This document shows positions 1 through 64,000 of a stretch of DNA of 64,000 nt, piece after piece. The stretch is from Candidatus Aenigmatarchaeota archaeon (GTDB lineage Archaea > Aenigmatarchaeota > Aenigmatarchaeia > CG10238-14). The stretch spans positions 199,628 through 263,627 of the forward strand of contig JAHLMM010000001.1 of the NCBI GenBank assembly GCA_018920365.1, in the 5' to 3' direction. The position numbers and the translations under genes are program-made. How positions within the stretch are numbered: the stretch's first letter is position 1; every line of letters begins with the position of its first letter. The notes under the pieces are model-generated. The model was not told where the DNA came from. It saw only the letters and a program-made list of their open reading frames with translations, and made no database searches.

Positions 1-1733
1 TTCAAAAAAGTCAAAGCTACTTTGATTCAGAAAGAATTGTTGAAGCCAAATCACAATATAAAACAGTAGATAATAATATTGTTAAAGAACATGTGAAGAG
101 TGTTTTAGATTCAATTAAACAAAACCCTGACTTATCTGCCATAGATATTATCAACCAAATCAAACAATTGATTTCTTCGTCTGCAGAAGGAATATACATT
201 ACGTTGGAATTTGATATTGATTATATAATTCAAAATATGATAAAGTCAAAACCATTTGTTGCTGAACATTTACCAATATATAATGAAGATAATTTGCTAG
301 ACAAAATTCAAAACAAAGATGTTATAATATATATGGCATATGGTAATTCAACACATTTTGAAGTACCAGACGGAAATTACGTAAAAATATCAGCACTACC
401 TGTTTCACCATCTTTATACTATTTGTTTTATACAAACAGTGTTTATGCAGTTAAGGAGTTAAATAAAATTGGTGCATTGTCATCCATAGTAACTACCGGA
501 AATTCAATTTCACAAGAATCTATAAAATCTAGTGGATTTATTTTGGATTCACTTAATCAAGAAATAGGAATATGTTTAAAAAATGGAAAGAATAGAATGG
601 TAAAATTTTTCAAGACATTGATAAATTTGGATTTTAATACAATGAATAATTTCAAGAAAGAATATTATACAAGAACACTGTTTGGGGAACCATCGAAAGT
701 ATATGATCCAGATTTAAAGTTTATCAAAACACCAAAAGTAGAATACAAAAACAATGTTTTGTCAATGAAATTTTACCTACAACCTAACTATACAAAGATT
801 GGTGATAATTTTTATTTTTATGATGCAAATGATTTTGTAGAAACTGGTAATTTGTCAATACCTATATATACAGACACTTTGATTATGCCAGTAGATACAA
901 ACTTAATAGAAGTTTCTTATAAAACAGATGAAAATGCTAGCGATATTTTTGTTTACGATTATTATAAAATTTTAGATGGCAGAACAAAAATAGAATATAG
1001 CTTTTTGCCTTTAGTATATTACAATAATACTTTGAATGTTATTGATAAGATAGAAGTGGAGATAAAGTATACATCGCCTATTGAAATACTGAATTTAGAT
1101 TACAATGATTCCTTGAAAATTGAGATATATTCAAATGAAAGCCGAAAATACAATCTCACACTTTTCGTTCAAAATAAAAATTTTAATTATAATACTTCTA
1201 GAGAAATACAATTAAAAGAAGGTGTCAATAATATTTCATTTTCTTTAACCTTAAATAACGGTTTGTATTCAGCTTATGCTATATTAGAAGGGGAATATAC
1301 ATCAGGGCCAAAATATACATGGTTTATAGTTTCAAATAATATATTTGAAAAAATAATAATTCCTTTGCAAAAAATAATTTCAAGTGCTTTTGTATTCTAT
1401 CAAAAGATGATTGATCAGGAAATCAAAGTTGAATATATAGATGGTAAGAAGATAATAAATTATAAAACATCTGAAACATATATTCACTTGGAAATCGACA
1501 ATAACAGCTTGAACGGATATATGAATAAGGCAGGCAAGAGATTAGTAATATACCAAGATCCGAGTATGTTAAAATACTATTTCAGCAGTACAGACGGAAC
1601 CGCAACAGTAGTCTATAGCAATGATAAAGAAGAAATAGATTATACAGGAAATAATAATGTTGTTGATGAGATGAATAAGCTTATTCACGAGTATAATTGT
1701 ATTATAGATAAAATAGAAAAACAATATACTTAA
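1..1733 (+). CDS. Large Asn/Tyr/Ile-rich hypothetical protein. The reading frame is open to the window start, so the gene is probably 5'-partial.
   Basis: Long ORF ending at 1733. The frame has no stop back to position 3. No recognisable catalytic motif. The low-complexity N/Y-rich composition resembles DPANN surface or adhesin-like proteins. Confidence 0.4.
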   Translation, partial: QKSQSYFDSERIVEAKSQYKTVDNNIVKEHVKSVLDSIKQNPDLSAIDIINQIKQLISSSAEGIYITLEFDIDYIIQNMIKSKPFVAEHLPIYNEDNLLDKIQNKDVIIYMAYGNSTHFEVPDGNYVKISALPVSPSLYYLFYTNSVYAVKELNKIGALSSIVTTGNSISQESIKSSGFILDSLNQEIGICLKNGKNRMVKFFKTLINLDFNTMNNFKKEYYTRTLFGEPSKVYDPDLKFIKTPKVEYKNNVLSMKFYLQPNYTKIGDNFYFYDANDFVETGNLSIPIYTDTLIMPVDTNLIEVSYKTDENASDIFVYDYYKILDGRTKIEYSFLPLVYYNNTLNVIDKIEVEIKYTSPIEILNLDYNDSLKIEIYSNESRKYNLTLFVQNKNFNYNTSREIQLKEGVNNISFSLTLNNGLYSAYAILEGEYTSGPKYTWFIVSNNIFEKIIIPLQKIISSAFVFYQKMIDQEIKVEYIDGKKIINYKTSETYIHLEIDNNSLNGYMNKAGKRLVIYQDPSMLKYYFSSTDGTATVVYSNDKEEIDYTGNNNVVDEMNKLIHEYNCIIDKIEKQYT

Positions 1734-1756
1734 AATATCATTTTTCAAAAAAATAA

Positions 1757-1990
1757 TTGATAAATATGACAAAAGACAAGGAAAAATTACCTTTGATGCC
1801 TTTTGAGAGGATTTTAAAAAAAGCTGGAGCTAAAAGAGTTTCAAAAGGAGCAATGAAAGAATTTGCTTCAAGAATGGCTGATTATGTGCATAGACTTTCG
1901 GCAGAATCGGCCGCACTTGCTACGCATGCTGGCAGAAAAACAGTTATAGAATCAGATGTAAGAATGGCTAGAAAAAAGATAACAAAATAA
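1757..1990 (+). CDS. Archaeal histone (HMf/HTa-like histone fold), with a short N-terminal extension.
   Basis: Translation PFERILKKAGAKRVSKGAMKEFASRMADYVHRLSAESAALATHAGRKTVIESDVRMARKK matches the archaeal histone fold (RIxK…AGAxRVS…A…HAGRKTV…D). A possible internal start at M14 would give a ~64-aa canonical histone. Confidence 0.85.
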   Translation: MINMTKDKEKLPLMPFERILKKAGAKRVSKGAMKEFASRMADYVHRLSAESAALATHAGRKTVIESDVRMARKKITK

Positions 1991-2006
1991 CTATTTCTGT
2001 TTTTCT

Positions 2007-2999
2007 TTGCATAATGTAATTATGTTAAGTGTAGATGAGATTTTAAATGAGCTTGAGGAAAAAACAGGCAAATCTAAAAAAGAACTTTTGAAGATGATTA
2101 AATCCAAGCAAGATGAATTATCAGGTCTTGTATCTGAGGAAGGTGCAGCTCATCTTGTTGCCAGAGATTTAGGCATAGATTTGCTAAAATCAAATGAGAG
2201 ATTTTATTCTATTAAAGATGTAAAACCTGAAATGAAAAGGATAAATCTCAAAGGAAAGATAATTTCAATAACTCCTCTTAGAAGCTTCATTAAGAAGGAC
2301 GGTACAGAAGGTAAAGTTCGCAATATAATCATCTCTGATGGTACAGGTGAGGCAAAAATTCCTTTATGGGATAAACAAGCTGAAATAGCAGATCAAGTTT
2401 CTGTTGGCGAAGTTCTCGAAATAAAAAATGTTGGATCAAGAGAATCAAATTTTGGCAATATTGATTTAGTTCTTTATAGGACAAGTTCGTTAAAAAAAAT
2501 AAATGAAGATATACCAGTTCAAGTTAAAAGCACTAATGAAATAAAAATAAAAGACGCTGTAGAAGGATATTTTCAAATAAAAGCTATGGTCGTAGATGTA
2601 TTTAACACAAATCCTTTATTTTATGTATGCCCAAAATGCAGAGCAAGAGTTGACAAGGATATTTCAGTTTGTCCGCAAGATGGAAAAATAGAACCAGAAA
2701 TAAATATGATAATAACAGCTGTTATAGATGACGGCACAGGGACTTTGAGGTCTGTGTTTTTTAGAGATGTGGCAAAAGACTTTGCTGATGTAAGTGTTGA
2801 TGTTATAAAAAACATGTCTCAAGAAGAGGCTTTGAGATTGATTAAAGAAAATGTTCTTGGTAAGGAGTTTATATTTAAAGGTAAAATACAAAAGAATAAA
2901 ATCTTTGAAAACTTAGAATTAGTTGTTAATCAAATTAGCAATGTTGATGTTTTGGAAGAGAGTGAAAAAATTGTAGAGGAGTTGAGTAAAGATGGCTGA
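2007..2999 (+). CDS. rpa: Replication protein A-like ssDNA-binding protein (OB fold plus Cys4 zinc ribbon).
   Basis: The OB-fold region is [16 protein letters not shown]…[25 protein letters not shown]. It is followed by CPKCRARV…CPQDG, a zinc ribbon typical of archaeal RPA. The gene sits immediately upstream of radA. Confidence 0.75.
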
Positions 3000-3948
3000 G
3001 AAAGAGAAGAAAAAATATGAGCTTGAGGATATTGCTGGCATAGGTCCTAAGATGGCTGAAAAATTAAGAGAAGTTGGATTAAACGATCCAATGTCTATAG
3101 CAGTTTCTTCTCCCGGCGAGCTTGCATCTATTTTGGAAATTGGTGAAGCTTCTGCAATGAAAATAATAACAAATGCAAGAGATCTTTTAGAAATGGGTTT
3201 TATTTCGGCCGATAAAGTCTGGGAACAGCAACAGAAAGCCGCTAGAATAACAACAGGTAGTAAAGCTTTAGATGAATTGCTAGGTGGTGGTATACAAACA
3301 CAAGCAATAACTGAAATGTTTGGTCAGTTTGGTTCAGGAAAAAGTCAACTAGGATTTCAATTGTCTGTTAATGTTCAGTTACCAAAGGATAAAGGTGGAT
3401 TGGATGGAAATTGCTTGTTTATAGATACTGAAAATACATTCAGGCCTCAAAGAATTGTTCAAATAGCAGAAGCTGCAGGTTTAGATAGCAAAAAGGTATT
3501 GAAAAATATATTTGTTGCAAGAGCATATACAAGCGATCATCAGGTCTTTTTGATAGAAAAAGCAAATGAAATGATCGAACAGAATAAGATAAAACTAATA
3601 GTTGTTGATTCGCTTACATCTCACTTTAGAGCTGATTATGTGGGCAGAGGCGAATTAGCACCAAGACAGCAAAAACTTAACAGACATTTGCACACTTTGC
3701 AAAAATTGGCCGATACATATAATTTAGCTGTATATGTGACAAATCAAGTTTTGGCTAACCCCGCTGTTTTGTTCGGCGATCCTACAACACCTGTAGGTGG
3801 TCATATACTTGCACACCAAGCAACTTATAGAGTTTATTTGAGAAAATCTACACAAGACAAAAAAATAGCTAAGATGGTAGATGCACCCGATTTACCAACA
3901 GCAGAATGTGTCTTCAAAGTAACAGAAGAAGGTATAAAAGATGCTTGA
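2992..3948 (+). CDS. radA: DNA repair and recombination protein RadA.
   Basis: N-terminal HhH region ([19 protein letters not shown]). Walker A is [10 protein letters not shown]. The text TDHQVFL…[12 protein letters not shown]…VYVTNQV is a RecA/RadA core. The length (318 aa) and the N-terminal domain distinguish it from RadB. Confidence 0.9.
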
Positions 3949-3992
3949 TAACTTTGATTAATATTTTTAAATTATAATACCGTTATATTATT

Positions 3993-4142
3993 ATGCATTG
4001 CATAGTTTGCGGCGATAATTTAAATCAAAGTTATTACATAGGAAAAAAGTCAGACATGGGAATATTCTTATGCAGCAATCACAAATTTTTTTGTACAAAT
4101 GATTGTGAATTGATAAAGATAGATACAGAAACCATAAATTAA
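3993..4142 (+). CDS. Small putative zinc-ribbon protein (49 aa).
   Basis: Unannotated ORF MHCIVCGDNLNQSYYIGKKSDMGIFLCSNHKFFCTNDCELIKIDTETIN with CxxC…C…C spacing. It lies in an otherwise empty 200-bp gap. Confidence 0.3.
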   Translation: MHCIVCGDNLNQSYYIGKKSDMGIFLCSNHKFFCTNDCELIKIDTETIN

Positions 4143-4165
4143 TTTTTACTTTTTATATATTTTTC

Positions 4166-5428
4166 ATGCAAATAAAAGCAGATCTTCACCTTCATAGCAA
4201 ATATGCTAGAGCTACCAGTAAGGATATGGATATTCACAGCCTTTCTGATTATGCTAAAATTAAAGGATTGAATTTGCTCGGAACAGGTGATTTTACACAT
4301 CCTAAGCAATTAAATGATTTAAAGAAAAAACTTGAACCAATAGAAGACAAAGGATTGTACAGATATAATGATGTTTTTTTCATGTTAACAACAGAAATGG
4401 CCACTTTTTATTTTCAGGACAAAAAATCAAGAAGAGTTCATCATTTAGTTCATTCACCTAGTTTTGAAATAGTGGATCAGATAATAGATGTTTTATCAAA
4501 AAAAGGTGCAAACACAGGTATAGATGGAAGAATGATGATGAAAATATCATCTCCAGAGCTTGTAGAAATACTTCATCAAATAAGCAAGGATATACATATT
4601 ATTCCTGCACATATATGGACACCTTATTTTGGTTGTTTAGGAAGCGTGACAGGTTTTGATTCAATTAAGGATTGCTATTTAGATCAGACAAAAAATATTT
4701 TTGCTATTGAAACAGGGTTAAGCAGCGATCCTTTAATGAATTGGAGAGTTTCAGAATTGGATAATTTTGTTTTAATGTCAAACTCAGATTCACATTCACC
4801 TTGGCCTTGGAGATTGGGTAGAGAGGCAAATGTTTTTGAATTAGATGAAATGAATTATTTTGAATTATGGGATGCTATTAAAAATAAAGATAGAAGCAAG
4901 TTGCTATATACTATTGAAGTTGATCCTAATTACGGCAAGTATCACTATACAGGACATAGAAATTGCAATGTTGTAATGCATCCGAAAGAAGCGAGGAAAC
5001 AGAACAATATATGCCCTGTATGCAAAAAGCAAATGACAATAGGCGTATTGCAGAGAGTTGAAGAATTGGCTGACAGAGAAGAAGGTTTTATTCCGAAAAA
5101 TGCTGTGCCATTCAAATCTCTTCTACCTTTATATGAAATAATATCTTTTGTTAAGGGGAGCAAGCAACTTTATTCAAAAAAAATAGTTGAAGAACAGAAT
5201 AAAATAATAAATAATTTTGGCAGCGAGCTCGAAGTTTTGATTAATGCAAGTTTTGACGATTTGATCAAAGTTACTGATGAGAAAATTACCAAAGCCATAA
5301 TTGATATAAGAGAGCAAAGAATATTGTTCAAACCAGGATATGATGGCACTTATGGAGAACCAATATTTAATGGAGAAAGAAAATTAAATTTTAATAAATC
5401 ACCACAAAAAAGCTTATCAGATTTTTAG
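4166..5428 (+). CDS. PHP-family phosphoesterase with a C-terminal zinc ribbon (COG1379-like).
   Basis: N-terminal PHP motif KADLHLHSKYARATS…GLNLLGTGDFTHP. A downstream HxH/Asp-rich region follows. C-terminal CNVVMHPKE…CPVCKK is a zinc ribbon. Confidence 0.7.
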   Translation: MQIKADLHLHSKYARATSKDMDIHSLSDYAKIKGLNLLGTGDFTHPKQLNDLKKKLEPIEDKGLYRYNDVFFMLTTEMATFYFQDKKSRRVHHLVHSPSFEIVDQIIDVLSKKGANTGIDGRMMMKISSPELVEILHQISKDIHIIPAHIWTPYFGCLGSVTGFDSIKDCYLDQTKNIFAIETGLSSDPLMNWRVSELDNFVLMSNSDSHSPWPWRLGREANVFELDEMNYFELWDAIKNKDRSKLLYTIEVDPNYGKYHYTGHRNCNVVMHPKEARKQNNICPVCKKQMTIGVLQRVEELADREEGFIPKNAVPFKSLLPLYEIISFVKGSKQLYSKKIVEEQNKIINNFGSELEVLINASFDDLIKVTDEKITKAIIDIREQRILFKPGYDGTYGEPIFNGERKLNFNKSPQKSLSDF

Positions 5429-5501
5429 GGTTCGTGGTCCAGCTGGTTAAGACGCTGCCCTCACATGGCAGAAATCGCCGGTTCGAATCCGGCCGAACCC
5501 A
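5428..5501 (+). tRNA. tRNA-Val (anticodon CAC), no intron.
   Basis: Cloverleaf folded by hand. Acceptor GGGTTCG/CGAACCC. T-arm GCCGG-TTCGAAT-CCGGC. Anticodon stem CTGCC/GGCAG with loop CTCACAT. Discriminator A. It sits in a GC-rich island within an AT-rich context. Confidence 0.85.
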
Positions 5502-5536
5502 TTAATTTAATTTTACAAAAACCAAATCAATCAATA

Positions 5537-6043
5537 ATGGCAGACGAAATTTTAGGAATTGTTTCAGCAATAATTATAGGAATTCTAGTATTTACATTAG
5601 GTTACAGACTATTATCAGTTTCAATAAACCAAGCCCATTATGAGAGTACTATACAGAACTTCAACAAACTTTATTCAAACATTCAATCAGTATGTCAGCA
5701 AGAAATTGGAAGCAGAACAATTATAAGATTTCAAGTGCCTATTGTTGTTAGAGTAATATACTTTACAGACGATAATACCAATGCTTTGCCTGCTGTCACA
5801 AATTTGATAGAAAATAGCCAGCAAAGTCAAGGAAAATATTTGTGTATGCAATTTAAAAAAGAACAGGATATAAGATGTGAGAAATTAAGTTGCAATGGAG
5901 TTATGCCATACATAGGCGCTTTGGAAGAATACAATGACTTGCAACTAATGGTCAATAAAATTCTTGGCAAACCTTTAATAAAAGAATATTTTTTGAATAT
6001 TGAAAAAAATATAAACAAAGATATCACAGTTACTGTTTCTTGA
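5537..6043 (+). CDS. Hypothetical membrane-anchored protein.
   Basis: The ORF-track start (5465) overlaps the tRNA. The likely start is the ATG at 5537 (MADEILGIVSAIIIGILVFTLGY…), a single N-terminal TM helix followed by a Cys-containing extracellular domain. Confidence 0.4.
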   Translation: MADEILGIVSAIIIGILVFTLGYRLLSVSINQAHYESTIQNFNKLYSNIQSVCQQEIGSRTIIRFQVPIVVRVIYFTDDNTNALPAVTNLIENSQQSQGKYLCMQFKKEQDIRCEKLSCNGVMPYIGALEEYNDLQLMVNKILGKPLIKEYFLNIEKNINKDITVTVS

Positions 6044-7256
6044 AATTAGTTTTAGCATATTTTATCATTTCTTCTCCTTGATCAAACCAATAATCAATGC
6101 CCCAATACACATAACAACTTGTTTCTGCAAGCAAGAGAGATTTTTTTGCAATATCACTTTTTTGTTTTAGATCATGAAATTCTTTGCTGAGCTGATCAAC
6201 TTTAGCTTTCATTTCAAGTCTTTTGTCACCAACAAGCCAATTTTGGTGACCACCTATCCACGACGATCCTTCGTCGGAAATTTCAACAATACTGCTAACA
6301 TCTATCTTTCCATTTTTTGCATAGTATTTTTGTAGAAATTCTGTCACGCACATTGATTCAACATTTTCATCTGTTTTGCTTGTGAAAAAAGGAACAAAAG
6401 TACTTCTAAAAAACTCGTTCATCATTACATTTCCATTTTCTCCGTCCGATGCAGGAACAACTAATGCAGGTTTTTTTGATGTATATGAAAAAATCTTGCT
6501 AGCTAGGACAGCTTTATCATATACACCTCCTGCGTCACAACCTGCTTGCTGATCAATAAAATCATATTTTACTTTGAAAATAACTGGAATTTTTTCACCG
6601 TTTGATTGAATAATATGTGGCTGACTTGTTATTGTCACTCTTTGCTCAAAACCAAGTTGCTTCTCACCTTTTAACGCCTCTACTGGTAGAATTATCCACT
6701 CATAACCATTTTCTTTTAGAATTTGTATAAGTGTTTCTAATTTTTTCCCACCAGGAACACCCATCTCAGGAAGCCAGAATCCTTTAATTCTTTGTAAATT
6801 TTTTTGGCCAAACAATTTTTTGAAAACATTTTTCCATTCTTTTATTTGCATATCCCAATCATCTTCAGGTGTTGCTGGAAAATAGCAATGAGAATAAGCT
6901 GTTCCAGCAAACTCAATAGCATCAGGATATTTGTCCATAACATTTTTATATAACTTTATTATATCTCCAATTTTTTCTCCATCTACATATGTTTTTTCAA
7001 GAATGTTTTTCATATCATTTAATGACTCAAGTAGTATGCCAGAAAAATCTAACATTATTTTTGGCTTAAATCCTTTTTCTGAAAGTTCTAATACATATTT
7101 TGCTGGATTTTTGTATGCTCTAGCCATCAATTTTGCTTCCCAAGATTCTTTTGAATCATTTGATTCGAGCATTTTTTGAAGATTGCTGATTAACCTACCA
7201 TTATGCCATACCATTGGCTGATGCATATGAAGCCATGGTACATATACAGATTTCAT
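6030..7256 (-). CDS. Glycoside hydrolase family 57-like protein (alpha-glucan active).
   Basis: N-terminus VYVPWLHMHQPMVW…KIMLDFSGILLESL resembles the GH57 HQP motif region. Confidence 0.55.
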   Translation of the reverse strand: MKSVYVPWLHMHQPMVWHNGRLISNLQKMLESNDSKESWEAKLMARAYKNPAKYVLELSEKGFKPKIMLDFSGILLESLNDMKNILEKTYVDGEKIGDIIKLYKNVMDKYPDAIEFAGTAYSHCYFPATPEDDWDMQIKEWKNVFKKLFGQKNLQRIKGFWLPEMGVPGGKKLETLIQILKENGYEWIILPVEALKGEKQLGFEQRVTITSQPHIIQSNGEKIPVIFKVKYDFIDQQAGCDAGGVYDKAVLASKIFSYTSKKPALVVPASDGENGNVMMNEFFRSTFVPFFTSKTDENVESMCVTEFLQKYYAKNGKIDVSSIVEISDEGSSWIGGHQNWLVGDKRLEMKAKVDQLSKEFHDLKQKSDIAKKSLLLAETSCYVYWGIDYWFDQGEEMIKYAKTNFKKQ

Positions 7257-7316
7257 AACTATACATATAGGATATTAAAAAATAAATTTACATTTTCCTC
7301 AATTGTATTTGATTAA

Positions 7317-8447
7317 ATGAATTGGAATTTACTTGAGAAAAAACTAGATAGTACAAAAATGAAGGAAAACATCCAAAGTCAAGGTAGATCTTTGTCATTA
7401 ACAATAAATAATGAGATAGAGAATATATCCAGAATATCGTCAAAAGTTAGAAATTGCAGAAATTTCATATTTTCTGGTTGTGGTGACAAACACATAGTTG
7501 ACCTAGCAGCTCAATTTGTTTGGAACAAAATATCATCAAAACCATTATCAGTAATTCAATCAAGATTGTTTGTAAATTATCCTAGCTATGTAGATAAGCA
7601 CACTTGTATGGTTTTTGTAACGCAGTCAGGAACCACTTTTGATACTATTGAAGCGTGTAAATTAGCGATAAAAAGAAACGCAAAAGTTGTCTGTATAACA
7701 AATTTAAAAGAAAATAAAGAATCAAGTATAGTTGATATTTGTCAAAATTATAGCAACGGTTATGTCATTAAAACGCATACAGAAATATATCCAGAAGAGT
7801 CTTTACCTAGCACATCAACATTTCACACAAGCCTTACTGCATTAAATTTATTTTCTATTTTTGTTAATAACAATCAATCTAGGCTTGCAGAGATTCAGGT
7901 AAATTATATTCCAAAGTTGGTTGATATATTAAGCAGGAGTGAAAAATTGAAAGAATTTTCAAAAAATGTTGCTAAAAGACTCAAAAATGTAGACGATTTT
8001 TATGTTTTAGGCGATGGACCAAGATATGTTTCTGCAAGAAAGGCAGCAAGGATAATGTTTATGGAGGGTTCAAAAACAAATGCTTATGATATAGAATCAG
8101 AGGAATTTATTCATAGTCTGATTGAAACAATAGAAGGTAAACCAAAAAATTTGATTTTACTCAAGCCACTAGATTTTTTGGATAAACCTATGCAGCTTTA
8201 TAAGATAATTAAAAATACATGGCCGCAAAAGATGGTGATAGAAATAGATCCTTTTGATTTTTTGGATTCAGATGCCAAATCATTATTTTCATCAGACGAT
8301 GCAGACGCACTTTCACCTTTTATATATACAATCCCGCTAGAATGGATAAGCTATTATCTTGCTTTATTAAAAGGCAAAGATCCAGGCAAAGGCAAGCTTG
8401 TCAACAAAATAAGAAGTCATGATAATGTAAAAAACTTTTTAACCTAA
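7317..8447 (+). CDS. Tandem SIS-domain sugar-phosphate isomerase. It resembles the GlmS C-terminus, so it may be an archaeal PGI/PMI or a glucosamine-6-P deaminase-type enzyme.
   Basis: The first SIS domain contains VFVTQSGTTFDTIEACKLAIKRNAKVVCITN. A second SIS-like segment is YVLGDGPRYVSARKAARIMFMEGS. Confidence 0.65.
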   Translation: MNWNLLEKKLDSTKMKENIQSQGRSLSLTINNEIENISRISSKVRNCRNFIFSGCGDKHIVDLAAQFVWNKISSKPLSVIQSRLFVNYPSYVDKHTCMVFVTQSGTTFDTIEACKLAIKRNAKVVCITNLKENKESSIVDICQNYSNGYVIKTHTEIYPEESLPSTSTFHTSLTALNLFSIFVNNNQSRLAEIQVNYIPKLVDILSRSEKLKEFSKNVAKRLKNVDDFYVLGDGPRYVSARKAARIMFMEGSKTNAYDIESEEFIHSLIETIEGKPKNLILLKPLDFLDKPMQLYKIIKNTWPQKMVIEIDPFDFLDSDAKSLFSSDDADALSPFIYTIPLEWISYYLALLKGKDPGKGKLVNKIRSHDNVKNFLT

Positions 8448-8487
8448 TAAATTAATTTTTATTAAAGAATCTTTAAGGGGATAAAAA

Positions 8488-9957
8488 GTGACTTCAATAA
8501 TACTTGGATTTGAAATTCACCAACCTTTAAGAGTAAAACATCTTCCTGGACCAAGCGATAATTTGAATGATACTGAATTAATTGATCATTTTTTCAGCAG
8601 TAATGGATTGAATAAGTTTGTTTTTGACAGGGCATCTCAAAAATGCTATTATCCAACTACACATATATTGCTAGAACTAATAGATACATTTAAAGGGCAA
8701 AAAAGAGAATTTAAATGTGCCTTTAATATTTCAGGAGTTTGGCTTGAACAATGCCAAAAATGGCAACCAGATTTGCTAGAGTTGTTTAGACAAATAGCTA
8801 AAACCGGAAGGGCAGAATTTTTAGGTAGCACATATTTTCATTCAATTTCAAGTCTTTTTAAAAACAAGACAGAATTTGTAGAACAGGTTAAAATGCAAAA
8901 TCAAGCGATAAAAGATTTATTAGGCGTTAAACCATCAGTTTTTGTCAACACTGAAATGCTTTACAATAACATGATAGCTAAAATTGTTGAAGACATTGGT
9001 TACAAAGCCATATTTACAGAAGGTGTTGATAGAATTCTTGGTTGGAGATCACCAAATTATGTTTATGCAAGAGGCCCTGTTTCTGAAAATGACAAACCAT
9101 TAAATGAAAGGATTAAAGTCTTTACAAGAAACTATAGATTAAGTGATGATATTGGTTATAGATTTTCTTCAAAAGAATGGAACCAATGGCCATTGACAGC
9201 TGAAAAATATTCTATATGGCTTTCATCAACACCAGGCGATATCATACCAATATTTATGGATTATGAAACATTTGGGGAACATCAACCTGAAAGCAGCGGC
9301 ATATTCTTCTTCTTAAAAGCACTTCCATGGAAAGTATTTGATTGGAATAATTTGGATTTTGTTTTGCCTTCAGAAGCATCTCAGAAATTCAATGCTTTAG
9401 GTGAAATAGATGTTCATGAACTTTCAACAATTTCATGGGCAGATATGGAAAGAGATACATCAGCATGGTTGGGGAATTCAATGCAAAAGATGATTTTTGA
9501 TGAACTTGAAAGATTAGAATCTCTTGTAAAGCAAAACGGACAACAACATTTGAGAATGTGGCGTTTACTTCAACAAAGCGATTTGCTTTACTATATGTGT
9601 ACAAAATGGTGGAATGATGGCGATGTACACAAATATTTTTCACCTTTTTCAACTCCTCATGATGCATTCATAAACACTTTAGGGGGTTTAACAGAAATAA
9701 AAATGAGATTGATGAAAGATCTAACTTTGCTTAATTTGAATAAAGAGAGACAAGATCTTCAAAAGATATCAGTATCTTTGGAAACAGTGAAACAAGAAAA
9801 ACCAAAAAAACCAAAAAAAGAGAAAAGTGAATCTATCCAGTCAAGACAAGAACCAATAGAGTTTATACTTTCAGAACCAATGGAATATCCTAATACTTAT
9901 GTTAACATAGAAAATTTAATTGGTGTGTCAGATAGTTTGAAGAGAAGAATCAGATAA
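8488..9957 (+). CDS. Glycoside hydrolase family 57 (alpha-amylase / 4-alpha-glucanotransferase-like).
   Basis: N-terminus ILGFEIHQPLRV… matches the GH57 catalytic-domain start. The text FMDYETFGEHQ is GH57-like. The C-terminus has a K/E-rich tail. Confidence 0.7.
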   Translation: MTSIILGFEIHQPLRVKHLPGPSDNLNDTELIDHFFSSNGLNKFVFDRASQKCYYPTTHILLELIDTFKGQKREFKCAFNISGVWLEQCQKWQPDLLELFRQIAKTGRAEFLGSTYFHSISSLFKNKTEFVEQVKMQNQAIKDLLGVKPSVFVNTEMLYNNMIAKIVEDIGYKAIFTEGVDRILGWRSPNYVYARGPVSENDKPLNERIKVFTRNYRLSDDIGYRFSSKEWNQWPLTAEKYSIWLSSTPGDIIPIFMDYETFGEHQPESSGIFFFLKALPWKVFDWNNLDFVLPSEASQKFNALGEIDVHELSTISWADMERDTSAWLGNSMQKMIFDELERLESLVKQNGQQHLRMWRLLQQSDLLYYMCTKWWNDGDVHKYFSPFSTPHDAFINTLGGLTEIKMRLMKDLTLLNLNKERQDLQKISVSLETVKQEKPKKPKKEKSESIQSRQEPIEFILSEPMEYPNTYVNIENLIGVSDSLKRRIR

Positions 9958-10485
9958 ATTTATTTTTGCTATTAAAAATGTGTCCTTTTCATAATTCCAG
10001 ATTAATTCTTTATGCTCTTTCAACTGATATATTAACTTGTTTGATTTTATAAACTCCATCACATTCTTTTTATATTCAATAAATTCATCTTCACTCATGT
10101 TTTCAAGTATTTTGCAAAAACTTTTATCAAAACATGCCAAGAATATATCTTTCCCATTTTTATCAAACATAAAAATTATAGGCCAAAGCTTACAATCCAT
10201 GGGTCTATTGGCATAGATTTTGCATAAATGTGTTTCTTCATCCAAAAATGGACATACGAGGTAATTACCTAATTTTGACTTAATAAGGTTTATTTGAAAA
10301 ACATTTTTTGATTTTTGCTTAAACATTTTTCTATTTATTTTTGCATTCTCTATTTCCTTTTTTGTAAAAACAGGTGAGAAATATTCATCATCCTTTGAAA
10401 ATTTGCAACATCCTCTACATTCCTGACATATGTTCATGCAGAATTTTATAAAATATAAGATTTTAAAACATTTCTTTTTATGCAA
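9928..10485 (-). CDS. YkgJ-family putative Zn/Fe-chelating protein (CxxCxxCC).
   Basis: Motif CQECRGCCKF near the N-terminus. Additional Cys residues follow downstream (CPFLDEETHLCKIY). Confidence 0.55.
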   Translation of the reverse strand: MHKKKCFKILYFIKFCMNICQECRGCCKFSKDDEYFSPVFTKKEIENAKINRKMFKQKSKNVFQINLIKSKLGNYLVCPFLDEETHLCKIYANRPMDCKLWPIIFMFDKNGKDIFLACFDKSFCKILENMSEDEFIEYKKNVMEFIKSNKLIYQLKEHKELIWNYEKDTFLIAKINLSDSSLQTI

Positions 10486-10518
10486 ACAGTTTTTTAATCA
10501 ATTAACAATTATTATTTA

Positions 10519-11094
10519 ATGAAATTGCACATCTATCTTTTCAGACATGGAAAAACATATTTTAATTTAGCAAAAAGATTTACAGGTTGGAAGGATTCTA
10601 AATTATCTCCAGAAGGGATTAAGAATGCAAAAACGCTGGCAAAAAAAATGAAAAATCTTAAATTTCAAGTTGCTTTCTGCTCATCTTTGTCAAGATCAAA
10701 AGACACTTTGAAATATGTTTTAAAATATCACCCAGAATGTAAAAGAATAATAGTTGATGACAGAATTATAGAAAGGAGCTATGGCAGACTTCAAGGCAAA
10801 TATCACAAGTCAATAATAGAGAAATATGGTCAAAGACAGTTTGATATATGGCACAGATCTTATGCTGTTGCTCCTCCTGGCGGCGAATCGATAAAAATGG
10901 TTGAAAAAAGAGTTAGATCATTCATCAAAGATTTATTAAAAATGATGAAAGAGCAAAAAGTTAATGTTGCAATATCGGCTCATGGAAATTCTATGAGGCC
11001 GTTCAGAAGATATTTTGAGAAATTGACAATAAAAGAAATGATGAAATTAGAAAATCCGTATGACGAATACTTCCATTATACTATAGAGGTTTGA
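10519..11094 (+). CDS. Histidine phosphatase (phosphoglycerate mutase-like superfamily).
   Basis: The catalytic RHG motif (LFRHGKTYFN) is present. A second His occurs in SAHGNSMRPF. Confidence 0.65.
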   Translation: MKLHIYLFRHGKTYFNLAKRFTGWKDSKLSPEGIKNAKTLAKKMKNLKFQVAFCSSLSRSKDTLKYVLKYHPECKRIIVDDRIIERSYGRLQGKYHKSIIEKYGQRQFDIWHRSYAVAPPGGESIKMVEKRVRSFIKDLLKMMKEQKVNVAISAHGNSMRPFRRYFEKLTIKEMMKLENPYDEYFHYTIEV

Positions 11095-13252
11095 ATTTTT
11101 TTATTGTCAAAGAGTTTATAACCACAGAAACAGAGCTAAAAGCCATAGCAACTCCTGCTATCATAGGATTTAACAAAAACCCTGTGAATGGATATAGTGC
11201 ACCAGCTGCTATAGGTATTCCCAATGAATTGTAAAAGAATGCCCAAAACATGTTTTGCTTTATTTTTTTCATTGTTAATTTGCTTAAATTAATAGCATTT
11301 ATTGCATCAAAAAGGTTGTTTTTAACTAGTATTATATCTCCAGTTTCAATAGCAATATCACTTCCAGCGCCTATAGCCATGCTAACATCTGCTCTAGCCA
11401 AAGCTGGTGCATCATTAATTCCGTCCCCAATCATCAAAACTTTTTTTCCTTTTTTTTGTAGCTTCTTTATTTCATTCTCTTTTTCGTTTGGCATAACTTC
11501 AGCTATTACATTGTTTATTCCAAGTTGGCTTGCTATGTAATTTGCAGTTCTAAAATTATCTCCTGTGATCATATAAACCTCCTTTCCATCTTTTTTCAAA
11601 ATTTCCACTACTTGTTTTGCTTCATCTTTTATACTGTCAGAAATGCAAATAAGACCAATTAGTTTTTTGTTCAAAGCTACGAGAAAAACAGTCTTACCTT
11701 GATTTTCAAACTCTTGTATTTTGTTTTCATTTTCTTTAAAATCTATGTTATTGCTATTCATCAAACTCCTGTTACCTACAAATATTTTGATATTTTTGTA
11801 TTTGGAAACAATTCCGTTACCAGGTATATATTTAAATTGAGATGGATTTGGTACTCTGATTCCATTTTCTTCAGCTTTTTTTATTACAGCTTCAGCCAGC
11901 GGATGATCAGAATTTTTTTCGGCAATAGCTGCATAAAGAAGCGTATTATTTTTTCCAAAAGAGATAACGTCAACCACTTCTGGCTTGCCTTTTGTAAGTG
12001 TACCAGTTTTGTCAAAAACAACAGTGTCTATTTTATTCATTTTTTCAATTGATTCAGTGTTTTTTATTAAAATACCCATTTCAGCGCCTTTTCCACTTCC
12101 CAACATTATTGCTGTCGGAGTAGCTAGACCCAATGCACAAGGGCATGCTATTATCAATACAGATATGAAAATGCTTAATGCAAAGTAGAGGCTTTGTGAT
12201 AAAACAAAATACCAAATAAAGAAAGACATGACAGCTATTGAAAAAACAACTGGAACAAAAACAGAACTTATTTTATCAGCAATTTTTTGTATTGGCGCTT
12301 TTTTCGTTTGAGCATCTTCAATCAATTTTATTATCTGATTTATCATAGTTTCTTCTCCTATTTTTGTAGCCTTTAAACGAATGTATCCATTTTTGTTTAT
12401 AGTTCCTCCAAAAACTTCTTGACCTTTTACTTTTTCAACCGGAATACTTTCCCCAGTTAACATTGATTCATCTATTGTTGCATAACCATCAATTATAACA
12501 CCGTCAACAGGTATTTTCATCCCAGGTTTGACTACAATTATGTCGTCTTTTTTGATTAAACTGATATCTATTTCAATTTCTTTACCATCTTTCAATAAAA
12601 TTGCATTTTTTGGTCGTATTTCCATAAGTTTTTTTATCGCATGTGATGCTTTCCCCTTCGTTAGTGCTTCCATCCATTTACCAAGAATAACAAATGTTAT
12701 TATGACAGTTGATGTTTCAAAATAAAGATGATCTCCAAATTTTAATGGATAAAAAAAGGAAAGAACACTGTAGAAATATGCAGCAGAAGTACCAACAGCT
12801 ATCAAGGTGTCCATGCTTGCTTTTCGATTTTTCAATGAATAAAATGCGCCTCTGTAAAATATGTATCCAACAAAAAACTGCACAGGAGTTGACAAGCAAA
12901 GCAATATTATATTTTCATATGGTATTTCAATACCAAACCATTTGAAAGGCATTGATATCAAAAACACAGGTAGTGTAAAAATAATTGAAATTATGAATAG
13001 TTTTTTTAATTTTTTTATTTCATAGTCATTGAAAACATCATCATTTTTTATAACAGAATATCCAAGATTTTCTATAACTTTTGCTATTTTTTGAGGATTT
13101 GTCAGATTTTCATCGTATTCAACAAAAGCTGTTTCTGTAGCTAGGTTTACATTAGCCTTTAATACACCGTTTGAATTTTTAAGAGAAGATTCTATATTTT
13201 GTGAACAGCTTGCACAATGCATTCCTGATATTTTTAGCTTTGCATTTTTCAT
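11081..13252 (-). CDS. copA: Copper-translocating P1B-type ATPase.
   Basis: N-terminal HMA domain (GMHCASCSQNIE). The intramembrane CPC motif is ACPCALGLATP. The phosphorylation site is DKTGTLT. The hinge is GDGINDAPAL. Confidence 0.9.
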   Translation of the reverse strand: MKNAKLKISGMHCASCSQNIESSLKNSNGVLKANVNLATETAFVEYDENLTNPQKIAKVIENLGYSVIKNDDVFNDYEIKKLKKLFIISIIFTLPVFLISMPFKWFGIEIPYENIILLCLSTPVQFFVGYIFYRGAFYSLKNRKASMDTLIAVGTSAAYFYSVLSFFYPLKFGDHLYFETSTVIITFVILGKWMEALTKGKASHAIKKLMEIRPKNAILLKDGKEIEIDISLIKKDDIIVVKPGMKIPVDGVIIDGYATIDESMLTGESIPVEKVKGQEVFGGTINKNGYIRLKATKIGEETMINQIIKLIEDAQTKKAPIQKIADKISSVFVPVVFSIAVMSFFIWYFVLSQSLYFALSIFISVLIIACPCALGLATPTAIMLGSGKGAEMGILIKNTESIEKMNKIDTVVFDKTGTLTKGKPEVVDVISFGKNNTLLYAAIAEKNSDHPLAEAVIKKAEENGIRVPNPSQFKYIPGNGIVSKYKNIKIFVGNRSLMNSNNIDFKENENKIQEFENQGKTVFLVALNKKLIGLICISDSIKDEAKQVVEILKKDGKEVYMITGDNFRTANYIASQLGINNVIAEVMPNEKENEIKKLQKKGKKVLMIGDGINDAPALARADVSMAIGAGSDIAIETGDIILVKNNLFDAINAINLSKLTMKKIKQNMFWAFFYNSLGIPIAAGALYPFTGFLLNPMIAGVAMAFSSVSVVINSLTIKKFKPL

Positions 13253-13674
13253 TTAAATCTCCATATTCCTTTTTCAATATCTGATTTTTTAATTACAACA
13301 TCATTACCCACCAAACTGTTTGGTAAATAACCAGGCCAGCAACCTCCAGAAACCTTGTTTTTACTTCCTAAATCATTTATCAAATACTTGTTACCACAAT
13401 TATTGCAAACTATGTAATTTCCATCTTGACTGTAACCTTTTTTGTTTTTGTAGCATATATCACATGCATCAAATGCTGTTTTTATAGAACTGTCGCTCGT
13501 TTTCACGGCAAAAAATCTTATTTTTATACCATCCTTTTCGTATTCGTACCATCTTGCATTTTCTGTGATTTCTGATTCAGGTATTTTTATGACTTGAGCA
13601 TTTGATGATTCAATGAGATTTTTTGTAAGGAAAAACATTAACAACACAATCAAGGTTAAAACTAGAACTTTCAT
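13249..13674 (-). CDS. Secreted Cys-rich small protein, a candidate periplasmic metal-binding partner of CopA.
   Basis: Signal peptide or N-terminal TM (MKVLVLTLIVLLMFF). Cys clusters are CDICYKNKKGY…CNNCGNKY…GGCWPG. The gene overlaps the copA start by 4 nt. Confidence 0.45.
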   Translation of the reverse strand: MKVLVLTLIVLLMFFLTKNLIESSNAQVIKIPESEITENARWYEYEKDGIKIRFFAVKTSDSSIKTAFDACDICYKNKKGYSQDGNYIVCNNCGNKYLINDLGSKNKVSGGCWPGYLPNSLVGNDVVIKKSDIEKGIWRFK

Positions 13675-13678
13675 TAAA

Positions 13679-14560
13679 TCACCTTATATTACAACCACAT
13701 GATGAAATTCCACAGCTATTTTGAACATTTAAAGAGCTTATGTCATTTTTTTGGTTTTGATTGTCTTCAAATTCAGTTGCTTTGTATGTCCTGAAAACTT
13801 CGATTGATAATATTTCGGATTTTGATATTTTTGTTTGGTCATAAGATATGAAAAAGTAATTTGGAAATTCAAACTTTACATTTTCCACACCATCTAAAGA
13901 TTTTAATTCTTCTGTTATCAATGGTGCATGACCAGAACATGGTATATCTACACTTATTTTCAACACAGGATAGCTACTATATTCAGATGCAGATGCTGTT
14001 GATATATTTGTTAACAGAGGGAAAATAAAAAAGAAAAAAAGAACATTTACACCCAACGTTGATCCGTACATTACAGCAAGATACCCCCATTTTCTTTTTA
14101 TCCCATTAAACGACAGAAACCCGTTATTTTTCAAGTATACAAAAGACGATACTGTCGCAAAAATCAAAGATACTCCTATCAATATATAGAAAAAGTAGGG
14201 GTTCATTAAAATTGGCTTGAAAACATTTACGAAAAACGTTGATCCAATTATTGAAGCGATTACAAATGCGATGCAGCCTAAATGTGGTATTATACCATAA
14301 ATAATACCTTGTTTTATTGAATAACCTTTGCATATGCACGGTTTCTTACCACACACACAATAACCAAGCGATATTATTTTTTTGTTTATTTCTTCAATAT
14401 TGGTTTTATTTTGATCATACACCACTTCAGCAGACTCTGCTCCCAAGTTTACTTTAATTTTCTTCACACCTGGTAATTTAGATACAAAGTTTTCTATATT
14501 TCTAGCACAGCTATTGCAATGCATTCCTTTTATTTTTATCAACTTTTTTTTACCTTTCAT
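13679..14560 (-). CDS. Heavy-metal-associated membrane protein with an HMA–Cys-rich linker–TM–HMA-like–CxxxxCxC architecture.
   Basis: N-terminal HMA domain (KGMHCNSCARNIE). Linker CVCGKKPCICKG. Three to four TM helices follow. A second ferredoxin-like domain carries PCSGHAPLITEELKSLDGVENV. The C-terminus is CGISSCGC. Confidence 0.6.
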   Translation of the reverse strand: MKGKKKLIKIKGMHCNSCARNIENFVSKLPGVKKIKVNLGAESAEVVYDQNKTNIEEINKKIISLGYCVCGKKPCICKGYSIKQGIIYGIIPHLGCIAFVIASIIGSTFFVNVFKPILMNPYFFYILIGVSLIFATVSSFVYLKNNGFLSFNGIKRKWGYLAVMYGSTLGVNVLFFFFIFPLLTNISTASASEYSSYPVLKISVDIPCSGHAPLITEELKSLDGVENVKFEFPNYFFISYDQTKISKSEILSIEVFRTYKATEFEDNQNQKNDISSLNVQNSCGISSCGCNIR

Positions 14561-14574
14561 GCAAAATTATATAA

Positions 14575-14611
14575 TGAAACAACATATCAACAATTGTTTG
14601 AAACTAGTTTC
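14575..14611. promoter_or_regulatory. Cluster of palindromes (AACAATTGTT and GAAACTAGTTTC, flanked by the TGAAAC/GTTTCA pair) in the 69-bp gap inside the copA operon. This is a candidate metal-responsive operator.
   Basis: The 10-bp perfect palindrome is at 14589–14598. The 12-bp perfect palindrome is at 14600–14611. Both lie 30–50 bp upstream of the minus-strand start at 14560. Confidence 0.4.
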
Positions 14612-14629
14612 ATCTAAAATAAATTATAT

Positions 14630-15154
14630 CTAGTAGTTATTTGGTCTATTTTTAATTATTACAATGTTTGTCATTCCCCTTCTTTTTCTTTCAACTATAC
14701 CCATGCCTTCAAGTCTGTCTAGTATTCTTGTAACTTTAACTTTGGAAAATCCTGTTCTTTCAACTAGGTCTGATTGAAAAACAGCACCATCTGATTCAAC
14801 TAATTTTTGAACCAATTGTTTTTCATCATTATTAAGTTTTTTCATTATATCAGTCAAGTCAACTTTTTGCGAATGTTCATGAATTTTAACTCTCTTTACT
14901 TTTGTGACTATTTTTTCTTCTTGACCAAAGAAAATCATATATAAACCTATTATTATTATGAAAACCATTATTCCAATGCTTATGTTTGTCTGAAAATCAA
15001 TCGAACCCCACATTGGGCATTCTGGACCATGCGAACATGAAGTGTTTACTATATCTGTCAAGGCTTTGTTAAAAGAATAAATTATGAAGCCAATAAGTAT
15101 GGCAATTCCAAGTATTATAAATCCAACTATTCTGTTTTTCATAAAACAATTCAA
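14630..15154 (-). CDS. Membrane-anchored winged-helix protein, a candidate one-component metal sensor/regulator.
   Basis: Two TM helices bracket a short loop carrying CSHGPECPMWGS. The C-terminus is a wHTH (QSDLVERTGFSKVKVTRILDRLEGMGIVERKRRG). Confidence 0.55.
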   Translation of the reverse strand: MNCFMKNRIVGFIILGIAILIGFIIYSFNKALTDIVNTSCSHGPECPMWGSIDFQTNISIGIMVFIIIIGLYMIFFGQEEKIVTKVKRVKIHEHSQKVDLTDIMKKLNNDEKQLVQKLVESDGAVFQSDLVERTGFSKVKVTRILDRLEGMGIVERKRRGMTNIVIIKNRPNNY

Positions 15155-15173
15155 TCAACAAAGCTTAAAAAAC

Positions 15174-15482
15174 TTAATAAAAGTTATCTTTTCTTAAAAT
15201 TCTCCAATGATAAATAAATAGTGGCAAACCTACAATCAACATTGATATTGATGATGAAATAGACCTTTGCCTTTCTGATCTTATAGTTTCAATTTGTATT
15301 TTTCTAGTTTGTTCATTTTCACTAATATTTTCAGGAAAATATGTGTATATCATATCGGCATCTTTGAATATGTATGTTCTCAATAATATGTCAACAATTT
15401 TAACACAACTTATCACGACAAGTATTAAACCTATTGCAGAAAATGTATATAGATATATCAATTTTATTATTTCACCTTTCAT
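15174..15482 (-). CDS. Small two-TM membrane protein.
   Basis: There are two hydrophobic helices. The gene lies between the upstream and downstream ORFs with 4–20 bp spacing. Confidence 0.35.
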   Translation of the reverse strand: MKGEIIKLIYLYTFSAIGLILVVISCVKIVDILLRTYIFKDADMIYTYFPENISENEQTRKIQIETIRSERQRSISSSISMLIVGLPLFIYHWRILRKDNFY

Positions 15483-15486
15483 TTAA

Positions 15487-16278
15487 TCACACCCTTGAAA
15501 TTTTATATTCATAATTGCCATCTTTGTTTATATCAACATAATAAAAACTACTGTCAGATAATATTTCAGCATCTATTTTGAATGAATCCAAAGTTTGCTC
15601 TTGTTTTTGCTTCCCGCCATGTGCCCTTTCAAAAGCAGATGTACCATCCTTGCCACACAAGTTAAGTATTGATTTATCGCCACCCGGATGCTTACTTGAC
15701 CAATCAGTTAAATCGTAAGCCTGGTTTCTTATTACTGTTATGCATTTTCCATGCTGATTACATTCTCCTTTGTATTTTACTCTTACATTTGCTGCTGAAG
15801 CGAAACATGAATTAGAATATGTTTTTCCATCATCACCACATACAGGGTCATAAACCTGTATACATACAACATTCTGTTCTTGTCTTGACCTGTTTATAAT
15901 TTCATCATGCTCATTTAGTTTAATTATTATATTTTGTATTATCTCTTGTGATTCTTTTCCTTTCAATGAATTTAACCTTTCAACAAGTCGTGATCTTGCA
16001 TTCTGATAATTTATCCATGCTTTTTCTACAGCATTTGTTTTATTCATAGAGTTGATTTTTTCATATTCCAGTAATTTTTCTTGAACAAATCTTTCTTCAA
16101 GCTCTATTCTTCTCTCTTGATTGAATGTAAATGTTAGTTGAATATTTCTTTTTAACTCTTTAAGAAAATAAAACGGACTATCTGGAAGTATTCCAATGTC
16201 TTGCGCATTAGCAATAGGAAACAACAGAAAAGCTACAATAAAGATTTCTATCTTCATTTTATTCATATTCATGTTCAT
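15487..16278 (-). CDS. Secreted protein with a DUF5667-like N-terminal domain, a Kazal-type domain, and a cytochrome b5-like heme-binding domain.
   Basis: Signal peptide (KIEIFIVAFLLFPIANA). PDSPFYFLKELKR resembles the DUF5667 motif. The Kazal signature is CIQVYDPVCGDDGKTYSNSCFASAANVRVKYKGEC. The cyt-b5 signature is YDLTDWSSKHPGGDKSIL…GKDGTSAFERAHGG (HPGG). Confidence 0.6.
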   Translation of the reverse strand: MNMNMNKMKIEIFIVAFLLFPIANAQDIGILPDSPFYFLKELKRNIQLTFTFNQERRIELEERFVQEKLLEYEKINSMNKTNAVEKAWINYQNARSRLVERLNSLKGKESQEIIQNIIIKLNEHDEIINRSRQEQNVVCIQVYDPVCGDDGKTYSNSCFASAANVRVKYKGECNQHGKCITVIRNQAYDLTDWSSKHPGGDKSILNLCGKDGTSAFERAHGGKQKQEQTLDSFKIDAEILSDSSFYYVDINKDGNYEYKISRV

Positions 16279-16339
16279 ATTAATAAGTTTTAATGATTTT
16301 TATATAATATTTAAATATTCAAGATTATGAATATATTTT

Positions 16340-16603
16340 ATGAAAAAATCTTTATTTGAAATATTGTCAAACCCAACAAGAGTTAAAATAATCAAAGTTT
16401 TGTCAAAAGGAGAGTTGTGCGCATGTGAAATACCATCAAAGGTTGGGAAATCACAGCCTAATATATCACAACAACTCAAACTTCTTACAAAGGCAAAAAT
16501 TTTAAAACCGAGAAGAAAAGGAAAGATGATATTATACAGTCTACTAGACAAAAGAGTCATTGATATTATAGACGTTGCAGAAAGCATCGAGGTGAGTAAA
16601 TGA
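16340..16603 (+). CDS. arsR: ArsR/SmtB-family HTH transcriptional regulator.
   Basis: The text ILSNPTRVKIIKVLSKGELCACEI is the HTH region with the metal/metalloid-binding Cys pair. Confidence 0.8.
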   Translation: MKKSLFEILSNPTRVKIIKVLSKGELCACEIPSKVGKSQPNISQQLKLLTKAKILKPRRKGKMILYSLLDKRVIDIIDVAESIEVSK

Positions 16604-16842
16604 AAATAGAAGTTTTAGGATCTGGCTGTTCAAAATGCAAAAAAATGTATGAGTTAACAAAAATAGCGGCGGAACAACTTAATATAAAAGATAAAGTAGA
16701 ATATATCACAGGGGAAAGTGGAATAAGTAGGATTTTAGAACTTGGTGCAAGCTCTAGTCCTGTAATATCAGTTGATAATAGAGTAGTCATATCTGGTTTT
16801 ACATCTGATATTGAAAAGATAAAAAAAGCTATTAGGCGATGA
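16600..16842 (+). CDS. Thioredoxin-like redox-active disulfide protein 2 family (CxxC).
   Basis: The text MKIEVLGSGCSKCKK…PVISVDNRVVISG is characteristic of the small Trx-fold proteins that accompany DUF318/ArsP permeases. Confidence 0.75.
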   Translation: MKIEVLGSGCSKCKKMYELTKIAAEQLNIKDKVEYITGESGISRILELGASSSPVISVDNRVVISGFTSDIEKIKKAIRR

Positions 16843-16843
16843 A

Positions 16844-17818
16844 ATGGATATTTTTCAACCAATACAAAAATTTGCAGATTTTATTACATTTAATTTAATG
16901 TCGTTGCCTAAAGAAAGTTTTTTTGGGCAAGCAATGAACTATTTTATTTATGATGTAATTAAAATAGGATTACTTTTGGTTTTAATCAATTATATAATGG
17001 CTATAACTAGATACTATTTTCCTACAGAAAAAGTGAAGAAAACATTAACTAAAAGAAGATGGTTTGGTTTTGATTATTTGACTGCAGCTTTGCTTGGAGT
17101 TGTGACTCCGTTTTGCTCATGTTCTTCTATACCACTCTTTATTGGCTTTCTAAGTGCAGGAATACCTCTGGGTATAACATTTACTTTTCTTATAAGTTCA
17201 CCATTAGTAAACGAGGCGTCATTATATTTGTTTCCAGCTTTATTTGGGCTCAAAATAACATTAGTATATAATTTAATAGGGATAACAATTTCAATTTTAG
17301 GTGGAATTTTTATACAATCATTAAAACTCGATAGATATGTTAATAGAGATTTGATGAAATTTAAATCAAGACAACAAATAGAGGACGAAACAAAAAAAAT
17401 GAAATTGAATGATCTTTTGAAGTACTGGTGGGATGATGGTTGGATTATAACGAAACAGGTATTTCCTTATGTGTTAATTGGCGTTGGTTTAGGTGCACTG
17501 ATACATGGATTTGTCCCAGTTAGTTTTGTTGAAAAATATATGGCATATGAGACAGTTTGGTCTATACCAGCAGCTGTATTTTTTGGCGCACCTTTGTATG
17601 CTAATTCTGTTGCAGTAATTCCTATAATGGAAGCTTTGGTTGAAAAGGGTGTTCCTATTGGCACTGCTTTAGCATTTATGACATCAATAGTTACAATATC
17701 TTTACCAGAGATACTCATGCTCAAAAGAGTTATGAAATGGCAGTTGTTATTATTGTTTTTTGGAATAACTGTTTTTGGAATAACTGTTATGGGTTATGTG
17801 ATAAATATTTTGTTTTAA
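16844..17818 (+). CDS. arsP: DUF318-family permease, a candidate organoarsenical efflux permease ArsP.
   Basis: The conserved TPFCSCSSIP motif lies in a TM helix. There are 8+ TM segments. The gene follows arsR and the Trx-like gene. Confidence 0.7.
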   Translation: MDIFQPIQKFADFITFNLMSLPKESFFGQAMNYFIYDVIKIGLLLVLINYIMAITRYYFPTEKVKKTLTKRRWFGFDYLTAALLGVVTPFCSCSSIPLFIGFLSAGIPLGITFTFLISSPLVNEASLYLFPALFGLKITLVYNLIGITISILGGIFIQSLKLDRYVNRDLMKFKSRQQIEDETKKMKLNDLLKYWWDDGWIITKQVFPYVLIGVGLGALIHGFVPVSFVEKYMAYETVWSIPAAVFFGAPLYANSVAVIPIMEALVEKGVPIGTALAFMTSIVTISLPEILMLKRVMKWQLLLLFFGITVFGITVMGYVINILF

Positions 17819-17839
17819 CATAAACTTTAAATAATAATA

Positions 17840-17877
17840 TGAATAATAATTCATTATATGTATTGAATAATAATTCA
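17840..17877. promoter_or_regulatory. Two identical 14-bp palindromic sites (TGAATAATAATTCA) 24 bp apart, a candidate operator.
   Basis: Exact copies at 17840–17853 and 17864–17877. Each is an inverted repeat TGAAT-N4-ATTCA. They lie 16–40 bp upstream of the 17894 ATG. A GGAGGTG Shine-Dalgarno sequence follows. Confidence 0.5.
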
Positions 17878-17893
17878 AAACGGAGGTGTTAAT

Positions 17894-18088
17894 ATGCCAG
17901 GAAGAGACGGAACAGGGCCTTTGGGTCAAGGACCTTTGACAGGAAGAGGTTTGGGTAGATGCAGAAAACATAGAGATATTGCAAATATATCGAGAGAAGA
18001 ACAAAGAAAAATCCTTCAATCTCAGCTTGAACAATTAGAAAGAGAAAAAGAAAATATAATTAGAAAAATAAATGAATTAAAGGATTAA
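17894..18088 (+). CDS. DUF5320-family small protein.
   Basis: Gly-rich N-terminus MPGRDGTGPLGQGPLTGRGLGRCRK. A coiled-coil C-terminus follows. This is the typical architecture of DUF5320, which pairs with DUF134 in bacteria. Confidence 0.55.
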   Translation: MPGRDGTGPLGQGPLTGRGLGRCRKHRDIANISREEQRKILQSQLEQLEREKENIIRKINELKD

Positions 18089-18394
18089 ATGCCGAGACCA
18101 AGAAAATGTAGAAGAATATTTGTTGAACCAGAAGTTACATACTTTAAGCCAGCAGGTATAGGAATGAGAGAATTAGATGAAAATGTATTAACAGTGGATG
18201 AGTTTGAAGCTTTGAGATTATGCGACTTGGATGGACTTGAACAAAATAAAGCAGCCGAAAGTATGAGCATATCTCAACCAACTTTTAATAGACTTGTAAA
18301 TTCAGCAAGAAAAAAAATAGCTGACGCTATTGTTAACGGTAAAGCAATAAAAATTCAAGGAGGAAATTACAAGTTCAAAAGAAAATTTTTATGA
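18089..18394 (+). CDS. DUF134/UPF0251-family predicted DNA-binding protein (sigma-70 region-4-like HTH).
   Basis: N-terminus MPRPRKCRRI…FKP. The HTH is LTVDEFEALRLCDLDGLEQNKAAESMSISQPTFNRL. Confidence 0.65.
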   Translation: MPRPRKCRRIFVEPEVTYFKPAGIGMRELDENVLTVDEFEALRLCDLDGLEQNKAAESMSISQPTFNRLVNSARKKIADAIVNGKAIKIQGGNYKFKRKFL

Positions 18395-18395
18395 A

Positions 18396-20651
18396 TTATT
18401 TTTTCAAAATTTTGTGTATTATTCCTTTTTCAGCTTCAGCAACTATATATCTTGTTTTGTCAACAACATCAGGATTCACTGACACACTTGTAATTCCCCA
18501 TTTAACGAGCTTTCTTGTCAATTCAGGATAAACACTTGGTGCTTGACCACAAATAGAACATGTGACTTTATATTTTTTACATGTTTTTACAATTCTTTCT
18601 AAAGACCATAAAACAGCAGGATCAAGTTCATTAAACCATCTTTGTCCAAGTATAGCTGAATCCCTATCAACACCTAAAACTAATTGTGTCAAATCATTGC
18701 TGCCTATAGAAACACCGTCTATACCTTTCTTGCAAAACTCTTCTATCAGAATAGCAGCTGATGGTACTTCGACCATTATCCATAATTTGAATTTTTTATC
18801 TTTGCTTAGACCAACTTTGTCAACAATCTTCTTTATTTCATCCAACTCCCACAATGTTCTTACAAATGGTATCATCAAATAGACGTTATCATATCCTTTG
18901 TCCCTTGCTTTTTTTATGGCTTTCAATTCCAACTCAAATGTTTCTGGCTCTATTATGTATCTTGAAGCACCTCTCCATCCAATCATCGGGTTGTTTTCAT
19001 GCGGCTCATATCTTTTTCCCCCTGCCAAATCAGCATATTCGTTTGTCTTGAAATCCAAAGCTCTGTAAACAATTGGTCTAGGATAGAATGCTTTGGCAAC
19101 TTTTTCAATTCCTTTAGCAAAAGTATTGATGAATAAATCGTCACCACCTCTTTTTATAAGAAGCTTTGGATGTTTGCCGACTTCAGATGCCATGAATTCA
19201 GCCCTCATCAAGCCAATACCATCACATTTCAGATCCTTGTATTTTTCAGCCATTTCAGGCTCTCCTAGATTCATGTAAACTTTTGTTTTAGTTTTTACGT
19301 ACTCGTATGTTTCTTGTTTCTTTTCAATATCGACTTTACCAAGATAAATCAAACCATTATAGCCATCTATTGTTACAGTATCACCATCTTTTAGTTTTTT
19401 TGTAGCATCTTTAGTTCCGACAACACAGACAACACCTAATTCTCTTGAGACAATAGCAGCATGTGATGTGCTTCCGCCTTCGTCAGTAATAATTCCAGCA
19501 GCCCTTTTCATGCCAGGGACATAGTCAGGATTTGTCATTTTTGTTACTAGTATATCACCTTGTTTTATTTTGTTCAATTCTTTTGGGGATTTTATTATTT
19601 TGACAACACCATAAGCTATCCCAGGCGATGCAGCTAGTCCTTGTAGCAATGGCTTTTCTTTGACAATTTTGGTTTCACCTTGTTTTTCATAAATTACAGT
19701 TATTGGCCTTGTTTGAACAAGATATGCTTTGTTCTTTTCAACTACCCATTCAAAATCTTGAGGTTTTTTATAATGTTTTTCTAATTTTAATGCCAGTTTA
19801 TATAGCTGTCTAAGCTCATCATTACTTAAAACTCTTTTATTTTGCATTTTTGCAGGGACTCTGAGAACTTTGATACCACCTTTTCTGTTAAGAACTCTCA
19901 TTTCCAATTTTTTCGCAATGTGTTTTTGTAAAACTTCACCTGTTTTTTTATCCAAAATGTATGTATCAGGTGTTACGGCACCAGAAACTACACTTTCACC
20001 TTGACCCCATGAACCTTCAATCATTATTTTGTTTCTATCTCCTGTAGAAGGATGAACAGTGAAACCTACTCCTGCTTTATCAGAATTTAGCTGCTTTTGA
20101 ACTGGTACAGCTATTAGAACTTTTTTATGATCAAACCCCTTGCTTACCCTATAAAATGTTGCTCTAGCAGTAAACAAAGATGCCCAACATTTTTTTACAG
20201 CTTTTATGACATTGTCTTTACCTTTAATGTTCAAAACTGTTAATTGTTGGCCAGCAAAAGAAGCATCTGGTAAATCTTCTGCAGTAGCAGAGCTTCTTGC
20301 AACAACAAATTCTTCTTTCACATTATATTGTTTTGACAACTTCTGGTAAGCGATCTCTATTTCATCTTCTATTTCTTTAGGCATTTTTGTCTTTTCAATT
20401 AACTCTCTTATTTTTTGTGTATTTTTTTGAAGCTCTTCACTATCATTAACATTAGTGTTTTTAAGTATCTCAAATATAGCTTCATCAATGTTTGTTTTTT
20501 CTAGAAAGTATTTGTAAGCATGTGAAGTTACAACAAATGCGTTTGGTACAGGAAGCTTCATATTATACATTTCTGCTAGATTAGCACCTTTACCGCCTGC
20601 TATTGGTATATCTCTTCTTGACATTTCATTCAAAAATTTTATAAATTTCAC
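18396..20651 (-). CDS. ppsA: Phosphoenolpyruvate synthase (pyruvate, water dikinase).
   Basis: N-terminal ATP-grasp region (GGKGANLAEM). The phosphohistidine domain contains GGSTSHAAIVSRELG. The C-terminus is a PEP-utilizing TIM barrel. The protein is 751 aa. Confidence 0.9.
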   Translation of the reverse strand: MKFIKFLNEMSRRDIPIAGGKGANLAEMYNMKLPVPNAFVVTSHAYKYFLEKTNIDEAIFEILKNTNVNDSEELQKNTQKIRELIEKTKMPKEIEDEIEIAYQKLSKQYNVKEEFVVARSSATAEDLPDASFAGQQLTVLNIKGKDNVIKAVKKCWASLFTARATFYRVSKGFDHKKVLIAVPVQKQLNSDKAGVGFTVHPSTGDRNKIMIEGSWGQGESVVSGAVTPDTYILDKKTGEVLQKHIAKKLEMRVLNRKGGIKVLRVPAKMQNKRVLSNDELRQLYKLALKLEKHYKKPQDFEWVVEKNKAYLVQTRPITVIYEKQGETKIVKEKPLLQGLAASPGIAYGVVKIIKSPKELNKIKQGDILVTKMTNPDYVPGMKRAAGIITDEGGSTSHAAIVSRELGVVCVVGTKDATKKLKDGDTVTIDGYNGLIYLGKVDIEKKQETYEYVKTKTKVYMNLGEPEMAEKYKDLKCDGIGLMRAEFMASEVGKHPKLLIKRGGDDLFINTFAKGIEKVAKAFYPRPIVYRALDFKTNEYADLAGGKRYEPHENNPMIGWRGASRYIIEPETFELELKAIKKARDKGYDNVYLMIPFVRTLWELDEIKKIVDKVGLSKDKKFKLWIMVEVPSAAILIEEFCKKGIDGVSIGSNDLTQLVLGVDRDSAILGQRWFNELDPAVLWSLERIVKTCKKYKVTCSICGQAPSVYPELTRKLVKWGITSVSVNPDVVDKTRYIVAEAEKGIIHKILKK

Positions 20652-20660
20652 AAAACCACC

Positions 20661-20870
20661 TCATAAAAGCTTGTAAGCATATTTTCCGTTTTTCTCTAAA
20701 ACTTCTATTTTACCTTCCCTTCCTAGCCAGCCAAGACCACTCATCACATCATCTCTTGTAAGTTTGCCCATTTTCATAATCTCTTGCATTGTTAATGGAT
20801 TATTTCTGTTTTTGTCAAGTAACTGCCAGACCTTTCCAGCGTTTACTCCAAATATTTCTTCTGGTTTCAT
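20661..20870 (-). CDS. Small winged-helix domain protein.
   Basis: A 69-aa protein whose wHTH-like pattern is LTMQEIMKMGKLTRDDVMSGLGWLGREGKI. Confidence 0.45.
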   Translation of the reverse strand: MKPEEIFGVNAGKVWQLLDKNRNNPLTMQEIMKMGKLTRDDVMSGLGWLGREGKIEVLEKNGKYAYKLL

Positions 20871-20957
20871 ATTATGAAATATTTATTTTCTTTTATTATA
20901 AAATTTCTCTATATACAATAGACATCGAATTTAATAAAGAAAAACGATATTCATATT

Positions 20958-21911
20958 ATGGACGTTTTATCTTTCGGCTCTATACTATCAGATATTTTGG
21001 TAAAGTCAAATACTGTTAAAAAAACAACAATAAAAGGCAAGGAGTATTTTTACGTGAAATATGGCTCAAAGATAGATGCTGATAAATTTGAAATTGCTTT
21101 TGGCGGTTCAGCACATAATGTAGCTTATGGCATAACATCTCTAGGAAGACGTTCAGGCATAATTGGGTGTGTAGGAAACGACGAGTTTGGTAAATCTATT
21201 GTAAAATCTCTTGAAATTGCAGGAGTAGACACAAATGGCATTCAGTATTCAAACAAACCTACAGGTAAATCTGTCGTTATTATAGGCGAAGATAACGAAA
21301 GGACTATACTTATTCACAGAGGAGCTAATGATTATATAGACCAGAAAAAAATATCAAAAGAATACATAAACTTATTCAAGTATTTTGTTTTTACTTCTGT
21401 TGTCAGTGATGACTCTATTAAAGCTTTGGATAAATCATTAAAGTATGCTTTACAGTCAAGTTTGACTGTTGTCGCAAATCCAAGCGCAAGCATGATTGTG
21501 AAAAGAAAGAAGGAGTTTATGGAATTTTTGAAGAGATCAAGGATAGCTATAATGAACGAGGAAGAGGCAAACATATTGACAAGAAAAAAAATACCAAAAT
21601 CTTTGGAAGAAATAAAAGAACTAGGTCCTGATACAGTTGTTGTAACAAGAGGAAGAAATGGGTGTGTAGCAATGCATGGAAAAAAATTATATGAACAAAA
21701 AGGTTTTAGAGTGAAAGTTTTAGATACAACAGGTGCAGGCGATGCATTTACAGCAGGTTTTCTAAATTCAATAATAAGAAAAGATTCAATAGAGTATGCT
21801 TTGAAATATGCTACTGTTTGTTCAGCTTTGAATGTAAAATCATTTGGAGCAGTAACTAATTTTCCGTCAGAAAACGATATAATGAAAATCATAGGTGATA
21901 AAAATGTTTGA
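20958..21911 (+). CDS. PfkB-family carbohydrate/nucleoside kinase (ribokinase fold).
   Basis: The GG motif (GGSAHNVAYG) and the anion-hole/ATP motif DTTGAGDAFTAGFL are both present. Confidence 0.8.
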   Translation: MDVLSFGSILSDILVKSNTVKKTTIKGKEYFYVKYGSKIDADKFEIAFGGSAHNVAYGITSLGRRSGIIGCVGNDEFGKSIVKSLEIAGVDTNGIQYSNKPTGKSVVIIGEDNERTILIHRGANDYIDQKKISKEYINLFKYFVFTSVVSDDSIKALDKSLKYALQSSLTVVANPSASMIVKRKKEFMEFLKRSRIAIMNEEEANILTRKKIPKSLEEIKELGPDTVVVTRGRNGCVAMHGKKLYEQKGFRVKVLDTTGAGDAFTAGFLNSIIRKDSIEYALKYATVCSALNVKSFGAVTNFPSENDIMKIIGDKNV

Positions 21912-22668
21912 CAAAAAGAAAGAAAGGATGAAAAAGATAATGAATGATAAAGCACTGTTGATTGCATTTGATCATGCAGTTGAACATGGACCAATAGCAT
22001 ATGAAAACATTGATTTACATCCAACTAGAATTTTAAAAATAGCTTTAGATGGCGGTGCAAACGGTATTATTTTGCACTCAGGTGCAGCAAAAATTGTTAA
22101 AGATTATATACCAAAAAATTTCGCTCTTGTGATAAAACTAACAGCTAGAACATCTCTTGTTAATGATAAAAATATGATTCAATCAATAGTTACAACAGTT
22201 GATGAAGCTGCAAAACTAGGTGCAGACGCAGTTGCATTTACAATTTATTTGGGAAGCGAAATGGAATACTATATGTTTGAACAGTTTTCTCAAGTCAAAA
22301 AAAGATGCATCGAGCTTGAATTACCTATAATTGGGTTTATGTATCCACGTTCACCGAAATACAAAAACAAATATGATGCTAAAGCAATAGAATACGCGGC
22401 AAGAGTTGGTGCTGAGATCGGTTGCGATATTGTAAAAACTTATTATACTGGAAATAAACAAACCTTTTCCAAAGTAATTAAAAATTGTTTTGTGCCTTTA
22501 TTGGTTGCTGGTGGTCCAGAGGCAAAGACAAAAGAAGAGTTTTTAACAAACATACAAGATGCTTTATCAGTAGGCGCTAGAGGGTTTGCACTTGGAAGGA
22601 ATATATGGTCTAGAGATGGTTCTGTAGAGTTGCTTAAACAAGTAAAAAGTGTTATGTCAAGGTTTTAG
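21895..22668 (+). CDS. fbaB: Archaeal class I fructose-bisphosphate aldolase (DhnA/FbaB family).
   Basis: The text ALLIAFDHAVEHGP…GANGIILHSG…LVIKLT…VAGGP fits the DhnA-type TIM-barrel aldolase pattern. The gene is adjacent to a PfkB kinase and ppsA. Confidence 0.7.
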   Translation: MIKMFDKKKERMKKIMNDKALLIAFDHAVEHGPIAYENIDLHPTRILKIALDGGANGIILHSGAAKIVKDYIPKNFALVIKLTARTSLVNDKNMIQSIVTTVDEAAKLGADAVAFTIYLGSEMEYYMFEQFSQVKKRCIELELPIIGFMYPRSPKYKNKYDAKAIEYAARVGAEIGCDIVKTYYTGNKQTFSKVIKNCFVPLLVAGGPEAKTKEEFLTNIQDALSVGARGFALGRNIWSRDGSVELLKQVKSVMSRF

Positions 22669-25297
22669 TATGAGTTCAAGAAATTGGTATATGATTTCAT
22701 CAGAAGAAACTATAAAAGAGTTAAAATCATCCAAAAAAGGTTTGACACAAGATGAAGTTTCAAAAAGACAATTAGTCTATAAAAAAAATATCATTTATGA
22801 AGAATACAAGATAAACGCACTGAAAATATTATTTAATCAAATTAAAAATTTTCTGGTTATATTGCTTTTCATAGCCGCAGGAATTTCTATAGCAATAGGT
22901 GAAATGATCGATTTTTATTTGATAACGGCATTCATAGTTATTATAGTTGTTATTGGTTTTTTACAAGAATACAAAGCGGAAAGCATAGTAAAACAGCTTA
23001 AAAAAATGACTTTGCCAAAAGTAAAAGTTTTGAGAAATGACATGCAAACAGAAATAAGTTCTGAAGACCTTGTACCAGGAGATATTATAATTCTACTTTC
23101 AGGAGATAAAGTTCCAGCTGACTGTAGAATAATAGAGTCTCATCATTTAGAAGTTGATGAATCTTTAATAACAGGCGAATCGGTTCCAGTTAAAAAAATT
23201 AGTGATTCTATAAAAAATGAAGCTCAACTTGCTGATAGAGTTAACATGCTTTTTTCTGGTTCAACAGTTACTCATGGTAGATGCATTGCAATAGTCACAG
23301 AAACAGGAAATAAAACGGAGATAGGCAGAATAGCTAGGATAGTAAGCCAAGAAGAAGAAAAAGCACCTTTAAGTAAAGAGATAGACATTTTGGGAAAGAA
23401 TCTAACGCTTCTATTGGTAGGTATATGTGTTCTAATATTTTTTGTCATAGTTTCGCAAGGAATGGATTTAAAATATGCCTTTCTTGCAGTCCTCGCACTT
23501 GCAATATCAACAGTACCTGAGAGTTTACCAATAATAATAACAGTTTCACTTGCAGTAGGTGCAAATACTATGGCTAAAAGAAAGGCGCTTGTAAGGAAAT
23601 TTGTTTCTATTGAAAGCCTAGCAAGTGTCGATGTCATTTGCTCAGATAAAACAGGTACATTAACAAGGAACGAGTTAACTGTAAGAGAAATATATACAAA
23701 TAAAACTTATCAAGTTACAGGAAGCGGATATGTCCCCGAAGGTAATTTTTTCTTGAATGGACAACAAATTGATCCATTAAAAGATGAAAGACTAACCATG
23801 TTAATAAAAGCTGGTGTTATATGTAATAATGCTGTTTTCAAAGATGACACAAAAAATTATTGGGTGATGGGCTCTCCTTTAGAAGGCGCCTTGTTAGTTT
23901 TAGCCAAAAAAGCAGGAGTTGAGATAGAAAAAAAAGATGAAAATATTGTTTTAGAGATACCATTTGATTCTCAAAGAAAAATGATGAGTGTAGTTTACAA
24001 AGATAAAGATACATTTGTTTTTTCTAAAGGCGCACCTGAGATTTTACTAGAAAAGTGTTTATATGATTATAATGGTAAGATGCTGTCAGAAAAAAAGAAA
24101 AAAGAATTATTGAAAGTATCAGGAGACATGGCTAAAAGAGGATTAAGAACACTAGCGATTGCATATAAAAAGACAGAAAAAACAAAAAACGCTGAATCCG
24201 GACTAATTTTTATAGGATTAGTTGGTATGATCGACCCACCTAGACAAGAAGCAAAGGAAGCATTAAAGAAATGTAAAGAAGCTGGAATTGATATTAAGAT
24301 AATAACAGGAGATCATGAATTGACTGCTTTATATGTTGCAAGAGAAGCTGGAATGAAAGTAAGCAAAGTCTTAAGTGGTAAAGACATAGATTCAATGACC
24401 TTTGAACAGCTTGTCAAAGTTGTTGATACCATTGACATATTTTCTCGAGTTACACCAGAACACAAAATAAAAATAGTAAAAGCTTTGAGAGAAAATGGCC
24501 ACAGAGTACTTTTTACAGGTGATGGTGTCAATGATGCACCAGCTATAAAAATGTCAGAAGTCGGAATTTCAATGGGAAGAGGAACAGAGGTTGCTAAGGA
24601 GGCAAGCGATATTATACTTGTTGAGGAAGATTTCAACACAATAATAAATGCAATAGAGGAAGGAAGAAGAGTTTATCAAAATATAAAGAATTCTGTTGTA
24701 TATTTAGTTTCTACATCAATTGCAGAGGTTTTTGTTATTCTTGCAAGCATATTGTCAGGTTTACCATTTCCATATACTGCTAAACAAATTTTATGGTTGA
24801 ACATAATAACAGAAGGTATACCAGCAACTGGGTTTGCATTTGAAAAGGGCGAAAAAACACTTTTAAAAGAAAAACCCAAAGACCCAAAAAAAGGATTCTT
24901 GAGTAATGATGTGATTTTAAGAATAGCAGGACTCGGTTTTGTTATATTCATAGGAGTATTTGCTCTTTATTACATTTTTGCAGCAAATGATATTCAAAAA
25001 GCTGTTGCTATAGCTTTTAATACAATGGTATGGTTTGAATTATTTAATGCAATAAATTGTAGATCAGAAAAAACATCAATTTTAAAGATGAAAATAAAGG
25101 ACAATATACCTTTTGTTGTTTTATTGAGTTTATCAATAATGATTCAGGCAATTTCTGTCAATAATGAAATTTTCAGGCAAATAATGGGGTTGCATCCTTT
25201 ATCATTCGGTGAATTTTTACTAACAATATCTATTCCATCATCAATAATACTTTTGGGTGAAATTAAAAGGGCAAAATATAATTACTTGCCTTTTTAA
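22649..25297 (+). CDS. Cation-transporting P-type ATPase (type II, Ca2+/Na+-type).
   Basis: TGES. DKTGTLT. TGDGVNDAPA. Ten predicted TM helices. PEGL-like SVPESLPII. The protein is 882 aa. Confidence 0.85.
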   Translation: MLCQGFSMSSRNWYMISSEETIKELKSSKKGLTQDEVSKRQLVYKKNIIYEEYKINALKILFNQIKNFLVILLFIAAGISIAIGEMIDFYLITAFIVIIVVIGFLQEYKAESIVKQLKKMTLPKVKVLRNDMQTEISSEDLVPGDIIILLSGDKVPADCRIIESHHLEVDESLITGESVPVKKISDSIKNEAQLADRVNMLFSGSTVTHGRCIAIVTETGNKTEIGRIARIVSQEEEKAPLSKEIDILGKNLTLLLVGICVLIFFVIVSQGMDLKYAFLAVLALAISTVPESLPIIITVSLAVGANTMAKRKALVRKFVSIESLASVDVICSDKTGTLTRNELTVREIYTNKTYQVTGSGYVPEGNFFLNGQQIDPLKDERLTMLIKAGVICNNAVFKDDTKNYWVMGSPLEGALLVLAKKAGVEIEKKDENIVLEIPFDSQRKMMSVVYKDKDTFVFSKGAPEILLEKCLYDYNGKMLSEKKKKELLKVSGDMAKRGLRTLAIAYKKTEKTKNAESGLIFIGLVGMIDPPRQEAKEALKKCKEAGIDIKIITGDHELTALYVAREAGMKVSKVLSGKDIDSMTFEQLVKVVDTIDIFSRVTPEHKIKIVKALRENGHRVLFTGDGVNDAPAIKMSEVGISMGRGTEVAKEASDIILVEEDFNTIINAIEEGRRVYQNIKNSVVYLVSTSIAEVFVILASILSGLPFPYTAKQILWLNIITEGIPATGFAFEKGEKTLLKEKPKDPKKGFLSNDVILRIAGLGFVIFIGVFALYYIFAANDIQKAVAIAFNTMVWFELFNAINCRSEKTSILKMKIKDNIPFVVLLSLSIMIQAISVNNEIFRQIMGLHPLSFGEFLLTISIPSSIILLGEIKRAKYNYLPF

Positions 25298-25331
25298 ATT
25301 TAGATTTGAATAACTATTATTTTATTGAATT

Positions 25332-27845
25332 TTGATGGTTGAAATGACAAGAATAACTAGGTTGAGCCTGCAAGGGTTTAAATCATTTAGAAAAAGAGTA
25401 TCAATACCGTTTTTTCCAGGTTTAATAGTCATAGCAGGACCAAACGGTTCTGGAAAGACAAATATACTTGATGCAATTTGTTTTGCCCTTGGAAGAAGTT
25501 CTATAAAATCTTTAAGGGCAGAAAGATTACATGATTTAATATATCATGGAAACAAAAAATTTCCGCCAGCAGACTATGCTTCTGTTACAATGTGGTTTGA
25601 TAACAGCCAAAAAATATTTCCATTTGAAGAAAATGAAATTTCAATAACAAGAAAAGTAAACAAAGCTGGAATGAGTCTTTTTAAAATAAACGGAAAAACA
25701 ACAACACGAGAGAAAATATTAGAGGTTCTTTCAGCAGCAAGGATTCATCCAGATGGTTTTAATATAATAATGCAGGGCGACGTTAATCAAGTTATTGAAA
25801 TGACGCCTGAAGAAAGAAGGTTTATAATAGATGATATATCTGGCATAAGTCAATATAACGATAAAAAAGAAAAGGCAAAAGCAAACTTGGATAAAGTAGA
25901 GCAAAAATTAAGAGAAGTAGAAATAGTCATATCAGAAAGAATGCAGAGACTTGTAGAGCTTGAGCATGATAGGAACATTGCTTTAAGATATAAAGATCTG
26001 CAGAAAAATTTAGAGGTTTTGAAAGCTTCATTAGCCCACCAAAAATATGTTTATCTTTTAAATGATTACAAAAAAACAGATACTGAAGTTTCTGATGTTG
26101 ATGTTGAGATAAGACAAATTGAAGATGAAATTAAAAGAATTGAGAAAGATTTGGAATTAGCTGAGAAAAGAAAGGAAGAAATAGCAAATAAAATGTTTGT
26201 CAGATCAAAAGATAGTAGCATAAGAAGTGAAATTGAAGAGTTGAGAACAAGAATTGCAAGAAATGAAACACGTATAGATTCAAACATAAGAGAAATGGAT
26301 AGAATAAATTCAATGATACAAAAACTGGATGCAATAAAACTTGAAAGGAGAGGTTTTAGTAGAGGTGTACAAGCAATTCTAGATTTAAACAGAAAAGGTG
26401 TTTATGGTGTAATAAGTAATTTAATACAAGTTCCATCAGAATATGAAATAGCTGTTGAAGTTGCAGGCGGTCAAAGGTTACAAAACATTGTTGTTGAAGA
26501 CACGCTTGTTGCAACAGAATGCATAAATTATTTGAAAAGAGAGAAAATAGGCAGAGCTACATTTTTACCTTTAAACAAAATAAAATCCAAAAAACTTTCA
26601 CCAGAACAAAGACAGTTACTGAAAAAACCAGGCGTTATAGGCTTGATAACAGATGTTATAGATTTCGATAGAAAGTTTATTTCTGCCATAGAACATGTTT
26701 TTGGTGATACAATTATAGTTGAAAATTTAGGTGTTGCGAGAGATATAGGGATAGGTTCTATAAGAATGGTTACTTTGGATGGAGATTTGATTGAAACAAG
26801 CGGTGCAATGATAGGCGGGTTTTATGAGAAAAAAGAATTGTTAGGCCCAGAAAAAGAAATAAGCGAGTATATGCAGGCTAAAAAAGATCTAGCTGAAGAA
26901 ATAAACTTTTTGAGAGTTGAAATAGATCAAATAAACAAAAAAATTGACGAACTTAAGAGTATTGAAGAAAAAGAAAACAAAGAAATAAGTGGTTTAGATG
27001 AAGAAAGAATAAAAATAGATCAAGATATAGAAGAGTTGAAAGATAAAAGAAAAGAATTGTATGAACAAAGAATTGTTTTGCAAAATAAAATTAATAGAAC
27101 AAAAATTAAAGCAGCAAAGCTTGAAGCAGAGCTTGATAATCTTAAGCTTGAAGCAGAAAGGTATGGTGACGTTGATTTTATTGACGAGAAGCCAGAAATA
27201 CTTGAAATGAGGATACAAGATCAAACTAGAGAATTAAATTCTTTAGGCTTGGTTAATTTAAAGGCAATAGAGGAATATGATGCTTACAAAATAGAGTTTG
27301 ACGAGCTGAAAGCAAAATATGACAAAATAAATGAAGAAAAACAATCAATACTTGAAATGATAGAAAAAATTGAAGAAAAGAGGAAACAGGTTTTTTACGA
27401 AACTTTGGCTGGTGTTAGTGAAAATTTTCAAAAAGTTTTCAAGGAAATAACAGGTGGTGATGCTTCTTTAGATTTGGAAGACCCATTGAACATAGAAAGC
27501 GGATTGATTATAAGAGCAAATCCTACAGGCAAAGCTATTTTGAATATCGATGCAATGTCTGGCGGTGAAAAATCTGTAACAGCATTGGCATTTCTTTTTG
27601 CTGTTCAAATGTACAAACCAGCGCCTTTCTATATACTTGACGAAATAGACGCATTTTTGGATAAAATTAACACAAAAAAAATAATTGATATGATAAAAAA
27701 ACTTTCTAGTAAAGATCAATTTATCGTCATTTCTCACAATGATTATACAGTCAAACAAGCAGACAAAGTTTATGGCGTTGCTATGGAAGATGGTGAATCA
27801 AAAATTTTAGGTTTGGAGATGCCAAATGCAAGCGAAGATGAATGA
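25332..27845 (+). CDS. smc: SMC-family chromosome segregation ATPase, short form (837 aa) with hinge.
   Basis: Walker A is GPNGSGKTNILDAI. There are long coiled coils. The hinge motif is GVYGVISNLIQVP…GRATFLPLNKI. The C-terminal signature LSGGEKSVTALAFLFAV with Walker B (FYILDEIDAFLD) is present. Confidence 0.8.
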   Translation: MMVEMTRITRLSLQGFKSFRKRVSIPFFPGLIVIAGPNGSGKTNILDAICFALGRSSIKSLRAERLHDLIYHGNKKFPPADYASVTMWFDNSQKIFPFEENEISITRKVNKAGMSLFKINGKTTTREKILEVLSAARIHPDGFNIIMQGDVNQVIEMTPEERRFIIDDISGISQYNDKKEKAKANLDKVEQKLREVEIVISERMQRLVELEHDRNIALRYKDLQKNLEVLKASLAHQKYVYLLNDYKKTDTEVSDVDVEIRQIEDEIKRIEKDLELAEKRKEEIANKMFVRSKDSSIRSEIEELRTRIARNETRIDSNIREMDRINSMIQKLDAIKLERRGFSRGVQAILDLNRKGVYGVISNLIQVPSEYEIAVEVAGGQRLQNIVVEDTLVATECINYLKREKIGRATFLPLNKIKSKKLSPEQRQLLKKPGVIGLITDVIDFDRKFISAIEHVFGDTIIVENLGVARDIGIGSIRMVTLDGDLIETSGAMIGGFYEKKELLGPEKEISEYMQAKKDLAEEINFLRVEIDQINKKIDELKSIEEKENKEISGLDEERIKIDQDIEELKDKRKELYEQRIVLQNKINRTKIKAAKLEAELDNLKLEAERYGDVDFIDEKPEILEMRIQDQTRELNSLGLVNLKAIEEYDAYKIEFDELKAKYDKINEEKQSILEMIEKIEEKRKQVFYETLAGVSENFQKVFKEITGGDASLDLEDPLNIESGLIIRANPTGKAILNIDAMSGGEKSVTALAFLFAVQMYKPAPFYILDEIDAFLDKINTKKIIDMIKKLSSKDQFIVISHNDYTVKQADKVYGVAMEDGESKILGLEMPNASEDE

Positions 27846-28539
27846 ACAAGATATTTTAAAATCAGTTATAGAAACAGAATCATGGGAAGATGTAATTTAT
27901 AATATAGTTAGTCTTGAAGGTTTGGATCCATGGGATATTGATATAGTAAAGCTTGCTGACTCTTTTTTAAAATATATAGAAGACATAAAAACTCTAGATT
28001 TCAGAATACCTGCAAAAATAGTTTTTGTTGCGGCTATATTGCTCAAGCTTAAAACAGATACATTATTTCCTAAAGAAAAAGAAGAAAAAGTTGAAATACC
28101 CCAGATAGACGAGGATGAGTTTAAAGAAATTAAAGCAAGGCTAGATCAAATAAAGTTGTCACCGCCAATAGAAAGAATGCCAACAAGAACTGTTACATTA
28201 GAAGAACTTGTAGATGCCTTAAGGAAAGCTATGAGGGTTAAAGAAAGAAAAGAGTATAGAAAACATGCTTTGGGGAAAAAAGTTGCTAACAATATAAATC
28301 TGAATGAGGAGGATATAGAAGTAAGAATAAATAGTTTGCTCAGAGAGATAGATGATTTGATTAAAATAATGAAAAAAGATAAAATTGAATTTTCTAAAAT
28401 TGTTGAAAAATGGACGAGAGATGAAATAATCAAACATTTTTTACCATTACTTTATCTTGCAAATAGAGGAGAGATTATTGCTGAACAAGAAGATTTTTTC
28501 AAAGAAATATTTATTAGCAAAAAATTAAATTTTCAATAA
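27826..28539 (+). CDS. scpA: Segregation and condensation protein A (kleisin).
   Basis: The N-terminal pattern EGLDPWDIDIVKLADSFLKYIE is typical of ScpA. The gene overlaps the smc stop. Confidence 0.75.
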   Translation: MQAKMNEQDILKSVIETESWEDVIYNIVSLEGLDPWDIDIVKLADSFLKYIEDIKTLDFRIPAKIVFVAAILLKLKTDTLFPKEKEEKVEIPQIDEDEFKEIKARLDQIKLSPPIERMPTRTVTLEELVDALRKAMRVKERKEYRKHALGKKVANNINLNEEDIEVRINSLLREIDDLIKIMKKDKIEFSKIVEKWTRDEIIKHFLPLLYLANRGEIIAEQEDFFKEIFISKKLNFQ

Positions 28540-29064
28540 AATGTTTTCCGCCATTCTTTCAATATAGCTTTTTGCGGATTCAGAACCTCTAGAGGTTATG
28601 TGAATTAAATAATGGCCTTTGCAAATCCATAAATGATAGAAATAAACTCCAGGTGGATTAAATTCAGCACCGTAATCGTCATCACTATTAACTCTAAATC
28701 TACTTTTATCACCAAATGTATTTTCGCTTATTAAACCTTTTGATCCAAAAAGATGTGATGAATCATATTGATAAGCCTGATTCAAGTCATTAACATTAGA
28801 GAATTTTTTAAATTCAACCCAAATCCATGTATCTGACAATTCATTAACAGTGTAATTACAAAAACCATACTCTTCTAATGGAGAATATTGATCTGTTTTA
28901 TATTTCTCCAGAACGCAATTTCCAGATTTTGATAGTTTGAGATTTTGCAAGTCTTGCTCATTAAAAAATATTTTTTCAGAGTTTGGCTTGAAAAGCATAT
29001 TTTGAGCTAAAAATAAACCAATAATTAAAATTGCTATTATTGAAACTGCTATAATTATTTTCAT
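28525..29064 (-). CDS. Secreted or membrane-anchored hypothetical protein.
   Basis: N-terminal TM/signal (IIIAVSIIAILIIGLFLA). No known motif was recognised. Confidence 0.4.
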   Translation of the reverse strand: MKIIIAVSIIAILIIGLFLAQNMLFKPNSEKIFFNEQDLQNLKLSKSGNCVLEKYKTDQYSPLEEYGFCNYTVNELSDTWIWVEFKKFSNVNDLNQAYQYDSSHLFGSKGLISENTFGDKSRFRVNSDDDYGAEFNPPGVYFYHLWICKGHYLIHITSRGSESAKSYIERMAENILLKI

Positions 29065-29245
29065 ATTAATTATATGTTTAATTTAAATATTAAATTTGTT
29101 TCTGTGTACAAGTTTATAAATTACAGTACTTTTGATTAAGTTTTGAATGCTTTGAAAAACAAAGCTTTAAATATGTTACTCTGCTATTATAGAGAGTTAA
29201 TTAGAGTAGTTATAACATAACTAATTCTATTTTAAAGGTGATTTA

Positions 29246-30421
29246 ATGAAATTTGAAGAAATGAATATAGACGAATTAGTATTAAAGTCTATCAAAGAGA
29301 ATGGTATAGATTCACCAACAGATATTCAGTTGAAATCAATACCTTTTATAAAGAATGGTTTTGATGTTATTGGTCAATCAGAAACAGGGTCAGGAAAAAC
29401 AATAGCTTTTGGTTTGCCTATTGTTGAGATGGCTGAAAACAAAGGTTTTTTGCAAGCTTTAATTTTGGCACCAACAAGAGAATTGTCTATTCAAATATCA
29501 AATGAGCTGAAAAAATTATCAAAATACAAAAAGCTAAATATTTCTACAATTTACGGCGGCGTTCCAATCGACAACCAAATTTTAGAATTGAAAAATGCTG
29601 ATATAGTAGTTGGAACTCCTGGTAGAGTACTTGATCATATAAAAAGAGGATCTATGAAATTTGAAAATATAAAGTTTTTTGTTTTGGACGAAGCAGATAA
29701 AATGATTGAAATGGGTTTTATAGAAGACATAAAAAGAATTGAAAGATTTTTGCCAAAAAAAAGACAAACACTCATGTTTAGTGCAACAATGCCAGAATAT
29801 CTTGAAAATATTAGAGACAATTTTACAAATAATCCGATGAAAGTAAAAACCAAAGTCAAAGTTGACGATTCAAGACTTAAACAATATTATGTTGATATTG
29901 AAAGAGAAAATAAATTTTCATTGCTTGTTTTTTTAATAAACAGTGAAATGCCATCAAAATCCATAATCTTTTGCGAATCAAGACGAGATGTTGATGCTAT
30001 TACTGAAAATCTTTTGGTAAACAGAATCAAAGCACAGAAATTGCATGGAGGTTTAAACCAAAAAATGAGAGAAAAAGTGATTTCAAATTTTTATAGCAAT
30101 AAGATACAAATACTCGTAGCTACAGATGTTGCAGCTAGAGGTTTAGATGTCAAGGAAATTTCACATATATTCAACTATAATATACCAAAAAATTCAGAAG
30201 ATTATGTAAACAGAATTGGAAGAACAGCAAGAGCTGGAAAAGCAGGCAAAGTCATAAATTTGTTAAGCAAAGATGATCATAAAAATATGACAAACATTAT
30301 ATCAAGATACTCTTATTCAATAGAAAAAATAGAAAAACCAAACTTTCCTAAATTAAAATTTTTATTCAAATCATTCAGAAATAGCTATACCAAAAATCCT
30401 CATAGGTTTATCAGGCGTTAA
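29246..30421 (+). CDS. DEAD-box ATP-dependent RNA helicase.
   Basis: Q-motif region. Motif I is GQSETGSGKT. Motif Ia is PTREL. Motif II is VLDEADKM (DEAD). Motif III is SAT. Motif VI is HGGLNQKMR…RGLD. Confidence 0.9.
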   Translation: MKFEEMNIDELVLKSIKENGIDSPTDIQLKSIPFIKNGFDVIGQSETGSGKTIAFGLPIVEMAENKGFLQALILAPTRELSIQISNELKKLSKYKKLNISTIYGGVPIDNQILELKNADIVVGTPGRVLDHIKRGSMKFENIKFFVLDEADKMIEMGFIEDIKRIERFLPKKRQTLMFSATMPEYLENIRDNFTNNPMKVKTKVKVDDSRLKQYYVDIERENKFSLLVFLINSEMPSKSIIFCESRRDVDAITENLLVNRIKAQKLHGGLNQKMREKVISNFYSNKIQILVATDVAARGLDVKEISHIFNYNIPKNSEDYVNRIGRTARAGKAGKVINLLSKDDHKNMTNIISRYSYSIEKIEKPNFPKLKFLFKSFRNSYTKNPHRFIRR

Positions 30422-31258
30422 TATTATTACTTTTTCCTTATTGAATGCTATTTTTTTGTCGAATGAAATTTTATTTTCAAACATTTTTGAGTTTATATAT
30501 TGTAATCCAACTAAACACATAACGTTTGTTGGTGCATCACCTTTGTAGAAAATATTTTTTTCAATTTTTACATTAATTTCATTTATACATTCTATGTTCT
30601 TTCCTATTATATCACCTCTTTGAATTTCATCAACTTCAATTCCTTTAAGCGCAAGCCCAACTCTGTCAAAACATTTTGCATTCTCAAAATCCTTATCATT
30701 TATTTGTATAGATTTTATCATGACTTCTTTATTTTGCGGAAATATTTTCATAACATCATATTTTTTTATTTCACCAGAAATAACAGTTCCAAGTATAACA
30801 GTTCCAACACTTTTTACTTGAAATGCATGATCTACTAAAACTTTTGGCTCATCCGATACTATTTCAACATTAAATGATTCTAAATGCTTGATTATTTCGT
30901 GAAAAGATTTTTCCATAATTGGAAAGTTTTTCAGATTTGTGTTTGATATTATATTTTTTAATTCGTTTTCTTCAAAGCCATCTAAAACAATAATTCCATT
31001 CAATTTCAATATGTCTATAGCTAATATACATTCACCCAAAATTTTCTTTTCAATATCTTTTGATACAAATAAAATTACAAAATTTGACATGTTAATTGCT
31101 TGAAACATTGTTTGTATTTTTTCAGGATATTTTTCAGGTTCTATAAAAGTGTAATTTTTACCTTGAAAAGTTAAATTGTATAATGTTATGTCTGAAGTTG
31201 TCCCCCTTTTGCCAAGTTCTTTTCCTAAACCTTTGCTACCAATTATTGCTATATTCAT
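30371..31258 (-). CDS. EF-Tu/EF-1alpha-like protein with a degenerate GTP-binding domain.
   Basis: N-terminus IAIIGSKGLGKELGKRGTTSD resembles a G1 motif but is degenerate. A clear EF-Tu domain-2 beta-barrel follows (VGTVILGTVISGEIKKYDVMKI…RGDIIG). Confidence 0.5.
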   Translation of the reverse strand: MNIAIIGSKGLGKELGKRGTTSDITLYNLTFQGKNYTFIEPEKYPEKIQTMFQAINMSNFVILFVSKDIEKKILGECILAIDILKLNGIIVLDGFEENELKNIISNTNLKNFPIMEKSFHEIIKHLESFNVEIVSDEPKVLVDHAFQVKSVGTVILGTVISGEIKKYDVMKIFPQNKEVMIKSIQINDKDFENAKCFDRVGLALKGIEVDEIQRGDIIGKNIECINEINVKIEKNIFYKGDAPTNVMCLVGLQYINSKMFENKISFDKKIAFNKEKVIILTPDKPMRIFGIAISE

Positions 31259-31335
31259 TAAAAAACCTCTACAATTAAAGAGAAACTAAGTTTTAAATAT
31301 ATAAAAATATAAACGAGATTGTTAATGGTGATTTT

Positions 31336-31572
31336 TTGACTCAAGTAAAAATATATACTACAAGCACATGCCCTTATTGCGAAATGGCAAAGAAATATTT
31401 TAAATCAAAAAATATAGATTTTGAAGAAATCAATGTTCAAGATAACCCTGAGGCTGCTGTTGAGTTAATAGAAAAATCAGGTCAAATGGGAGTTCCTGTT
31501 ATAGAAATAGACAACAAGATAATAATAGGTTTTAATAGAAACGCCATAGAAAGAGCTTTGGAGTCGAATTAG
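31336..31572 (+). CDS. Glutaredoxin-like protein (CPYC).
   Basis: The text IYTTSTCPYCEMAKKYF…GVPVIEIDNKIIIGFN is a glutaredoxin/NrdH fold with the CPYC active site. A TTG start is inferred. Confidence 0.7.
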   Translation: MTQVKIYTTSTCPYCEMAKKYFKSKNIDFEEINVQDNPEAAVELIEKSGQMGVPVIEIDNKIIIGFNRNAIERALESN

Positions 31573-31573
31573 T

Positions 31574-32509
31574 TTATTCTAAAAATTCAACTTCATCTAT
31601 AATTCCGTCTGAATCTTCATCAACACCTTTGACAACCTTTGCTATAGACTTGCTGTCATTTATGTTCCCTGACTGTATTTCTGTTGAATGCTTTATTAGC
31701 GCGATGGTTGCAGACAAAGTTCCTCTGAAACCCATTCCAGAAAGGAATAATACTTCCCTTTCTTCATTAAAAGGGTTTTTTATTCTACAAATAACTCCTA
31801 TTTCCTTTTCTCTGTAAGTTTTTTTTGACAAAGTTGATATTATTGTCCAATCCTTTATTTCTTCAGAATAATCAAAGTAAATTGGTAACTTTTCATTTAT
31901 TTTTTGAGTAATTATGTTTGTTTTTGGCCCGCCGACCAATATCAAATTTTTCTTCAAATCCGATTCATTAACTTGAGTATCAAGCTTGTAAATTGGTAGA
32001 TTTATTTTGTTTATAAACTGTCCAAAATATGTGCCCAATAATATAACCGAATAACCATCAGAAGCAGATGCTTTATATTTTCCATGAGGATCTGGGCTAC
32101 CTACTATTATTAGCGAATTTAATTTTGCATCTTGAATGAATGGTGATAGAAATTTTGTTTCCAAAGGTTTTGTTTTTATAGAATAATAATGATCCTCATC
32201 AAAAATTTTGAATGATATTGACGGGGATGTTAAAGAATATATTTTTGCCGTTGCACCAACCCTCTCTTCAACTCTTTCCAATTTTATAAAACCATACTTC
32301 TCTAATCTTCTTATATGATAGTATATTTTTTGTTCATGTTGTTTTAATTTTCTAGCTATATCAATTGCACATTGTGGTGAATTTGTCAACTCTTTAAGTA
32401 TTTTAAATGATAAATCAGATGACAAAGCAGACAGAGCCTTTTTGTCTTTAATCATCAAAGTATTGAATATTTTTTGTCCTTTGCCTGTTTCTTCAACTAA
32501 AAACTCCAT
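31574..32509 (-). CDS. Winged-HTH transcriptional regulator with an uncharacterised C-terminal domain.
   Basis: N-terminal wHTH (LSFKILKELTNSPQCAIDIARKLKQHEQKIYYHIRRLEKYGFI). About 200 aa follow. They contain repeated LI(I/L)VG(S/G)P motifs. Confidence 0.5.
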   Translation of the reverse strand: MEFLVEETGKGQKIFNTLMIKDKKALSALSSDLSFKILKELTNSPQCAIDIARKLKQHEQKIYYHIRRLEKYGFIKLERVEERVGATAKIYSLTSPSISFKIFDEDHYYSIKTKPLETKFLSPFIQDAKLNSLIIVGSPDPHGKYKASASDGYSVILLGTYFGQFINKINLPIYKLDTQVNESDLKKNLILVGGPKTNIITQKINEKLPIYFDYSEEIKDWTIISTLSKKTYREKEIGVICRIKNPFNEEREVLFLSGMGFRGTLSATIALIKHSTEIQSGNINDSKSIAKVVKGVDEDSDGIIDEVEFLE

Positions 32510-32650
32510 ATATTAAAATATAATATAAAACATTATAAACTTTATTTTAATGGTTAAGCTAAATTTTTTGACTAATTTTTAGAAAAATTTTCTTTTTTGT
32601 TATGAATTTTTTAGGAATTTTTTATATAGATTTTTTAACAATTTTTATTA

Positions 32651-32708
32651 GCAGAGTTAAGAGGGGGCAAAACCTTCGGGGTGGGCAATAAAATTTCGCG
32701 CCCCCTTA
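32651..32708. other. GC-rich inverted repeat / stable hairpin in an AT-rich intergenic region upstream of glmS.
   Basis: Sequence TTAAGAGGGGGC…(CC-TTCG-GG)…GCGCCCCCTTAA. It has a ~10-bp GC-rich outer stem and an inner C(UUCG)G tetraloop hairpin. Confidence 0.3.
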
Positions 32709-32754
32709 AAAAATATTCAATTCTAAATTTTGCATTTCGGCGAATTGTGATTTA

Positions 32755-34491
32755 ATGTGCGGAATATTTGGTTATTTTGGAAATGATGCAATGAAAAAAA
32801 CAATAGATGCTTTAAGTTTTCTTGAATATAGAGGATATGATTCTACAGGAGTTGCATTCTTACAATAAGACAATCTAGTCATATTAAAATATCTAGGATC
32901 ACCATCCAAAGTATCATGGAATGTAAGACCTAGTTCTGCTTGCATAGGTCATACTAGATGGGCTACTCATGGAAAAGTGACTATACAAAATGCTCATCCA
33001 CATACTGATTGCTATAATAGAATAGCAGTAGTTCACAACGGTACACTTGAAAATTACATAGAAATAAAGAAAGAACTTGAATCAAAAGGCCATAAATTTA
33101 ATTCAGAAACAGATACAGAAGTTATATCACATCTCATAGAAGAAAATGTTCAATGTGGAATACCTTTAAGAGATGCAATAATAAAATCTTTGAGAGATAT
33201 AAAAGGATCTTACGCAATAGCTGTTTTAAGCAAATATGATCCGAGAATTGTAGTAGCAAGAAATTCAAACCCAATTTTTGTGGGATTAGACGGGATTAAC
33301 AGATGCATATGTTCTGATATACCTACGTTGAGTTTGTATTCTGAAAGTATGATACCTTTGGATCCTTATGAAATTGCTTTTGTTGGTGATAGCGTTGAGA
33401 TTTATGATTTTAGTGGTGAAAGAATTGAAAGGAAACCCATTCAAATTAAATCAATTAAAAATAGAATATCTTTGGAAGGATATAAGACATACACAGAAAA
33501 GGAAATTTTTGAGCAACCTCAAGCATTATCTGATTGTTCTACTGTAACTGAAAATGAATTAAAGCCAATAGTTGATTCTATATTAAACTCAAACAGATTA
33601 TACATAGTTGGTGCTGGTACTTCTTATCATGCCGCTCTAATAGGAAGTTATATTTTTCGAGATGCTGGTATATTAAGTGAATCAATACAATCCCAAGAAT
33701 TTCCATTTAAATCAGTTGTTGATAGTAAAACAACATGTATTTTTCTTTCTCAGTCAGGAACAACTGCAGATACAAATAATGCAATAAATTATGCTAGCCG
33801 TGCGAGAAAAATAGGCATAGTGAATGTTTTTGGAAGTGAAATGGAAAAATATGTCGATTATGTTGCATATACAAGAGCTGGACCTGAAATAGGTGTTGCT
33901 TCAACAAAAAATTTTTTAAACCAAGTATATTTGCTTAATCTTTTGTTTTTGAAAATATGTGAACGAAGAAACATTGAAGTTAGCTACGTTAAACGAGATT
34001 TTTATAATATGCCTAGATATGTTGAAGAAATATTAAGAAACGGTGTACCAGAAAAAATAATACTACAACTATTGCAAAACAATCCAATATTTTTAGGTTT
34101 AGGGCCAAGCTACCCAGTTGCATTGGAAGCTGCATTAAAATTTAAAGAGCTTACATATATGGATGCTATTGCTTATTTCTCAGGTGAATTAAAACACGGT
34201 CCGTTGGCAACTGTTTTTGAGGGAAGAAATATCGTATCTATAAATCCAGAACAAAACAAAACAACTAAAATAAATTTGGAAGAAGCAAAATCAAGAGGAG
34301 CTAAAATAATAAACATAGGATCTGAAAATGAATTGTATGATTTTTGCATCAATGTACCAAATGTTTCAATTTCTTTAACTCCAATAGTTTCAATAATTCC
34401 AGCCCAATTGTTCGCATTAAAAGTTGCTGAGAAACTAGGCAGAGAAATTGATAAACCTAGAAATTTAGCAAAAAGTGTTACAGTTGAATAG
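32755..34491 (+). CDS. glmS: Glutamine—fructose-6-phosphate aminotransferase, interrupted by one in-frame TAA at 32866–32868.
   Basis: The start is ATG-TGC…, giving MCGIFGYFGNDAMKK…GYDSTGVAFLQ. After the stop the text continues NLVILKYLG…HTRWATHG in the same frame as the tracked ORF 32977–34491. Two C-terminal SIS domains are present (LSQSGTTADT). The protein ends …VTVE. Confidence 0.8.
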
Positions 34492-34492
34492 T

Positions 34493-36208
34493 CTACATTA
34501 TTTCAGGCGCTTCTATTCCAAGAATCCTGAAACAATTTTCTAAAACTATTTTTGTTGATTTTGTCAAACTCAACCTAAAGTTTTTCTTGTCTTCATTTTC
34601 CGCTTTCAAGACAGGACATGAATGATAAAATTCACTGAAACAAACAGCCAAATCATAAACATAATTACATATTAAATTTACTTTCAACTCTTTTTCTGCT
34701 TGAATAACAACATCAGGAAATTCTATCAGTTTTTTCAAAAGCAATTTTTCCTTCTCATCGAAATCATTTATCTTAAATTTCTTTATCATTTTATTTTTTT
34801 CTAAAATACTTTTGCATCTTATATATGCATACTGTATATATGGTCCTGTATTTCCATCAAAACTTAGCATCTTTTCCCAGTCAAATGTAATCAAATTTTT
34901 TGTGTCTATTTTAAGTATGGCATATCTTAATGCACCTATTGCTATTTTTCTTGCAATATCCCTTTTCTTTTTTTCAGGAAGTTTGTTCCTTTTTTCAGTC
35001 TCTTTTAATGCAAGTTTTTCAAGCTCTTCTATGACTTGATCAAGCATTATGGCTCTACCTTCTCTTGACGACATTTTACCTTCAGGTAAAACAACATGTT
35101 CAAATGATAGATGATGACAATTTTCAACCCATTTGTATCCTAAAAGTTCAAGCGTTTTAAAAATCTGTGAAAAGTATAATTTTTGTTGTGATGAAACAAC
35201 CCAAATAGATTTATCAAGATTATATTTTTTAAATTTGTGCAAAGTTAATCCAAGATCGCTTGTTTGATATAAGCCAGTGCCGTCAGATCTAAGTAATACA
35301 AAATTAGGTAATCCATGCTTTTCTAAATCAGCAACTATTGTCTGATTTTCTGATTTAAATGCAACACCTCTTTTTAATGCTTCACTAACAAGTCTTTTAC
35401 CTAAATCCCTATAATCGCTTTCATAAAAGTAAATATCAAAATCAACACCGATTTTCTTGTAAGTTTCTTTAAATCCATCAATACACCAATTTACTATTTT
35501 TCTCCATAATTCTGATACATGTTTATCTTTTTCCAATTCAAACTTTCTTAGCATCTCTCTTGCCTTTTCTTCGAGCTCTGGTTTTTCTTTTGCTTCTTTA
35601 TGAAATTTTACATAGAAATCCCATAGCCACAAATCTGCTTTACCTTTTGGTTTTTGATTATTACCCCAAAGTGTATATGCAGTAACAAGTTTTGAAACCT
35701 GAAAACCCATATCATTCATATAGTTTGCTCTTATTACATTATACCCATTAAATTCAAGTAAATTTGAAAGAGCATCGCCCAACAGAGTAGTTCTTGCATG
35801 TCCTATATGCATTGGATGAACAGGATTAGGTTGTGAAAACTCTACCATTGCTTTTTTACCTTTTCCTATTTCAGACTTGCCATAATTCTTGTTTTTATTT
35901 ATAATCTCTTTTATTGTCAATTCAGATATTTTAGAGTAATTGAAAAAGAAATTTATGTAAGCACCAACTACCTCAACCTTTCCAAAAAGTGAATTTTTGA
36001 TATCAATTTTTTTGGCTATTTCATTAGCTATTTCATTAGGATTTTTTCTCAATTTTTTTGCCAGTTGAAAAGCAATTTTGCAGCTTAAATCTCCAAATTC
36101 TTTTTTTGCTGGTACTTCTATGCTGCTTTCTATATCCTCATATTTGACATAGTCTATTTTTTTCAACAGTTTAACTATTTCTTGCTTTGACTTTTTGTTT
36201 AGATTCAT
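34493..36208 (-). CDS. argS: Arginine—tRNA ligase.
   Basis: The class-I HIGH motif is PMHIGHARTTLLGDAL. An anticodon-binding DALR-type C-terminal domain is present. The protein is 571 aa. Confidence 0.9.
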   Translation of the reverse strand: MNLNKKSKQEIVKLLKKIDYVKYEDIESSIEVPAKKEFGDLSCKIAFQLAKKLRKNPNEIANEIAKKIDIKNSLFGKVEVVGAYINFFFNYSKISELTIKEIINKNKNYGKSEIGKGKKAMVEFSQPNPVHPMHIGHARTTLLGDALSNLLEFNGYNVIRANYMNDMGFQVSKLVTAYTLWGNNQKPKGKADLWLWDFYVKFHKEAKEKPELEEKAREMLRKFELEKDKHVSELWRKIVNWCIDGFKETYKKIGVDFDIYFYESDYRDLGKRLVSEALKRGVAFKSENQTIVADLEKHGLPNFVLLRSDGTGLYQTSDLGLTLHKFKKYNLDKSIWVVSSQQKLYFSQIFKTLELLGYKWVENCHHLSFEHVVLPEGKMSSREGRAIMLDQVIEELEKLALKETEKRNKLPEKKKRDIARKIAIGALRYAILKIDTKNLITFDWEKMLSFDGNTGPYIQYAYIRCKSILEKNKMIKKFKINDFDEKEKLLLKKLIEFPDVVIQAEKELKVNLICNYVYDLAVCFSEFYHSCPVLKAENEDKKNFRLSLTKSTKIVLENCFRILGIEAPEIM

Positions 36209-37040
36209 AATACCACGCTAATAAAAATAAAATAAGTTCAAACAATATAAACAATATAGTTATTAAAAGGATGACGATATTTTCATTGTAAATTTTCAAA
36301 ATCAAGATATTTACTAAACCAAAAATATAGAACGGCATTCTTATAGCAAATGAGAACAATTCTAACTTTATTTTTTTATGTTCAAGCCTTATAAAAAGTA
36401 AGAAAATGGAAGCAAAAATAGCCAATGTAATAAACTGTTGTTGTTTATCAAAGCCTGCGATTTTATTTATTGAGTTTATTGCTAGAAATAAAAACAGAAA
36501 GATTGAATAGCTTGCCAGCAGCGTCATCGTTGATTTTATCAAAAAATTAATTTTTTTGGTTTTTAAAATTTCATATACAGTATAGAATACAAACGAAACT
36601 AAAAGCCAACCTAAATAATTATTTGCAGGTACCCCGAAAAAACCTTCATTGAATTTATAACCATTCCAATACCAATAGTAAAGCCTTATAGCAACTATAT
36701 CCAACGAAAGATCAATCATTAGAACGAGTAATGATGAAACAAAGAATGTTGAATAATATTTTATTGGAATGTTTTGTGATATTTTTTTACTTGAATATAT
36801 TATAATTGACCAAGATAAAACAACAAACAAAGGCACGTGAAGTATATTGAAAGTAAAATTTTTGTTATAATAATAGCTGCCTGGTTGATCTTGGGAAAGA
36901 ATTATGTTCATATTTTCAAATAGTATGGCATAAATTACTGAAATAATGAAAAAATTCAATTCTTTTTTATCTTTTTTTAATATGTAAATCAAAGTAACTA
37001 AAAAAAGCAAGACTATTCCAAATTCGACAAATATAAACAT
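36171..37040 (-). CDS. Polytopic integral membrane protein (unknown function).
   Basis: Eight or more hydrophobic helices. No recognisable catalytic motif. Confidence 0.4.
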   Translation of the reverse strand: MFIFVEFGIVLLFLVTLIYILKKDKKELNFFIISVIYAILFENMNIILSQDQPGSYYYNKNFTFNILHVPLFVVLSWSIIIYSSKKISQNIPIKYYSTFFVSSLLVLMIDLSLDIVAIRLYYWYWNGYKFNEGFFGVPANNYLGWLLVSFVFYTVYEILKTKKINFLIKSTMTLLASYSIFLFLFLAINSINKIAGFDKQQQFITLAIFASIFLLFIRLEHKKIKLELFSFAIRMPFYIFGLVNILILKIYNENIVILLITILFILFELILFLLAWYYESKQKVKARNS

Positions 37041-37128
37041 TAGTAAAGGTTTTAAATTTTGATATTTTAATTATTTTTTAATGTCTAAAAAAAGAACAAC
37101 CCCATAAATCTATTTCTTTTGCTAGACA

Positions 37129-38094
37129 TTGCTTTTAATAGGTGTTTTTATGGTAAAGGTAAAAGATATAAAGTGGAAGAAAGGCGTTAGAGTAAGCGAA
37201 TTGGTAAAGCATTTATCTACAACTGGCTTTCAAGCAGTTGAACTAGGTAAAGCAGTAGAATGTATTGCAAAAATGAAAAGAGAAAATGCAAAAATATATT
37301 TTACATTCACGTCAAATATGGTTACAACTGGCTTGAGAGGGTTCTTTGCACAATTAATAAAGCTGAGAATGGTAGATGTTGCCATAACAACTGTTGGCAG
37401 CATTGAAGAAGATATAATGAAGGCTATAGGCGAGGATTTTTATATAGGAAATTATTCTGCCGATGATGTTGGGTTGCATGAGAAAGGAATAAACAGGGTT
37501 GGAAATCTTTTAATACGAAATGAAAGTTATGAAAAATTTGAATCATATATGCTTGATGTTTTGAGAAAACTGTATGAAAAGCAAAACAGATATAGTGTGA
37601 CCGAAATGCTTAAAGAGATTGGATTAATGATAAAGGATGAGAATTCTATATTATATCAAGCGGCAAAAAACAATGTTCCTATATTTTGTCCAGCAATAAC
37701 TGATGGTGCATTTGGTTTTCATCTTTTTATGTTTCAGCAAGATCATAAAGACTTTATAATTGACGTTGTGAAAGACTTTGCTGATCTGATTTTCAGCTCA
37801 ACCCATGACGACAAAAAAGGTATAATAGCTTTGGGTGGAGGAGTTTCAAAGCATCATGCTATCTTAGGGACGTTGCTGAATGGCGGTGCTGATTATGCTG
37901 TCTATATGACAACTGCTCATGAATATTCTGGTAGTTTAAGTGGTGCAACTACAAGAGAAGCTAAGAGTTGGGGAAAAATTAAAGACGCAGCCGATGCAGT
38001 AACTGTCATAGGCGATGTTAGCATAACTTTTCCATTGGCAATGATGAGTGTTTTAGATATACTTTCAGATGAGGGGATAATAAATGAAGAGTAG
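37129..38094 (+). CDS. dys: Deoxyhypusine synthase.
   Basis: The text FTFTSNMVTTGLRGFFAQLIK…VTTVGSIEED…ALGGGVSKHHAI matches the DHS family. The length is archaeal DHS-like. Confidence 0.85.
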   Translation: MLLIGVFMVKVKDIKWKKGVRVSELVKHLSTTGFQAVELGKAVECIAKMKRENAKIYFTFTSNMVTTGLRGFFAQLIKLRMVDVAITTVGSIEEDIMKAIGEDFYIGNYSADDVGLHEKGINRVGNLLIRNESYEKFESYMLDVLRKLYEKQNRYSVTEMLKEIGLMIKDENSILYQAAKNNVPIFCPAITDGAFGFHLFMFQQDHKDFIIDVVKDFADLIFSSTHDDKKGIIALGGGVSKHHAILGTLLNGGADYAVYMTTAHEYSGSLSGATTREAKSWGKIKDAADAVTVIGDVSITFPLAMMSVLDILSDEGIINEE

Positions 38095-39112
38095 ATTTAT
38101 TGTCAGCAAAAGCAAGCTTTTGTCTCAATATAAAATACTGAAAGATTTGGGTTTAGATGTTTCTTATAGCTTGAAAACTTTTCCAGAAATAGCTCATATA
38201 CTTGAAGAAGAGACAGATAGCTTTTTTACAATTCATATGATGGAATCTTTTAGTTTTGTAAAGGATTATAGGAGAATTTGGTTTGTAGCTCAAGCTTGGT
38301 CAAAAGAACAGATAAAAGAAATGATAGAAAACAAAGTGACAAATTTCATAGTTGACAATGAGGCTGATTTGAATGTTTTAATTGATTATTTAAAACACAC
38401 AGATAAAAAAATAAACTTGTTATTGAGACTTAAAATGAGAGAGCATACAATACATACGGGAAAATATTTCGTTTTTGGAATGTATTCAAAACAAATAAAT
38501 GAGTGGATACCAAAATTGAGAAAAATAAAAAACATAGAAAAGTTAGGAATTCATTTTCACAGAAAAACACAAAATACAAGCGAATGGAATATAAAAGACG
38601 AATTAACACAAATGGTTGACAAAAATGTTTGGGATGTTATTGATATTGTCAACATAGGTGGCGGCTTGCCTGTGGATTACAAAAATACTACAGCAAGAAA
38701 TATTGATTTTATTTTTCAGAAAATTATTGAATTTCGAGATTGGCTGAAAGAAAGAAATATAAAAATTATAATAGAGCCGGGAAGATTTTTAGCAGCACCT
38801 CCAACAAAACTTGAAACAGAAATACTTGCAATTCATGAAAATAATATAATAGTTGATGCATCTGTTTACAACGGTTCTATGGACAGTATTATAATACCAA
38901 TAAAACTTTTAGTAGAGGGTGAAGTTGAGGAAGGAGAGAATTATGTAATAAAAGGCTGCACGCCATGCTCGATGGACATATTTAGATATGATGTCAAATT
39001 AAAAGAAAAACCAAAAGTTGGCGACAAAATTGTTTTTCTAAATGCAGGTGCTTATTGCTTTACAACTGATTTTTGTAATTTGCCAAAATTACCTGTTGTT
39101 TTTGTTGATTAA
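38084..39112 (+). CDS. Fold-type III PLP-dependent decarboxylase (Orn/Arg/DAP decarboxylase-like). This is probably a polyamine-pathway enzyme.
   Basis: GGG loop (DIVNIGGGLP). EPGR motif (IIEPGRFLAAPP). GCTPCSMD resembles the CESxD motif. The gene overlaps the DHS gene. Confidence 0.55.
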   Translation: MKSRFIVSKSKLLSQYKILKDLGLDVSYSLKTFPEIAHILEEETDSFFTIHMMESFSFVKDYRRIWFVAQAWSKEQIKEMIENKVTNFIVDNEADLNVLIDYLKHTDKKINLLLRLKMREHTIHTGKYFVFGMYSKQINEWIPKLRKIKNIEKLGIHFHRKTQNTSEWNIKDELTQMVDKNVWDVIDIVNIGGGLPVDYKNTTARNIDFIFQKIIEFRDWLKERNIKIIIEPGRFLAAPPTKLETEILAIHENNIIVDASVYNGSMDSIIIPIKLLVEGEVEEGENYVIKGCTPCSMDIFRYDVKLKEKPKVGDKIVFLNAGAYCFTTDFCNLPKLPVVFVD

Positions 39113-39169
39113 TTATTTTTTCTTTGTAGATTTTTTCGAACCACAACCACAACAACCCATAATATTCAC

Positions 39170-39583
39170 CTATTCTTCAAGTCTTTTGAACTCTTCCCAA
39201 TGTTCAATCTCATCTTCCAGTATTTCCTCTATTGCTTCATATATTTTTATGTCATCTATGTGATTCAATTTTTTCAAAATTTTTTTGTACATTTCTATTG
39301 CATCTTCTTCAGCCTTAGCATTAACTTGTATCATTTTTTTCAAATCTTTTACAAGAGTTCTTTCATCAACGTCCATTGTTGGCGTCCCGCCAAGCCAGAA
39401 TATCCTTTCTCTCAATATTTCTGCGTGTTTCATCTCTTCCTCAGCTATATGCTTTAATGTAGTTATAACAACATCTGCATCTAAACCTTTAGCAATTGTT
39501 GCGTGTGTTAAATATTGTATTACTGCTTGATATTCTGTTGTCAAAGCGTGATTTAAGTCTTTTAAAATCTCTTCTTTATTCAT
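39170..39583 (-). CDS. Ferritin-like diiron-domain protein (bacterioferritin/rubrerythrin-like).
   Basis: Paired ExxH motifs (EEEMKHAE, EDEIEHWE) are present. The text ELNHALTTEYQAVIQYL is ferritin-like helix A. Confidence 0.6.
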   Translation of the reverse strand: MNKEEILKDLNHALTTEYQAVIQYLTHATIAKGLDADVVITTLKHIAEEEMKHAEILRERIFWLGGTPTMDVDERTLVKDLKKMIQVNAKAEEDAIEMYKKILKKLNHIDDIKIYEAIEEILEDEIEHWEEFKRLEE

Positions 39584-39624
39584 ACTATCACCTGAGCATA
39601 AAATATGTTTTTGATATTAAAAGG

Positions 39625-40038
39625 TTATGCTGATATGAATTCATTGTACGTATATATAGATTTTTCAAGTACTGGATCAAGTTCTTCCATGTCAACTACT
39701 TTTTTTGGCTCCAACCATTTCAAGTCTTTCACGTTTTTTGGTTTTGTTGCTTGACCTGATTTATATTCACATATGTATGTTATCGCGACATTTTGCTCTT
39801 GTTTTTCTTCATTAATGTCGACTGAAACTTCTATTGGACTTAAAACCTCTATCTCAATTCCGCAGCATTCCTTTACAGTTCTTTTTAGCGAATCTATTGT
39901 GTCTTCACCGAACTTCATTTCACCGCCTGGTAAAAACCACTTGTCTGCTGAAAATGCATCTTCTGATTTTTTCTGCAACACTAGAATTTTATTCCCATTT
40001 TCTACAATTGCATATGTAGATATTTTGAATTTCTCCAT
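39625..40038 (-). CDS. NUDIX hydrolase.
   Basis: The Nudix box region is LPGGEMKFGEDTIDSLKRTVKECCGIE. Confidence 0.7.
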   Translation of the reverse strand: MEKFKISTYAIVENGNKILVLQKKSEDAFSADKWFLPGGEMKFGEDTIDSLKRTVKECCGIEIEVLSPIEVSVDINEEKQEQNVAITYICEYKSGQATKPKNVKDLKWLEPKKVVDMEELDPVLEKSIYTYNEFISA

Positions 40039-40080
40039 AAAATTAATAATACATAGAAAAAGATTTATTTTAGTATTTGT

Positions 40081-41010
40081 TTATGCGTAAATCTGAATTA
40101 TATCACCATCTTTTAATTCATGATCAAGGCCGACTTGAGCGCCAGGAAATTTGACTGACTTGCCCCAAACTCTTGCAAATCTAAAATGCTTTAAAAAATC
40201 TTTATGAACTTCTTTGACAACGTCTTTTACAGTAGCGTTTTCTTTAAAAATTATAGGTTCTTTTTCAGGTTCTTTACCTTGTGTTTTTGTGTAAACTCTT
40301 ATTATATTTAAATTTGACCAAACTTCTTTTTTGAATTTTTCTATGTTAAAAGGTCTTTTTGTTATTACTTTGATTGACTTTGTTTTTATTTTATTGTCAT
40401 CAAGGATTTTCTTTAATTCTTTTCTTTGCTTATTCAAATCCTCATTACCATCAATAACTTTGACTATAAGGTCACAATTTCTAACAATATTCATCCATTC
40501 TGGTTCAAATGTTGATGGTATTTCAATAACTTGAATCCAGACGTCTTCATATTTCATCATACCAACAACAGGCTTTAATGTTGTGTAAGGATGATAGTCA
40601 ACTTCAACATCGACATTTGTTAGCTTATTTAGCAATGTGCTTTTTCCAGAATTTGTAAAACCGAATAGGCAAATTTGAGCAGCACCTTCCTTTTTTATTG
40701 ATATAGAAGATCTGGAGGGTTTAGAGTCTTTTTGTTCTTTTAGCTTAGACAGCCTTTTTTTCAGTTCCATTAAAAGTTTTTCAGAACCATGATGTCTCGG
40801 CAGCAAACTAATCATTTCTTGCAAATATTTTATTTTTTCCTCTCTTGTTTTTGCATTTTTGTATTTTTCCTCAGCAAGGTAATACTCATTGGGTGCATTC
40901 ACTGGCATACAATAATATTTGTAAATAAAATTGATATATTTGGAATGATTTAAAACGACAATTATTTTTTCTTTTCCTCTTTTACCATTTCCATTAAAAC
41001 TGTGTTGCAT
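40081..41010 (-). CDS. DRG-family GTPase (Obg/DRG class) with a C-terminal TGS domain, in compact form.
   Basis: N-terminal helical region (KTREEKIKYLQEMISLL). G1 is GFTNSGKSTLLNKL. The TGS-like tail is IRVYTKTQGKEPEKEPIIF…VWGKSVKFPGAQVGLDHELKDGDIIQI. The likely start is M35. Confidence 0.7.
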   Translation of the reverse strand: MQHSFNGNGKRGKEKIIVVLNHSKYINFIYKYYCMPVNAPNEYYLAEEKYKNAKTREEKIKYLQEMISLLPRHHGSEKLLMELKKRLSKLKEQKDSKPSRSSISIKKEGAAQICLFGFTNSGKSTLLNKLTNVDVEVDYHPYTTLKPVVGMMKYEDVWIQVIEIPSTFEPEWMNIVRNCDLIVKVIDGNEDLNKQRKELKKILDDNKIKTKSIKVITKRPFNIEKFKKEVWSNLNIIRVYTKTQGKEPEKEPIIFKENATVKDVVKEVHKDFLKHFRFARVWGKSVKFPGAQVGLDHELKDGDIIQIYA

Positions 41011-41165
41011 TTTTCACAAATTTTTACAACCATTCCAGATCCGGGTAGACTTCTCTTTCCACTTAATCCAGTACCCAAGCCATAAAAATTTGGTTCTACT
41101 CTGAATTTTTTCACAAATTTTCTACATGTAGTGCAATAATATTCAACTTTTTCCATTTTTATCAT
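40962..41165 (-). CDS. Small zinc-ribbon protein.
   Basis: CTTC…CEKC pairs in a 67-aa ORF. Confidence 0.35.
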   Translation of the reverse strand: MIKMEKVEYYCTTCRKFVKKFRVEPNFYGLGTGLSGKRSLPGSGMVVKICEKCNTVLMEMVKEEKKK

Positions 41166-41397
41166 CCATGAAAAGCTTTACAGCATATATATGAGAGCAA
41201 TCTTTTAATTTTAATGAAAAGAATTCACAGTCGCATGTGAAAACTTTTTTTGTCTTGTCGAATATGACAGAATGGTCTTTTTCGTCACTTTTTACAATAA
41301 AATAGCATCTCTTATCATTTTCAACATCTTTAACAACTTTACCATCTTTAAAAATCCAAAAACCTTTTCTTTTTGTTCTCCACGAAAGCTCAGACAT
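41143..41397 (-). CDS. Small SWIM-type zinc-finger protein.
   Basis: The text CDCEFFSLKLKDCSHI matches the CxC…CxH SWIM signature. Confidence 0.4.
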   Translation of the reverse strand: MSELSWRTKRKGFWIFKDGKVVKDVENDKRCYFIVKSDEKDHSVIFDKTKKVFTCDCEFFSLKLKDCSHIYAVKLFMDDKNGKS

Positions 41398-41442
41398 AAA
41401 TTTAAATTATTTCTCAAATGTTTAATTGTTATTGGTGCTTAT

Positions 41443-42318
41443 ATGAAAGAATTGTTTGATGAGTTAAAGAAACTAAAAGCAAAGAGGATTTTTATTCAAT
41501 ATCCAGAAGGGTTGAAGACAAAAATACAGGAGATAAGCAGCGATCTTGAAAAAAACGGCTATCAGACAGTTTTATGTTGCGAACCAACATTTGGAGCATG
41601 TGATGTAAGAGATTTTGAAGCAAAAAGGTTAAAATGCGATGTTGTTTTACATATAGCTCATACAGATTTTGGTGTCAAATCAGAGCTACCTGTGATCTAT
41701 TTGGATTATATTTTTGACGTAGATCCGATTCCAATAATTGAAAAAGAGTATGAAAAATTATCATCCTATAAAAACATTTGTGTATTCACTAGCTTGCAAT
41801 ATGTTGAATCAATGAAGAAGGTTGTTGATTATCTGAAGAAAAGATCAAAGCAAGTTTTTATTGGCAAAACACAAAAATATGACGGTCAAGTTTTGGGTTG
41901 TCGAATAGATGCAGCATTGAAATTTGCTGGCAAGGTTGATTGTTTCCTTTATGTCGGCACAGGCAGGTTTCATCCAATGGGTGTTTGTTTGGCTACAGAA
42001 AAACCTGTTTATTCGCTGGATTTGGAAAAGCAGAAAATAATTGATTTTCAAAAAGAGAAGATGATTTATTTGAAAAAGAAGGCATGGAGAGATCAAGAAC
42101 TGAAAGATGCAAATGTAGTTGGAATAGCTGTTTCATGGAAACAAGGACAAAACAGAATTGACGAAGCATTTTCATTGAAAGAAAAACTTGAAAAGCAAGG
42201 GAAAAAGGTTTACATACTTGCCTTTGATACTGCTTCTAAATCAAAGACATTAGGAATGAAGTTTGATATTTTGATAAATATGCTTTGCCCTAGAATGGAT
42301 GACGAAGATTTATTATAA
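41443..42318 (+). CDS. dph2: Diphthamide biosynthesis enzyme Dph2 (2-(3-amino-3-carboxypropyl)histidine synthase).
   Basis: Three-domain Cys-containing pattern: LCCEPTFGACD, GCRIDAALKF, MLCPRMDD. The likely start is the ATG at 41443. The ORF-track start at 41272 overlaps the minus-strand ORFs. Confidence 0.75.
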   Translation: MKELFDELKKLKAKRIFIQYPEGLKTKIQEISSDLEKNGYQTVLCCEPTFGACDVRDFEAKRLKCDVVLHIAHTDFGVKSELPVIYLDYIFDVDPIPIIEKEYEKLSSYKNICVFTSLQYVESMKKVVDYLKKRSKQVFIGKTQKYDGQVLGCRIDAALKFAGKVDCFLYVGTGRFHPMGVCLATEKPVYSLDLEKQKIIDFQKEKMIYLKKKAWRDQELKDANVVGIAVSWKQGQNRIDEAFSLKEKLEKQGKKVYILAFDTASKSKTLGMKFDILINMLCPRMDDEDLL

Positions 42319-42333
42319 AATCAAAATAATTTT

Positions 42334-43086
42334 ATGAGATTTTTGCTTTTAATACTGCTTTTTATTCCGCTGGTTTATTCTTGGGGTTTTGAAACTCATG
42401 AATGGATTTGCAAACAATTGCTTATTGGGAATCAAGATTTGAGAAAAATTGTTAATGAAAATGATTTTATCAGAGGTTGCAATGCACCTGACACAGAAAT
42501 AAAAGACCAACTTTATCATAACTGCTATTTTGCAAGAGAATGCAAACATATTAACACAGAAATAAAAGACCCTGTTAGCTTGGCATACTTTGCTGATATA
42601 AAAAGTTGCTTTGAAAAAGACTTATATAGCTGTCCTGCATTATTGAAATTTAACGCATCGATCGCTAAAAATGATTCTTATTGGATAGGAGCAAGCGTAC
42701 ATTATTTGTCCGATGCATTTGCACCTGTTCATCAGATAACAGGTGAAGATTATTATAAATGTCACAAACCGTTTGAAGATAAGATTGATAAAAAGCTGAA
42801 AGAAAAAAATTGGATCGTTCGTCAGAATTGTGAGTTTAGCTTTCCATGCTCTAAAGCAGGAAGTATGATAAGAAAGTGTCAAACAAAATATAACTCAACA
42901 ATAGAATTTTCTTATGATAATTTGGTTGAACTAGTCGTTGTTATAGATAAAGAAGTTTCACATAAACTTAAAATTAATGAAGGTAGGTATGAAAGCTTGA
43001 AACAAACAGGAATGATAGCTTTGATTAAAAATAAAATAATAGAAATTTTTAATCATTTTGTAAACAAGTTGCCTTTTTCAAAATAA
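42334..43086 (+). CDS. Secreted zinc-dependent phospholipase C / S1-P1 nuclease superfamily protein.
   Basis: The signal peptide precedes a mature N-terminus WGFETHEW. The N-terminal Trp is a Zn ligand in this superfamily. His/Asp-rich motifs follow (HYLSDAFAPVH). Confidence 0.45.
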   Translation: MRFLLLILLFIPLVYSWGFETHEWICKQLLIGNQDLRKIVNENDFIRGCNAPDTEIKDQLYHNCYFARECKHINTEIKDPVSLAYFADIKSCFEKDLYSCPALLKFNASIAKNDSYWIGASVHYLSDAFAPVHQITGEDYYKCHKPFEDKIDKKLKEKNWIVRQNCEFSFPCSKAGSMIRKCQTKYNSTIEFSYDNLVELVVVIDKEVSHKLKINEGRYESLKQTGMIALIKNKIIEIFNHFVNKLPFSK

Positions 43087-44471
43087 CTTTTCATAAATTC
43101 GGCAAACTCTTTGTTTTTCAAAAACTTTTTCAATTCATTTTGGTCAATTATCTTGAAGCTTTTTGAAAGTTGAGTTGCTATGAAGTTTGGTATTCCCTTT
43201 GCTTTTAAAATTTTTTCATCATCACTCAAAGTGTCAACAAGCTTAACTTTTGCTGATGTCCAACTTCTATTGACTTCAACAACCCAATAATCATCCTCTA
43301 TAAAAGGCCCATTTACTGCATCATTTTTATGTTTTTCAGCAAATCTTTCAGCATTTCTCTCATCAAAAACCCACGGCCCTACTATTTTGTCAATTGTAGG
43401 CAATCTGCTTACTTGCATTTCTAAAATAATTATCGCAGTTTTCTTTTCATCTGTCCAGCAATCGCTTCTTAATACTGCAAACTCATATTCTTTCATTATA
43501 CTTTCTAGTCTTTTTGTCGCTTTCCTTAACTGAGGCCACAATATGTCAGGAACAGTTTTTGGTGGTTCAAACACAACTGCTATGAATTCAGTGCCCCTGG
43601 ATTTAACAAAATTTTCAAATTCATTTGATTTTATGGTTTTAGTTTTTTTGAAAAAGAAATCTTCGTTTGGCTTTAGCAGAAACTCTTGTGATATTTTTTT
43701 GAATTTGTAGAAATTTTCAGGACTTATAGCAGATGCAACGTTTCTATGTTTATCAACAGGATCTATTACTATTAAAATTTCATTTTTGAATTTATTTTTT
43801 AACTGATTGTATTCGCTTTTTTTCCATTGATTTTCTATATCAATTATCTCCTTAACCTTCCAGTCTTTTGTAGCTTTTAACAGATTTAAGAAGCTGCCGT
43901 ATTTTATTATAAGCAGTTCGCATAAATAACCAGAAAAACCATTTGTCTTTGCATCAGCACCATACAAACCATTAGCTTTCAAAAACTGTTTCAATAACCT
44001 GACTTCATTGCTTAGCTGTTTTGGCAGTTTCTCTTCTAGATATTTGACATGAAATTGTGTTCTGTCAACAGCAGAAATTATCTTTTCTCCTTTTTCAATT
44101 TTGTAGCAAGGAACAAGATCAATACTTATTCCGTCTATTTTTCCTCTTATATAAGGGTGCTGGGCATATTCTATTGTCCATTTTCCTTTAAGAGTTTCAA
44201 TCACTTTCTTACCAACAGATAATCCAGTTTCCTCAAGCTGTTTGTTTGATAGTGTTTTAGGGAAAAGGATGAACACATCTATTTCGTTTTTGTTAGGAAG
44301 CCATGTGTCTCTTGTCAACGAGCCAGCAAGTATAACTTCTGCGTTGTACGAAGATGATACAGATTTTGATACTTCTAGCACACGGCTAGATATTAATTTA
44401 ATTTTCCTTTCTTCTTTGTTCGTAGGTGTAATTTTTTTAAGTACATTTTTTAAAAGTTGACTGTTTGTCAT
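43053..44471 (-). CDS. cca: Archaeal class I CCA-adding tRNA nucleotidyltransferase.
   Basis: The text ILAGSLTRDTWLPNKNEIDVFILF contains the Pol-beta NTase GS…D.D motif. The protein is 472 aa, archaeal-type. Confidence 0.85.
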   Translation of the reverse strand: MTNSQLLKNVLKKITPTNKEERKIKLISSRVLEVSKSVSSSYNAEVILAGSLTRDTWLPNKNEIDVFILFPKTLSNKQLEETGLSVGKKVIETLKGKWTIEYAQHPYIRGKIDGISIDLVPCYKIEKGEKIISAVDRTQFHVKYLEEKLPKQLSNEVRLLKQFLKANGLYGADAKTNGFSGYLCELLIIKYGSFLNLLKATKDWKVKEIIDIENQWKKSEYNQLKNKFKNEILIVIDPVDKHRNVASAISPENFYKFKKISQEFLLKPNEDFFFKKTKTIKSNEFENFVKSRGTEFIAVVFEPPKTVPDILWPQLRKATKRLESIMKEYEFAVLRSDCWTDEKKTAIIILEMQVSRLPTIDKIVGPWVFDERNAERFAEKHKNDAVNGPFIEDDYWVVEVNRSWTSAKVKLVDTLSDDEKILKAKGIPNFIATQLSKSFKIIDQNELKKFLKNKEFAEFMKSYFEKGNLFTK

Positions 44472-44535
44472 GAAATTATTATGTAAAGGAAAGAAAAAAA
44501 TTTAACTATAAAAGGTTAACTACAACTTTTTTGTT

Positions 44536-45684
44536 ATGGACTATATAGTTTCAATACCTACAACTAGAGAAAGAAGCTATGAGATTTTAAGATGTTTAAA
44601 ATCTATAGTCGAAGGAAAAACACGTGATTTTCCTATAGTTGTTTTTGGGCAAGCAGATGATCCAACTATAGAAAAAACATGGATAAATGTTTTAGGCAAT
44701 CATAGAATTATATATTTAGGTCCAGAAAATGTAAGAAGATTAATTGATTATACAGGAAGTAAACTTGTATTAGAAAGAAATGATTTAAATGCTTTGTTTA
44801 ATTATAGAACATTTGGCGGAGCCAGAAACTTGTTGACTGCTTTTGCCTTTGTAATATCTAAGAATCCCGGTGTTATAAACATAGACGATGATGAAGAAGT
44901 TTTACCAGGTTTTTTTGAAGAACATATAAAACTTTTGGGTACAAAGACGTCCAAAGGAAAAAAAATAACTCTTGTTACAGGCCCTTATACAAACCATAGC
45001 TCATATGTAGGATTTGATACGTTACTATATATTTTGTCGAGAAAAAGAGGTGAAGGAATTGTTAGAGATGCTTTAAGGGCAATAACATATGCTACAGAAG
45101 AAGCAAGAGGTTATGTATACGGAATTAATGGATGTAGAGGAGGAAATTTATCCAGATGTGATTCAGCTTTGAGAATACCGTATATTTCTTCACCTGAAGA
45201 TATCAACTTGAGAGGTGAAGATGAAATTCACGCAGATTTAAATCAAATAATGAACCCAGGATGTATAAATTTGTATACACCTAATGCAAAAGTTAAACAT
45301 ACAAAAAGACCTGGATATTTATTGGAAAACATAAAAGGCGAACTGATAGGAATAATAGTTCATGAAGTTATAAGACATTTGGAGCTTGATCATCAAATTA
45401 GAGAAAATTATATTAACCTTGTTGATTTGTATTCTAGAAAAGTTCTCGAACAAAAAAGGCGACAACTAAAGCAAAAAAGATTTAATTACTCACCTGATAT
45501 TGAAAGAGAGTTATCTATAATAGTTTCATCTGTTTATGCGTTATTGAGTGATGTTGCTTTTTTCAAAAGACAAGCAACACTGTATATTAATAATTTGATT
45601 TATGGATTTAATCATTGGGAAAAGATATTAGATTGTTTGAGTAATTCTTCAGAAGAAGCGAAAAGATATATATTAACACATTAA
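44536..45684 (+). CDS. Hypothetical protein, possibly a GT-A-like glycosyltransferase.
   Basis: N-terminus YIVSIPTTRER resembles a GT2 start. The text NIDDDEEV is a possible DxD motif. The evidence is weak. Confidence 0.3.
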   Translation: MDYIVSIPTTRERSYEILRCLKSIVEGKTRDFPIVVFGQADDPTIEKTWINVLGNHRIIYLGPENVRRLIDYTGSKLVLERNDLNALFNYRTFGGARNLLTAFAFVISKNPGVINIDDDEEVLPGFFEEHIKLLGTKTSKGKKITLVTGPYTNHSSYVGFDTLLYILSRKRGEGIVRDALRAITYATEEARGYVYGINGCRGGNLSRCDSALRIPYISSPEDINLRGEDEIHADLNQIMNPGCINLYTPNAKVKHTKRPGYLLENIKGELIGIIVHEVIRHLELDHQIRENYINLVDLYSRKVLEQKRRQLKQKRFNYSPDIERELSIIVSSVYALLSDVAFFKRQATLYINNLIYGFNHWEKILDCLSNSSEEAKRYILTH

Positions 45685-47255
45685 ATTTTCTTGCTCATAT
45701 AAGGTCCTTCATGCATATAACCATATTTCATAAACCATTGCTTTACACCAATACCAGCTATTGCTATCATCTTTTTCTTATCAAATTCCTCTCTTGATAT
45801 TCTTTCAGCTTCTTTAAGCAACAAAGAACCAAAACCTTTATGCTGCCAACCACTTTGATCTTGAACATTTATAGGAACAAGCTTGCCGTAAGTATGAACT
45901 TCCCTTATCAAGGCGGTTTTATCATCTATTTCCTTTCTATGAGGCTTGTACGGCATCCGTAATCTCAGCAAAGCAATCAAAACATCATTTTTTGTGTCTT
46001 CAAACGACAAGAATATCTCTTTCCCATTAGACGCATCATAATCTCTTCTTACAAGCTCTACTTCTTTCTCATCAATATCAATTCCATATATTTTTTTGGC
46101 ATGTCCCGGCTCTCTGCATCTTGTGCACCTGCATCTTTTACCTTGCCTTTTCAATTCCTGTATTGCAATTTCTCTTAAATTGCTCTTTTTTGGTCCGGCA
46201 ACAATCTCATTTGCAGGTATGTCTCTAAAAACTCTTCTAAATCTTACCCAAGGAGGAGCCATTTTCTTCATTTCCACTATAAGCTTTAATGTTTCTTCAA
46301 GTGTAGGCGGCTTATAATCGCCTCTTTTCCATTCTTGATAGAGCTCTGTCCCAGGTATTACAACACACGGATATATCTTGAATTCATCCACTTGCAAGTC
46401 AGGGTTTGTGAAAATCTGCCTAAACATCCCAACATCTCTTTCAAAATTTGATCCAGGCAAAAAAGGCATGACATGAGCTATTATTTTGAAGCTAGCGTCT
46501 TTTGCTATCTGTATAGACTTTATGGTTTCTTCAACATGATGATCTCTTTTGACTCTATCAAGGACATCATTATATATTGATTGTATGCCTATCTCAGCTC
46601 TTGTGCAACCAAAATCAAGCAAACTGTCAACATGCTTTTCCATGCAATAATCTGGCCTTGTTTCTATTGTCAAACCAACACATCTGTGTTTTGCCGTTTC
46701 ATTTAATTTTTTGGCTTGCTCTAGTGTCTTTGATCTTCGACCATTCAAACCATCATAAATTCCTTTAATGAAGCGATATTGATAGTCTCTATCTAATGCT
46801 AGCAGCGTTCCGCCTATGACTATTATCTCTATCTTATCAGTAGGGTGACCCATTATTTTGTATTGATTTAACCTGTCTCTTACTTGCTTGTAAGGATCAT
46901 ATCTATTTCTTATAGCCCTCTGAATAGCAGGTTCATTGGCAGAATAGCTTTTCGGCACTAGCTTGCTTAAAGGAGGGCAATAAGTGCATCTGCCGCCACA
47001 ATAACCAGGTTTGCAAGAAACTGTTATAGTGGCTACGCCAGAAATTGTTCTGGTCGGCTTTATTCCCATTATTTTGCTAAATTGTTCCAGCTGCTTTTTT
47101 GTAGCATATTTCAATATATCTGGGTTAGTAGGCGACTCTTTTAGTCCATACTTTATGCATAACTCCTTTTTCAGCTTGTCTACATCATCTTTACTGTTTA
47201 TAGACCGGTTTTTCAATTCTTTCAGAAATAGCTTTGCAAAATCCTTTTCAAGCAT
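45681..47255 (-). CDS. elp3: Elp3 homolog (radical-SAM plus GNAT; tRNA wobble-uridine carboxymethylation).
   Basis: Radical-SAM Cys cluster (CGGRCTYCP). The C-terminal GNAT region is HKGFGSLLLKEAE. The protein is 524 aa. Confidence 0.85.
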   Translation of the reverse strand: MLEKDFAKLFLKELKNRSINSKDDVDKLKKELCIKYGLKESPTNPDILKYATKKQLEQFSKIMGIKPTRTISGVATITVSCKPGYCGGRCTYCPPLSKLVPKSYSANEPAIQRAIRNRYDPYKQVRDRLNQYKIMGHPTDKIEIIVIGGTLLALDRDYQYRFIKGIYDGLNGRRSKTLEQAKKLNETAKHRCVGLTIETRPDYCMEKHVDSLLDFGCTRAEIGIQSIYNDVLDRVKRDHHVEETIKSIQIAKDASFKIIAHVMPFLPGSNFERDVGMFRQIFTNPDLQVDEFKIYPCVVIPGTELYQEWKRGDYKPPTLEETLKLIVEMKKMAPPWVRFRRVFRDIPANEIVAGPKKSNLREIAIQELKRQGKRCRCTRCREPGHAKKIYGIDIDEKEVELVRRDYDASNGKEIFLSFEDTKNDVLIALLRLRMPYKPHRKEIDDKTALIREVHTYGKLVPINVQDQSGWQHKGFGSLLLKEAERISREEFDKKKMIAIAGIGVKQWFMKYGYMHEGPYMSKKI

Positions 47256-47365
47256 AACAGATTTATGTGTAATTTATATTTTTTAATAGTTATATTAAAT
47301 TATTTCTATTGTATAGTAGTAACATTTATATATAAGTGTCACTATAAAGTAATATAGTGATTTGA

Positions 47366-47536
47366 ATGAATAAGCAAGATTTACTAAGGCTAAGATTTTA
47401 CAGAGAAGAGTTGTTTAATGCTAAGAGTCAATTGTTCAAGGCTAAAAATGTCAGGCAAGTGAAATACTTGCAGGACAGGATAAACTTTTTGCAGGAAAGA
47501 ATAGCTGAAATTGAAAACAGCTTCAAAAAGGGATGA
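47366..47536 (+). CDS. Small coiled-coil ORF (56 aa). A 32-aa ORF (47533–47630) follows with an ATGA overlap.
   Basis: MNKQDLLRLRFYREELFNAKSQLFKAKNVRQVKYLQDRINFLQERIAEIENSFKKG. It is below the ORF-track cutoff. It lies in an otherwise unassigned 330-bp gap. Confidence 0.25.
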   Translation: MNKQDLLRLRFYREELFNAKSQLFKAKNVRQVKYLQDRINFLQERIAEIENSFKKG

Positions 47537-47585
47537 GCATGAAGCTGAAAATGGTTGACTATAGAATAAACGCTGATTTAAACAA

Positions 47586-48563
47586 TCAAGATTTATCACG
47601 ACTTTTGAAAGATTTGTATGATGAGTTGTAGACATATTTTTCTATTGTCTTGCACGTCCTACATATTTTTTCAGAGCTAGGCTCTTCACATCTCTCGCAA
47701 ACATTTATTTCTTTGCCAGCAAAATCGTGTTTTATTGAAGAAGCTATTTTCTCGCCACTTTTTACTATAGAATATTTTATGCCAGGAGATCTATCTTCAA
47801 GTTTGTTGAGAAAATCTCTTGTCTCCATCCGTAGTGCATTAAAATTTGCATAAGGACATTCATCAAAATAAGCAGGTATACCATTGATCATTGCATAGAG
47901 AGCAGATTCTTTCTCAGGTATCATAAGCAATGGTTTTATCCTTGGTATGAATTTTTTGTGATCAACAACTTTCGGAACACCGCCAAACCTTGCAAGCCTT
48001 AGCAGATCACCTTTCATAACATTCATCAATATGCTTTGGGCTTCGTCATCTAGATTATGTCCAACAGCTATTTTGTTTGCATTCAATTCTCTTGCTTTTT
48101 GATTTAACAAATATCTTCTGAATATACCGCATGGTCCGCACATGCTACCTTCTTTTAGCTCTTTAGCTATTTTATCAATAGTTGTGTGCAAACTTTGCTG
48201 GAAAGAAACTATATGATGCTCGACACCTAAATGCTTGCAAAAATCTATGCACCCTTTCAAAGTTTTATCTCTATATCCTTTAATCCCTTCATCTATTGTT
48301 ATGGCCACTATTTCTATTTTAGGATTTTTTTCGAATATTTTCTTCAAAATGTAAAGAGTGTTTGATGAATCTTTACCGCCTGACAACCCAACAGCGATTT
48401 TATCACCATCTTCAATCATTTTAAATCTTCTTATAGTCGTTTTTACCCTGTTTTCAATATTTTTGCTAAAACATCTTTTGCAATAATACCGACCTTCGTT
48501 TATTCTAAAATAAATTGCTTGATTGCTACAAGAAGAGCATTTCTTCATTTCTTCACCTTGCAT
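47586..48563 (-). CDS. ncsA: tRNA thiolation protein (TtcA/NcsA PP-loop ATPase family with Zn fingers).
   Basis: N-terminal CxxC…CxxC. PP-loop SGGKDS. A central Cys cluster (GPCGIFRR). C-terminal CxxC pairs. Confidence 0.8.
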   Translation of the reverse strand: MQGEEMKKCSSCSNQAIYFRINEGRYYCKRCFSKNIENRVKTTIRRFKMIEDGDKIAVGLSGGKDSSNTLYILKKIFEKNPKIEIVAITIDEGIKGYRDKTLKGCIDFCKHLGVEHHIVSFQQSLHTTIDKIAKELKEGSMCGPCGIFRRYLLNQKARELNANKIAVGHNLDDEAQSILMNVMKGDLLRLARFGGVPKVVDHKKFIPRIKPLLMIPEKESALYAMINGIPAYFDECPYANFNALRMETRDFLNKLEDRSPGIKYSIVKSGEKIASSIKHDFAGKEINVCERCEEPSSEKICRTCKTIEKYVYNSSYKSFKSRDKS

Positions 48564-49180
48564 ATAGCAATAATATTTTTCTTTGGTTCCTTTGTGATTT
48601 TAATGCTTTCAATTTCAAGATCAGCAGCTTGAATATCTTTTTCCAGCTCGCGTTTTGTATACAAGTGATAATATCTTTTCAACCTATTCCCTCCTTTTCT
48701 CCATTCAACATAAACATCGCCAAAGCTAAAAATGTTTTTTAATAAATTTTTTACATGAATTAGCTGCCATCTATACCAAACAGACAAAAATATTTTTTTT
48801 CTAGCTATTCTTTTCATCTCTTTCAACGCTTTTATTCTGTCATCATTAACCAAATGATGAAGTGTAGCAGCACAAAATATAAAATCAAATGTTTTATCTT
48901 TTAAAGGAAGTGCTTTTGCATCTGCTATTATTAGATCAATGTCAACATTATTTTTTCCTATCATTTTCCTTGCTTGTTTTATCATATTTTTAGAAAAATC
49001 CACGCCAACACATCTATAACCTTTTTTTGCTATCGGTATTAAATTTCTACAATTACCACAGCCAATATCGATAGTGCTACCTTTGAAAATTCCAAAAGGT
49101 ATATATAAAGCTGGTTTTGCTCTAAAATTTGACCATGATTCTGCAATTTCATCATATGTTTGCCTTAAGCTTTTCATCAT
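48545..49180 (-). CDS. Class I SAM-dependent methyltransferase.
   Basis: Motif I is IDIGCGNCRN. Post-I is VGVDFS. Motif II is FIFCAATLHH. Confidence 0.75.
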   Translation of the reverse strand: MMKSLRQTYDEIAESWSNFRAKPALYIPFGIFKGSTIDIGCGNCRNLIPIAKKGYRCVGVDFSKNMIKQARKMIGKNNVDIDLIIADAKALPLKDKTFDFIFCAATLHHLVNDDRIKALKEMKRIARKKIFLSVWYRWQLIHVKNLLKNIFSFGDVYVEWRKGGNRLKRYYHLYTKRELEKDIQAADLEIESIKITKEPKKNIIAICKVKK

Positions 49181-49205
49181 TAGAAATATAGTATAAATGC
49201 TTAAA

Positions 49206-49296
49206 TAGCCCCGAGCGGATTCGAACCGCTGTCAACGGGTCCAAAGCCCGCTATCCTTGGCCATTGTCCTGGTTAAACCATCTAGACGACGGGGCT
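49206..49296 (-). tRNA. tRNA-Gln (anticodon TTG) with a ~17-nt insertion in the D-loop, a putative non-canonical intron.
   Basis: Minus-strand sequence AGCCCCG-TC-GTCT-[AGATGG TTTAACCAGGACAATGG CCAA]-GGAT-A-GCGGG-CTTTGGA-CCCGT-TGAC-AGCGG-TTCGAAT-CCGCT-CGGGGCT-A. It has the A1-U72 pair and discriminator A typical of archaeal tRNA-Gln. The total is 91 nt. Confidence 0.7.
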
Positions 49297-49340
49297 ATAA
49301 AATGGCTAATAATATAGAAATCATAAGAATATTAAATATT

Positions 49341-49658
49341 TTAAGTTCTCTTTACCGTATCCTTTTTCTTTACAATCTGCTTTTCAATTTCATTAAGAAC
49401 TTTTTCAACAGCATCGAGCACCTTCCAGTCGCTGTGATCAGCATAAAATAATCCATGAGTCGTTTCAAGATAGCATTTTATTTGATAATATTTATGATCG
49501 CCTCTTTCTCTGATTTTATCTGCACTTAACTTGAATATTTTGACTGATTTTTCTCCAAACATTTTCTTATATTTTTCAAGTAATTTTTCAGACTTTTCTC
49601 TTATCATATCTTTTATCTCCAAAGTAAGATTGTCAAATCCGGATAATTGCACGTTCAT
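49341..49658 (-). CDS. hpf: Ribosome hibernation-promoting factor / RaiA (YfiA) family protein.
   Basis: The text MNVQLSGFDNLTLEIKDMIREKSEKLLEKYKKMF…IKCYLETTHGLFYADHSDWKVLDAVEKVLNEIEKQIVKKKD aligns in length (~100 aa) and pattern with bacterial HPF. The shared features are NxxITG, a lysine-rich helix 1, and the conserved AID…L…Q..K.K helix. Confidence 0.7.
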   Translation of the reverse strand: MNVQLSGFDNLTLEIKDMIREKSEKLLEKYKKMFGEKSVKIFKLSADKIRERGDHKYYQIKCYLETTHGLFYADHSDWKVLDAVEKVLNEIEKQIVKKKDTVKRT

Positions 49659-49740
49659 AAATGATTATTAAATATCCTAGTTTAAAAATCTTGTCAATTA
49701 AAAATTTTAACTAGTAATTTAATCTTTAATGAGATGAATT

Positions 49741-50184
49741 ATGCTTTACAGCAATATAGATTGGAACGGCGTTTTTGTCAAAGTAACAGGAACAATATTT
49801 GTCCTACTCCCAGTTTTTATTTCAATATTTGTATATTTATGGACACCAAAGTATAGTATATATTCTTTATTCGGATTTTTAACAGAAATTTCTTTGATTG
49901 CAGGAATTATTGCAAATGAAGAAGATACACAAATGCACTCTTTAATGACAATTTTTGGATTACTAGTATCATTAATTGAAGCTAGTATTTTCAGCGTAAA
50001 TTTTGGTTTTGAGAATGGAATTGTAAGTTTTCTAATATATTGGTGGGTATGGCTTTCACTGTACTCTGCTGGAATTGAAATATCGTTGAAAACAATTGAA
50101 TTCTCCAAACTTTTCAGTTCGCTTATAATAGCAGTAGGTAGCATTGCCACATTATCATGGTATTGGTTTTCTTTCTTTTTCTAA
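49741..50184 (+). CDS. Small polytopic membrane protein.
   Basis: There are four hydrophobic helices. No known motif was recognised. Confidence 0.35.
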   Translation: MLYSNIDWNGVFVKVTGTIFVLLPVFISIFVYLWTPKYSIYSLFGFLTEISLIAGIIANEEDTQMHSLMTIFGLLVSLIEASIFSVNFGFENGIVSFLIYWWVWLSLYSAGIEISLKTIEFSKLFSSLIIAVGSIATLSWYWFSFFF

Positions 50185-50265
50185 AAAAATGACATATGGT
50201 TATGTTTAAAAGGATTAACATCAAATAAATTTACAAGTGAGAGCGATGGGTGAAAGTCGGACAAG

Positions 50266-50595
50266 GTGAATGTAAAACAGTTAACTATTTCTAGCTTTAA
50301 TGATCTTGAAAAAATAAAAGGAAATGAAAGGGTAATACACTTGAGAAAATTTGTAAGTAAAAATATTCTAAAAATTATATGTTCAAAATGCAAGTATTTG
50401 GATTATGTTTCTATACCTGAAAAAATTTATTTTAAGAGTATAAACTCTGTGAAAAATTCTGATGTAAAAATAGTTGTTGTTAAAAGAAATTCAGGCCGCC
50501 CAAATTTAGTAGAAAAATTAATCCAAGAAAAGAATATGGCTTTTAGTATGAAATTTAAATCTATTGATATAAAAAATAAAGAGGTGTTTGTGTGA
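50266..50595 (+). CDS. Hypothetical protein (109 aa) immediately upstream of thrS.
   Basis: The ORF ends 4 nt into thrS. There is one CxxC pair (CSKCKY). No family was recognised. Confidence 0.3.
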   Translation: MNVKQLTISSFNDLEKIKGNERVIHLRKFVSKNILKIICSKCKYLDYVSIPEKIYFKSINSVKNSDVKIVVVKRNSGRPNLVEKLIQEKNMAFSMKFKSIDIKNKEVFV

Positions 50596-52454
50596 GAATA
50601 ATACAACATCATGTTGATTTTATAGAATATAGACCTATTGAGAAAGAGATTGATTTTGCCGAGGAAATAGAAAAGAAAAGCGTAAGACTTGAAGATATTG
50701 TCGTCCTATTTACAAGTGTTGAAGAAGGAGATAATGAATCTGTCGCAAAACATGCTATTTCTCAGATAAAACAATCCATTTCAAACCTAAAAGCAAACAA
50801 GATATTAATATATCCATATGCCCATCTAAGTTCAAACTTGGCAAAACCATCAGAAGCTTTACAATTGCTTAAAAAAATGGAAGAATTTGCAAAAGAGCAA
50901 GGCATTCAAGTTTATAGAGCACCATTTGGATGGAACAAACAGTTTGAGTTGAAGACAAAAGCTCATCCAATGGCTGAGCAATTTAAAGTTTTCACACCAG
51001 AGCAAGCAAAAGAAGAAGATGTTTCTCAATCTTTAAAGCAAGAAGAAAAGGTAAAGTCAGAATGGTTTATATTAACACCAGACGGAAAGCTAACAGACGC
51101 TTTAAAGTTTGATTTTAAAGGCCATGAAAATTTGAAAAAATTCTTTAATTATGAGTACGCGAAGGTCAGAGCCGTATCTGAAATTCCGCCACATGTAAAA
51201 TTAATGAAAGCTTTAGAATTGGTTGACTATGAGCCAGGATCAGATCCCGGAAATTTTAGGTTTTTACCTAAAGGCCGTCTAGTAAAATCATTAATGGAGC
51301 AATGGATAACTCAAAAAGTTATAAAATATGGAGCAATGGAAGTTGAAACACCTATAATGTATGATTATGATCATCCGGCTTTGAAAGAATATTTAAACAG
51401 ATTTCCAGCAAGGCAATATACATTAGAATCAGCAAAGAAAAAATTCTTTTTAAGATTTGCCGCATGCTTTGGTCAGTTTTTGACTATGTCAGCTTCAAAC
51501 ATATCATACAAAGATTTGCCTATGAAAGTGTTTGAGCTTACGAGATATTCTTTCAGGCTAGAAAAAGCAGGTGAATTGGTCGGATTAAGAAGATTAAGAG
51601 CGTTCACAATGCCTGATATGCATACTTTATGCAGAGATTTAAAGACAGCAAGAGAAGAATTTTATAATCAATTCAAGTTAGGTGTTGAAACATTAAAGGA
51701 TTTAGACATAAGTAGTGAAGATTTTGAAGTTGCAATTAGATTTACAAAAGACTTTTGGAATGAAAACAAAGATTTTGTTTTGTCATTAGTAAAAATAGTT
51801 AACAAACCAGTGCTAATAGAGATGTGGAATTTTAGATATGCATATTTTGATCCTAAATTCGAGTTTAATTTTGTTGATTCAATGGATAAAGCATCTGCAT
51901 TAACAACAGTGCAAATAGATCATGAGAATGGAAAGAGATTCAACATAGAATATACAGATGAAGATGGAAAAAGGAAAAATCCTTATATTTTGCACTGCTC
52001 GCCATCAGGTAGCTTGGAAAGATGTTTTTATGCAATGTTAGAAAAGAATTATATGAAATCAAAGAAAGGTGAAAATCCAGTATTGCCTTTGTGGCTTTCA
52101 CCAACTCAAGTTAGACTTTGTCCGATAAACCAAGACTATATTGAATACAGCAAGGAAATAATGGTAGAACTGGAAAAGAATAATATAAGAGTTGATATAG
52201 ATGACAGAAGTGAAAGAATACAGAAAAAAGTGAGAGATGCAGAAATGGAATGGGTTCCATACATCCTTGTTATAGGTAGAAATGAAAAGGAGAGCAAGCA
52301 ATTTAATGTTAGAAAAAGAGAAGATAAAAGCGTTGAAGTAAAAATGACAATAGATCAATTAGTTAAAGAAATAAAAGAGAAGACAAAGGATAAACCATTC
52401 AAAGAGTTACCTTTGCCTAAACTGATATCAAAAAGACCTATTTTTATAGGTTAA
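50592..52454 (+). CDS. thrS: Archaeal-type threonine—tRNA ligase with the N-terminal D-aminoacyl-tRNA-deacylase-like editing domain.
   Basis: The N-terminus MRIIQHHVDFIEYRPIEKE…ILIYPYAHLSSNLAKPSEALQ…YRAPFGWNKQFELKTKAHP matches the archaeal ThrRS editing domain. Class II motifs are present (FRLEKAGELVGLRRLRAF). The C-terminal anticodon-binding domain is present. Confidence 0.9.
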   Translation: MRIIQHHVDFIEYRPIEKEIDFAEEIEKKSVRLEDIVVLFTSVEEGDNESVAKHAISQIKQSISNLKANKILIYPYAHLSSNLAKPSEALQLLKKMEEFAKEQGIQVYRAPFGWNKQFELKTKAHPMAEQFKVFTPEQAKEEDVSQSLKQEEKVKSEWFILTPDGKLTDALKFDFKGHENLKKFFNYEYAKVRAVSEIPPHVKLMKALELVDYEPGSDPGNFRFLPKGRLVKSLMEQWITQKVIKYGAMEVETPIMYDYDHPALKEYLNRFPARQYTLESAKKKFFLRFAACFGQFLTMSASNISYKDLPMKVFELTRYSFRLEKAGELVGLRRLRAFTMPDMHTLCRDLKTAREEFYNQFKLGVETLKDLDISSEDFEVAIRFTKDFWNENKDFVLSLVKIVNKPVLIEMWNFRYAYFDPKFEFNFVDSMDKASALTTVQIDHENGKRFNIEYTDEDGKRKNPYILHCSPSGSLERCFYAMLEKNYMKSKKGENPVLPLWLSPTQVRLCPINQDYIEYSKEIMVELEKNNIRVDIDDRSERIQKKVRDAEMEWVPYILVIGRNEKESKQFNVRKREDKSVEVKMTIDQLVKEIKEKTKDKPFKELPLPKLISKRPIFIG

Positions 52455-52456
52455 GT

Positions 52457-53275
52457 TTATTTTTTAGTTGGGTGTGAATTTTCCCAAATCAAATTAAATA
52501 CAGGATTTAGTATATCTCTTGAAGCATGCTCTGATTTTGTCCAAAACATCATATGTTGTGTATCACTTGTTTCAGGATGTGACAAGCTCATCATTGTTTG
52601 TTGATTGTCGACTATAAAGAATTTGCCGCCTATTGGTATTTTTTCATCAGCTATTTTTCTTATTTCTGCAACTTCTTGCAATGCCTTTACTGCATCACCA
52701 CATGAATTATCAATTTTTGATGCAATTTTTATTTCAATGCCTTTTTGCTTTAAATTTTTCAGCATATTGTAATGATTTTCATATAATTCATTCAATCCTG
52801 ATGGCGTTGTTACTATATTCACAGATGAAGTTGCTGATTTTAACATTGAGTCAAGCTGTTGCAACACTGAATATTTACCTTTCAAAGAACCGCTTATATC
52901 TTCAGGTGAAACTGTTGTCAACCCTTGTTTGTGTATAGCTTCTAATTCTTGCAAAAGACTAGAAGATTTTAACCTATCTATTCTATCTATTCTCAATTCA
53001 TAATCTTGCTTCATTTTTAGTTTAACTCTCTCTAAAGCTTCTGATGGTGGTACAGCAACATATTTCAATGGTTTTGAGCTTTGCAATATAACATATCCTT
53101 TTTCAGCCAGTGTCTGCAAAACATCGTATGTTCTTGATCTAGGCACATTTGTTATTGTTGATAGCTCACCTGCAGTTGCAACACCTTTTGCAAGAAGAGC
53201 AACCCAAAGTTTTCTTTCATATAAATTCAAACCAATTCCTTTTAATGTATCCATAAGTTGTGGCGATCCTAACAT
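52457..53275 (-). CDS. trmB: TrmB-family sugar-responsive transcriptional regulator.
   Basis: The N-terminal wHTH is GLNLYERKLWVALLAKGVATAGELSTITNVPRSRTYDVLQTLAEKGYV. A C-terminal effector domain follows. Confidence 0.7.
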   Translation of the reverse strand: MLGSPQLMDTLKGIGLNLYERKLWVALLAKGVATAGELSTITNVPRSRTYDVLQTLAEKGYVILQSSKPLKYVAVPPSEALERVKLKMKQDYELRIDRIDRLKSSSLLQELEAIHKQGLTTVSPEDISGSLKGKYSVLQQLDSMLKSATSSVNIVTTPSGLNELYENHYNMLKNLKQKGIEIKIASKIDNSCGDAVKALQEVAEIRKIADEKIPIGGKFFIVDNQQTMMSLSHPETSDTQHMMFWTKSEHASRDILNPVFNLIWENSHPTKK

Positions 53276-53362
53276 ATCATTACCTCTTATTACTTTATAA
53301 TAGACATATATTTAAAAATTAATATTTTTAAGATAAATTTAAGATAAATTTTATTTCTATTT

Positions 53363-55066
53363 TTATTTAGATTTTTTTTGCATATTGTAAAGGTATTTTA
53401 TTCTTTCAATTGTATCGACATCATCAATACCTTTATCCTCTCTTAAAGATATAAATCTAGGAAATCTTAACGCAAAACCAGAATCATAATTCGGTGATTT
53501 TTGGATTTCTTGATAATCCACAGAAATTACAACTTTTGGTTTTATTTTTATTTGGCTTGCATCTTCAGATATTATAAGAGGCTTTAATATTTCTGTCAAT
53601 TCCTTGAATGTTATATCTGTTTCAGCTGTTTTCTTCTCCTTGACACCTGTGCCAAGCATTCCACATTCCAGAAATTTACCGGTTTTCTCATCTTTACAAC
53701 CCAATATAAATGACCCCATCCATCCAGCTCTTTTACCAGTACCCCATGTAGCACCTATTATAGCAAGATCAAGTGTTTCCATAGTCGGTTTTAACTTATA
53801 CCATCCTCCAACTTTTCTTCCAAAAACATATTTTGACTCTATTACTTTTAGGAACAAACCTTCTTGCTTTGCATTCAAAGATTCTTTATAGAATTTTTTC
53901 AATTCATTTACTTTATCTGTTATAATTTGCTTGGCTAAAACAAACCTGTTTGGTATCTGTTTTATCGCTTTTTCAAGGTATTTTCTTCTTTCTAAAAGAT
54001 TTTTGTCAAGTAACTGCTCATCTTCATACAAAACTATATCAAAAAAGTTTATTTGTATAGGTATTTCTTCAACCATCTTCTCAATGTCATACTTTCTTTG
54101 TATTCTTTGCGATAATATTTGAAATGGTAAAGGCTGGTAATTTTTATCAACTCCAACTACTTCTCCTTCTAAAACACATCTCTTTACTTTAATATTGTCT
54201 TTGCAAAGTTTAACTAAATCTGGAAACTGTTTTGTAACATTTTCAAGTCTTCTTGTGTATATCCATATTTTATCACCATCTTTATGTATCTGTGCTCTCA
54301 TTCCATCATACTTGAATTCTGCAGCGATCTTGCCAAAATTTTTGATTATTTCTTCAATACTTTCAGCTTTTTCACCTAACATTACTTGAATTGGCTGTCC
54401 TATTTTTATTTTTATTTTTTTCAAACCTTCAATTCCCTTGCTCTTTGCAATTAATGCAACTTCACCAAAGTCTGGATATATATTCAAAGCATAATCTACA
54501 GCGTCTTTTGATTCTTTATCATCTTCTAAAAACGCTTTTGCAATGGCATCTCTTATTATACCTTCTGCAACACCGACTCTCAAATCACCTAAAATAGTTC
54601 TAACAATGTATTTTGCTTCCTTTGGTTTTGCAAAAGAAAGCAATTCTGATATCAAATTTAGTTTTTTATCTTGTGTCCCAACTCCTTCTATATAAGCCAA
54701 TTCCTGTAAATTTTTAAAAACTGCTGATATATCTAATTCCTTTTTTACAAGGACAGATTGCTTTTTTTCTTCTGTTAATTTTTCTACTACTACACCCAAG
54801 TCACCAAGCTTCTTAAACTCATCTTCAACTCTTTTAATTTCATGTCCTGTAGATTTTGCAATAGCTTTGATCATCATTTGTATAGCTATACCAAGTTCAT
54901 ACCCGTAAAATTTTGGGAAGACAATACCTTGAATTAAAAGAACAACTTTTTGCAATTCATCGTCTGATGTTTTTTTCATCAAATTTGCTATTATTTCAGT
55001 TTTTTTGATTTTAGATGAATTTTTTTCAAGATCTTGATATACTTCAACCAGTTCTTGATATTTCAT
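53363..55066 (-). CDS. lig: ATP-dependent DNA ligase.
   Basis: The adenylation site is EFKYDGMRAQIH (KxDGxR). An N-terminal DNA-binding domain and an OB domain are present. The protein is 567 aa. Confidence 0.9.
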   Translation of the reverse strand: MKYQELVEVYQDLEKNSSKIKKTEIIANLMKKTSDDELQKVVLLIQGIVFPKFYGYELGIAIQMMIKAIAKSTGHEIKRVEDEFKKLGDLGVVVEKLTEEKKQSVLVKKELDISAVFKNLQELAYIEGVGTQDKKLNLISELLSFAKPKEAKYIVRTILGDLRVGVAEGIIRDAIAKAFLEDDKESKDAVDYALNIYPDFGEVALIAKSKGIEGLKKIKIKIGQPIQVMLGEKAESIEEIIKNFGKIAAEFKYDGMRAQIHKDGDKIWIYTRRLENVTKQFPDLVKLCKDNIKVKRCVLEGEVVGVDKNYQPLPFQILSQRIQRKYDIEKMVEEIPIQINFFDIVLYEDEQLLDKNLLERRKYLEKAIKQIPNRFVLAKQIITDKVNELKKFYKESLNAKQEGLFLKVIESKYVFGRKVGGWYKLKPTMETLDLAIIGATWGTGKRAGWMGSFILGCKDEKTGKFLECGMLGTGVKEKKTAETDITFKELTEILKPLIISEDASQIKIKPKVVISVDYQEIQKSPNYDSGFALRFPRFISLREDKGIDDVDTIERIKYLYNMQKKSK

Positions 55067-55121
55067 AAAATAATACAGTGATTGTTAAAATTTATTATTC
55101 TCATTTTACCATTCATTAATT

Positions 55122-55841
55122 ATGGATATATTTGATGCAATGGAGACCAGAGTTAATGTCAAAGTTTTTGATAAAAGAGATGTTCCTGATGAATTGATAG
55201 CTCAAGTATTAATGGCTGGTACATTTGCCGCGTCAGCTGGTGACATTCAACCTTGGGAGTTTATTATAGTTAAAGAAAAAACAACAAAAACAGAATTATC
55301 TCTTGCATGTTTAAGGCAAAAACATGTTGAAGACGCACCGCTGATTATAGTTGTTTGTGCAAATTTAGAAAGAGTTGCTTTAAAGTTTAGCGAAAGAGGT
55401 AAGCAATTTTATGCTGTTCAGGATACAGGAGCGTGCATTCAAAACATGCTTTTAGCAGCTCATGCTCTTGGTTTAGGTGCATCTTGGGTGCATGCTTTTG
55501 AAGAAGAAGCTGTAAAAAGAATATTGAAATTACCTGATAAGATAAAACCGATGGGTGTTTTGGCTATAGGATTTCCTTTGCCTTACGAAAAATATTACAA
55601 AACTGAAGTAATACCGTTTGAAAATATATCATGGTCAGAAGAATATGGGAAAGAGCTGCCATGGTTTTTGAATGAAACTGGAAAAGATAGATTTACCTGG
55701 AAAAAATCAATTTATGAAAGGGCAAAAGATGTTGATGTGAACATAAAATTGCCTGAAAAAAAGGAAAAACAGCAGCTTAAGATAAACTTTTATGAAACTG
55801 TCTTTAATTGGATAAAGAAATTGAGACAAAGAAAAACTTAA
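55122..55841 (+). CDS. Nitroreductase-family flavoprotein.
   Basis: The text GTFAASAGDIQPWEFIIV…GACIQNMLLAAHALGLGASW shows the nitroreductase fold pattern. Confidence 0.7.
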   Translation: MDIFDAMETRVNVKVFDKRDVPDELIAQVLMAGTFAASAGDIQPWEFIIVKEKTTKTELSLACLRQKHVEDAPLIIVVCANLERVALKFSERGKQFYAVQDTGACIQNMLLAAHALGLGASWVHAFEEEAVKRILKLPDKIKPMGVLAIGFPLPYEKYYKTEVIPFENISWSEEYGKELPWFLNETGKDRFTWKKSIYERAKDVDVNIKLPEKKEKQQLKINFYETVFNWIKKLRQRKT

Positions 55842-55864
55842 TATAGGGAAAACAATTTATTATT

Positions 55865-57274
55865 ATGGTGTTTGATTTGAGAAAAATGCTTATTTTTGCA
55901 TTTGTTTTAATACTTTTATCATCAGTAAATGCTGTTGTTATTGAATTCACTCAAGTTCCTGATACTATATATACACTTGAAAAAACAGAAATTAAATTTA
56001 AAATAACAAACGATGGTAGTAAAAAAGACACATACTATATTGGCGTTTGGCCAACAAATTGGGTAATGCTTGAAAAGTATTTTGTAATTTTAAATCCTGG
56101 AGAATCAGAAATTGTATCTTTTGTTGTTGAGCCACCAATAGATTCAAACATAGGTAATGTTATATTTACTGTTACAGCAAGATCAACTGATACAAAGGAT
56201 TATGGGTCAAACGATGTTGTTTTGAATATAAGAAGGAGAACAGGTACATACATATCACAGCTAAAGTTAAATCAAGAAATTTTAAAACCAGGAGACACGC
56301 TTGTAATTCAGCCTCTTGTTGTTAATTTAGACAAAACTCAAAGCAAAAGAGTGATAATATCAGCTAAAATATTCAAAGAGGATAAATTGATAAAATCTAT
56401 AGAAGAAGAGGCTTTGATACAACCAGCATCAACAAAAACAGTGTCATTTCCATTTGAAGTGAAGAACATTCACACTTATGGCACATACAATGTCCAGGTT
56501 TTCATGACAGATGTATATGGCTCACCTATACATTCCAAATCTGCAAGTTTTGTAATAAAGAAATTTGACAATTTTCAGGAGAATAAATATGTTGATTATG
56601 GTTTTCTTGAAAGTACGTTCACAATAAATATTACAAATAAAGGTAATGTTCCAGGAGCATCATATATAGTTACAGAATCAATGCCAAAAATTTCTAAATA
56701 TTTCTTTTATCCAGAAAAAGAACCAGATTTGTCTGAAACAACTGATAACAGAGTGGTGTATAGCTGGAAAATTAGTGGTTTAGATCCAGATGAAACAGCT
56801 ACGATAAAATACAAGTTAAGATTTACTAATGTTGCAATAGCTATATTTTTGTCTCTTTTATTGATATCATTAATTATAACAATATTTCACAAGCCTACAT
56901 TGATGAAAAAATATTCTTCTTTGATAAAACCTGATAAAGAGACTTTGATTACGCTTCATGTAAAGAATAATTCAATAAGAGACATTGAAAACATTATAGT
57001 TAAAGATACTATACCATCAGTGTTTGCCATAATAAAAGAGTTTGATACCTTAAAACCAGAAGTAAAGACAACTCAAACAGGAACAGTGCTTTTGTGGAAG
57101 ATTGATAAACTGAAACCAAAAGAAGACAGAGTGTTGACTTATAAGATAAAACCTGTTGTCAATATAGAGGGTAAGCCAAAACTACCAAAAGCACACTTTA
57201 GCTATAAGCTTGGAAAGACAATAATACACAAAGTCGCAGAAAAAATAGTTCTTTTTTCGAAAAGAGTTAAATGA
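55865..57274 (+). CDS. Cell-surface protein (signal peptide, beta-rich repeats, C-terminal TM anchor).
   Basis: Signal peptide (LIFAFVLILLSSVNA). DUF11/CARDB-like repeats are present. A TM helix (IAIAIFLSLLLISLIITIF) lies near the C-terminus. Confidence 0.45.
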   Translation: MVFDLRKMLIFAFVLILLSSVNAVVIEFTQVPDTIYTLEKTEIKFKITNDGSKKDTYYIGVWPTNWVMLEKYFVILNPGESEIVSFVVEPPIDSNIGNVIFTVTARSTDTKDYGSNDVVLNIRRRTGTYISQLKLNQEILKPGDTLVIQPLVVNLDKTQSKRVIISAKIFKEDKLIKSIEEEALIQPASTKTVSFPFEVKNIHTYGTYNVQVFMTDVYGSPIHSKSASFVIKKFDNFQENKYVDYGFLESTFTINITNKGNVPGASYIVTESMPKISKYFFYPEKEPDLSETTDNRVVYSWKISGLDPDETATIKYKLRFTNVAIAIFLSLLLISLIITIFHKPTLMKKYSSLIKPDKETLITLHVKNNSIRDIENIIVKDTIPSVFAIIKEFDTLKPEVKTTQTGTVLLWKIDKLKPKEDRVLTYKIKPVVNIEGKPKLPKAHFSYKLGKTIIHKVAEKIVLFSKRVK

Positions 57275-57304
57275 ATAAATGCTTAAATTAATTTTATCCT
57301 TAAA

Positions 57305-57427
57305 ATATTATTGACCCCCTGTAGCTCAACGGTAGAGCATTCGGCTGTAGGCATTTGCATATGCATTTGCCACCGGCATTTGCTCGCAGAAACCGAAGGG
57401 TTGCTGGTTCAAATCCGGCCGGGGGGA
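57305..57427 (+). tRNA. tRNA-Tyr (anticodon GTA) with a 51-nt intron at the canonical 37/38 position.
   Basis: The C1–G72 pair is the archaeal/eukaryal Tyr identity element. D-arm GCTC-AACGGTA-GAGC. Anticodon stem TTCGG/CCGAA with loop CTGTAG-[intron 57341–57391]-A. T-arm GCTGG-TTCAAAT-CCGGC. Discriminator A. Confidence 0.8.
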
Positions 57428-57504
57428 TTTATAATCGAAAAGTATATAAATTCAAATGAATAATTGTTGTGATTAATAGAGATAGATTTAAATATTTTAA
57501 TAAC

Positions 57505-57630
57505 ATAATCACATGGTTGGCGACCAAAACGAAAAGGAAACACCCGTTCCCATTTCGAACACGGAAGTTAAGCTTTTCGGTGATTTGAGTTGTACTGCAT
57601 TCGTGCGGGAAGCTCAAGACGTTGCCAACC
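57505..57630 (+). rRNA. rrf: 5S ribosomal RNA (unlinked, standalone).
   Basis: The text GGTTGGCGACC…CACCCGTTCCCATTTCGAACACGGAAGTTAAGC…GTACTGCATTCGTGCGGGAAGC…GTTGCCAACC has the conserved archaeal 5S loop-C / helix III-IV sequence. The 5' and 3' ends are complementary (helix I). Confidence 0.85.
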
Positions 57631-57723
57631 AATTACGCTTAAACGGTGACCTATTATTGATTAAAAGAGCCCACCCCCAAAATATAAATTTTATAAAGTT
57701 CTTAAATAAAAAATCAGTTATTT

Positions 57724-57827
57724 GCTCTGGTGGTGTAGCTCGGCCTAATCATATAGAGACCAATCATACGGGACTGTCATCATATGGCAGAACTCCCGTG
57801 ACCCGGGTTCAAATCCCGGCCAGAGCG
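57724..57827 (+). tRNA. tRNA-Asp (anticodon GTC) with a 13-nt canonical-position intron and an additional ~16-nt insertion in the D-arm region.
   Basis: Acceptor GCTCTGG/CCAGAGC with discriminator G. T-arm CCGGG-TTCAAAT-CCCGG. Anticodon stem CGGGA/TCCCG with loop CTGTCA-[TCATATGGCAGAA]-C. The D region is ~19 nt too long. It contains a duplicated CC(T)AATCATA segment. The total is 104 nt. Confidence 0.7.
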
Positions 57828-57845
57828 TATACAAAAGGTGATTAA

Positions 57846-58094
57846 TTGAAAGACGAAATGAAAATAGATGTTTTATCTCATGAATTGGTACCAAAGCATT
57901 ACATTGTTTCTGAAGAGGAAAAACAAAAAATAAAAGAGAAATACAAAATAGACAAAGACAACAAATTTCCACAAATAAAAGCAAAGGATCCTGTTGTAAA
58001 AGCAATAGGCGCAAAACCCGGTGATATAATAAAAATAGTGAGAAAAAGCAATGTAGCAAAAGAAATTGTCTATTATAGAATTGTTGTGGAGTGA
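57846..58094 (+). CDS. rpoH: DNA-directed RNA polymerase subunit H (Rpb5 homolog).
   Basis: The text HELVPKHYIVSEEEK…KDPVVKAIGAKPGDIIKIVRKSNVAKEIVYYRIVV is the RpoH/Rpb5 C-terminal domain signature. It is the first gene of the rpoH-B-A operon. Confidence 0.85.
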   Translation: MKDEMKIDVLSHELVPKHYIVSEEEKQKIKEKYKIDKDNKFPQIKAKDPVVKAIGAKPGDIIKIVRKSNVAKEIVYYRIVVE

Positions 58095-58098
58095 TATT

Positions 58099-59610
58099 AT
58101 GAATGAATATATGACTTTGTTAAAATCGTTTGCACGCGACGAAGGTCTGATTAGATTTCAGATAGAATCCTACAATGACTTTATAGAAAACAGAATACCA
58201 AACATCATAAAACAAATAAAAGAAATTAAACCAGAAGTTCCTGACTTGGGAGAGTTTAGAATTAAATTAGGTAAGTTCAAAGTGGGAAAACCATTAGGTA
58301 CAGATATATGGGGTCCTTGGACGAAAGAGGCAGACGGTTCAGAAAGACCAATATTGCCTCAAGAATCGAGAATAAGAAATCTAACATATTCTGCTCCAAT
58401 GTATCTTGAAATGACACCAAACTTGAATGGTATAGATAGCGAAACAATTACAGTTAATTTTGGTGATTTGCCTGTCATGCTCAAATCAAAAATATGTCCA
58501 TTGTCGAAAATGGATAGGCAAGAGTTAATCAGAGTTGGAGAAGATCCAGATGATCCAGGAGGTTATTTTATTGTAAATGGTACAGAAAGAGTACTAGTTT
58601 TGATTGAAGAAATATCACCAAATAAAATTCTAGTCGAGTCACCAAGCACACCAAATGTAACAAACATAGCTAGAATACATTCAGAAAGAGATGGTTATAT
58701 TCAAAGACATATAATTGAAAGGAGAAACGATGGCATTATTAGAATAAATTTTGCAAATGTCAACAAAATGCCTATAGTAATTTTACTAAGGGCACTCGGA
58801 TTAGAGACAGATAAAGATATAATAACATTTTTGTCAGATGATCCAGAAGTGCAACAAGAGTTTTATCCAAATTTATTCGAGACGCAATCAGCAACATCAA
58901 AAGAAGCAATAGAAGAAATAGCAGATTTTCTAAAAATAACACAAAAAGAATATAGACAAGACAAAGTCAACAAGTTATTGGATAAATATTTGCTTCCTCA
59001 TTTAGGTCAAGATAAAAAATATAGAATAAACAAAGCATTGTATTTGGCAAAGGCAACAGAAAAAATAATTAAAAATCATCTAAAGAAAGTACCAAAGGAT
59101 GACATTGACCATTATTCGAACAAAAGATTGAAATTGTCAGGAGATTTATTGGAAATATTATTTAGATCTGTGCTGCTTGGTAAATGGGGATTGATAACTA
59201 GAATAACTTACAATTATCAAAAATTAACAAAAAGAGGAAGATTTCCACCCCTGCAATCAATAGTTGAATCAAATGTCTTGACAAATCAAATAATTTCAGC
59301 CATAGCAATAGGCTCATGGGTTGGCGGAAGGACAGGCGTTTCTCAGAGACTTGAAAGAGGAAGCTTTGTTAAAACAGTTTCTCATACAAGAAATGTATTA
59401 TCGCCGTTAACATCAACTCAAGAACACTTTGAAGCAAGAGTTTTGCATCCAACTCAATGGGGAAAAATAGATCCATCACAAACACCAGAAGGTGCAACAA
59501 TTGGGTTAAGAAAATATCTAGCTATAATGGGTCAAATAACAAAGGGTGCAACTGAAAAAGAAGTGAAAATCTTGGAAGATATTTTGTTAAAAGAGGTTGA
59601 TAAAAAATGA
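58099..59610 (+). CDS. rpoB2: DNA-directed RNA polymerase subunit B'' (N-terminal half of split subunit B).
   Basis: Begins MNEYMTLLKSFARDEGLIRFQIESYNDFIE…. It contains protrusion/lobe domain sequences. The stop overlaps the next start (ATGA). The ORF-track start at 58066 overlaps the rpoH stop. The ATG at 58099 is the more likely start. Confidence 0.85.
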   Translation: MNEYMTLLKSFARDEGLIRFQIESYNDFIENRIPNIIKQIKEIKPEVPDLGEFRIKLGKFKVGKPLGTDIWGPWTKEADGSERPILPQESRIRNLTYSAPMYLEMTPNLNGIDSETITVNFGDLPVMLKSKICPLSKMDRQELIRVGEDPDDPGGYFIVNGTERVLVLIEEISPNKILVESPSTPNVTNIARIHSERDGYIQRHIIERRNDGIIRINFANVNKMPIVILLRALGLETDKDIITFLSDDPEVQQEFYPNLFETQSATSKEAIEEIADFLKITQKEYRQDKVNKLLDKYLLPHLGQDKKYRINKALYLAKATEKIIKNHLKKVPKDDIDHYSNKRLKLSGDLLEILFRSVLLGKWGLITRITYNYQKLTKRGRFPPLQSIVESNVLTNQIISAIAIGSWVGGRTGVSQRLERGSFVKTVSHTRNVLSPLTSTQEHFEARVLHPTQWGKIDPSQTPEGATIGLRKYLAIMGQITKGATEKEVKILEDILLKEVDKK

Positions 59611-62600
59611 CTGATGTGTTTTTTGATGGAAAATATTTTGGAAGTGTTAAGGACCCGGTAAAATTAGTTAATTCAATAAGGGAAAAGAGAAGAAAAGGTC
59701 AATTGTCAGATCAGATTAATGCATCATATCTTGAACACTTTGATATAGTAATGATATCTACAGATTCTGGTAGAGCAAGAAGACCATTAATAGTAGTCGA
59801 AAACGGAAAACCAAAATTGACAAAAGAACATTTAAACATGCTTGAGAGTGGAAAGATAAAATGGAGTGATTTGATTTCTCAAGGTATAATAGAATATTTG
59901 GATGCAACTGAAGAAGAAAATGCATTGATTGCTTTAAAACCAGAAGATTTAACACAAAAACACACACATTTGGAATTAGATCCCACAATAATAATGGGTG
60001 TTGCTACATCTCTTGTTCCATTTGCAGAATTTAACAGAGGAGACAGAGTAAATTTTGGCGCAAAAATGATAGGCCAAGCGATAGGTATGTATTCAATAAA
60101 CTTTCCTGTTAGAGTTGACACAAAATCAAATATAATGATATATCCTCAAGTGCCTATTGTAAAGACACACATGAATGATATAATAAATGATCAAGATCAT
60201 CCTGGCGGTCACAATGTAGTTATTGCAATGATGCCGTTTTTGGGTTATAACATGGAGGATGCTGTTGTCATAAACAAATCATCCATTGAAAGAGGGTTGT
60301 TTTGGTCATACATGTTCAGATCATATGAAGCCGAGGAAAAAAGATATTTGGGTGGTCAAGAGGATATAATAGGAATACCTGAACCTGGAATAAGAGGTTA
60401 TGCTGGTGAAGATGCGTATAAACATTTACCAGAAGATGGTATAGTAAATCCTGAAACAAAACTCAAAAAAGAGGATGTTATAATAGGCAAATCATCACCG
60501 CTGAGATTCTTGGGTAGTTTAGATCAATTCACAACAGGCTTGGAAAATATAAGAGAAACTTCTGTTAGACTAAAACATGGAACAGAAGGTATAGTTGATA
60601 GAGTTTTTATTACAGAAAGTTTTGAAGGAAATAAACTTGTAAAAGTTGTTGTGAGAGATTTGAAAATACCTGAATTAGGAGATAAATTTGCCAGCAGACA
60701 TGGACAAAAAGGCGTTTTAGGTTTAATAATAAATCAGGAAGAATTACCATTCACAGAAGATGGTATTACACCTGACATAATTTTTAATCCTCATGGCATA
60801 CCATCTAGAATGACAATAGGGCAGATTTTAGAAATATTATCAAGCAAGGTAGGTGCTTTGACTGGTAAAAGGATAACAAGTTCTGCATTCCATCCTTTTG
60901 ATGAAAAGACAATAAGAGAAACTTTGAAAAAATATGGGTTTGATGATGATGGAAAAGAGTTTATGTATGACAGCAGAAATGGCCAAAAATTGATAAATAA
61001 AATCCTAATAGGAGAGATATATTATCAGAAACTAGATCATCTTGTTTCAAACAAAATGTATTCAAGATCAAAAGGTCCTGTGACACTTTTGACAAAACAA
61101 CCAACAGAAGGAAAATCAAAAATGGGTGGTTTGAGACTAGGTGAAATGGAAAAAGACTGTTTAATTGCACACGGTGCTTCGTTGCTTTTGAAGGAAAGAT
61201 TTGATTCAGATAAGATAATGATATCAATATGCAAAGATTGTGGTATAGAAGCTATAAATGATAGGGTTAAAAATAAAAAATTCTGCCCAATGTGTGGTGG
61301 TTCAAAGACTGTTGATATTGACATGTCATATGCTTTCAAACTTTTACTAGACGAGCTAAAAAGCATGGCAATATATCCAAAAATAATTGTTGATGAGGAT
61401 TTGGGAATTATTGATAAAATGGTGTTTGGTATATTAACACCTGAAATGATAAAGAAAATATCAGCATCAAAAATAAGTAAAACAGAATTGTATGATCAAG
61501 AAGGCTATCCTGTTGAAGGAGGCTTGATGGATCCAAGACTTGGCGTTATAGATCCTGGATTGAGATGCAGAACATGCGGTGGAACAGTTGGTGATTGCAA
61601 AGGTCATTTCGGATACCTTGAATTGACAAAACCAGTGATACATGTAAATTACGCAAAGCTAATTTACAATATTTTAAGGTTCACATGCAGAAAATGCAAC
61701 AAGGTTTTGATAAGTCCTGATGATGTTGCAAAGTTCAAAGAAGGCAAAAAGTCAATGAAGAGACTAAAGACATTCATAAAATCAACATGCCCATATTGCA
61801 AAGAAAAACAGGGTAAGATAAAATACATCAAACCTACTACATATCAGGAAGATTCTGAAATATTGACAGCAGTGCAAGTAAGAGAAAGATTGGAAAAAAT
61901 ACCTGATAGCGAGCTAGAATATTTTGGTCTTAGAAAAATGAGGCCTGAAAATTTGGTTTTAACACTACTTCCAGTTCCACCAGTAACTGTGAGACCTTCT
62001 ATAACTTTGGAAACAGGTGAAAGATCAGAAGATGATTTGACACACAAGCTTGTAGATATTGTTAGAATAAACAAAAGATTGAGGGAAAATATAGAGTTGG
62101 GTGCACCTGATTTTATAATACAAGATTTATGGGAGCTTTTACAATATCACGTTGCAACTTATATGAATAATGAAATAACGGGCGTACCACCAGCTAGACA
62201 TAGATCAGGAAGAGTTTTGAAGACATTGGCACAAAGATTAAAGACAAAAGAAGGAAGATTTAGAAGCAATTTGATTGGTAAGAGAGTTAACTTTTCTGCA
62301 AGAACAGTTGTTAGCCCAGATCCATTTTTAGATATAAATGAGGTAGGCGTACCATTATCAGTTGCAACAGAATTGACCTTACCAGTTGTTGTAAATGAAA
62401 AGAATATTGAAAAGATAAGGCAGATGATAGAGAGATATCCAGAATGGCCAACAATAAATTATGTAAATAGACCAGATGGAAGAAGAAAGAAAGTCACAGA
62501 ATTGAACAAAGCTGATATAGCAAAAGAAATAGAACCTGGTTATATTGTTGAAAAACAGATAGAGAATGGCGATTGGGCAGTTTTCAATAGACAGCCATCA

Positions 62601-63887
62601 TTACACAGGATGAGCATGATGGGCCATAAGGTAAGAGTAATGCCTTATAATACATTTAGACTGAATTTATCGGTTGCACCGCCTTATAATGCAGATTTTG
62701 ATGGAGATGAGATGAACCTTCACATACCTCAAACAAAAGAGGCTCAAGTTGAAACAAAAATGCTTACAGAAGTTTCGACACAATTTAGAAGCCCAAGATT
62801 TAGTAGTGTTATAATAGGTGCAATAAATGATCATATAACAGGCTTGTACATACTGACAACAAAAATGAAGTTTTCAAGAAAAGATACAGTCTCTATTGTA
62901 AAGGCATGTGATCCAGAAATTCAAGTTCCTGACAAAAAAGAATTTACAGGAAAGGAAATATTCAGCTTATTCTTGCCAAAAGATTTTGATTTTGAATATT
63001 CAAAAGGAGATTTGAAAGTTGTGATAGAAAACGGTCAACTAGTAGAAGGAATAATCGATGAAAACGGTTTGGGTGCATTTAAAGGAAAACTGCTTGATGA
63101 AATTGAGAGAAGATATGGTGGTGAATTTACAAGGAAGTTGCTCTTTAACATGACAAAACTTTCTCTTGAAGTGTTGATGAGATATGGCTTTACTACTTCA
63201 ATATCTGATTATGACATTGATGAGAAGATAGTAAAACAAATAAATGATTTGCTTGAAAATGCAAAGAAAGAGATAAATGACATGATAAAAGATTTCAAAA
63301 AAGGCAAGATAAAAGAAATAGTAGGAAGAACAAAGAGAGAGACATTTGAAACATTGGTTAAAATAAAATTGGCTGATTTGCTAAATCAGATAACAACACT
63401 TGTCGCAAAGAACATAAAAGAGAATTCAATTTACATAATGGCTAAAAGTGGTGCTAGAGGCAGTCTAGTTAACATGGTTCAGTGCATTGCATGCCTTGGT
63501 CAAGAAACAATTAGAGGTGAAAGAATAAGGATAGGTTATTATAAAAGAACTTTGCCTCATTTTGAAAAAGGTGATATGAGTTTAGAATCAAGAGGTTTTG
63601 TTAGACACGGCTATAAAAATGGTTTGACACCGTTTGAATTTTTCTTTGATGCAATGAACAGTAGAGAAGGTCTTATGGATAAATCTTTAAAGACAAGACA
63701 TAGTGGTTATCTTGAAAGAAGATTGATAGGTGCATTAAAAGATTTGAAAGTAGAGTACGATGGTACTGTAAGAGATGCTTCAAAGAAAATTGTTCAGTTT
63801 ATTGCTGCTGAAGATGGTTTAGACCCATCGAGAATACAAAAAGGTGGTATAGATGTCGGAAAAATCGCTGAAAGATTATTTGGATGA
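59607..63887 (+). CDS. rpoB1-rpoA1: In-frame fusion of RNA polymerase subunit B' (residues 1–604) and subunit A' (from M605). It encodes a single 1426-aa polypeptide.
   Basis: The B' portion ends …MSYAFKLLLDELKSMAIYPKIIVDEDLGIIDK. The frame runs directly into MVFGILTPEMIKK…GGLMDPRLGVIDPGLRCRTCGG…GHFGYLELTKPVIHV, the canonical A' N-terminus with its Zn-binding motif. No stop codon lies between them. The A' catalytic NADFDGDEM motif is present. The ORF ends …AERLFG-TGA. Confidence 0.85.
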   Translation: MTDVFFDGKYFGSVKDPVKLVNSIREKRRKGQLSDQINASYLEHFDIVMISTDSGRARRPLIVVENGKPKLTKEHLNMLESGKIKWSDLISQGIIEYLDATEEENALIALKPEDLTQKHTHLELDPTIIMGVATSLVPFAEFNRGDRVNFGAKMIGQAIGMYSINFPVRVDTKSNIMIYPQVPIVKTHMNDIINDQDHPGGHNVVIAMMPFLGYNMEDAVVINKSSIERGLFWSYMFRSYEAEEKRYLGGQEDIIGIPEPGIRGYAGEDAYKHLPEDGIVNPETKLKKEDVIIGKSSPLRFLGSLDQFTTGLENIRETSVRLKHGTEGIVDRVFITESFEGNKLVKVVVRDLKIPELGDKFASRHGQKGVLGLIINQEELPFTEDGITPDIIFNPHGIPSRMTIGQILEILSSKVGALTGKRITSSAFHPFDEKTIRETLKKYGFDDDGKEFMYDSRNGQKLINKILIGEIYYQKLDHLVSNKMYSRSKGPVTLLTKQPTEGKSKMGGLRLGEMEKDCLIAHGASLLLKERFDSDKIMISICKDCGIEAINDRVKNKKFCPMCGGSKTVDIDMSYAFKLLLDELKSMAIYPKIIVDEDLGIIDKMVFGILTPEMIKKISASKISKTELYDQEGYPVEGGLMDPRLGVIDPGLRCRTCGGTVGDCKGHFGYLELTKPVIHVNYAKLIYNILRFTCRKCNKVLISPDDVAKFKEGKKSMKRLKTFIKSTCPYCKEKQGKIKYIKPTTYQEDSEILTAVQVRERLEKIPDSELEYFGLRKMRPENLVLTLLPVPPVTVRPSITLETGERSEDDLTHKLVDIVRINKRLRENIELGAPDFIIQDLWELLQYHVATYMNNEITGVPPARHRSGRVLKTLAQRLKTKEGRFRSNLIGKRVNFSARTVVSPDPFLDINEVGVPLSVATELTLPVVVNEKNIEKIRQMIERYPEWPTINYVNRPDGRRKKVTELNKADIAKEIEPGYIVEKQIENGDWAVFNRQPSLHRMSMMGHKVRVMPYNTFRLNLSVAPPYNADFDGDEMNLHIPQTKEAQVETKMLTEVSTQFRSPRFSSVIIGAINDHITGLYILTTKMKFSRKDTVSIVKACDPEIQVPDKKEFTGKEIFSLFLPKDFDFEYSKGDLKVVIENGQLVEGIIDENGLGAFKGKLLDEIERRYGGEFTRKLLFNMTKLSLEVLMRYGFTTSISDYDIDEKIVKQINDLLENAKKEINDMIKDFKKGKIKEIVGRTKRETFETLVKIKLADLLNQITTLVAKNIKENSIYIMAKSGARGSLVNMVQCIACLGQETIRGERIRIGYYKRTLPHFEKGDMSLESRGFVRHGYKNGLTPFEFFFDAMNSREGLMDKSLKTRHSGYLERRLIGALKDLKVEYDGTVRDASKKIVQFIAAEDGLDPSRIQKGGIDVGKIAERLFG

Positions 63888-64000
63888 ATTACCTAAAAGT
63901 ATAGTTGAGCAAATCGATCAAGTTTCATCTAAAATGAAATTGAATGAAAAACAAAAAGAACAGCTTACAAAAGAAGTTATTAAAGAATATTTCAAAAGTG
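63853..64000 (+). CDS. rpoA2: RNA polymerase subunit A'' (5' fragment; continues past the window end).
   Basis: An ATG at 63853 lies in the +1 frame relative to A' and overlaps its last 35 nt. The translation is MSEKSLKDYLDELPKSIVEQIDQ…. The operon position after rpoA' supports the call. Confidence 0.55.
   Translation, partial: MSEKSLKDYLDELPKSIVEQIDQVSSKMKLNEKQKEQLTKEVIKEYFKS

Follow-up and report, generated by a model that had tools for sequence, protein, structure and literature searches.

How is the copper-exporter gene copA controlled in a Candidatus Aenigmatarchaeota archaeon, and which of the genes packed upstream of it belong to the control system? The locus lies in a 64-kb stretch of DNA (64,000 nucleotides, hereafter the window) taken from a MAG of this archaeon. 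The earlier note had described four tightly packed genes upstream of copA on the minus strand, and the ORF list of the window bears this out. All four ORFs and copA are on that strand, separated by 4 nt or overlapping by 4 nt, except for one gap of 69 nt. The genes are as follows.

15174-15482, minus strand: DUF5671 gene encoding a 2-TM protein, 102 aa
14630-15142, minus strand: 170-aa membrane-anchored regulator (ORF, Pfam, AF2, homologue alignment), first listed as an ORF of 174/170 aa at 14630-15154/15142
13679-14560, minus strand: 293-aa HMA-3TM-HMA-like membrane protein (Pfam, AF2, 30-homologue alignment)
13249-13674, minus strand: 141-aa exported or anchored DUF2318/FtrD-like protein (Pfam PF10080)
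11081-13252, minus strand: copA, 723 aa, a P1B-1-type ATPase exporting Cu(I)/Ag(I), with a single HMA at its N-terminus (TIGR models, motifs)

CopA scored 648 bits with TIGR01511 (cut-off 397) and 670 bits with TIGR01525, its translation shows the CPC, YN and MxxSS transmembrane motifs of the Cu(I) type, and its start overlaps the stop of the preceding gene by 4 nt. The view that the four upstream genes form one unit did not survive comparison with related loci. The DUF5671 gene is found with the cluster in just one relative, the near-identical L001, and therefore lies outside the conserved system, while the DUF2318/FtrD-like gene is an optional member, found downstream of the operator in 13 of the 80 genomic loci. 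Judged from the sequence comparisons, the conserved unit is the 170-aa regulator, a promoter/operator module and the copper genes behind that module, namely the gene for the HMA-3TM-HMA-like protein, sometimes that for the DUF2318/FtrD-like protein, and then copA. We propose, with a probability of about 0.6, that the 170-aa protein is a transmembrane one-component system, copper sensor and transcription factor in a single polypeptide.

The regulator starts at the ATG at 15142 (MKNRIV...) and not at the TTG at 15154, because all homologues begin with MKNR. Two transmembrane helices (TM1, residues ~5-24, and TM2, ~54-73) enclose a hairpin tip with the pattern C36-x-H38-G-x-x-C42-P-M44-W45-G (motif CxHGxxCPMWG), and TM2 is followed by a basic linker of ~25 residues and a C-terminal winged helix (96-163). 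The Cys/His/Met loop between two TM helices fused to a winged helix, which had first drawn attention to this protein, is real: the loop CSHGPECPMWGS was confirmed and its conservation is far from chance, the residues being nearly invariant in 83 genomic homologues (C36 82/83, H38 78/83, G39 81/83, C42 83/83, M44 80/83, W45 78/83). Residues 108-166 matched Pfam DUF7343 with 47.2 bits (cut-off 27.6) and MarR with 25.4 bits, and the nearest folds of the wHTH are the DNA-binding domains of ArsR, MarR and CodY. The AF2 model, which is monomeric and of moderate quality only (pLDDT 74, pTM 0.36), has a helical hairpin (2-35/43-72), disorder at 77-94 and the wHTH at 96-163. Since the positive-inside rule applies and the DNA-binding domain must be cytoplasmic, the tip is predicted to face outward and the wHTH inward. 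No Pfam or NCBIfam model covers the hairpin, and no published description of it or of the regulator's architecture was found, so that the architecture is probably new. We collected 1784 homologues of the regulator at about 65% identity, and relatives are encoded in 483 GTDB species genomes; the hairpin occurs fused only to the wHTH of this regulator and never to another output domain.

Distant family members retain the Cys pair, and in the most distant ones it is all that is left of the motif. This would be consistent with a regulator and operator as proposed in which the loop works as a thiol/disulfide switch (redox or sulfide) and not as a direct Cu(I) site, with oxidation (possibly Cu(II)-catalysed) or reduction of C36-C42 altering the hairpin and thereby DNA binding. 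Periplasmic Cys pairs function as switches in ToxR and CadC, and DsbA-like and thioredoxin-like genes are among those behind the module. We nevertheless consider such a switch unlikely. In the main clade His38, Met44 and Trp45 are conserved like the cysteines although a disulfide switch would not need them, and His, Met and Trp are typical Cu(I) ligands or cation-pi partners. Furthermore, Cu(I)-specific proteins (CopZ, CopA, Met-rich peptides) dominate the regulon.

For a copper-sensing transcription factor, our preferred reading, the candidate target is the module in front of the copper genes, TGAAACTAGTTTC-N10-TTATAAGG-N-GTTTC, with the start codon at +51. The promoter elements in the window are listed here.

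15164-15172, minus strand: TATA-like box TTTTTTAAG of the regulator's own promoter (sequence and 82 aligned homologue upstream regions)
14600-14611, no strand assigned: operator dyad GAAACTAGTTTC, a perfect 5-2-5 palindrome
14582-14590, minus strand: TATA position of the regulated copper promoter (consensus of 76 modules)
14576-14580, minus strand: distal half-site GTTTC, downstream of the TATA box and upstream of the transcription start

The regulator's own TATA-like box is centred ~26 nt upstream of its ATG. A TTTAAATA-like box lies at an equal distance from the regulator ATG in the aligned upstream regions of 82 homologues, and a TATA-like box ~26 nt upstream of the start is also present in 80 relatives; from this position the regulator transcript is predicted to be leaderless, and no operator is found there. 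At the copper promoter the TATA box reads TTGATATG in the window versus the family consensus TTATAAGG (offsets +22 to +29 from the dyad start). The start codon of the copper gene is modal at +51/+52 over 76 modules, ~26 nt from the TATA centre, and the window's ATG at 14560 is at +51 from the dyad start, so that the copper mRNA would be leaderless as well. By this comparison the regulator is transcribed from a promoter of its own, and the copper genes form a separate, regulated, leaderless transcript.

In the copper-gene promoter the dyad GAAACTAGTTTC stands directly in front of the BRE/TATA, and it is the only copy within the 64-kb window. Allowing at most one mismatch, 75 copies were counted in 985 kb of related loci against ~3 in shuffled sequence; it is present in 71 of 80 related loci, with column conservation of at least 90% in the position-anchored consensus. 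The earlier note had marked palindromes in the gap, of which this one proved to be a family-wide operator, whereas CAACAATTGTTG, which spans the BRE/TATA region, is specific to the window; it shares this lack of conservation across relatives with the DUF5671 gene and the CxCxxxxCxC linker of the HMA-3TM-HMA-like protein. An exact GTTTC occurs at a fixed +31 from the dyad start in 65/76 modules. The recognition helix and wing of the regulator are nearly invariant among homologues, which matches the invariant operator. In two variant operators (L041, L064) GTTAC replaces both the right dyad half and the distal site, and no matching recognition-helix changes were found in the regulators of these loci. 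The half-sites of the dyad are 7 bp apart, centre to centre, a spacing that is tight for many wHTH dimers.

In Firmicutes a copZ/copA-type operon is likewise repressed by a winged-helix dimer, the Cu(I) repressor CopY (BlaI/MecI family). CopY dimers recognise a dyad with N2 spacing, TACAxxTGTA (PMC5772342), which has the same geometry as GAAAC-TA-GTTTC here, and Cu(I) thiolate binding frees the DNA, as we propose for the present system. However, CopY is a soluble protein whose sensor for cytoplasmic Cu(I) is a C-terminal CxCxxxxCxC, whereas the candidate site here is the outward tip of an N-terminal TM hairpin; the regulator has no Penicillinase_R match in Pfam and no C-terminal cysteines. Archaeal CopR/CopT proteins (Lrp-type HTH plus TRASH; P. 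furiosus PF0739, Sulfolobus CopR) are also encoded beside copA, but CopR is cytoplasmic and octameric, has a TRASH metal domain and recognises the motif TTNNCAWWWTGNNAA. The system described here is membrane-anchored and has another dyad and an extra half-site downstream of the TATA box, and the regulator gave no TRASH or Lrp match in Pfam or NCBIfam.

In P. furiosus the CopR motif is immediately upstream of the BRE, a position also used by archaeal activators (PMC7830388), and our dyad is at the same position. The regulator might thus be a copper-dependent activator acting via the dyad, or it might control the operon without sensing free copper, by reading a membrane partner (the HMA-3TM-HMA-like protein or CopA). 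We regard both forms of this proposal, taken together, as improbable. The fixed half-site between TATA box and start is a classic repressor position and argues against the first; the second is taken up below with the membrane protein.

Conservation of the cluster next to copA was borne out, as same-strand copA is found downstream of the regulator in 44 of the 57 loci with at least 5 kb of downstream sequence. In ~50/75 cases the module touches or overlaps the regulator's stop codon, and where genes lie between regulator and copper genes, it stays with the latter, ~19/25 displaced dyad copies directly preceding an HMA, FtrD or CopA gene. The 80 genomic loci were chosen via the regulator, and only a scan of metagenomes for the exact module, made from DNA alone, is independent of it. 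This reverse test returned 120 loci. The regulator gene was present in 76 of the 97 with enough upstream sequence, ending at most 160 nt upstream of the module in 54 and located at another place in the locus in a further 22. Downstream, the nearest ORF was an HMA, CopA or FtrD-type gene in 59/102; the other first genes are copper-type as well and encode TRASH-like proteins, Cys-rich or Met/His-rich secreted peptides, DUF411/CopG-like proteins and DsbA-like proteins. Two loci have a second copy of the regulator gene itself under the control of the module.

In the remaining 21/97 metagenome loci, most of them short contigs, the regulator was not on the fragment. The module could then be an unusually conserved promoter to which another factor binds, and the membrane wHTH protein could be non-regulatory, tethering for example DNA or protein at the membrane. 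This appears very improbable to us, since no other conserved candidate regulator was found in the neighbourhoods, the module adjoins the regulator gene so often, the DNA-contacting helix, the wing and the operator are all nearly invariant, and a second regulator copy itself stands behind the module in two loci.

The commonest gene directly behind the operator is that of the HMA-3TM-HMA-like protein. Its N-terminus is a CopZ-like HMA, predicted cytoplasmic, with C15xxC18 (Pfam HMA, 74 bits, residues 8-67). The AF2 model (mean pLDDT 80) comprises the HMA (4-64), three TM helices and a beta-alpha-beta-beta-alpha-beta domain (199-263), and the best Foldseek match is the two-HMA N-terminus of B. 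subtilis CopA. Across 30 homologues TM1 carries an invariant P92-H93-x-G-C96. The second domain is a divergent HMA fold, predicted to face outward, which is sub-threshold for HMA by sequence (14-19 bits) and has an invariant P207-C208-x-G210-H211, followed by a Cys-rich tail. The HMA–TM–HMA architecture first read from the sequence thus stands, as does the conservation of the MHCNSC motif, the PCSGH motif and the Cys-rich tail, but the CxCxxxxCxC linker is found in few of the 30 aligned homologues. Some homologues add a C-terminal Cupredoxin_1 domain. HMA-less versions carry a CC pair.

The resemblance of this protein to MerT/MerP and MerTP fusions extends to its architecture (three TM helices with thiol ligands, an HMA fold outside and an NmerA-like HMA inside) and by analogy suggests a thiol relay across the membrane. 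It does not extend to homology, since the MerT and MerTP models match the HMA parts only, with no homology found to the TM part, which also gave no Pfam or NCBIfam match. Moreover, TM1 has PHxGC here and not CC, the outer domain has CxGH and not CxxC, and the context is a Cu(I) exporter without MerA or MerR. CupA of Streptococcus pneumoniae is a membrane-tethered Cu chaperone of the cop operon that serves CopA (PMC7558416); it is anchored by a single TM helix and carries its cupredoxin-like domain in the cytoplasm, whereas the HMA-3TM-HMA-like protein has putative metal sites on both membrane sides and within TM1.

These outward Cys/His sites and the Cys tail could pass copper to the regulator's loop, and an HMA-3TM-HMA-like or HMA-DsbD_2-cupredoxin protein is found behind the regulator in 45/57 loci with at least 5 kb downstream, as might be expected if the regulator reads a membrane partner. 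Flux sensing and trigger transporters offer precedents. In some loci, however, the 3-TM protein is missing, and regulator and module are accompanied by CopZ and CopA alone or by other first genes; therefore no single partner is obligatory.

The "secreted Cys-rich protein" of the earlier note has the Cys pattern described (CDIC-x15-CNNC-x17-C) and belongs to the known family PF10080 (FtrD-like, formerly DUF2318; 93.3 bits, cut-off 26.3, E 1.1e-26). Its signal peptide (MKVLVLTLIVLLMFFL...SNA) was judged by eye only. The gene is the first behind the module in 9 cases. The DUF2318 domain of Campylobacter jejuni FetA (Cj1660) is likewise of PF10080, shows CxxC...CxxC...C and lies outside the cytoplasm (PMC6083913, PMC10783030), but there it is a domain of an 8-TM protein in a bacterial Ftr1/P19 iron-uptake cluster, whereas the archaeal protein of 141 aa stands alone and is encoded in a copper-efflux operon.

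Returning to the proposed sensor, archaeal membrane-bound transcription factors are known, e.g. ArnR (PMC6396743). As in ToxR/CadC/TcpP-type and ArnR-type factors, one polypeptide would span the membrane and bind DNA directly. The domain order is reversed, however: in ToxR and CadC an OmpR-type wHTH at the N-terminus is combined with a single TM helix and a folded domain in the periplasm, and in ArnR the HTH is N-terminal and the TM helices are C-terminal, whereas here an N-terminal 2-TM hairpin precedes a C-terminal MarR/DUF7343-like wHTH and the sensor is a tip of roughly 10 residues only. To our knowledge, none of these membrane-bound one-component factors senses metal. CusS/CopS do the same job, turning on efflux in response to copper outside the cytoplasmic membrane, but as histidine kinases they depend on a separate response regulator, and the present system has neither kinase nor receiver. 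On this comparative evidence, the suggestion of a membrane-embedded one-component wHTH with a metal-ligand loop, distinct from CopR/CopT and CueR/CsoR, holds.

We infer that the proteins of the cluster sense metal, bind DNA and shuttle copper. A membrane-tethered dimer of the regulator would bind the dyad and the distal half-site via its winged helices and, as a repressor, block RNA polymerase recruitment. Cu(I) or Ag(I) on the Cys/His/Met tips would alter the packing of the TM hairpins, the DNA would be released and the operon de-repressed. With CopA, the HMA-3TM-HMA-like protein may then form a membrane-integrated copper chaperone or relay, from the cytoplasmic CxxC (or CC pair) to His/Cys in TM1 and on to the outer Cys/His domain and Cys tail, supplying the pump on the inside and picking up exported Cu(I) on the outside, where the DUF2318 protein may be another thiol-rich binder. 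Regulator and operator are found before copper-export genes in hundreds of genomes from DPANN and related archaea.

The genes of the copper locus lie on the minus strand with spacers or overlaps of 4 nt, except between the regulator and the 293-aa gene, where the gap is 69 nt. The window has a G+C content of ~30% throughout. The sequence description in the earlier note, of four genes upstream of copA, was correct, as the ORFs were found on this strand at the positions claimed.

Genes and sites of the copper locus (from the ORF listing, with Pfam for the DUF5671 gene)
15174-15482, minus strand: DUF5671 gene with two TM helices, 102 aa
15164-15172: promoter box TTTTTTAAG of the window regulator gene
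14630-15154, minus strand: regulator, 174 aa from a TTG start or 170 aa from the ATG at 15142
14600-14611: dyad GAAACTAGTTTC, a single copy in the 64-kb window
14576-14580: distal half-site of the window module
14560, minus strand: start ATG of the 293-aa gene, at +51 from the start of the dyad
13679-14560, minus strand: HMA-3TM-HMA-like gene, 293 aa
13249-13674, minus strand: FtrD-like gene, 141 aa (PF10080)
11081-13252, minus strand: copA, 723 aa (TIGR01511)

CopA is a copper P1B-type ATPase by its match to TIGR01511 (648 bits, cut-off 397), and its translation contains the P1B-1 TM motifs ACPCALG (CPC, TM4), FFYNSLG (YN, TM5) and MAFSSVS (MxxSS, TM6). The secreted Cys-rich protein that had been listed as an unusual accessory is indeed encoded, but it belongs to a known family, PF10080 (FtrD-like, formerly DUF2318; 93.3 bits vs a cut-off of 26.3). 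Its Cys pattern, CDIC-x15-CNNC-x17-C, is spaced slightly longer than the CxxC-x(13)-CxxC-x(14,15)-C of bacterial DUF2318 (PMC6083913), a Cys-rich extracytoplasmic domain known from Campylobacter FetA, with no biochemical function assigned to it (PMC6083913, PMC10783030). The DUF5671 gene could not be upheld as a member of the operon, being found only in one near-identical relative (L001).

The neighbouring 263-aa protein (15487-16278, minus strand) combines a signal-like N-terminus with DUF5667, a Kazal-type inhibitor and a cytochrome b5-like haem-binding domain. This combination is odd for an archaeon and occurs outside the window only in L001, the closest relative, and the gene was rejected as an operon member for that reason. 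Divergent from it is a tight operon (16340-17818, plus strand) of an ArsR-family regulator, a Thioredoxin_3 protein and an ArsP_1 permease. ArsP, ArsR or Trx3 genes are also found near the sensor gene in other loci (L004, L005, L016, L018, L033, L055 and L066), and the surroundings of the sensor gene suggest a loose metal or metalloid island. Elsewhere in the window, Rfam gave a 113-nt tRNA match at 57315-57427, probably intron-containing and adjoining a 5S rRNA at 57516-57630, and a borderline 57-nt tRNA-like match at 49206-49262; the sole tRNA reported by ARAGORN was tRNA-Val at 5428-5501.

A hypothetical protein with 100% identity to the window regulator is encoded in a Candidatus Aenigmatarchaeota MAG. 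Homologues of the regulator (n=1784), which the databases name hypothetical or 'MarR family', occur in Aenigmatarchaeota, Pacearchaeota, Woesearchaeota, Nanoarchaeota, Micrarchaeota and Parvarchaeota and are typically 60-70% identical, which is unusually high for a small regulator. Relatives were found in 483 GTDB species genomes, Methanofastidiosum among them. The AlphaFold2 model (pLDDT 74) consists of a helical hairpin (2-35/43-72) that carries the motif at its tip and is joined to a winged helix (96-163) by a disordered basic linker. The DNA-binding domain has to be cytoplasmic, so an outward-facing tip is expected; basic residues mark the MKNR N-terminus and the stretch behind TM2, and the loop is acidic. 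In the homologue alignment C36, H38, G39, C42, M44, W45 and G46 are invariant, and the recognition helix and wing (KVKVTRILDxLEG...ERKRRGMTN) almost so. Among 83 genomic copies C36 was present in 82, H38 in 78, C42 in all 83, M44 in 80 and W45 in 78, and the most distant family members retain the Cys pair only. It is possible that these residues form a thiol/disulfide switch instead of the direct metal site that we propose below.

Pfam recognized the winged helix-turn-helix (wHTH) and not the TM hairpin, with DUF7343 (PF24034) matching residues 108-166 at 47.2 bits (cut-off 27.6) and the MarR models PF01047/PF12802 matching marginally at 25.4 bits (cut-off 24.6) and 28.3 bits (cut-off 27), over residues 122-158 only. 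The N-terminal half matched no Pfam or NCBIfam model, and searches of solved structures returned generic wHTH and CopZ/HMA matches only. When 1.84 billion representative proteins were searched with the hairpin alone, there were 93 matches, in which the hairpin was N-terminal and the protein no longer than 212 aa in all bar two; these two were long Cys-rich proteins and were discarded as chance matches. Fusions of the hairpin to kinases or other output domains were absent from the 93. Since every true match is a short protein with an N-terminal hairpin, the hairpin is not a module shared with other outputs. It is possible that the signal comes from a membrane partner; our preferred reading remains that the hairpin itself senses the metal.

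The regulator is distinct from archaeal CopR/CopT, as had been anticipated. These are defined by a Lrp/AsnC-type HTH and a C-terminal TRASH metal-binding domain (PMC7830388), whereas neither the TRASH nor the Lrp family was among the Pfam/NCBIfam matches of the regulator down to an E value of 0.1. CopY/BlaI/MecI carry a Penicillinase_R-type wHTH and a C-terminal CxCxxxxCxC, while the regulator has no Pfam match to Penicillinase_R and no cysteines after residue 42. In ToxR/CadC an N-terminal OmpR-type wHTH is followed by one TM helix and a C-terminal periplasmic sensor domain; the regulator has the opposite domain order, two TM helices and a wHTH of a different type, with no Pfam match to Trans_reg_C. 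The MarR family are soluble dimers in which the helices N- and C-terminal to the wHTH form the dimer interface. The regulator is MarR-like in its wHTH only, since the AF2 model has no helices after the wing and the N-terminus is the TM hairpin and disordered linker; profile matches to MarR in the PDB reached only E ~5e-4, over the wHTH alone. We rate membrane-bound one-component regulators and copper-responsive wHTH repressors as kinds of regulator that are already known. The literature searched, which excluded most subscription journals, held no description of DUF7343, the dyad, DPANN copper regulators or membrane-anchored archaeal metal sensors.

The DNA downstream of the regulator genes shares an operator module. 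The consensus of 76 copies is T-GAAACTAGTTTC-A-n-ACAAT-nnn-TTATAAGG-T-GTTTC-ATT. With up to one mismatch, the 12-nt dyad occurs in 75 copies in 985 kb of loci, against ~3 in shuffled sequence, and in 71 of the 80 loci. Counted from the start of the dyad, a TATA-like box lies at +22 to +29, a third half-site, GTTTC, at exactly +31 in 65/76 copies, and the start codon of the next gene mostly at +51 or +52. This start codon is ~26 nt from the TATA centre and the transcript is therefore leaderless. The second palindrome proposed as an operator, CAACAATTGTTG, is not conserved and corresponds to the BRE/TATA region. Where the regulator and the copper genes are parted by other genes, the module stays with the latter, ~19 of 25 such displaced copies being directly 5' of an HMA, FtrD-like or CopA gene. 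In two loci (L041 7950 and L064 ~8475), the right half of the dyad and the distal half-site both read GTTAC in place of GTTTC. This joint change suggests that a single protein reads the two sites; the recognition helix is unchanged in these loci, so co-variation of helix and operator is uninformative.

The regulator has a promoter of its own. A TTTAAATA-like box is found ~26-30 nt before the ATG of 82 regulator genes, and since it is usually without a dyad, the sensor is probably made constitutively from a leaderless transcript, with the copper genes forming a separate regulated unit. In two loci with tandem regulator copies, the module drives the second copy. In ~20 of the loci L001-L080 the dyad and the sensor gene's TGA stop codon overlap (offset -1), which leaves no space for a terminator. 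Unless the bound protein forms a roadblock, read-through from the constitutive promoter of the sensor would then reach the copper genes.

The 80 genomic loci (L001-L080) were fetched around regulator homologues and were thus chosen through the regulator. The genes that follow it on the same strand include some or all of a CopZ-like gene, a homologue of the 293-aa gene or a gene for an HMA, DsbD_2 and cupredoxin protein, and CopA. The association with copA claimed in the earlier note holds in relatives: CopA followed on the same strand in 44 of the 57 copies that had 5 kb or more of downstream sequence, and an HMA-fused membrane protein of either type in 45. FtrD-like genes were found in 13/80 loci, and clustering of all neighbouring ORFs revealed nothing conserved upstream of the regulator. 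Because these loci had been selected via the regulator, metagenome contigs were searched in reverse for the exact DNA module alone, which yielded at least 120 loci. Among the metagenome matches listed, 97 had room for a gene upstream, and the regulator gene ended within 160 nt upstream of the module in 54 of these, was elsewhere on the fragment in 22 and was absent from the fragment in 21, mostly short contigs. At least 300 nt of downstream sequence was available in 102 of the listed matches, and in 59 of these the first ORF was an HMA, HMA-membrane, FtrD-like or CopA gene. The remaining first genes were also of copper-handling types, encoding small TRASH-like/zinc-ribbon, DUF411/CopG-like, DsbA-like or thioredoxin-like proteins, secreted Cys-rich or Met/His-rich peptides, and a membrane protein with a CEYCCG motif. 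Regulator, module and copper genes are therefore associated in both directions. Since copper-type genes lie behind the module in a scan that is independent of the regulator, the module marks a predicted copper regulon with several unnamed families. Motifs seen in the first genes include the TRASH-like CPxC...YCxLCGM...FCC, CGSCNGGC-type secreted peptides and the membrane protein motif CEYCCG...ACGCAHS; examples are L028 8506, L043 6549 and, among the metagenome loci (L081-L200), L096, L119, L098 and L088.

In the 293-aa protein, the N-terminal HMA domain (PF00403) scored 74 bits against a cut-off of 24.8 and nothing else was above threshold. An alignment of 30 homologues together with the AF2 model (pLDDT 80) gives a layout of an HMA domain with CxxC, three TM helices, a ferredoxin-like domain and a Cys/Gly-rich tail. 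Invariant in the homologues are C15 and C18 of the MxCxxC loop of the HMA domain, P92-H93-x-G-C96 in TM1 and, at the position of the HMA metal loop in the second ferredoxin-like domain, P207-C208-x-G210-H211. This C-terminal domain reached 14.2-18.6 bits with the HMA model, below the 24.8 threshold, and its ligands are CxGH, not CxxC. In the AF2 model it folds as beta-alpha-beta-beta-alpha-beta and places its ligand loop where HMA domains have theirs, and Foldseek found HMA/CopZ structures only, the top match, the two-HMA N-terminus of B. subtilis CopA, aligning to both ends of the protein. Since three TM helices follow a cytoplasmic domain, the C-terminal domain should be outside, and a cupredoxin domain fused C-terminally in ~12 homologues agrees with this. 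The CxCxxxxCxC linker is present in the window protein as described, but only a few homologues carry it, so it is not a feature of the family. In 3-TM homologues without the N-terminal HMA, a CC pair lies a few residues before TM1 (L002 8941, L003 8558, L007 6431, L018 4982, L051 1782 and L106); the window protein has CVCGKKPCIC at the equivalent position.

Homology of the 3-TM domain to MerT found no support, as the MerTP_fusion and MerT_CopZ_Se models match HMA-type parts only. TM1 has PHxGC whereas MerT has a CC pair, and the isolated TM segments of three homologues matched nothing in Pfam/NCBIfam at E values up to 10. A different protein of 470-520 aa, apparently uncharacterised, occupies the slot between operator and copA in many Woesearchaeota and Nanoarchaeota. 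It consists of HMA, one additional TM helix, DsbD_2, Cupredoxin_1 and a Cys/Gly tail and is usually preceded by a CopZ gene (L006, L009-L012, L017 and others; e.g. L012 8835-10409). By hhalign, the TM alignment of the 3-TM protein matches the HMA-DsbD_2-cupredoxin proteins with a probability of 84%, which is suggestive of homology to a DsbD_2 half-repeat, but the match is very gappy (78 columns over 195 positions), too much so to be relied on, and the TM part of the 3-TM protein has no direct Pfam match to DsbD_2 (PF13386). The HMA-DsbD_2-cupredoxin proteins are built on the same plan, with an HMA domain on the inner side, a His/Cys motif within the membrane, a metal domain on the outer side and a Cys tail, and this common layout suggests that the two have a role in common.

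The protein architectures, the conserved geometry of the operator and the two-way association with copper genes are observed. From comparative genomics, we infer that the 170-aa protein is a copper-responsive regulator. A tethered dimer would bind the dyad and the distal half-site via its winged helices, and the site between TATA and start, the usual position for a repressor in archaea, would block the recruitment of RNA polymerase. Cu(I) or Ag(I) bound at the outer Cys/His/Cys/Met tips would alter the packing of the TM hairpins and the DNA would be released. CopA would then export Cu(I) received from CopZ or from the 3-TM protein's cytoplasmic HMA, and the exported metal would be captured by the DUF2318 protein and by the outer CxGH domain and Cys tail. 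CopY is a precedent for copper-responsive wHTH dimers on a short, N2-spaced dyad, TACAxxTGTA (PMC5772342), and ArnR for membrane-bound archaeal transcription factors (PMC6396743). Since the position of the dyad upstream of the BRE also fits P. furiosus CopR, which acts just upstream of the BRE as well (PMC7830388), the sign of regulation could be either way.

The boldest reading, which we put at roughly 40%, is that the regulator founds a class of one-component transmembrane metal sensors not described before. On a two-helix hairpin, a Cys/His/Cys/Met tip of ~10 residues would read outside Cu(I) and pass the signal straight to a tethered winged helix, which would clamp a tripartite operator surrounding the TATA box. 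DPANN archaea and Methanofastidiosa would have this protein as their main copper regulator, and the genes under its control would include those of a second undescribed family relaying Cu(I) across or along the membrane via HMA, TM His/Cys, outer CxGH domain and Cys tail.

To our knowledge, the only copper sensors described in archaea are cytoplasmic Lrp/TRASH regulators from a handful of cultured lineages, and almost nothing is known about regulation in DPANN archaea, with their tiny genomes and few signalling systems. The locus offers a complete, testable predicted unit of sensor gene, its promoter, a precisely defined operator and a predicted regulon, in several hundred genomes. The functional statements are computational, and the cis/trans prediction is unusually complete and directly testable. 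We know of no earlier one-component sensor of an extracytoplasmic metal; if confirmed, this would be the first known to us, a minimal transmembrane signalling device of 170 residues that works without a kinase or partner, and a compact candidate part for copper or silver biosensors. Furthermore, the co-regulated HMA-3TM-HMA-like and HMA-DsbD_2-cupredoxin proteins hint at an unexplored step in export, the fate of Cu(I) at both faces of the membrane.

Follow-up and report, generated by a model that had tools for sequence, protein, structure and literature searches.

Among bacterial genes regulated by RNA, glmS is a classic example, and we know of no archaeal counterpart that has been described. 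Early reductive genome evolution in symbionts yields young pseudogenes that carry a single lesion, and termination-reinitiation occurs in archaea. Near-cognate misreading of UAA is rare; a UAA followed by G is the tightest type of terminator in eRF1/aRF1-type systems, and A-rich −1 and −2 positions favor leakiness in eukaryote-type termination. Among archaea, readthrough has been recorded solely for UGA/Sec and UAG/Pyl (reviewed in PMC8211752). The GlmS enzyme does not accept free ammonia, which is unusual among amidotransferases, and its Cys1 is essential (PMC9272926).

Here, we analyze a glmS gene that is split by one in-frame TAA. It lies in a 64-kb stretch of DNA from a hot-spring member of the Aenigmatarchaeota (DPANN), with a GC content of 31%, which we call the window throughout. 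The window encodes archaeal housekeeping proteins (RadA, RPA, ATP-dependent DNA ligase, an archaeal ThrRS with its editing domain, SMC/ScpA, diphthamide synthase, and deoxyhypusine synthase) and carries one intron-containing tRNA and a solitary 5S rRNA; in a protein search, the closest GlmS proteins all came from Aenigmarchaeota/Aenigmatarchaeota MAGs. The explanation that we favor, with a probability of roughly 60%, is a genuine and very recent nonsense mutation (TCA, Ser38, to TAA) that would have abolished glutamine-dependent GlcN6P synthesis in a thermophilic Aenigmatarchaeota population.

Results

One glmS gene with a stop at codon 38

The locus comprises the following features.

32755-34491, + strand: whole glmS frame, from profile matches and alignment with E. 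coli GlmS
32755..32865, + strand: glmS codons 1-37, with Met-Cys (the Cys1 nucleophile) and the LEYRGYDS motif
32866..32868, + strand: premature in-frame TAA at codon 38, read from the sequence
32869..34491, + strand: glmS codons 39-578 and the TAG stop (34489-34491), with no further lesion
32881..32883, + strand: ATA codon (Ile43), the NCBI-annotated start of a 536-aa "GlmS" (P0121) that lacks Cys1
32977..32979, + strand: GTG, the first canonical in-frame start past the stop and the start of a 504-aa ORF (P0001) in a Logan assembly
31574..32509, − strand: divergent gene for a protein with HTH (ArsR-like) and S-layer-like domains, a neighbor of glmS conserved across Aenigmarchaeota
34493..36208, − strand: intact gene for arginyl-tRNA synthetase, convergent with glmS and directly adjoining its stop

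From the ATG at 32755, 37 sense codons encode MCGIFGYFGNDAMKKTIDALSFLEYRGYDSTGVAFLQ (MCGIFGYFGN...GVAFLQ) and are followed by TAA, after which the same frame stays open for 540 more sense codons, up to the TAG. The second segment completes the glutaminase domain and continues with two SIS domains and, at the C terminus, the DKPRNLAKSVTVE tail. When the stop is masked, the 578-residue translation scores 554.8 bits against NF001484 (cutoff, 381; residues 1 to 578 onto positions 1 to 601 of 601) and 546.1 bits against TIGR01135 (cutoff, 418), Pfam assigns a class II amidotransferase domain and two SIS domains, and E. coli GlmS (4AMV) aligns with it across residues 1 to 609. A Cys stands straight after the initiator Met, with MCGIFG at 32755 aligning to MCGIVG of E. 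coli GlmS, and this Cys1 is the sole catalytic residue of the glutaminase site. The equivalents of the isomerase residues Glu488, His504, and Lys603 are intact as well (KFKEL, ELKHGPLA, and NLAKSVTVE align with E. coli). Judged from this end-to-end profile match and the E. coli alignment, the segments on the two sides of the stop belong to a single glmS gene, share its frame, and have not come together by chance, which bears out the description in an earlier note on this DNA of 37 codons with the Cys, a TAA at 32866-32868, and 540 further codons. No single uninterrupted ORF links Cys1 to the isomerase domain, the TAA lying in between. Codon 38 maps to the variable β-hairpin turn D38-A39-E40-G41 of E. 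coli GlmS, between two β strands.

Codon 38 in relatives and in other assemblies

Of the relatives with an intact gene, MAG SKW179 (GCA_026414305.1) is the nearest; its GlmS has 580 aa and is 71% identical, and its genome is fully syntenic with the window across ∼20 kb. The earlier note had called for a comparison with sister genomes; this finds TCA (Ser) at codon 38 in both strains of the sister species (L002 and L025). Since the TAA of the window aligns without gaps to the TCA (Ser38) of the SKW179 sister species, the alignment indicates that the stop arose by a single C-to-A transversion at 32867. A sense residue occupies codon 38 in all of the 120 aligned homologues, glmS is uninterrupted in all 8 other close relatives, and the GlmS proteins of relatives among the matches listed are uninterrupted at 579 to 661 aa.

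The same TAA is present in three public assemblies of the locus, as follows.

Logan assembly of SRR27215045: a 504-aa ORF is called from the GTG
GCA_038999715.1: identical truncated GlmS
A second NCBI MAG (394,136-nt contig, matched to MAG DRTY-6_1 bin 65): identical truncated GlmS

MAG DRTY-6_1 bin 65 (0.75 Mb, 31.6% GC) was recovered from a January 2016 sample of the DRTY-6 spring at Tengchong, taken at 50°C and pH 6.1 (PMC8407114). The earlier note had listed a sequencing error among its explanations, and an assembly or sequencing artifact, or a captured minority variant, would mean that the real codon 38 is a sense codon, probably TCA. The Aenigmarchaeota MAGs of the Tengchong springs are rare members, at <0.4% relative abundance (PMC8407114), so coverage could be low, and glmS is otherwise flawless. 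The stretches of these assemblies that were compared with the window, of 12 to 21 kb, match it at 100% identity. The identity of the three assemblies, complete over 19 to 21 kb and possibly owed to overlapping read sets, counts both for an artifact and against a genuine nonsense mutation. However, the three assemblies that agree on the base differ in contig structure (20.6, 274.6, and 394.1 kb) and in pipeline, substitution errors in Illumina consensus sequences are rare, and just ∼5.6% of the possible substitutions in glmS create stops. Nor is an intact allele on record for the species: none was found among ∼15 billion proteins, exact patterns spanning the stop matched no sense-codon strain variant in JGI metagenomes, and the 90% protein cluster of the interrupted GlmS consists of only the two truncated forms. 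A sequencing error keeps a place among the explanations, but the concordance of three assemblies leaves it, and an artifact in general, quite improbable.

The interrupted gene shows no decay

The whole glmS frame contains neither a frameshift nor a second stop. An alignment of 120 homologues has 127 columns with a conservation of 95% or more, and the window GlmS deviates at 7 of them (5 to 12 in intact controls); the intact sister has 4 of these deviations too, and the other 3, found in this lineage only, are conservative (L to I, R to K, and G to A). When the window GlmS was compared with that of the intact sister by Tajima relative-rate tests with eight outgroups, the counts were balanced (37:38, 35:25, 29:32, 20:29, etc.) and no test was significant. 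dN/dS against the sister species is 0.25 in codons 1 to 37, where 70% of the amino acids are identical, and ∼0.2 in the remainder of the gene. Without a second disabling lesion, neutral evolution since inactivation is limited to at most ∼0.9 to 1.9% divergence at the 95% level, assuming an indel-to-substitution ratio of 0.05 to 0.2; dS to the sister species is ∼0.9. The promoter box and the leader upstream of the interrupted gene are also conserved.

An old, decaying pseudogene is ruled out by the single lesion, the balanced rates, the retained conserved columns, and the similar dN/dS on both sides of the stop. Because no decay is visible in glmS, its promoter, or its leader, these comparisons indicate that the lesion either is very young or sits in a gene that is still selected despite it. 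The earlier note had named downstream disabling mutations as a sign of a true pseudogene, and we found none; its description of the lesion as very recent agrees with the lack of a second lesion and of rate acceleration and with the intact conserved residues and promoter/leader region.

TAA as a stop codon and the case for readthrough

The 18 genes that are syntenic with SKW179 end in TAA (9 genes), TAG (5 genes), or TGA (4 genes), and most, though not all, of the 18 match their orthologues in length; the TAA-ended genes stop at the length of their SKW179 orthologues (e.g., 311/311, 137/137, 291/291, and 250/250 aa). Genome-wide reassignment of TAA is ruled out by this half of the syntenic genes, in agreement with the earlier view of TAA as a normal stop that is unlikely to be recoded. 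Scanning the window for long same-frame segments split by one stop revealed no other interrupted gene, the remaining segment pairs being separate neighboring genes or overlaps with opposite-strand genes, and ∼1 interrupted gene in 60 corresponds to an ordinary pseudogene load.

A different reading of the locus is that near-cognate tRNAs, such as Gln-UUG, Tyr-GUA, or Lys-UUU, or a recoding device of a new kind let enough ribosomes past the UAA for full-length GlmS to stay active and selected. The lack of any decay in gene, promoter, and leader is equally expected of an expressed, selected gene, and the stop lies in the turn of a variable surface hairpin, where any inserted residue should be tolerated; both points speak for readthrough and against a nonsense mutation. 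The codon before the TAA is CAA, and A-rich −1 and −2 positions of this kind would favor leakiness, whereas the base after it (+4) is G, which makes the stop one of the tightest type. Orthologues lack the stop, with TCA at codon 38 in both sister strains, and half of the neighboring genes end in TAA. No significant stimulatory RNA structure was found around or after the stop (fold z = −0.35 and −1.14 against shuffles). The tRNAs of the window are ordinary, namely, Val(CAC), Tyr(GUA), with an intron of ∼40 nt, and Gln(UUG), the last two being tRNA-like matches that ARAGORN had missed, and no suppressor tRNA with a UUA anticodon is among those of the 64-kb window. Some interrupted archaeal genes have proved to be expressed, but UAA is not a type of stop known to be recoded in Archaea, where the documented cases are of the UGA and UAG types (PMC8211752). 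The programmed readthrough raised in the earlier note is therefore unsupported with respect to conservation, codon type, RNA structure, and suppressor tRNAs in the window, and we consider readthrough by any of these routes very unlikely. Our expectation is lower still that it maintains GlcN6P synthesis with the interrupted allele stably kept under purifying selection; if true, UAA readthrough in glmS would be the first functional case in a cellular archaeal gene.

A ribosome hop between the two ACAAT repeats that flank the stop was also considered and rejected: landing on the CAA at 32871 leads out of frame, with a TAG soon after.

Restart products and the stand-alone SIS gene

The earlier note had placed the next in-frame ATG at 32977, but that position reads GTG, and the first in-frame ATG downstream of the stop comes only at ∼codon 199. 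Reinitiation at 32977 would, as the earlier note had foreseen, yield a product that lacks the Cys1 nucleophile, although from GTG and not from ATG. Given that no canonical in-frame start occurs within 108 nt past the stop, efficient termination-reinitiation past codon 38 appears unlikely from the sequence.

Even so, a reinitiated protein (536 aa from the ATA at 32881, or 504 aa from the GTG at 32977) might keep an activity of the isomerase half, as a sugar-phosphate isomerase or a GlcN6P deaminase-like enzyme, and the locus would then have changed function. Termination-reinitiation has precedent in archaea, both SIS domains are intact together with the three isomerase residues named above, stand-alone GlmS-isomerase-like proteins exist (that at 7317-8447 in the window and the GlmD/NagB-II families), and NCBI annotates the 536-aa form as a protein and not as a pseudogene. 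Against this stand the missing canonical start in those 108 nt and the sequence ahead of the GTG at 32977, in which we saw no Shine-Dalgarno-like element when reading by eye. Starting at residue 43 or 75 would remove core Ntn strands and leave a crippled N-terminal stub of 160 to 200 residues, on an enzyme that makes no use of free ammonia (PMC9272926). The balanced substitution rates and the sequence as a whole give no sign of adaptation to a new role. We regard a change of function as improbable.

The gene at 7317-8447, which the earlier note thought could matter if glmS is dead, encodes a stand-alone protein with two SIS domains and no amidotransferase domain. This protein is closest to the isomerase domains of GlmS (84 bits to NF001484, below the cutoff; PDB 2POC, E = 1.6e-14) and is more weakly similar to archaeal PGI/PMI. 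The gene is flanked by two GH57 genes, and its protein has >30 orthologues in Aenigmarchaeota MAGs at 50 to 79% identity. As a member of a clade-wide and not lineage-specific family that lacks the amidotransferase domain, it is ruled out as a substitute for glmS, and neither its domains nor its neighbors nor its orthologues show signs of compensation, so the relevance once suggested for it falls away.

A conserved leader element upstream of glmS

Two features lie upstream of the coding sequence.

32613..32629, + strand: BRE/TATA-like promoter box AGGAATTTTTTATATAG, from a comparison of six Aenigmarchaeota spacers, with a presumed promoter function
32653..32718, + strand: structured leader element with flanks, an 8-bp GC-rich outer stem around CAAAACC-N4-GGGGUGG

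Between the divergent HTH/S-layer-like gene and glmS, the leader element stands out as a GC-rich stretch of ∼45 nt in a spacer that otherwise has 24% GC. Its core is GGGGGCAAAACCTTCGGGGTGGGCAATAAAATTTCGCGCCCCC, and it lies ∼25 to 30 nt downstream of the AGGAATTTTTTATATAG box. The same element is found upstream of glmS in five more loci from four other species, whose GlmS proteins are 47 to 71% identical. Across the six sequences, the interior CAAAACC-N4-GGGGUGG is invariant, and pairing in the outer 8-bp stem is complete (100% of cells), with compensatory double changes at 4 of the 8 pairs (GGGGGC/GCCCCC to or from GGGAGAC/GTCTCCC); when the 3′ partners were slid as a control, pairing fell to 44 to 63%. 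A covariance model of the element gives one match per Aenigmarchaeota locus, at 67 to 81 bits (78 bits for the window), and none in the rest of the window or in 20 non-Aenigmarchaeota glmS loci. Rfam, including RF00234, had no match in 32400-33100 at the gathering threshold or at an E value of ≤10, and none in the leaders of the relatives; a motif scan of metagenomes returned chance matches only, such as ciliate telomere repeats.

With six sequences from about four lineages, the element is best taken as a lead and not as a demonstrated riboswitch, and a rival reading is a DNA-level palindrome bound by the neighboring HTH protein. The conserved promoter box and leader show that the regulatory region of the broken glmS is still intact.

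Two further observations concern these leaders. In three species, a 39-codon uORF encoding a CxxC...CxxC zinc ribbon lies between the element and glmS and ends 5 nt ahead of the glmS ATG; neither the window nor its sister species has this uORF. A more distant clade (L056 and L057) has a different leader with a long hairpin and has the 3′ string AAUUUGCGUCU in common.

Discussion

The interruption of glmS is a real but ordinary event. Under the nonsense-mutation reading that we favor, the C-to-A change at 32867 would turn Ser38 into a stop, and ribosomes would terminate after 37 residues. Any product restarted at the ATA (32881) or the GTG (32977) would lack Cys1 and the first strands of the Ntn fold. 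Because Cys1 would be absent from the restart products and GlmS does not use NH3, GlcN6P synthesis from glutamine would be lost, bar any trace of full-length enzyme made by basal near-cognate misreading of the UAA. On one hand, such a loss may be tolerated, since a host-associated DPANN cell presumably obtains hexosamines from its partner, with dispensability being assumed here. On the other hand, the allele may be a transient, mildly deleterious variant that happened to dominate the sampled population.

Provided that the mutation is real, the locus is a snapshot of reductive evolution, in which a symbiotic archaeon of 0.75 Mb has just lost de novo synthesis of hexosamine, the UDP-GlcNAc precursor, and would be expected to rely on a partner for its amino sugars. 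The public annotation gives a 536-aa "glutamine--fructose-6-phosphate transaminase" that starts from ATA and lacks the catalytic Cys, so automated metabolic reconstructions will wrongly score the pathway as present. The main interest of the locus lies in this annotation caveat, in the view that it gives of a DPANN symbiont losing a gene, and in the leader RNA, whose hairpin, conserved and covarying across Aenigmarchaeota glmS loci, is the more forward-looking lead.

Compared with described systems, the window gene is closest to GlmS/GFAT (TIGR01135; E. coli 4AMV, 1JXA, and 2J6H), which it matches over the full profile and in its Met-Cys, HTRWATHG, HNG, and TDTE motifs, its two SIS domains with SQSGTTADT, and its DKPRNLAKSVTVE tail. 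Unlike in those enzymes, the frame is cut at codon 38, and the polypeptide with the N-terminal Cys cannot be made by standard decoding. Like the genes recoded at UGA (Sec) or UAG (Pyl), it is a conserved archaeal enzyme gene with an in-frame stop, but its codon is UAA, is not conserved, has no downstream element that we could find, and falls in a variable loop and not in the active site (PMC8211752). The Sulfolobus solfataricus fucA1 gene is another seemingly interrupted archaeal enzyme gene, yet it is split by a frameshift and expressed by programmed −1 frameshifting at a slippery heptamer with a stem-loop (PMC1616953, PMC8211752), whereas the frame of the window glmS is unchanged and carries no recoding signal. 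The glmS ribozyme/riboswitch of Gram-positive bacteria (RF00234) shares with our locus a structured, conserved RNA in the glmS 5′ leader; the leader of the window has no sequence or structure match to it and is an element of just ∼45 to 50 nt. Finally, the young single-lesion pseudogenes of host-dependent or niche-restricted microbes differ from the present case in that dependence on a host for hexosamine is an assumption here and that the allele is known from consensus assemblies alone. The window gene resembles them in its one point lesion in an otherwise intact and syntenic gene, in the functional orthologues of close relatives, and in its occurrence in a DPANN archaeon with a genome of 0.75 Mb.

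The glmS leader and its variants

The glmS gene, which carries an in-frame TAA at codon 38, is preceded by a GC-rich hairpin conserved in Aenigmarchaeota, immediately upstream of which lies a conserved promoter-like box.

Leader elements upstream of glmS
window 32613-32629: conserved BRE/TATA-like box
window 32653-32718 (+): glmS 5' leader hairpin
L002 9884-9949 (sister species, intact glmS): leader hairpin
L025 2883-2948 (second strain of the sister species): leader hairpin
L026 2795-2860, L027 2797-2862, L028 2800-2864 (further Aenigmarchaeota): leader hairpin
L026 ~2870-2990, L027 ~2872-2992, L028 ~2876-2996: zinc-ribbon uORF, 39 codons, CxxC...CxxC
L056 ~160-235, L057 ~510-585 (more distant Aenigmarchaeota clade): different, longer hairpin leader

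The hairpin occurs as a single copy at each locus, its outer stem shows covariation at four of eight pairs around an invariant interior (CAAAACC-N4-GGGGUGG), and it has no match in Rfam. We propose it as a candidate cis-regulatory RNA; in a rival reading the element works at the DNA level, as a palindrome to which the divergently encoded HTH protein (window 31574-32509, -) binds. The near-identical long leaders of L056 and L057 have only the 3' string AAUUUGCGUCU in common with the window-type element.

In three species, the zinc-ribbon uORF sits with the leader hairpin on one side and glmS on the other, and its end lies 5 nt upstream of the glmS start codon (ATG). Window 32719-32754 lacks this uORF, which has been deleted in this lineage, and the sister species (L002) retains a 9-codon remnant.

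Annotation and divergence of glmS

Public annotation (NCBI MBU5689778.1 and MEM5791953.1) records a 'glutamine--fructose-6-phosphate transaminase' of 536 aa, whose start codon is a non-canonical ATA (window 32881) and which is without the catalytic Cys. This entry carries no pseudogene flag, and hexosamine synthesis will therefore be overcalled in pathway reconstructions.

Compared with L002, window 22732-44359 forms one syntenic block of strikingly uneven divergence, with identities of 85.6% (22.7-28.5 kb), 78.4% (29.2-41.0 kb), and 92.4% (41.0-44.4 kb), and dS falling from ~1-2 to 0.3-0.6 over the last four genes; this pattern may reflect recent recombination between the two species. Within the block, GlmS (32755-34491; 71% amino-acid identity) ranks with the faster-evolving genes, at a dN/dS of 0.21 compared to 0.02-0.09 for most neighbors. 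The extra change is shared in equal measure by the intact sister lineage, and fast GlmS evolution therefore characterizes the clade rather than resulting from the stop.

Other genes in the window

Stable RNA genes
49206-49296 (-): tRNA-Gln(UUG), 91 nt
57315-57427 (+): tRNA-Tyr(GUA), with an intron of ~40 nt 3' of the anticodon
57516-57630 (+): stand-alone 5S rRNA gene, 88 nt downstream of tRNA-Tyr(GUA)

ARAGORN calls neither tRNA at these positions. The D-loop region of the tRNA-Gln(UUG) carries an insertion of ~17 nt that may be a non-canonical intron; the only version that Rfam aligns lacks the D-arm and scores 29.5 bits. The listed ORF 57513-57845, which overlaps the 5S rRNA gene, is presumably spurious.

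Two-SIS gene and its neighbors
6030-7256 (-): GH57 glycoside-hydrolase gene
7317-8447 (+): stand-alone two-SIS protein
8488-9957 (+): GH57 glycoside-hydrolase gene

An earlier note had raised the two-SIS gene as possibly relevant if glmS were dead. Because it is embedded between two GH57 genes, its product, with more than 30 orthologues across Aenigmarchaeota, probably acts as a sugar-phosphate isomerase within a glycogen/gluconeogenesis cluster; its nearest relatives are the isomerase domains of GlmS.

Follow-up and report, generated by a model that had tools for sequence, protein, structure and literature searches.

The window analysed here is a 64,000-nucleotide stretch from the genome of an uncultured Aenigmatarchaeota (DPANN) archaeon with a G+C content of ~31%. 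It holds four tRNA genes (Val, Gln, Tyr and Asp), three of which carry introns. The RpoB'' encoded in the window matches, with 100% identity, an NCBI protein from a 'Candidatus Aenigmatarchaeota archaeon' MAG. The gene for tRNA-Gln(UUG) occupies 49206..49296 on the minus strand, a strand that the first-pass annotation had not given, as a precursor body of 91 nt. It is flanked by a class I methyltransferase-like ORF (48545-49180) and by the genes for ThrRS (50592-52454) and TrmB (52457-53275). The order of methyltransferase, a 105-aa ORF, ThrRS and TrmB around tRNA-Gln is conserved at six other loci (L005, L043, L073, L079, L121 and L122), and for L005 most of the flanking proteins tested show 87-94% amino-acid identity to those of the window, with 66% for one small ORF. 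Two more distant loci, L114 (Aenigmatarchaeota) and L041, are also syntenic and carry tRNA-Gln without an intron. The window further encodes an archaeal class I CCA-adding enzyme (43053-44471, minus strand), which fits its tRNA genes because none of them encodes CCA. Neither EndA nor RtcB was found among the 30 window ORFs tested, and a tblastn search of 1 Mb of comparison loci with an approximate M. jannaschii EndA sequence returned no match.

Several other elements of the locus deserve mention. An AT-rich, TATA-like stretch, CTTAAAATATTTAATATT (49327..49345, minus strand), lies 31-49 nt upstream of the mature 5' end of tRNA-Gln, and orthologues have TTTAA-type stretches at about the same distance. 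It is possibly the promoter of the gene, a candidate to be held lightly, since in a genome of only 31% G+C such a stretch could occur by chance. A 12-mer, AAATGCTTAAAT, is present twice on the plus strand of the window. The copy at 57277-57288 sits 27 nt upstream of tRNA-Tyr, and in L041 the 12-mer precedes the intron-less tRNA-Gln by a similar distance. The copy at 49195-49206 adjoins the 3' end of tRNA-Gln on the opposite strand, where its reverse complement lies 15-26 nt upstream of the methyltransferase ATG (49180). In this AT-rich genome the 12-mer is a candidate BRE/TATA promoter element. Weak C/D-box snoRNA-like Rfam matches at 49139-49187 on the minus strand (sR5, E = 0.12; SNORD27 and Z199; E range 0.12-2.6) lie across the point where the methyltransferase ORF begins with ATGATGA and were rejected as probably due to chance.

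Elsewhere in the window, a single 1426-aa ORF (59607-63887, plus strand) joins RNA polymerase B' (Rpb2 domains 4-7) and A' (Rpb1 domains 1-5) in frame, with the junction reading ...YPKIIVDEDLGIIDKMVFGIL... Gene calls show the same fusion in L125-L130, L124 has an open frame through the junction, and in L131 B' and A' are separate genes 1 nt apart. The predicted fusion is conserved in the subclade of the window. It recalls the rpoB-rpoC fusion of Helicobacter, and a limited literature search found no description of it.

Read from 49296 to 49206, the tRNA-Gln precursor consists of AGCCCCG UC GUCU, a 27-nt D-loop AGAUGGUUUAACCAGGACAAUGGCCAA, and GGAU A GCGGG CUUUGGA CCCGU UGAC AGCGG UUCGAAU CCGCU CGGGGCU A, with TTTAAG, and not CCA, directly 3' of A73. 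The acceptor, anticodon and T arms show no defect, the A1-U72 pair and A73 are in place, and the D-loop alone is abnormal. This bears out the first-pass annotation, which had recognised a tRNA-Gln(UUG) gene, its three intact arms and a D-loop of 27 nt. The anticodon UUG lies at 49242..49244 (minus strand) and is recognised by ARAGORN once the insertion has been taken out. A finder that folded the full 91 nt as a mature tRNA had been named beforehand as evidence against an intron, and neither ARAGORN nor the Rfam tRNA model did so. ARAGORN reported no tRNA in the intact 91 nt, and its run on the whole window gave one tRNA only, Val (5428-5501). With the Rfam tRNA model, whose threshold is 29 bits, the match was confined to the 3' 57 nt and scored 29.5. 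Interrupted genes score 29.5-29.6 bits with this model, whereas intron-less homologues reach 61.8-64.4 (64.4 for L114; 61.8 for L120 and L030). Following excision in silico, ARAGORN calls a tRNA-Gln(ttg) of 73 nt, and the excised gene has the cloverleaf, UUG anticodon, A1-U72 pair and A73 expected of an archaeal tRNA-Gln.

The extent of the insertion was defined by comparison with at least 120 tRNA-Gln loci retrieved from genomes by sequence pattern. Among the matches listed, 108 of 120 share the ends AGCCCCG...CGGGGCUA, and in the remaining 12 the 5' end either varies or is cut short. In 87 of the 120 (again among the matches listed), the part 5' of the anticodon-stem GGG measures 29 nt and reads AGCCCCGU..U.UAG-Y-GGYCAAG.A..., which includes a 9-nt D-loop, AG-Y-GGYCAA. 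Because the window has 47 nt in this interval rather than 29, the excess is 18 nt, not the 17 nt of the first-pass annotation. In a MAFFT alignment the gap opens exactly between AG and YGG. This places the intron, AUGGUUUAACCAGGACAA (equivalent to ATGGTTTAACCAGGACAA), at 49264..49281 on the minus strand, between tRNA positions 15 and 16 (precursor nt 16-33, nt 1 being window position 49296), and its excision yields a 73-nt tRNA with the 9-nt D-loop AGUGGCCAA. The 5' exon, AGCCCCGUCGUCUAG (49282..49296; tRNA positions 1-15), is the same as the first 15 nt of many intron-less homologues, others of which vary at positions 9-13. The 3' exon, UGGCCAAGGAUAGCGGG...CGGGGCUA (49206..49263; tRNA positions 16-73), was delimited by the same comparison and by ARAGORN after excision.

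The first-pass annotation had instead proposed a 17-nt intron, TTTAACCAGGACAATGG, whose removal would restore a 10-nt D-loop, AGAUGGCCAA, and had pointed to a duplicated ATGG at its borders; this repeat permits five registers, perhaps with splicing through a relaxed hBH or HBh' motif. ARAGORN does accept the corresponding 74-nt product as tRNA-Gln, and a 10-nt D-loop occurs in 2 of the 120 homologues among the matches listed (L059 and L066), compared with the 87 that have 9 nt. Inspection by hand showed that none of the five registers forms a 4-bp central helix with 3-nt bulges, and the motif search gives the 18-nt solution only. Moreover, although both ATGG copies are present in the window, the repeat is missing from the orthologues L073 and L079, which read ATGG...ACGG, still fit an 18-nt bulge-helix-bulge (BHB) intron and, on excision of 18 nt, restore exactly AGCGGUCAA, the commonest intron-less loop. 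The duplication is therefore best regarded as coincidental and not as a meaningful flank, and we consider a 17-nt intron very improbable.

The 18-nt intron is embedded in a strict hBHBh' motif of the 3-4-3 type, the sole such motif in the 5' half of the gene (all coordinates on the minus strand). Its central helix (H) pairs the 5' strand of the D-stem, GUCU (tRNA positions 10-13; 49284..49287), with the intronic GGAC (precursor nt 28-31; 49266..49269). On either side lie two 3-nt bulges: AG|A (precursor A14 G15 A16; 49281..49283), with the predicted 5' cut after G15, between 49282 and 49281, and AA|U (precursor A32 A33 U34; 49263..49265), with the predicted 3' cut between 49264 and 49263. The 4-bp inner helix h' closes the hairpin UGGU-UUA-ACCA (precursor U17-U20 with A24-A27, loop UUA; 49270..49280), in which the GGU-UUA-ACC hairpin of the first-pass annotation can be recognised. 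The 3-bp outer helix h is formed by G7 U8 C9 (49288..49290) and G18 G19 C20 of the 3' exon (precursor G35 G36 C37; 49260..49262). G7 doubles as the last acceptor-stem pair and as part of h, and h spans only 2-3 bp. The cleavage positions follow from the published layout of the archaeal BHB, in which the first two anticodon bases belong to the central helix and the splice sites lie in the bulges (PMC4090602), and which therefore places each cut after the second nucleotide of a bulge. Applied to the tRNA-Tyr of the window as an internal control, this rule gives the 37/38 junction and the intron length of 41 nt; it also accounts for the two introns of tRNA-Asp.

Three other intron types were considered for tRNA-Gln and ruled out. 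A self-splicing group I or group II intron requires a ribozyme core of hundreds of nucleotides and the insert has 18, a canonical 37/38 intron is incompatible with the intact anticodon loop CUUUGGA and an insertion at 15/16, and a relaxed BHB (hBH or HBh') does not describe a motif in which both bulges have 3 nt and both flanking helices are present. The search for a relaxed motif that had been recommended earlier was thus unneeded. Even with the cut-off relaxed to E <= 10, none of the intron families in Rfam matched the locus.

Folding calculations are compatible with the motif. The minimum free energy (MFE) structure of the 91 nt includes H and h', and when the anticodon and T arms are fixed as constraints, the energy is -31.2 kcal/mol for the BHB conformer against -28.2 kcal/mol for a cloverleaf with the real D-stem. 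The isolated 35-nt region gives a folding z of -1.5, which is not significant, and its MFE structure has a shifted outer helix. Folding energy alone is weak, and it is therefore the comparative data that carry the case. The strict hBHBh' motif is found 227 times in the window, counting both strands and 49 allowed lengths (~3.6e-5 per site-and-length combination). The copy in tRNA-Gln is more than a chance occurrence because it falls on the single site and length that restore the D-loop of the homologues, and does so in at least 10 other sequences too.

These further sequences carry introns of 18-54 nt at position 15/16 of tRNA-Gln, and every one fits the BHB geometry. Four are Aenigmatarchaeota MAGs (L005, L043, L073 and L079), in which the 3' half of tRNA-Gln is the same as that of the window and the insert measures 18-19 nt. 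A MAG labelled Woesearchaeota (L068) has an insert of 27 nt; L092 has an intron of 54 nt with an entirely different central helix, GUGU/ACAU; and L105, labelled Parvarchaeota, combines a 49-nt intron with a second one, of ~33 nt, further on in the D-arm. Scanning metagenomes for inserts of 10 nt or longer at this site brought in three contigs, L121 (18 nt), L122 (20 nt) and L123 (23 nt, 52% G+C). Across the 11 same-site introns, the first bulge always has 3 nt and reads AG|N, and the second reads AA|Y in 10 and AG|C in L092. The intronic strand of H always comprises 4 nt that end two nucleotides before the junction, and its pairing with the D-stem strand is complete in ten of the introns, with three of four positions paired in L105. 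This strand occurs as GGAC, GGAU, GGGC or ACAU, with pairing to GUCU or GUGU preserved. The inner helix, in contrast, ranges from 3 to 7 bp and has unrelated sequences, such as UGGC/GCCA, ACGCG/UGCGU, UGCAUC/GGUGCG and CUUCGG/CCGAAG.

An alignment of nine sequences made it possible to quantify this pattern. All 90 of its 90 cells are paired (36/36 in H; 27/27 in h), compared with 20-52% when the partners are slid, and all three h' pairs counted have changed on both sides. None of 500 shuffles reached the observed value of any of the five measures. RNAalifold, run without hints on this alignment, predicts H, a 3-nt bulge and h'; the outer helix h was not among its predictions.

Insertions at other places were also seen in tRNA-Gln(UUG) genes. 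L010 and L088 (Micrarchaeota) have a 20-nt insert elsewhere in the D-arm, after ...CCAAG, and L028 (DPANN) has a 31-nt insert after the D-loop. In L035 and L062 no recognisable 5' acceptor strand lies next to the 3' half, and the gene could be split or have an intron close to its 5' end.

The same comparisons bear on whether the insert is spliced at all. Standard finders reject the intact gene, and odd tRNAs are known in DPANN archaea, for example the one-pair D-arm of ARMAN-2 (PMC3239211), so that one might suppose either a mature tRNA that retains the insert as an enlarged D-loop with an extra hairpin, or a decaying pseudogene. Yet the remaining arms of the gene are perfect, and they are identical across species whose flanking proteins differ by 6-60%. 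The length variation from 18 to 54 nt is confined to h', while H, both bulges of 3 nt and the junctions are preserved, covarying with the D-stem, which argues for selection on an EndA substrate rather than on a mature structure or on nothing. In addition, an insert kept in the mature tRNA would leave G18 and G19 sequestered in h, so that the D-loop/T-loop interaction could not form. We therefore see little chance that the insert is retained or that the gene is decaying. The sequences themselves show the motif in its exact register, kept among relatives through compensatory changes, as well as orthologues that have no intron, and from these we infer excision: the locus is very probably a functional tRNA-Gln(UUG) gene with an 18-nt, protein-spliced BHB intron at position 15/16. 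The first-pass annotation, in reading a non-canonical BHB-type intron in the D-loop, had thus grasped the core of the matter.

Established archaeal tRNA splicing suggests how the precursor would be processed. The 5' strand of the D-stem (G10-U13) would pair with the intronic look-alike GGAC instead of its mature partner GGAU, so that GUCU/GGAC would form the 4-bp central helix, with the 3-nt bulges A14 G15|A and A A|U16 on opposite strands. The inner hairpin UGGU/ACCA and the outer helix G7 U8 C9 / G18 G19 C20 would complete the hBHBh'. With G18 and G19 engaged in helix h and the D-stem strand engaged in H, the tRNA core could not form before splicing. EndA is expected to cut after the second nucleotide of each bulge, the 5' exon would stay held through the 7-bp acceptor stem, and the 5' and 3' exons, of 15 nt and 58 nt, would be sealed by an RtcB-type ligase. 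The resulting 73-nt tRNA, with its 9-nt D-loop, would lastly receive CCA. There is a precedent in the D-loop of Aeropyrum pernix pre-tRNA-Thr, where a BHB intron is excised in vivo and EndA on its own suffices for its removal in vitro (PMC3241643). Counting against the proposal, an EndA of the alpha'2 type without the crenarchaeal loop hardly cut a strict D-loop BHB in vitro (PMC3241643). DPANN EndAs with an 'L3' insert have been reported alongside disrupted tRNA genes (PMC5829648).

The two other interrupted tRNA genes of the window lie on its plus strand. That for tRNA-Asp(GUC) (57724-57827) was missed by both ARAGORN and Rfam and was found through a T-loop match. It has two introns, one of 16 nt, ATCATATAGAGACCAA, at position 21/22 (57748-57763), placed by orthologue comparison, and one of 13 nt at the canonical position 37/38 (57780-57792); with both removed, ARAGORN recognises a 75-nt tRNA-Asp. 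In the window, the central helix of the 21/22 intron, G18G19C20C20a/GACC, has one C.A mismatch, and in L126, L127 and L129 all four pairs form, with compensatory changes. The family can be described as H = GGYC/GRYY with bulges UA|A and AA|U, and it becomes clear only from the orthologues, a relaxed BHB search on the tRNA-Asp of the window giving hundreds of meaningless matches. Its outer helix is the D-stem, separated by a 5-6-nt loop, which makes the motif slightly relaxed. In L130 and L131, inspected by hand, the tRNA-Asp genes (loci ~2100-2230) have a D-arm intron at 24/25 instead, with H = CUAU/GUAG and lengths of 17 and 29 nt, and no intron in the anticodon loop. The occurrence of a 24/25 intron in these distant relatives implies that the intron position of tRNA-Asp shifted or was replaced within the lineage. 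Taken together, the 15/16 intron of tRNA-Gln and the 21/22 and 24/25 introns of tRNA-Asp make D-arm introns a habit of this lineage, so that the earlier remark that D-loop introns are confined to few archaeal lineages does not convey how common they are here.

The gene for tRNA-Tyr(GUA) (57315-57427) contains a canonical intron of 41 nt (57351-57391), the excision of which leaves 72 nt with the anticodon loop CUGUAGA. Its central helix, C32U33G34U35/GCAG, and its 3' bulge, AA|A, are canonical. The 5' side is imperfect: the MFE structure has 1-nt bulges, and a 3-nt bulge AG|G requires an asymmetric loop opposite. This modelled irregularity hints that the EndA of the organism may tolerate relaxed motifs.

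How the tRNA-Gln intron arose is a separate matter. Gain of tRNA introns through mobile-element integration and recombination has been proposed (PMC3293823), and one could take the ATGG repeat for a target-site duplication, or suppose that the D-loop and the 3' strand of the D-stem were copied and the copy diverged into the intron, with the BHB incidental. Indeed, the intronic UGG..CCA-GGAC-A resembles the exonic UGGCCA-A-GGAU-A, and the tRNA-Asp intron of the window starts with a copy of the next exon (AUCAUA versus UCAUA; p ~0.025 by shuffling). Against this, the similarity between intron and exon in the tRNA-Gln of the window is not significant, with p = 0.44 by shuffling (marginal values of 0.08 for L043 and 0.03 for L123), GGAC must look like GGAU merely to pair with GUCU, and the ATGG repeat is not shared by the orthologues L073 and L079. 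A scar with an incidental BHB is hardly credible as an account of the locus, and, being a statement about origin, it is no rival to BHB splicing as the mechanism at work today. An origin by duplication or from a mobile element is possible, if statistically unsupported.

In summary, the comparative evidence favours an ordinary BHB intron, and the finding extends D-arm BHB introns to Aenigmatarchaeota, while leaving the understanding of how tRNA introns work unchanged. Could the 15/16 intron be old and selectively maintained in several DPANN lineages, rather than neutral clutter? Its site and its bulges (AG|N ... AA|Y) are kept, with the interior fully replaced, in Aenigmatarchaeota and in MAGs labelled Woesearchaeota and Parvarchaeota, and for this reason we entertain the idea, which on present comparisons we judge unlikely. 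GluRS and GatDE read the D-loop of tRNA-Gln. Maintenance would imply a function, such as blocking the D-loop-dependent folding of the core, modification or recognition by GluRS/GatDE until splicing has occurred, or else keeping integrating elements out of the gene; a further implication would be that a DPANN EndA can act inside the D-loop.

There are also practical consequences. The tRNA-Gln and tRNA-Asp genes, two of the four in the window, escape ARAGORN and fall below, or barely at, the Rfam tRNA threshold, so that genomes of this lineage will seem to be without essential tRNAs unless BHB-aware tools are used; the same concern has been raised for DPANN archaea (PMC5829648). Looking forward, the same-site family, with at least 11 sequences of 18-54 nt and clean covariation, could be used to train intron models and to test the specificity of DPANN endonucleases.

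Most of the non-canonical BHB introns described for archaeal tRNAs come from Thermoproteales, other Crenarchaeota, Thaumarchaeota, Nanoarchaeum and ARMAN-2, and the positions they occupy include 3/4, 20/21, 22/23, 25/26, 29/30, 45/46, 53/54, 56/57 and 59/60, among others (PMC4090602, PMC3239211, PMC8450103). They are known in D-arms and in some DPANN archaea, and the default mode of tRNAscan-SE 2.0 includes a search for such introns (PMC4090602, PMC3239211, PMC5829648, PMC8450103). Position 15/16 does not appear in the lists of the reviews that we compared, and our literature search found no description of tRNA introns in Aenigmatarchaeota.

The tRNA-Gln intron shares most features of this class. 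It is short (18 nt, within their range of 11-129 nt) and lies outside 37/38; it has a 4-bp helix and two 3-nt bulges with the splice sites two nucleotides into each; and its sequence is free save for pairing, with the result that ordinary tRNA finders miss it. It differs from the listed introns in its location at 15/16, in the 5' part of the D-loop, and in having a strict rather than a relaxed motif. With the 37/38 intron of the tRNA-Tyr of the window it shares the presumed enzymes and the bulge rule, whereas that intron lies in the anticodon loop and builds its central helix from positions 32-35 instead of the D-stem strand. The nearest counterparts are the D-loop BHB intron of A. pernix pre-tRNA-Thr2(UGU) and the 20b/21 HBh' intron of Methanopyrus kandleri pre-tRNA-Glu(UUC), which likewise lie inside the D-loop and block the tRNA core until they are removed (PMC3241643, PMC5829648). 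Those introns belong to other tRNAs, loop positions and phyla, and their hosts have an (alpha-beta)2 EndA. Placed beside them, the 15/16 intron of tRNA-Gln is of the ordinary archaeal protein-spliced kind, real but unsurprising.

Follow-up and report, generated by a model that had tools for sequence, protein, structure and literature searches.

A 105-residue protein of Candidatus Aenigmatarchaeota is a stand-alone HPF/RaiA-domain protein of the archaeal lineage and a probable silencer of idle ribosomes

The window analysed here is a stretch of 64,000 nucleotides of Candidatus Aenigmatarchaeota DNA that encodes a 105-aa protein on the minus strand at positions 49341..49658. This protein is best explained as a stand-alone HPF/RaiA-domain protein of the archaeal lineage, which is vertically inherited and probably silences idle ribosomes at the 30S decoding centre. 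The gene is a genuine member of an already-described kind and is correctly named in public annotation, where an identical protein from a MAG labelled Candidatus Aenigmatarchaeota carries the NCBI name "HPF/RaiA family ribosome-associated protein". A sequence-only reading of the window had recognized the HPF/RaiA-family ORF and had described its sequence correctly, and PF02482, AF2 and Foldseek confirm that assignment. The same reading had called the protein bacterial-type, and this label is not supported by the comparisons described below.

The gene and its upstream region

The ORF runs from ATG to TAA at exactly 49341..49658 and has no longer in-frame extension. Its product, MNVQLSGFDNLTLEIKDMIREKSEKLLEKYKKMFGEKSVKIFKLSADKIRERGDHKYYQIKCYLETTHGLFYADHSDWKVLDAVEKVLNEIEKQIVKKKDTVKRT, runs MNVQLSGFDN...AVEKVLNEIEKQIVKKKDTVKRT and is basic, with a pI of 9.2 and 23 K+R residues. 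The CDS is assigned to a stand-alone HPF/RaiA-like protein from the ORF itself, PF02482, AF2, Foldseek, dN/dS, and the NCBI name. The GC content of the gene (30.5%) is close to that of the window (31.0%), and the composition profile of the window is flat.

The HPF gene diverges from a gene for a 147-aa protein (49741..50184, plus strand), and the two share an intergenic region of 82 bp at 49659..49740, an arrangement that is also found in the orthologous loci L001-L004 and L006. These 82 bp are all that separates the HPF gene from its upstream neighbour, and they are too short to hold a degraded remnant of a CBS module. The intergenic region features a putative archaeal TATA-box-like element, TTTTTAAA, on the minus strand at 49681..49688, which is preceded by a purine-rich stretch. 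The element is conserved and A/T-rich, is located 23-30 nt upstream of the HPF ATG, and is found at equal distance in 6 aligned orthologous upstream regions as TTTTTAAAC, TTTATATTC or TTAATATTC. No Shine-Dalgarno sequence is found at the normal distance upstream of the ATG. The spacing of the conserved element, together with the missing Shine-Dalgarno sequence, suggests that the HPF gene is transcribed from a promoter of its own and that its mRNA is leaderless or nearly so.

Orthologues, selection and synteny

Public collections contain 11 orthologous proteins of 103-118 aa with 53-100% identity, and all of those with organism labels belong to Aenigmatarchaeota. The 11 sequences share 35 invariant columns. 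Pairwise dN/dS values against the orthologues are 0.04-0.09 wherever dS is unsaturated, which indicates strong purifying selection, and dS is saturated between some of the orthologues across Aenigmatarchaeota. A scan of genome contigs with the family profile (A1) found three Aenigmatarchaeota species representatives, within the bounds set by its search patterns, and a word-indexed search with a broader profile of 37 domain sequences (A4) added only a few Aenigmarchaeota proteins.

The gene is part of a conserved block that consists of DNA ligase, TrmB, ThrRS, in most cases a DUF1699-like gene, the 147-aa gene, HPF, tRNA-Gln, a SAM methyltransferase, an NcsA-like enzyme, a 56-aa ORF, Elp3, and the CCA-adding enzyme. 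This block recurs in five other related Aenigmatarchaeota assemblies with a protein identity of 61-68%, and synteny at the HPF locus is conserved in L001-L004, L006, and L009-L011, which bears out the conservation in related archaeal genomes that the sequence-only reading had proposed as a check. L001 is an exception in two respects, as it has no called DUF1699-like gene and as HPF and the tRNA are separated there by an additional gene of 376 aa. The neighbours are archaeal and include ThrRS with an archaea-specific editing domain, an archaeal CCA-adding enzyme, Elp3, TrmB, and an ATP-dependent DNA ligase. Contig chimerism was considered and rejected on the basis of the uniform composition and of synteny across independent assemblies. 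A tblastn search of plasmid and phage collections gave no match for the HPF gene. Because of the syntenic block, the native GC content, the flat composition, and the absence of plasmid or phage matches, chimerism, an island location, and recent mobility are excluded as far as the tools used allow, and the archaeal, non-island setting described earlier from the sequence holds. The HPF gene is probably vertically inherited within a subclade of Aenigmatarchaeota (DPANN).

Family membership and fold

The protein matches PF02482 (Ribosomal_S30AE) over residues 13-102, which align with positions 8-87 of the 88 in the profile, with 25.8 bits and an E-value of 1.8e-5. This score is a borderline pass, as the gathering score is 23.7, but it answers the HMM search that had been suggested from the sequence. 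E. coli HPF (from NC_000913) scores 98.6 bits on the same profile. TIGR00741 (HPF/YfiA) aligns with the 105-aa protein from end to end with 32.8 bits, which misses the equivalog cut-off of 40.9. The AF2 model, which was built on the 11 orthologues, has a pLDDT of 85.8 and a pTM of 0.76, and predicts the topology beta1 (residues 4-6), alpha1 (13-34), beta2 (39-52), beta3 (55-66), beta4 (69-77), and alpha2 (80-104). The 34 best Foldseek matches of this model in the PDB are all HPF/RaiA/YfiA/pY proteins, including plastid PSRP1, with TM-scores of 0.6-0.8 and E-values down to 2.4e-5, whereas the matches to dsRBDs are weak and more distant (E about 0.02, TM 0.42-0.49). Profile A4 finds P. abyssi HibA (4e-10), L. 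innocua HPF (8uu4_w, 1.3e-6), and E. coli HPF (7.2e-6) in the PDB. The PF02482 match, the TIGR00741 alignment, the AF2 fold, the Foldseek matches, and the A4 profile matches establish that the 105-aa protein is a member of the HPF/RaiA superfamily.

The C-terminal helix features the motif A-V/A-x-x-V/L-x-x-L/I-E/A-R/K-Q-x-x-K-K-D/E-K, which is common to this protein and to ribosome-bound HPFs; the helix reads AVEKVLNEIEKQIVKKKD in the window protein and AAIDGLIDKLARQLTKHKD in E. coli HPF. The protein stops at residue 105, directly after alpha2, and the C-terminal dimerisation domain of long HPFs is absent.

Affinity to archaeal HPF domains

The nearest solved structure by sequence is chain H of 9SR9 (9sr9_H), in which residues 284-374, with 291-373 as a narrower span, are matched. 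This chain is Pyrococcus abyssi HibA, a protein of 392 aa in which four CBS domains precede an HPF/RaiA domain at the C-terminus (PMC13324472). The E-value of the match is 0.0069 with the single sequence (phmmer), 5.6e-5 with profile A1, and 4e-10 with profile A4. A phmmer search of the PDB with the 105-aa protein alone found only HibA and no bacterial HPF at E<=10, and profiles were required before PDB searches with this family reached bacterial HPFs. The best bacterial PDB chain with profile A1 has an E-value of 0.11, compared with 5.6e-5 for 9sr9_H. The same order is given by hhalign, in which the family aligns with the HibA domain at 92% (E 6.4e-7) with a single one-residue gap, whereas the alignment with E. 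coli HPF (59%, E 9.3e-5) includes a 7-residue deletion in the beta2-beta3 hairpin.

A multiple alignment reveals that the beta2-beta3 hairpin is ~7 residues longer than that of E. coli HPF in the window family, in the CBS-fused proteins, and in HibA. Additionally, a few extra residues after beta1 are common to these three and are missing in E. coli HPF. The longer hairpin and the extra residues are consistent with the two archaeal-specific insertions that are mentioned for HibA. The 105-aa protein has the archaeal-type HPF domain that forms the C-terminus of HibA, AHA, and Hib. Judged by these sequence comparisons, it belongs to the archaeal branch of the HPF family, and its low PF02482 score relative to E. 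coli HPF, the missed TIGR00741 cut-off, and the closer HibA domain do not support the label bacterial-type.

Distant relatives and the CBS module

When 1.84 billion representatives were searched exhaustively by HMMER, the family profile recovered 62 proteins at E<=1e-3. Close short relatives account for about 17 of these, and the rest are further short proteins and 24 longer ones of 291-387 aa, in which the HPF match is located at the C-terminus as in the HibA/AHA layout. A Pfam scan found PF02482 in 32 of the 62 and CBS in 25; these were the only two Pfam families among them, and the long-HPF C-domain was not found. About 24 of the 62 are CBS-HPF fusions, and the nearest outgroups therefore have the HibA/AHA layout and not a bacterial one.

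A split or separate CBS partner within the 64-kb window was considered and rejected. An HMM of the 24 HibA-type CBS modules found nothing among the window's 326 ORFs (stop-to-stop ORFs of at least 50 aa in six frames), the best match having an E-value of 0.017 and 8.8 bits. Since it is without a CBS module, the 105-aa protein is not a HibA/AHA protein and is assigned to the stand-alone class.

A rough NJ tree (Kimura distance, 60 bootstrap replicates) places the window protein in a cluster of 21 domains, 20 of which are short, apart from the main cluster of CBS-fused proteins. Bootstrap values on the path to the window protein are 0-25% at the deep nodes and reach a maximum of 42% at the immediate 3-member clade. 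The one long member that groups with the short forms is P0030, a CBS-fused protein of 366 aa that has their FGxxxI(K) loop, and its sequence and position fit domain loss or gain inside the subfamily. With deep-node support of 0-25%, the tree is compatible both with CBS loss and with an ancestral short form.

Neighbouring genes and other features of the window

The tRNA-Gln(UUG) gene that had been reported next to the HPF gene is present at 49206..49296 on the minus strand, 44 nt downstream of the HPF stop codon and on the same strand. Its D-loop contains a 17-nt insert, ATGGTTTAACCAGGACA, at about 49265..49281, with boundaries that are ambiguous by 4 nt, which is a non-canonical intron position. 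ARAGORN misses this tRNA with or without the intron option, and removal of the insert gives a clean tRNA-Gln of 74 nt. The hairpin of the insert covaries in relatives (TGGTTTAACCA, TGGCTCAAGCCA, TAGCTTAAAGCTA). L003 and L004 feature a different insert that is located earlier, after about position 10, and these differences in sequence and position suggest intron turnover or sliding.

A set of genes for tRNA wobble-uridine modification flanks HPF on one side at 45681..49296 on the minus strand. It consists of Elp3 (TIGR01211, 655 bits), an NcsA-like 2-thiolation PP-loop enzyme (257 bits, which is under the equivalog cut-off), and a class-I SAM methyltransferase, with tRNA-Gln(UUG) beside them, and the gene order is kept in relatives. 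The tRNA-Gln(UUG) is likely to be a substrate of the adjoining enzymes. The gene for the CCA-adding enzyme is located near this set at 43053..44471.

Four ORFs on the plus strand have no Pfam or NCBIfam match, namely those of 382 aa (44536..45684), 56 aa (47366..47536), 147 aa (the divergent neighbour of HPF), and 109 aa (50266..50595), the last of which has orthologues with a weak DUF1699_N match. ORFs of matching size and position are found in most of the related assemblies examined.

Further along the plus strand, a single ORF of 1426 aa at 59607..63887 encodes a fusion of the RNA polymerase subunits B' (Rpb2 domains 4-7, aa 1-594) and A' (Rpb1 domains 1-5, aa 602-1421), and the B'' subunit is encoded just upstream by a separate ORF of 514 aa at 58066..59610. 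The NCBI gene call on the same contig agrees with the fusion. A B'-A' fusion is unusual for archaea, and a literature search on it returned nothing relevant. A lone 5S rRNA gene is located at 57516..57630 (plus strand), and no 16S or 23S rRNA is found in the window. About 90 nt upstream of the 5S gene, at 57315..57427 (plus strand), a tRNA match of 113 nt and 55 bits is found that is missed by ARAGORN and presumably contains an intron. The ORF at 57513..57845, which overlaps the 5S gene, is probably spurious.

Alternative explanations

The sequence-only reading started from the view that HPF proteins occur essentially in bacteria or plastids and that archaeal hibernation is attributed to other factors, a view that has been overtaken by recent work on archaeal HPF proteins (PMC13324472; PMC12934967), and it considered that the gene was acquired from bacteria. 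A recent horizontal gain of a bacterial short HPF/RaiA by this archaeon would agree with the fact that the HPF fold and its Pfam family were first defined in bacteria, and Madru et al. favour an early transfer from bacteria to archaea for the whole archaeal HPF domain (PMC13324472). However, the protein is far closer to HibA, whose longer hairpin it shares, than to bacterial HPFs, and none of the 62 relatives has the long-HPF architecture. Synteny is kept, dS is saturated between Aenigmatarchaeota orthologues, and the composition is native, all of which speaks against a young arrival. It is additionally argued in the AHA preprint that the HPFs of Archaea and of Bacteria belong to separate clades of ancient origin, which are domain-specific and show no intermixing (PMC12934967). 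Because HibA is closer, and because stand-alone archaeal HPFs and separate clades have been published, acquisition from bacteria as a recent, lineage-specific event is unsupported, and we regard it as most improbable. A transfer in the distant past, close to the root of the Archaea, is one of the hypotheses in the literature.

The short form could also be an ancestral archaeal HPF that was never fused, predating HibA and retained in DPANN, instead of a derivative of HibA that lost its CBS domains; the mechanism would be the same. The separate NJ cluster of mostly short domains points in this direction, as does the lack of a CBS remnant upstream of the gene. The low support at the deep nodes of that tree and the grouping of CBS-fused P0030 with the short proteins, whose loop it shares, count against it, and stand-alone archaeal proteins generally fall within HibA clades, as would be expected if the CBS module had been lost repeatedly (PMC13324472). 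We consider a never-fused origin unlikely. It is very improbable that the protein is an HPF-fold RNA-binding protein re-purposed for, e.g., a tRNA role tied to the U34-modification genes and tRNA-Gln(UUG). Such a role is suggested by the position of the HPF gene 44-60 nt upstream of the tRNA on the same strand (except in L001, where the 376-aa gene intervenes), by the neighbouring Elp3, NcsA-like, and SAM methyltransferase genes, and by the resemblance of the HPF fold to dsRBDs in the weak Foldseek matches. The TM-scores of the dsRBDs are nevertheless well below those of the HPFs, the C-terminal helix motif is shared with ribosome-bound HPFs, and the HPF gene and the tRNA each appear to have their own promoter-like element. 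Small DPANN genomes are dense in translation genes, and gene neighbourhood is therefore weak evidence for a tRNA role. The preferred reading is still that of a stand-alone archaeal-lineage HPF that acts on idle ribosomes.

Proposed mechanism and significance

Cryo-EM structures place the archaeal HPF domain in the same 30S pocket as bacterial HPF, where it contacts h44, h28, h24, h23, uS12, uS7, and uS11 (PMC13324472; PMC12934967). [quoted passage not shown] By analogy with these complexes, we infer ribosome binding, its site, and its role for the 105-aa protein. The basic domain would occupy the decoding centre of the small subunit (30S) of idle ribosomes, and the bound protein would overlap the mRNA path and the positions of the A- and P-site tRNA anticodons, as in the complexes of bacterial HPF/RaiA and archaeal HibA/AHA. 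Occupation of the decoding centre would keep idle ribosomes silent and, under starvation, protect them against nucleases. This mechanism assumes that the bare HPF domain keeps its affinity for the archaeal 30S subunit. In HibA, many additional ribosome contacts are made by the CBS module. Because this module is missing, sensing of adenylate charge by a CBS tetrad of its own and occupation of the PTC, uL5, and L1-stalk sites are ruled out for the 105-aa protein. Dimerisation of the 100S type by way of the long-HPF C-domain would not be expected either, and control would be left to the expression level or to some partner. The analysis covered 64 kb of the genome, and further hibernation factors or a separate CBS partner may be encoded outside it.

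A more far-reaching proposal is that the protein is a retained, never-fused archaeal HPF and/or the only hibernation factor that a reduced DPANN symbiont possesses, controlled by expression and operating with no sensing of energy charge. We consider this proposal quite unlikely. If true, archaea would have a hibernation system reduced to its minimum, and the origin of HibA/AHA could be calibrated against it, with respect to inheritance from LUCA versus early transfer.

The presence of a 'bacterial' HPF in an archaeon is thus real but has already been explained, since HPF domains are widespread in Archaea, where they are mostly fused to CBS domains (HibA/AHA) and are sometimes stand-alone, especially in DPANN. 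The Aenigmatarchaeota family, which is syntenic and well conserved, offers a clean and minimal candidate with which to study the biochemistry of a CBS-less archaeal HPF, and it serves the question of how much of the ribosome binding and protection by HibA resides in the HPF domain alone.

Comparison with known systems

The bacterial short HPF (YhbH) and RaiA/YfiA/pY proteins share 15-20% identity with the 105-aa protein, which differs from them in the hairpin that is ~7 residues longer. The E. coli HPF has a pI of 6.5, compared with 9.2 for the archaeal protein, and gammaproteobacterial HPF works with RMF to form 100S dimers. The bacterial long HPF features an N-terminal domain that is homologous to the 105-aa protein, as seen in the profile A4 match to L. 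innocua HPF, and a C-terminal dimerisation domain that the 105-aa protein does not have; 100S formation by that mechanism is thus not available to it.

HibA (Pyrococcus abyssi PAB0961; PDB 9SR9-9SRF, 9T7H), AHA (Haloferax volcanii HVO_2384), and Hib share with the 105-aa protein the long beta2-beta3 hairpin and the basic C-terminal helix, and HibA/AHA presumably share with it the 30S site in the A/P/mRNA channel. HibA/AHA proteins differ in their size of 360-400 aa and in their N-terminal module of four CBS domains, which binds adenylates and extends to the PTC, uL5, or the L1 stalk, and the identity between the 105-aa protein and the HibA domain is only about 21%. HibA is present in 47% of 4026 archaeal genomes (Madru et al., Nat Commun 2026, PMC13324472). 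The genome list of that study features 115 Aenigmatarchaeota entries, including GCA_018920345 of the order CG10238-14 (PMC13324472), and in our analysis this assembly carries the syntenic HPF orthologue L002.

Stand-alone HPFs are reported in 8% of archaea, "mostly DPANN and Nitrososphaerales" (PMC13324472; PMC12934967), and the AHA preprint counts 926 HPF-only proteins in 814 archaeal species from 12 phyla (PMC12934967). It has been proposed that these proteins 'may' contribute to hibernation 'by analogy with Bacteria' (PMC13324472; PMC12934967). Mutual exclusion with HibA and with the stand-alone CBS modules CM-1/2/4/5 within one genome is a further criterion for this class (PMC13324472; PMC12934967), and no CBS module is encoded in the 64-kb window. 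The class is named 'HPF/RaiA-like' in one study (PMC13324472) and 'HPF-only / canonical HPF homologs' in the other (PMC12934967). The Aenigmatarchaeota subfamily is not individually discussed there, and the 105-aa protein shows no substantive difference from the class, with which it shares a single HPF domain of ~100 aa, the lack of CBS domains, and an archaeal, DPANN host.
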